Positions 1 to 64,000 of a stretch of DNA of 64,000 bases are shown here, piece by piece (position 1 is the stretch's first letter; every line of letters begins with the position of its first letter). The notes beneath the pieces are model-generated. The model saw nothing but the letters and a program-made list of their open reading frames with translations. It was not told the DNA's origin and did no database searches. A program made the translations under genes and the position numbers. The stretch spans positions 5,041 to 69,040 of the forward strand of contig CBDVBK010000007.1 of NCBI GenBank assembly GCA_965372215.1, in the 5' to 3' direction. The DNA comes from an uncultured bacterium. Lineage in GTDB: Bacteria; Fermentibacterota; Fermentibacteria; Fermentibacterales; JCC-6.

Positions 1-28133: not shown

Positions 28134-30404
28134 TTACTCCTGATTCAGGTAGAGTGCTCTGTATATAATGTATGCGTGATAAACATTTTGCGCATAGGTC
28201 TTTGTTTCATTGTATGTAATCAGTGAAAAGAACTCATCTGTTTCCATATCAATCGCTCCCCAGTGAATCGCATTATGAGGGCCTGCATTGTATGCAGCAG
28301 CTGTTTTTACCGGATTGCCGCCGAACTCATGCAGGACGCCGGCTATGTAGCAGATGCCGTATTCAATAGAAACCGCCGGATCGTAAAGCCTGTCGGGAGA
28401 GTATTGATTCCAGCCCTGCTCCAGTGCTACATATTCCGATGTGCTTGGTATCATCTGGATAAGCCCTCTGGCTCCCGCAGTGGAATAGCAATCCGGCTGG
28501 AACATGCTCTCATTCCTGATGATAGCCCATGCAAACAGTGAGTCCATTCCGTATTTTTCTCCGGCCGGCACAACGAGTTCCGGCCAGGCCATCTGATAAC
28601 GGAGCATCCAGAGTTCTCGAGGGCGATCATTATCATCTTCCGCAAGATCCCACATCAGATAACCGGAAAGAGGCCTTCTCTCCCATACACCGTTCTGCAG
28701 GTAAAAAGGCGCTAGATAATCCGGCCCGCCGACAATATCTTCCCCTTTCCTGAATTCTCCATCTGCAAAATGCCTCAGACCGGCTTCCTGTAGAAATAAT
28801 CCGCGGAAAGCCTCCTCTGGCGGGTGTGCGGGAGGATGTCCGTGTCTGGTCATCCAGTCAATAAGAGATTCTTCGGTATAATCAGGTTTCCAGGCAGGTT
28901 TTCCAAGGAGTTCCCTTGCGAAGTTCGCCGGAAGGCTGGCAGGCGCGGTGTCAATCAGTTGCTCAAGAATCACATTTCCGTCCGGATTGCCTTCTGCCAG
29001 AAGGAGTTTTCCAAGCCAGTACTTCGCTGAGGAGAGATAGACGCTTCCCGTCCACCTTGAAATGAAATTGCTGAATTCCTCCATAGAATCCGATATTCTG
29101 CCTGTCTTCATCAGACAGAAGCACAGGTAAAAATGGGCATCATCAGCCGTAACGTTAAAAGGGTATTTCTCGAGAGTCATTCGGAACCAGGGAATAGCCT
29201 GCTGCCACTGTCTATTCTCAACTAACATGTTCCCCATATACCACGGATAATTCCCGATCCTGTGATGATCCGGGAATTCCGATGCATACTGTTCAAGAAC
29301 CTCCAGCCCCCTCTGCCAGTTACCGGAACGGCCGAGATTGCGTCCCAGATAAATCATCGCATCGGGTGTATCACTACCTGTCGGCCATTTTTCAGAATAC
29401 TGCTGCAGCATTTCCACTGCTGTTTCGTAGAACCCAAGCCTGTCTCTGGTTCTTGCCGCGAGATACCACAGATGAGGATCGGGATCAGGGGAATTAACAG
29501 CGATATCGTAAAGTTCGTTCCACAGCCCGCCTGAATAAAATGGATCAGCAACTGCGGCGGCCAGGCTTCTGTCATTCAGTATGAATTCACGAAGCACATC
29601 GTATCCATGAGCATGAACAGGAGCCGCAGGCCAGAGTTCAAAGGCTCTCTGAAATACCTCTCTGTACCCGGAAATTCCAGCATGAAGCATCCAGGCACCC
29701 TTGTAATGACAGAGTAATGACAGCAGTTCATCATCCAGGGAAGTCTCAGCAGACTGAAAAACAGAATCAGCGTCTGACAATCTTCCTGTTTCCAGCAAAG
29801 CGCGATAGAAGATTATCGTTCTGCTGCGGAGGGCAGTTTCCGGAAGCTCCTCAGGAATATTCCACATTATCATCATAGCAAGATCGGCTTCTCCGCCCGC
29901 GATAAGAGAATCAGCAAGAGCAAGATACAGGTATTCAGGCATCACGCAGTCATGTATGGAAATGTACGAGATCAATTCTCTTCCCACTTCATGTCCACCG
30001 AGCTGTAGAGCTTTGTAAGGAGCAAGAGAATCCGTCTGTTCAAGAAGGAGCTGCGCACAGATTACACTGGAAGCGTCACTGACATCTGCCGCCTTCCAGA
30101 TCAGATCATGTCTGAGTGAATCCTCCGGAGTTCTCAGGAGTGCAGCCCTGATAAAACACCCGCGAGCTTCATCATTCAATCCAATGACTGCGAGAGAATC
30201 CCCGCAAGTTTCTGCAAGACAACTTCTCTGCTCAAAAGACAGGTCATCCGGTTGATTCCCATCCGGCTGAAGCGTGGTGCAGCCGATCAGTGAAATGCTT
30301 GTAATAAGAAGAAGAACCCTCAAGGTTCTATCGGTACTTCGCAAGTTCCTGTTCCAGCTCCGGATTTCCCGGAGCGATCTTCTCAGCCTGTTCGAGCAGA
30401 GCAA
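28134..30404 (-). CDS. Lipoprotein with a superhelical TPR-like domain and a C-terminal soluble lytic transglycosylase (Slt70-like) domain. The true start probably lies downstream of 30404.
   Basis: Lipobox LIGC after a hydrophobic stretch. SLT catalytic motif IRNESMFQPD, plus GLIQMIP and AYNAGP in the C-terminus. Confidence 0.75.
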   Translation of the reverse strand: MLCSNRLRRSLREIRSWNRNLRSTDRTLRVLLLITSISLIGCTTLQPDGNQPDDLSFEQRSCLAETCGDSLAVIGLNDEARGCFIRAALLRTPEDSLRHDLIWKAADVSDASSVICAQLLLEQTDSLAPYKALQLGGHEVGRELISYISIHDCVMPEYLYLALADSLIAGGEADLAMMIMWNIPEELPETALRSRTIIFYRALLETGRLSDADSVFQSAETSLDDELLSLLCHYKGAWMLHAGISGYREVFQRAFELWPAAPVHAHGYDVLREFILNDRSLAAAVADPFYSGGLWNELYDIAVNSPDPDPHLWYLAARTRDRLGFYETAVEMLQQYSEKWPTGSDTPDAMIYLGRNLGRSGNWQRGLEVLEQYASEFPDHHRIGNYPWYMGNMLVENRQWQQAIPWFRMTLEKYPFNVTADDAHFYLCFCLMKTGRISDSMEEFSNFISRWTGSVYLSSAKYWLGKLLLAEGNPDGNVILEQLIDTAPASLPANFARELLGKPAWKPDYTEESLIDWMTRHGHPPAHPPEEAFRGLFLQEAGLRHFADGEFRKGEDIVGGPDYLAPFYLQNGVWERRPLSGYLMWDLAEDDNDRPRELWMLRYQMAWPELVVPAGEKYGMDSLFAWAIIRNESMFQPDCYSTAGARGLIQMIPSTSEYVALEQGWNQYSPDRLYDPAVSIEYGICYIAGVLHEFGGNPVKTAAAYNAGPHNAIHWGAIDMETDEFFSLITYNETKTYAQNVYHAYIIYRALYLNQE

Positions 30405-31248
30405 CAGCTTTTGAATGGTTCTTTTCCGCCGCGTAAGCTCTGCTCATGGCGATCATGACTCCGATTGAAGGTTCTGATTCTCTCTCAAAGAATTTTTGCA
30501 GAAATTCGATAGTCTCATTCGCTCGTCCTGTGTGAACAAGAATTGTTCCAAGACCTGAAATGGCAGGTTCAAGCTCCGGATCAGCTTTTAGAGCTTTTCT
30601 GAAATCTTCCTCCGCTTCATCCAGTTTTCCCTGAGAAGCCTTTATATGAGCCCTGTTTGCCAGAAGCCCGGGATTGTCAGGACTGAGTTCGATAGCATCC
30701 TGAAGGCTTGATAAGGCCTGTTCGTATTCCGCGTTATTGAAATGCATTATCGCCGAGCGGTTCAAATCTCTCACGCGGTTATCCATTACTTCAACGGAGT
30801 GAAGAGAAAGCAGTTTGTTCATTTCCTCGAGCTGTTCCTTCTGATATTGAGAGTTCTCCTTGATTGTTTTATCAATAGAACTGACTTTTTCAGCAAGTGC
30901 GTCTCCACCCTTTGTATCCTGCTTGCTGATCACATCTTTCACGGTTTTCTCAATTGATTTCGCGGATTCAGAAAGCAGTTTGGTTACTTTTCCAAGTTCC
31001 TTGACAAAAACCTTTTTATCTACAGGATCAGAGATACCTCCAGCCAGTAATTCATTTGTCTTTACAAGCTGCTCGGCAATACCATCAAATTTCTCCTGAA
31101 GCATAGCCAGAAGGTTTTTCTCCATCTTTTCAAGGAGAGCATTGTTATTCTCAACGGATTCATTGAGTTTGTAGATAAGTTTTCCGATTCCGGTCAGAAG
31201 CTCCTCCATCGAAAGTCCCTTTTTGTCAGATTCTGGTGCTTTAGCCAT
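30328..31248 (-). CDS. Coiled-coil / TPR repeat protein
   Basis: N-terminal heptad-rich region, and C-terminal TPR-like repeats (AEYEQALSSLQDAIELSPDNP ...). Confidence 0.55.
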   Translation of the reverse strand: MAKAPESDKKGLSMEELLTGIGKLIYKLNESVENNNALLEKMEKNLLAMLQEKFDGIAEQLVKTNELLAGGISDPVDKKVFVKELGKVTKLLSESAKSIEKTVKDVISKQDTKGGDALAEKVSSIDKTIKENSQYQKEQLEEMNKLLSLHSVEVMDNRVRDLNRSAIMHFNNAEYEQALSSLQDAIELSPDNPGLLANRAHIKASQGKLDEAEEDFRKALKADPELEPAISGLGTILVHTGRANETIEFLQKFFERESEPSIGVMIAMSRAYAAEKNHSKAVALLEQAEKIAPGNPELEQELAKYR

Positions 31249-34200
31249 TGTTCACCTTCTTCATTTTCGGATTGATCCGGAGTCCGGACAGTAAATCAAG
31301 TCCACTGCTGTTATTCAGAACACCTGTGTTTTCCATAATTGATGTAAGAGCCGGGTGTTTATCCGCCAGAAATCTGCGAAGAGCAGATATTTCCATCAGC
31401 GCACCGGTTTGCCCTATGGCCCATATAAGCCGTTTAAGTGGCATTTCTCCGCCCGTTTTTCTGTATTCGTTAATCCATATTGAAATAGCCTGGTTTCGGA
31501 AACCCAGATTCCATTGTGCAAGTGCTTTTATATCCGGTGCTTCAGGATATTCTCCGTCAAGGTCGTGAATCTCCTTCAATGCTCCCTCTGCATCTCCTGA
31601 TATCATCAGTATGGAAGCCCTCTCGATACCTGATACGGATGATTTATTTCTGGCATCCTGCAGTTCACTGCTTAATATGGAGAGCAGCTCCTCCGTACTT
31701 TCCTCTCTTGCGATTGACGATGCTTCAGCCAGCATCCCGGCGGACAGCAGAATTCGCACGAGTTTGACCGTTTCCTGAGGAGACAGGGAATCCTCGGAAC
31801 CGGGGAGAGGCAGAATCTTCATGCATGCTTCAGCCAGTTTAAGCCTTAATGCTGTGTCATCAGGCGGAAACAGAATTCTGTCATCTGCAAGCTTGAATAA
31901 TCTTCTCACGCCCTGACCGGATTTCAGAACGGCTTCAGCTACCGCTCTGGCCTCTTCCGAATCAATATCATCATATCCATCCGGGAAGAGCTTTTCAAGA
32001 GCCTCGATTACTATTCTGTCAACCTTTACATATCTCCAAATCGAGGTTCTCTTCGCGTTTCCGGCAATCACCTCGCGAAGAAGCTTCTCAGAAGCGATAG
32101 AGTCCCATGGATCTCCACCCTCCAGAGAAATACCGCAGAGAATTTCTTCAACCTGTTTCTTAAATCCAAGGGAAGACGCATATCTGACCAGGCCCGAAAG
32201 AGCTTCAGCATTATCCACCGGAGACCAGTTCCTGGCTGCGATATCAAGCAGTTCTTCGGTCAATGGGATGTCGATATCCGTTTGGCCCCTGATGATCTCA
32301 TTGAATGTATCCGAATCGCCGGCTGCAATTGAACAGATTATTTTTGAGACGGGTCCAAGCTGTGCAAATTCAGTTAGAAGACCTTCAGAAGAAAGCTCCG
32401 GCTTAAGAAGGACAGCTTCAGTGATAAGATCGTCAATATCCGCGTCAATCCCGTTTCTATTTGCTGTCCGGGCAGCATACAGATATGCTTCTCCTGATAA
32501 CGTCATTATTGCCATGGATACAGCCATTTCAACCAGTTCAGCGCTCGAATCAGCATCAAGATCCAGCATCAGAGCAGAGTACTCTTGAAATCGCTGGAAA
32601 TCCCCTGTATGGACTGATGCTCTGGTCAGTGAATCAATTATCGTAAATTCACCGGGATGGCGCTCATGCATTTTCTCAAGCTGATCTATTATGCTCCTCT
32701 CTGATAGTATCGGAGAAATTATCCGGGCCAGATCATCAAATCTCTTCTCGGTCTCATACGATATTGCAATTAGTTCCCGAATTTTAATATTGAATGCTGG
32801 AGCACGCTGCAACAGATACTCAAGCAGTTCTCTGGCCATCTTGCTTGTCTTGATTGCCGTCACCGACTGTTCAAGAAATTCCAGAGACTCTCCGGTTTTG
32901 TCCTGAACCGCTGCTCGACAGGCATGGGCAATATCCCGCATCAATGTATCTTTAATGCTGCCGTCTATATAGGATGATCCAGCAAGTATAATCTTACCCT
33001 GAGCAAGAAGGTATCTGAGCCTGAACTCAGCTTCCTCAACCGGATTACCCCAGTCAAGCTCCGTAACGAGAGAAAGCTTCCAGTCTTCCGTACCTCCAAG
33101 GCACTCCAGAATTGAAGCTACTGTTGCAGTAGCCTTCATTGAAGAGATCTTCGAAAGAATGCTCCCGAGATCCAGTTCGCATAGAAGATCAGCCGACAAT
33201 CCGGATATTTTTCCAGCAATACCGCTCTGATATTCAATGTCATCAAGAGCCAGAAGGAGATATTCATTTGAGGCTTCAGCATTCTTTTCCCGGAGAGCAA
33301 TAAGAGCAGCTACATATGCCTGCCAGGAATCAATCGGTTTGAAGTTTGCCTCCTCAAGTTCTGAAACGGATCCAATTTCAATACTATCACTTGCCAGAAG
33401 CTTCCGCCCATCCATTGAAGGGTTCCTGCCGGTAAGGAATATCGAGAACCAGTCGGATGCGGCATCATTCAGTCTATCCGATCTGAACCGGAAGAGAGCC
33501 CTCGCTTCTCTGAGTTCCGGATATCTTATAACCTGATCCTCAAGTGAATCGAGAACCTCAGCTGATTCTGAGCAGAAATTTTTATCAAGTCTCCGTGACA
33601 GATGGTCGAGAGTAGCAGCTGCTTTACCTTTTTTACCCGTTTCAAAAAGAACTGCAGCAAGAAACGATAGAACTGAAGCGCTGTTTTTATCATGTACAAG
33701 AAGTTTCTGAACTTGTTCAAATACCCAGGACGCATCAGAATTTAAAATCGGGTAAAGCGATATCACTGCATTCTTCACATAACCATTGTCGACAAGATAT
33801 GACGCAAGCTTCATAGCAATAGTGCCGGTATTGTCTCCCGTCATTGATATCAGGCTTCTACAAACCTCTATCAGTCTGTCACTGTCAGCGTTTCCAGCTT
33901 CGAAAGCTCTCTCAATTGCTTCTGCGGCTTCTGCTGTTTTTCCATTCTCCAGGTCCATTCGCGCAGCAAGCAGGAGAGGCGCAGCTCCACTCTCCGGATG
34001 CGAAACCAGTTCTTCGATGGCTGTTTCGAGTTTACTCCTGTCAAGAGTATCACTGTATACATTCTCAAGAATTCTGGATGCGGCTTCAGTTTTGCCGGCT
34101 GCCGTAAACATCTCCGCAAGCAATGCTGATGATCTGCCGGATCTGTCAGACGGTATCATCCATTTCTCTATCACATCAGCAGCATCAACAGCATCATCCT

Positions 34201-34912
34201 GTGATAAATCGATTCCGGTAAGCTGGTTGGCATATTGCATCGCCATATCCATCTTGCCTGAAATCGCTGAAATACCCATCAGGGCTATCAATTGACCGCT
34301 TTCGACCTGTTTAACCTGATTCCCTATCCAGGAAGCAAGCAATGATATATCTCTGTGCGGAAACTCCACTTCTCTGCAGATTTTCCAGAGGAAATCAATT
34401 GCGTCGTTTTTCTGTTCATTACGGTACAGACAAAGCGCCCATTCTACAAGGGATGATTGATCGGCTTCAGGATGAACAGTTCCGTCAAATCTGGTAGAAT
34501 TCCTGGTCCGATCTTCTATCAGCGCAAAAAGATTGGATACAGCTATTTCATCTGCTTTCCCAAGTACATTCAGAGCACTCTTGAAATCATGCCTGTCAAT
34601 AAAGCTCTTCCATGTTGTTCTCAAGAGTTCAGTTGACCTTGAAAACTCATCAAGCCGTCCTATGAACAGATCCTGCACTTCACCGGTTATCTGTCTGTGT
34701 CGATGAATAACTTCTCCACCGATATCAGCTGCAAGATTCGGATGGCCTATATCAAGAAGGAGCTCGAGCAGTTCAAGGGCAACTCCGCTTTCTTCCAGAA
34801 GTCTGTCTCTCTCCTCTTTGACCGTGGAGGAAACTCGATTTACGCTTCCCTCACTGGCGAACTTACTGATTCTCTTAAGAATTCTTCTGGGACCTGATTC
34901 AAATAATGCCAT
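31241..34912 (-). CDS. Large (1223 aa) all-alpha TPR-like repeat protein, function unknown
   Basis: Long uninterrupted ORF with helical-repeat composition and no recognisable catalytic motif. 8-nt overlap with the downstream gene. Confidence 0.45.
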   Translation of the reverse strand: MALFESGPRRILKRISKFASEGSVNRVSSTVKEERDRLLEESGVALELLELLLDIGHPNLAADIGGEVIHRHRQITGEVQDLFIGRLDEFSRSTELLRTTWKSFIDRHDFKSALNVLGKADEIAVSNLFALIEDRTRNSTRFDGTVHPEADQSSLVEWALCLYRNEQKNDAIDFLWKICREVEFPHRDISLLASWIGNQVKQVESGQLIALMGISAISGKMDMAMQYANQLTGIDLSQDDAVDAADVIEKWMIPSDRSGRSSALLAEMFTAAGKTEAASRILENVYSDTLDRSKLETAIEELVSHPESGAAPLLLAARMDLENGKTAEAAEAIERAFEAGNADSDRLIEVCRSLISMTGDNTGTIAMKLASYLVDNGYVKNAVISLYPILNSDASWVFEQVQKLLVHDKNSASVLSFLAAVLFETGKKGKAAATLDHLSRRLDKNFCSESAEVLDSLEDQVIRYPELREARALFRFRSDRLNDAASDWFSIFLTGRNPSMDGRKLLASDSIEIGSVSELEEANFKPIDSWQAYVAALIALREKNAEASNEYLLLALDDIEYQSGIAGKISGLSADLLCELDLGSILSKISSMKATATVASILECLGGTEDWKLSLVTELDWGNPVEEAEFRLRYLLAQGKIILAGSSYIDGSIKDTLMRDIAHACRAAVQDKTGESLEFLEQSVTAIKTSKMARELLEYLLQRAPAFNIKIRELIAISYETEKRFDDLARIISPILSERSIIDQLEKMHERHPGEFTIIDSLTRASVHTGDFQRFQEYSALMLDLDADSSAELVEMAVSMAIMTLSGEAYLYAARTANRNGIDADIDDLITEAVLLKPELSSEGLLTEFAQLGPVSKIICSIAAGDSDTFNEIIRGQTDIDIPLTEELLDIAARNWSPVDNAEALSGLVRYASSLGFKKQVEEILCGISLEGGDPWDSIASEKLLREVIAGNAKRTSIWRYVKVDRIVIEALEKLFPDGYDDIDSEEARAVAEAVLKSGQGVRRLFKLADDRILFPPDDTALRLKLAEACMKILPLPGSEDSLSPQETVKLVRILLSAGMLAEASSIAREESTEELLSILSSELQDARNKSSVSGIERASILMISGDAEGALKEIHDLDGEYPEAPDIKALAQWNLGFRNQAISIWINEYRKTGGEMPLKRLIWAIGQTGALMEISALRRFLADKHPALTSIMENTGVLNNSSGLDLLSGLRINPKMKKVNNG

Positions 34913-34921
34913 TTCCCCATC

Positions 34922-36478
34922 CTACTCAGGTATAATTAGGAGAACATCACCTAATGACAGGATACTGCTCTCAAGAGAGTTAAGGTACATGATCTGTTCA
35001 ATAGATACGTTATATCGGATAGCAAGGTCCCATAAAGTATCTCCCTCAACAATCACATGTTCAATTCTCACTCCACTCGATACTATATCTATTTCATTCT
35101 CTTCGGGAAATACGTTATTTGAAAGCGGGTATTCCTCCGCTTCCGTGCTATCGCAACGGCGAAGAAGGAGAACATCTCCAGGGTAGATAATATTTTCAGA
35201 TGACATGTTATTCCATTCAGCAACCTCTTGAGAGCTGACTCCGACACCTGCGGCTATCTCGCTCATGGTATCCCCCATTCTAACAGTATACCTTATGAAC
35301 TGAGGATTATCCATATACCCTGCATTAACAGGTCTGCGCTGGCTCTCCGGCAGCCCGATAAAAACTCCGGGCCTCAGGGAACCGGCGGAATTCAAACCTC
35401 TGAGAACCTCAGGAGAGACTCCTGTTGACCATGCGATTCCGTTCCAGGTATCGCCATCCTTAACAAGGTATCTTTCAGGATCAATTGTCCAGGCTGCGGT
35501 GAAAACATCATTAACCCTCTCTGCGGGTACAATGATTTCCCACGCCTGTCCATCATCAGGAGTCCTCTCCAACAGATAGGATCTGTTCAAATCCATCAGA
35601 GAATCAATTTCTATTCCCGTTTCAGGACCGAGTAGTCTCAAATCAAACCCTGAGGGAACCCACACCACTGCCAGAACGCCTGATTCCAGTTCCACATCGA
35701 TATACGCTTCTACGGCAGATGCAAATCTTGGAACAAAGACATCGGTTTCGCCGGGAAGCTCAATTTCTCCGAAAGTCGAACCTCCCTGCTGCAAACCTGA
35801 CAGTACTCTTCCTGGACCGCAGTTATATGCCGCCAGAGCCAGAGACCAGTCATCAAACATCCCGTGAAGATGAAGCAGGTATTTCGCTGCTGCTCTTGTT
35901 GAAGCTACCCATGAGTACCTTTCATCCACTGAATCATCTATCCGCAACCCCATCTCCCGCGCGGTTTCAGGCATTAACTGCCACGGACCTGCAGCTCCCA
36001 TTCGAGAGTAACATCCAACATTGAAATCACTTTCTACCCATACAAGTGCAGCTATCTCCACCGGTATACCCTGGGTTCTGAGGATTCTCTCGATAAGATC
36101 CTTTATATCACCTCTGCCGGGAAAACCTTCAGTTCTGTACTGGATATCACTGAAGGATGCGAGAGAAGCGGGAATATCAGTTGTAGGAGCTTCAGTGCGG
36201 ATTATCTCACCCCCCTGGAGTACCGGTAAAATCATTGAATTATGCGGTGCCGGGGCAACAGTATTTAATTCACGATGGACGTCCAGAGTCGTGATGCGTG
36301 TCCCGGAGCAGGATATTAATGAAAGGGTTGACCAGAGAAAACCTATCAACAAGTATCGTCTTAACAGTCTGGAGGTTGAACAATGATATCCGTCGGCGTT
36401 GTTGGCGCAACAGGTCTTGTCGGTGCGAAAATGATCAGTGTACTTCAGGAGCGCTCCTTTCCTGTTGACCAATTCCAT
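34922..36478 (-). CDS. Membrane-bound lytic murein transglycosylase D-like protein with three C-terminal LysM domains. The true start probably lies downstream of 36478.
   Basis: SLT motif LVWVESDFN, plus AYNCGPGRV. Three LysM repeats (YLVKDGDTWNGIA, YTVRMGDTMSEIA, HVIVEGDTLWDLA). Signal peptide LISC. Confidence 0.8.
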   Translation of the reverse strand: MELVNRKGALLKYTDHFRTDKTCCANNADGYHCSTSRLLRRYLLIGFLWSTLSLISCSGTRITTLDVHRELNTVAPAPHNSMILPVLQGGEIIRTEAPTTDIPASLASFSDIQYRTEGFPGRGDIKDLIERILRTQGIPVEIAALVWVESDFNVGCYSRMGAAGPWQLMPETAREMGLRIDDSVDERYSWVASTRAAAKYLLHLHGMFDDWSLALAAYNCGPGRVLSGLQQGGSTFGEIELPGETDVFVPRFASAVEAYIDVELESGVLAVVWVPSGFDLRLLGPETGIEIDSLMDLNRSYLLERTPDDGQAWEIIVPAERVNDVFTAAWTIDPERYLVKDGDTWNGIAWSTGVSPEVLRGLNSAGSLRPGVFIGLPESQRRPVNAGYMDNPQFIRYTVRMGDTMSEIAAGVGVSSQEVAEWNNMSSENIIYPGDVLLLRRCDSTEAEEYPLSNNVFPEENEIDIVSSGVRIEHVIVEGDTLWDLAIRYNVSIEQIMYLNSLESSILSLGDVLLIIPE

Positions 36479-37357
36479 GCATTCGCCTCAGGTGAATCCA
36501 GAGGAAAGACGGTCCGATTCAGAGATGAAAACTACCCCGTTGAAATAATAACACCTGAAACATTATGCAAGGGAATCATACTGTTTGGTGCCACCTCTTC
36601 GGAAGTGGCCAAAAAATGGATACCTCAGTGCATTGAATTCGGAGCGTCAATTATAGATAATTCTTCCGCGTTCAGAATGAATTCTGAAGTGCTCCTTGCC
36701 GTACCAGAAGTAAACGGCCATCTAATAACCGGCACCGAGAACCTTATCGCCAACCCGAACTGCTCCACAATACAGCTCGTTGTTGCTCTCAATCCACTTG
36801 CAGCAATAAGACCTGTCCTGTGGGTTTCCGTCGCAACGTATCAGGCGGTATCCGGTGCTGGATCGCCACTCCTCAATGAACTTTTAAGACAACAGAACGG
36901 TATGGAAATCAAACCGGGAACTGCCCATCTCCATGAAAACATCATCACCGGCATAGGTCTACCCGATGCAAACGGCTACTGTGATGAGGAGTTGAAACTC
37001 ATGCATGAAACCTGCAAAATCATGAACATGGATTTTCCTGTTTTCGCCTCCACTGCAAGGGTGCCTGTCAGAACTGGCCACACGGAAGCGGTAGTGGTTA
37101 AATTCAGCAATCCCATGATCGCTGAAGATGCGGTATCAATTCTGATGAATGCTCCAGGTATTGAAGTTTCAAAGAATAGTTGCTCACCTGTGGATGTGGA
37201 AAATACCGACGCTGTAGTTGTGGATAGAATACGCAATTATCCTGATGATCCAACTATTCTTCAATTCTGGGTCCTGGCAGACAATCTCAGAAAAGGCGCA
37301 GCATTGAACGCTGTTCAGATAGCGGAAGTGTTTCTGGCTAACAGGGTCAGGTCGTGA
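36383..37357 (+). CDS. asd: Aspartate-semialdehyde dehydrogenase
   Basis: GATGLVG NAD(P)-binding motif. Active-site NPNCSTI cysteine. Full-length Asd. Confidence 0.9.
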   Translation: MISVGVVGATGLVGAKMISVLQERSFPVDQFHAFASGESRGKTVRFRDENYPVEIITPETLCKGIILFGATSSEVAKKWIPQCIEFGASIIDNSSAFRMNSEVLLAVPEVNGHLITGTENLIANPNCSTIQLVVALNPLAAIRPVLWVSVATYQAVSGAGSPLLNELLRQQNGMEIKPGTAHLHENIITGIGLPDANGYCDEELKLMHETCKIMNMDFPVFASTARVPVRTGHTEAVVVKFSNPMIAEDAVSILMNAPGIEVSKNSCSPVDVENTDAVVVDRIRNYPDDPTILQFWVLADNLRKGAALNAVQIAEVFLANRVRS

Positions 37358-37481
37358 AAATCAGCATATATGAAACGCTATTTTTTCAATACCTGACCCT
37401 TAATGCTAAACACCATCGTGCAATTTCAAGTGGGGCGATGTTTTAAATGTTCAGATGTTAGCCCAGGCCCAAACTTCTAAG

Positions 37482-38240
37482 CTAGATATCGACATCCATA
37501 TCATCGAAATCAAACTCGTCTTCAAGATCCTGACTGAGATCCTCGAGTTCAGCGTTGCATTCCTCGCAGATCACTAGGTGCGGAGGATTATTATGTCCGC
37601 AAGAAGGACACTTGTTCTCCTCGGATTCTGCTACCGCATTCTCGACATCAATCTCGAGTTCCTCGATATCGTCGCCATCGATCTCTTCAATAAGTTCGTC
37701 ATCCTCTATGTCAACGATTTCCTCTTCATTTGAAGCTTTCGGTTCGACAACAAATCCACCTCCGGGAACACCAGCTGATGTAGCGCTATCAACATCGCTC
37801 AGGACACCGTTAAGATCACTCAATTCTCTGCGAAGTTTATCCAGTTTTCCTGAAGTTTTATCACGCTCAGTTTCCGACTGGATAAGTTCATTCTTGAACT
37901 CATCATTACCTTGATCGAACTCACCAAGTTTTGCTCTTATCTGCAGTTCATCGACCTGGTCTGATTGCTGTGTAAAGGTAGCCTCATGCTCGCTGATCTG
38001 ACCGGTAAGCTCCTTCGCTTTTACCTCCAGCGAACCACGCTTATCGCTTATTTTTTCGAGAACCGACTGAAGCTGACTGCTGTAGTCATCACGAATTTTT
38101 CCGTACACCCTGTCGTTGGTGTCCGTCTTCATGTTTTCCAGATTATGCAACCGACCGACAAGTTCCTCTCTGCGATCAAGTAGATCCAGAATCTTCTTTT
38201 CAAGAACTTCTGCCATGTTCCCCCCTATGATTTGAGCCAA
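37482..38240 (-). CDS. Hypothetical coiled-coil protein with a C-terminal zinc ribbon and an extremely acidic tail
   Basis: N-terminal heptad-repeat region. Ribbon motif CPSCG...CEEC. Many D/E residues. Confidence 0.4.
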   Translation of the reverse strand: MAQIIGGNMAEVLEKKILDLLDRREELVGRLHNLENMKTDTNDRVYGKIRDDYSSQLQSVLEKISDKRGSLEVKAKELTGQISEHEATFTQQSDQVDELQIRAKLGEFDQGNDEFKNELIQSETERDKTSGKLDKLRRELSDLNGVLSDVDSATSAGVPGGGFVVEPKASNEEEIVDIEDDELIEEIDGDDIEELEIDVENAVAESEENKCPSCGHNNPPHLVICEECNAELEDLSQDLEDEFDFDDMDVDI

Positions 38241-38283
38241 GATTTAGTCTTAATTCTAATATACATGCAACCTCAATTTTTAT

Positions 38284-64000: not shown

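Follow-up and report, generated by a model that had tools for sequence, protein, structure and literature searches.

Gene organisation of the locus

The window, a stretch of DNA of 64,000 nucleotides, carries at positions 28134-36478 four co-directional open reading frames on the minus strand, the strand of every feature given with coordinates below except asd, and the coordinates given for all four in the first-pass annotation were borne out. The ORF list gives, in the direction of reading, a MltD-type gene (34922-36478, maximal ORF of 518 aa), the gene for an all-helical protein of 1223 aa that we call BIG (31241-34912), the gene for a TPR partner of 306 aa (30328-31248) and a Slt70-type gene (28134-30404, maximal ORF of 756 aa). 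The source of the window is Candidatus Aegiribacteria (Fermentibacterota). Aspartate-semialdehyde dehydrogenase is encoded divergently on the plus strand (asd, 36383-37357) with almost no intergenic DNA between it and the block, and the window as a whole is a housekeeping region that includes dnaJ, mutS2, dnaG and rpoD. Scanning the window for tRNAs and Rfam families gave no match, and a reading as anti-phage defence was discarded following a PADLOC run without meaningful match.

BIG starts 9 nt after the stop codon of the MltD-type gene, the BIG stop and the TPR partner start overlap by 8 nt, and 4 nt separate the TPR partner gene from the Slt70-type gene. The 8-nt overlap, read directly as ATGGCTAA (31241-31248), suggests translational coupling of the BIG and TPR partner genes. 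Both this overlap and the tight spacing had been described before and stand, while an overlap of 77 nt between the 306-aa and 756-aa ORFs does not, as it results from taking the maximal ORF. The 5' ends of two of the four ORFs, those of the Slt70-type and MltD-type genes, are over-extended. Start analysis indicated that the Slt70-type gene most likely begins at TTG 30323, 4 nt past the TAG that ends the 306-aa gene, and encodes a predicted lipoprotein of 729 aa (28134-30323); this start gives MRVLLLITSISLIGC, a lipoprotein signal, and orthologues start alike (MKRLLPIAALLLGC in L001 and VRRLIFTVLSLAAVAGC in L002). Codons 1-32 of the 518-aa ORF overlap asd on the opposite strand and the called MltD-type orthologues are 437-472 aa long; the start of this gene probably lies near 36352 (TTG), an uncertain position.

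Pfam analysis of the two outer genes revealed SLT domains (PF01464) with scores of 79.9 and 79.3 bits, where the cut-off is 21.3, and with their catalytic motifs intact (ES / G-x-Q / AYNxGP) both are, by sequence, family 1 lytic transglycosylases. In the 518-aa MltD-type protein SLT was found at 1.4e-22 and LysM at 1.7e-29 in three stretches. The catalytic domain (35789-36073) carries the motifs VESDF (36023-36037), GPWQLM (35972-35989) and AYNCGPG (35810-35830), all read from the translation, and the three peptidoglycan-binding LysM repeats (34931-35470) are placed individually at approximately 35348-35470, 35159-35290 and 34931-35059. Residues 92-339 match PDB entry 8rhe at 2.1e-24. A lipobox, LISC, lies at residues 54-57 of the maximal ORF (36308-36319), within LSLISC at residues 52-57 and behind a hydrophobic stretch; a rough screen by regular expression picked up a comparable lipobox in 36 of 59 MltD-type orthologues. 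Since the architecture is that of a lipoprotein with SLT and LysM domains, but the score with the NCBIfam MltD model (PRK10783, NF008050) is 136.3 bits and thus below the equivalog cut-off of 508, we refer to the enzyme as MltD-type and not as an MltD orthologue.

The 756-aa Slt70-type ORF showed TPR repeats and a C-terminal SLT domain (2.2e-22). Its lipobox, LIGC, is at 30279-30290, the Pfam TPR signal of its N-terminal domain is confined to residues 310-470 (approximately 28995-29477), and the SLT domain (28239-28565) contains the motifs RNESMF, GLIQMIP and AYNAGPH. Matches to the PDB Slt entries 6fbt, 5ohu and 1qsa (1e-15 to 1e-18) and to the NCBIfam Slt model (PRK11619, NF008631; 80.7 bits, below the cut-off of 536) cover the catalytic domain only. 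The NCBIfam BB0259 model (NF047373) scored 96.7 bits, again below its cut-off (234); a flagellar reading after BB0259/FlcA was rejected given such sub-threshold scores and a phylum without flagella. Pfam, PDB matches, motifs and lipoboxes thus agree with the earlier assignment of the outer genes to an MltD-like enzyme with three LysM repeats and a Slt70-like lipoprotein, and the lipoprotein signal peptides on both place them in the periplasm.

Conservation of the block in Fermentibacterota

Comparison with 57 related genomes showed that the order MltD, BIG, TPR, Slt is kept in 49 of 49 complete loci, defined as related loci carrying all four genes, and the arrangement is therefore not a chance one. 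Synteny of the block, on which the first-pass annotation had staked its proposal, is conserved phylum-wide. The spacing is equally stable: the gap is 3-15 nt between MltD and BIG (46/49 loci), -11 to +25 nt between BIG and TPR (43/49) and -20 to +26 nt between TPR and Slt (47/49). Judged from gene order and spacing, the block is one four-gene operon of Fermentibacterota. A scan for promoters and terminators gave 13 versus 12.8 and 10 versus 7.4 in the shuffled expectation, and with counts at chance level it is uninformative on transcription units.

The wider recurring order is holA, p252, asd (divergent), MltD, BIG, TPR and Slt. holA, p252 and asd are present in every locus reaching them, asd being the divergent neighbour in all related loci that extend that far, and SurA-like and ABC transporter genes lie farther upstream in the loci whose gene calls were read. 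As synteny extends to holA, p252 and asd, part of the conservation may be due to inheritance and slow rearrangement and not to selection. The 3' boundary is sharp, and the DNA past the Slt gene differs between clades: the clade of the window has a radical-SAM/FeeM block there, other Aegiribacteria have a Fer4/hydrogenase cluster, and the remaining clades carry different genes. Insertions were seen between p252 and asd and never inside the four-gene block.

BIG evolves far more quickly than the genes next to it: between clades its identity is 25-31%, and that of the enzymes 43-50%. In another lineage a distant pair of BIG-like and TPR genes was identified (L007, L066) that has no neighbouring transglycosylase genes, and the BIG-TPR pair therefore does not require them.

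The two inner proteins

Pfam analysis of BIG returned TPR_19 alone, a borderline match at 25.0 bits (cut-off 25). The AlphaFold2 model (pLDDT 83.6) is a TPR-like solenoid, in agreement with the all-helical repeat protein of 1223 aa proposed earlier, and on this model BIG is a solenoid of about 1200 aa in which helix-turn-helix units follow in tandem to form a superhelix. Fold matches to the model were generic. The best were Cdc16, Ski3/TTC37, IFT139/TTC21B and Ctr9, with TM-scores of 0.1-0.2 and identities of 7-13%, and the modelled likeness to these giant eukaryotic TPR scaffolds is one of generic repeats and gives no evidence for common descent or shared function.

The BIG family was defined by a length of about 1160-1235 aa, by a gene that lies between those for the MltD-type enzyme and the TPR partner, and by two motifs, MA[LI]F[ED]S.P at the N-terminus, after which comes a basic amphipathic helix, and LL[DE]I[GA][HY]P[DN]L; BIG of the window shows all of these. 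A profile search of 1.84 billion representatives gave 23 matches, nearly all from Fermentibacterota, which comprised 22 family members and fragments and the distant outlier P0063, and it related BIG to no protein outside the family. Repeating the word-indexed search with the alignment broadened to A4 brought up an unchanged set of 42 proteins without any distant relative, a search with P0063 found a single relative (P0064), and the BIG profile run against PDB sequences returned a designed TPR protein at E 0.033 and otherwise nothing. By these sequence searches BIG forms an orphan family with next to no members outside Fermentibacterota, in line with the earlier remark that the 1223-aa protein has no homolog recognisable by motif.

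Near its N-terminus BIG carries a conserved cationic amphipathic helix, RRILKRISKFASEG (residues 8-22, 34847-34891), with a hydrophobic moment of 0.83, the highest of the 1210 windows in the protein. Of 18 family members compared, the corresponding helix has the highest moment in 11 and one of the 18 highest in every one. We infer that this helix is a candidate for contacting the membrane or a partner, but judging from the model it may do no more than cap the solenoid.

The TPR partner of 306 aa contains a conserved N-terminal helix (31153-31209, from orthologue alignments) and Pfam TPR repeats at approximately residues 160-304, which form a domain of four repeats (30337-30771). Alignment of the orthologues, which are 306-641 aa long, revealed that the coiled-coil spacer between helix and TPR domain is of very variable length. 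Single-sequence AlphaFold2 predicted three long helices and the TPR domain at pLDDT of about 80-90, the model being of low confidence outside the TPR domain.

Neither a signal peptide nor a membrane segment was detected in BIG or the TPR partner, in the window or in the orthologues examined. The maximal 19-residue Kyte-Doolittle values of the window proteins are 1.33 for BIG and 0.64 for the partner, and the N-termini of both are conserved and non-hydrophobic phylum-wide. Two apparent exceptions were dismissed. Tat export through the RR in the BIG N-terminus was rejected, as orthologues carry RK or QK and no hydrophobic stretch follows, and a hydrophobic stretch near residue 430 of Sabulitectum-type BIG orthologues (Kyte-Doolittle up to 2.23) was rejected as a membrane segment, as the aligned helix lies inside the repeat array in the model of the window's BIG and bears charged or polar residues in other clades. 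BIG and its partner therefore probably work inside the cell and do not hold the enzymes at the wall, a localisation that rests on simple hydrophobicity measures. No membrane-spanning link is found among the products of the four genes.

Possible roles of the operon and comparison with known systems

The reading that we favour, tentatively and at slightly less than an even chance, is a conserved operon in which two exported transglycosylases are co-expressed with a cytoplasmic, possibly membrane-peripheral BIG-TPR scaffold that does not bind them directly. BIG and the TPR partner would form a complex in the cytoplasm, and the cationic amphipathic N-terminal helix of BIG might hold it on the inner face of the membrane. 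The complex would serve as a scaffold for an envelope-related process, be it growth, division or a pilus-type machine, and would be made together with the two peptidoglycan-cutting enzymes without contacting them; to act on them through the inner membrane it would have to rely on a further protein whose gene lies outside the block. SgmX, a TPR protein of 1060 aa in the cytoplasm that serves an envelope machine, sets a precedent for such a scaffold (PMC7519303).

The strongest competitor, which we regard as unlikely though well worth weighing, is that no functional link exists and that an independent cytoplasmic BIG-TPR module sits between housekeeping transglycosylases in a slowly rearranging core neighbourhood. 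The wide reach of the synteny (to holA, p252 and asd, and to the SurA-like and ABC transporter genes), the housekeeping surroundings, the distant L007/L066 pair without transglycosylases and the faster divergence of BIG are all in keeping with it. However, junctions of a few bases have been kept at all three boundaries even though BIG has diverged down to 25% identity, and rearrangement or interruption of the flanks, which comes up to the 3' edge and falls between p252 and asd, never enters the block. Were the inner pair unrelated to the enzymes, the locus would amount to two ordinary housekeeping transglycosylases and a lineage-specific hypothetical protein.

A bolder possibility, to which we give rather little credence, is that the pair is a phylum-specific cytoskeleton-like or polar/septal organiser, anchored by the helix, which positions the co-transcribed transglycosylases through a putative membrane partner. 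If true, this would be a previously undescribed inside-out positioning of peptidoglycan cleavage.

The first-pass annotation had proposed that giant TPR proteins scaffold both transglycosylases in one complex dedicated to peptidoglycan remodelling. BIG and the 306-aa protein would then be periplasmic and hold the enzymes in the manner of NlpI and LbcA, two TPR lipoproteins of the periplasm on which peptidoglycan hydrolases assemble. The existence of such lipoproteins, the phylum-wide tight packing of the four genes and the TPR repeats carried by the Slt-type enzyme itself speak for this proposal. It did not survive the signal-peptide check that had been suggested with it: the enzymes have lipoprotein signals, but no Sec, Tat or lipoprotein signal was found in BIG or the 306-aa protein of the window or in the orthologues examined, and the RR of the window's BIG is neither conserved nor followed by a hydrophobic stretch. 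A periplasmic scaffold is therefore improbable, the more so as a BIG-like and TPR pair occurs elsewhere without transglycosylases, and we give it very little weight.

Least probable of all, and suggested by analogy, is that the inner pair serves one trans-envelope machine, type IV pili being the likeliest, and that the transglycosylases clear the way through the wall while it is assembled. Type IV pili, but no flagellar proteins, are encoded in Candidatus Fermentibacter genomes (PMC5030696), SgmX, the cytoplasmic TPR scaffold of 1060 aa that lacks a signal peptide and transmembrane domain, activates pili (PMC7519303), and transglycosylases dedicated to a machine are a known theme exemplified by BB0259 (PMC8517470), but the conserved neighbourhood contains no pilus gene, the profile search ties BIG to no protein outside its family and the NCBIfam matches to BB0259 and FlcA fall far under their cut-offs.

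Fermentibacterota, an uncultured phylum, occur widely in anoxic sediments, seeps and digesters, and a core, phylum-defining operon that joins wall cutters to an orphan scaffold of 1200 residues would offer a handle on how their envelope is built or divided. BIG would also show in a bacterium the very long, pure TPR solenoid otherwise familiar chiefly from eukaryotic complexes.

The MltD-type enzyme shares with MltD of E. coli and P. aeruginosa a lipoprotein signal, an SLT domain bearing the ES motif, and LysM repeats at the C-terminus, while it has three of these repeats and E. coli MltD has two. The Slt70-type enzyme resembles Slt70 in having a C-terminal SLT domain (ES, GLxQ, AYNAG) behind a long helical-repeat N-terminal region; sequence alignment between the two is restricted to the catalytic domain, and Slt70 is soluble whereas the enzyme of the window is a predicted lipoprotein. 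The common theme of NlpI and LbcA with BIG and its partner is that of TPR proteins tied to cell-wall hydrolases, but NlpI and LbcA are exported lipoproteins, a defining location that BIG and its partner, lacking an export signal, do not share. SgmX of Myxococcus xanthus, and likewise Bd2492, agree with BIG in exceeding 1000 aa, in TPR content and in the lack of signal peptide and transmembrane segments; the likeness is one of size, repeats and predicted topology, SgmX being absent from the BIG profile-search matches, and unlike BIG the SgmX gene does not lie between transglycosylase genes.

A tightly packed four-gene unit across the phylum

Analysis of the minus strand showed four consecutive ORFs, coding for an MltD-type lytic transglycosylase (34922-36478, 518 aa as the maximal ORF), a 1223-aa helical protein, here BIG (31241-34912), a 306-aa coiled-coil/TPR protein, the TPR partner (30328-31248), and an Slt-type lytic transglycosylase (28134-30404, 756 aa as the maximal ORF). 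The MltD-type stop is 9 nt from the BIG start, and the 8-nt overlap reported in the first-pass annotation was borne out, since the end of BIG and the beginning of the 306-aa gene share ATGGCTAA at 31241-31248. The apparent 77-nt overlap of the 306-aa and 756-aa ORFs arises because the maximal ORF was taken; an alternative TTG start at 30323, 4 nt past the TAG stop of the 306-aa gene, gives MRVLLLITSISLIGC, and the Slt-type orthologues carry equivalent lipoprotein signals at the N-terminus. The MltD-type maximal ORF shares 96 nt with the divergent asd gene and has its lipobox at residues 54-57, and its orthologues as called are 437-472 aa long; translation probably begins near 36352, with some uncertainty remaining.

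The 5' part of the MltD-type gene (36308-36478) and asd (36383-37357) diverge with hardly any DNA between the two genes, and none of the canonical start codons of the former yields a charged signal-peptide n-region. The divergent pairing recurs in every related locus reaching asd, and the two promoters must therefore overlap. An inverted repeat, AGAACCTTGAGGGTTCT (30313-30329, minus strand), covers both the TAG that ends the TPR-partner gene and the probable Slt-type TTG start, with a T-rich run after it. The repeat could modulate translational coupling or be due to chance; the terminator-like count for this region equals the shuffled expectation.

The locus is a tightly packed four-gene unit, phylum-wide. 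Searches by tblastn with the window proteins gave the order holA, p252 (coding for a 252-aa protein), asd (opposite strand), MltD-type, BIG, TPR partner, Slt-type in all loci of sufficient length, and the complete set of four operon genes is present in 49 loci. With gaps measured to the nearest start codon in these complete loci, the MltD-type to BIG junction is 3 to 15 nt in 46/49, the BIG to TPR partner junction -11 to +25 nt in 43/49 and the TPR partner to Slt-type junction -20 to +26 nt in 47/49; in 22 of the 49, among them the window and loci closely related to it, the reading frames of BIG and the TPR partner overlap (-11 to -1 nt). Some loci have insertions in the p252-asd interval, and none was found inside the four-gene block among the related loci compared. 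The order being unbroken across these loci, the loss of synteny that would speak against the operon proposed in the first-pass annotation was not observed; as a caveat, the conserved order also takes in unrelated housekeeping genes.

The surroundings in the window are core chromosome (dnaJ, mutS2, dnaG, rpoD, a SurA-like gene, holA and asd). The 252-aa protein (37482-38240, minus strand), whose gene adjoins holA in every related locus reaching that far, is a very acidic coiled-coil protein lacking a membrane segment; the zinc ribbon at its C-terminus matches DZR at 20 bits, below the cut-off.

The DNA 3' of the Slt-type gene consists of a radical-SAM/FeeM/B12-radical-SAM/FIST block in the window's clade (loci L009-L012), a directly adjoining Fer4/hydrogenase cluster (Fer4, FAD-binding, NADH-dehydrogenase-like, NiFe-hydrogenase) in other Aegiribacteria, and aminotransferase or ACP-related genes in more distant members. 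The window block (21235-28013, minus strand), directly downstream, comprises genes for a hybrid histidine kinase, a FIST protein, two radical-SAM proteins and a FeeM-like N-acyl amino acid synthase. One of the two radical-SAM proteins is B12-binding and scores 318 bits with the TIGR04072 'lipid biosynthesis' model, slightly short of the cut-off of 360. The radical-SAM-through-FIST genes were found at the position after the Slt-type gene only in L009-L012, which stop short of the kinase; the block has the appearance of a clade-specific insertion, perhaps for a lipid or N-acyl amino acid pathway. A run of minus-strand ORFs at 13732-20869 corresponds in lengths to the Fer4/hydrogenase-cluster genes, its 355-aa ORF (19802-20869) matching the Fer4 gene heading that cluster, which in the window is displaced from the Slt-type gene by the insertion.

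The two transglycosylases and the proteins between them

The outer pair are exported transglycosylases with intact motifs, both bearing lipoprotein signals. Both products match the SLT domain of Pfam, the 518-aa one at 1.4e-22 and the 756-aa one, in its C-terminal part, at 2.2e-22; the former also has three LysM stretches (1.7e-29), the latter TPR repeats (roughly residues 310-470). The family-1 catalytic motifs are kept in the MltD-type (VESDF/GPWQLM/AYNCGPG) and Slt-type (RNESMF/GLIQMIP/AYNAGPH) enzymes. The best solved relatives are the MltD-like structure 8rhe (2.1e-24) for the former and, for the catalytic domain only of the latter, the Slt proteins 6fbt, 5ohu and 1qsa (1e-15 to 1e-18). 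Both missed by a wide margin the NCBIfam equivalog cut-offs for MltD, Slt70 and the Borrelia flagellar enzyme BB0259, and are therefore named MltD-type and Slt70-type rather than orthologues; they are new members of already known kinds.

BIG represents an uncharacterised family whose fold is generic and whose members are essentially confined to this phylum. Its single Pfam match, TPR_19, is exactly at the cut-off (25.0 bits), and no sequence relative was found in the PDB. A word-indexed search revealed 42 homologues (43-98% identity), all 1219-1232 aa except two partial sequences, the named sources being Candidatus Aegiribacteria or Fermentibacteraceae, while a profile search reading every one of 1.84 billion representative proteins gave just 23 matches, among which are more distantly related full-length proteins of 1162-1234 aa. 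When one genome per GTDB species was scanned, 57 loci emerged, labelled, where labels are given, Fermentibacteria, Aegiribacteria, Sabulitectum or Hyd24-12; the scan rested on one conserved peptide motif and is therefore blind to relatives lacking it.

The AlphaFold2 model of BIG residues 1-1200 (23 family sequences) is a solenoid made up entirely of short helices, some 75 in number (mean pLDDT 83.6), its overall shape uncertain given a pTM of 0.40; conservation is somewhat higher over the first ~650 residues. The TPR partner has a conserved N-terminal helix and a conserved C-terminal four-repeat TPR domain (Pfam TPR repeats at about residues 160-304). An enormously variable central region gives total lengths of 306-641 aa, the window copy being the shortest, and matches coiled-coil-type families (Apolipoprotein, DUF948, Baculo_PEP_C) in longer orthologues, which suggests a length-variable spacer. 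This region is almost absent in the window, versus ~330 extra residues in locus L006 (641 aa), and in the L041 orthologue (6704-8017) it opens with ~27-aa tandem repeats, DFTPVLEKLDLLKDAVTALGAAQNTAV.

Distant BIG-like proteins and topology of the inner pair

The weakest profile match, P0063 (1259 aa), has P0064 (1257 aa) as sole relative, the only two BIG-like proteins of this type in a collection of 5.8 billion. Alignment with a broadened BIG profile was in register from residue 3 to ~440 (hhalign probability 95.2%, E 2.7e-8). In both genomes, of an AT-rich lineage (L007:8001-14062; L066:7656-13656), an overlapping TPR gene follows (672-693 aa), whose product has a C-terminal TPR domain aligning with that of the TPR partner (96.9%), then a 67-71-aa gene, a HAMP histidine kinase and a sigma-54 response regulator; no transglycosylase gene was found near the pair in either genome. 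If the homology is real, BIG and its partner would be an autonomous module embedded by the Fermentibacterota between two transglycosylase genes. In L007, ftsZ and ftsA lie ~6 kb from the pair on the other strand.

Neither BIG nor the TPR partner of the window has a hydrophobic N-terminal stretch or a convincing membrane segment (maximum 19-residue Kyte-Doolittle values 1.33 and 0.64, respectively), and both N-termini are conserved and hydrophilic phylum-wide (MA[LI]F[ED]S.P.. followed by a basic helix, and ..EQLL..G..). Some BIG orthologues have a hydrophobic stretch near residue 430, aligned to a repeat-array helix in the model of the window protein. The helical hydrophobic moment of BIG peaks at residues 9-22 (RRILKRISKFASEG; 0.83), a feature that ranks first in 11/18 family members and carries a net charge of +2 to +5; judged from sequence, it may be a membrane- or partner-binding helix.

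Interpretation and comparison with known systems

The inner pair are two helical-repeat proteins lacking export signals and the enzymes are lipoproteins, a topology that conflicts with a direct periplasmic scaffold for both transglycosylases, the form that the scaffolded complex put forward in the first-pass annotation would take. We propose, from sequence and model for these uncultured hosts, that BIG and its partner would form a cytoplasmic, possibly membrane-peripheral, complex serving an envelope-related process co-regulated with wall cleavage. Pure hitch-hiking of the inner pair is a serious rival to this reading, if a rather unlikely one. The literature searched held no description of TPR proteins without export signals encoded between two lipoprotein transglycosylase genes. 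A pilus-specific role of the inner pair is possible by analogy, although gene context lends it no support: SgmX is a cytoplasmic TPR protein of 1060 aa (PMC7519303), and Fermentibacter genomes encode type IV pili but not flagella (PMC5030696).
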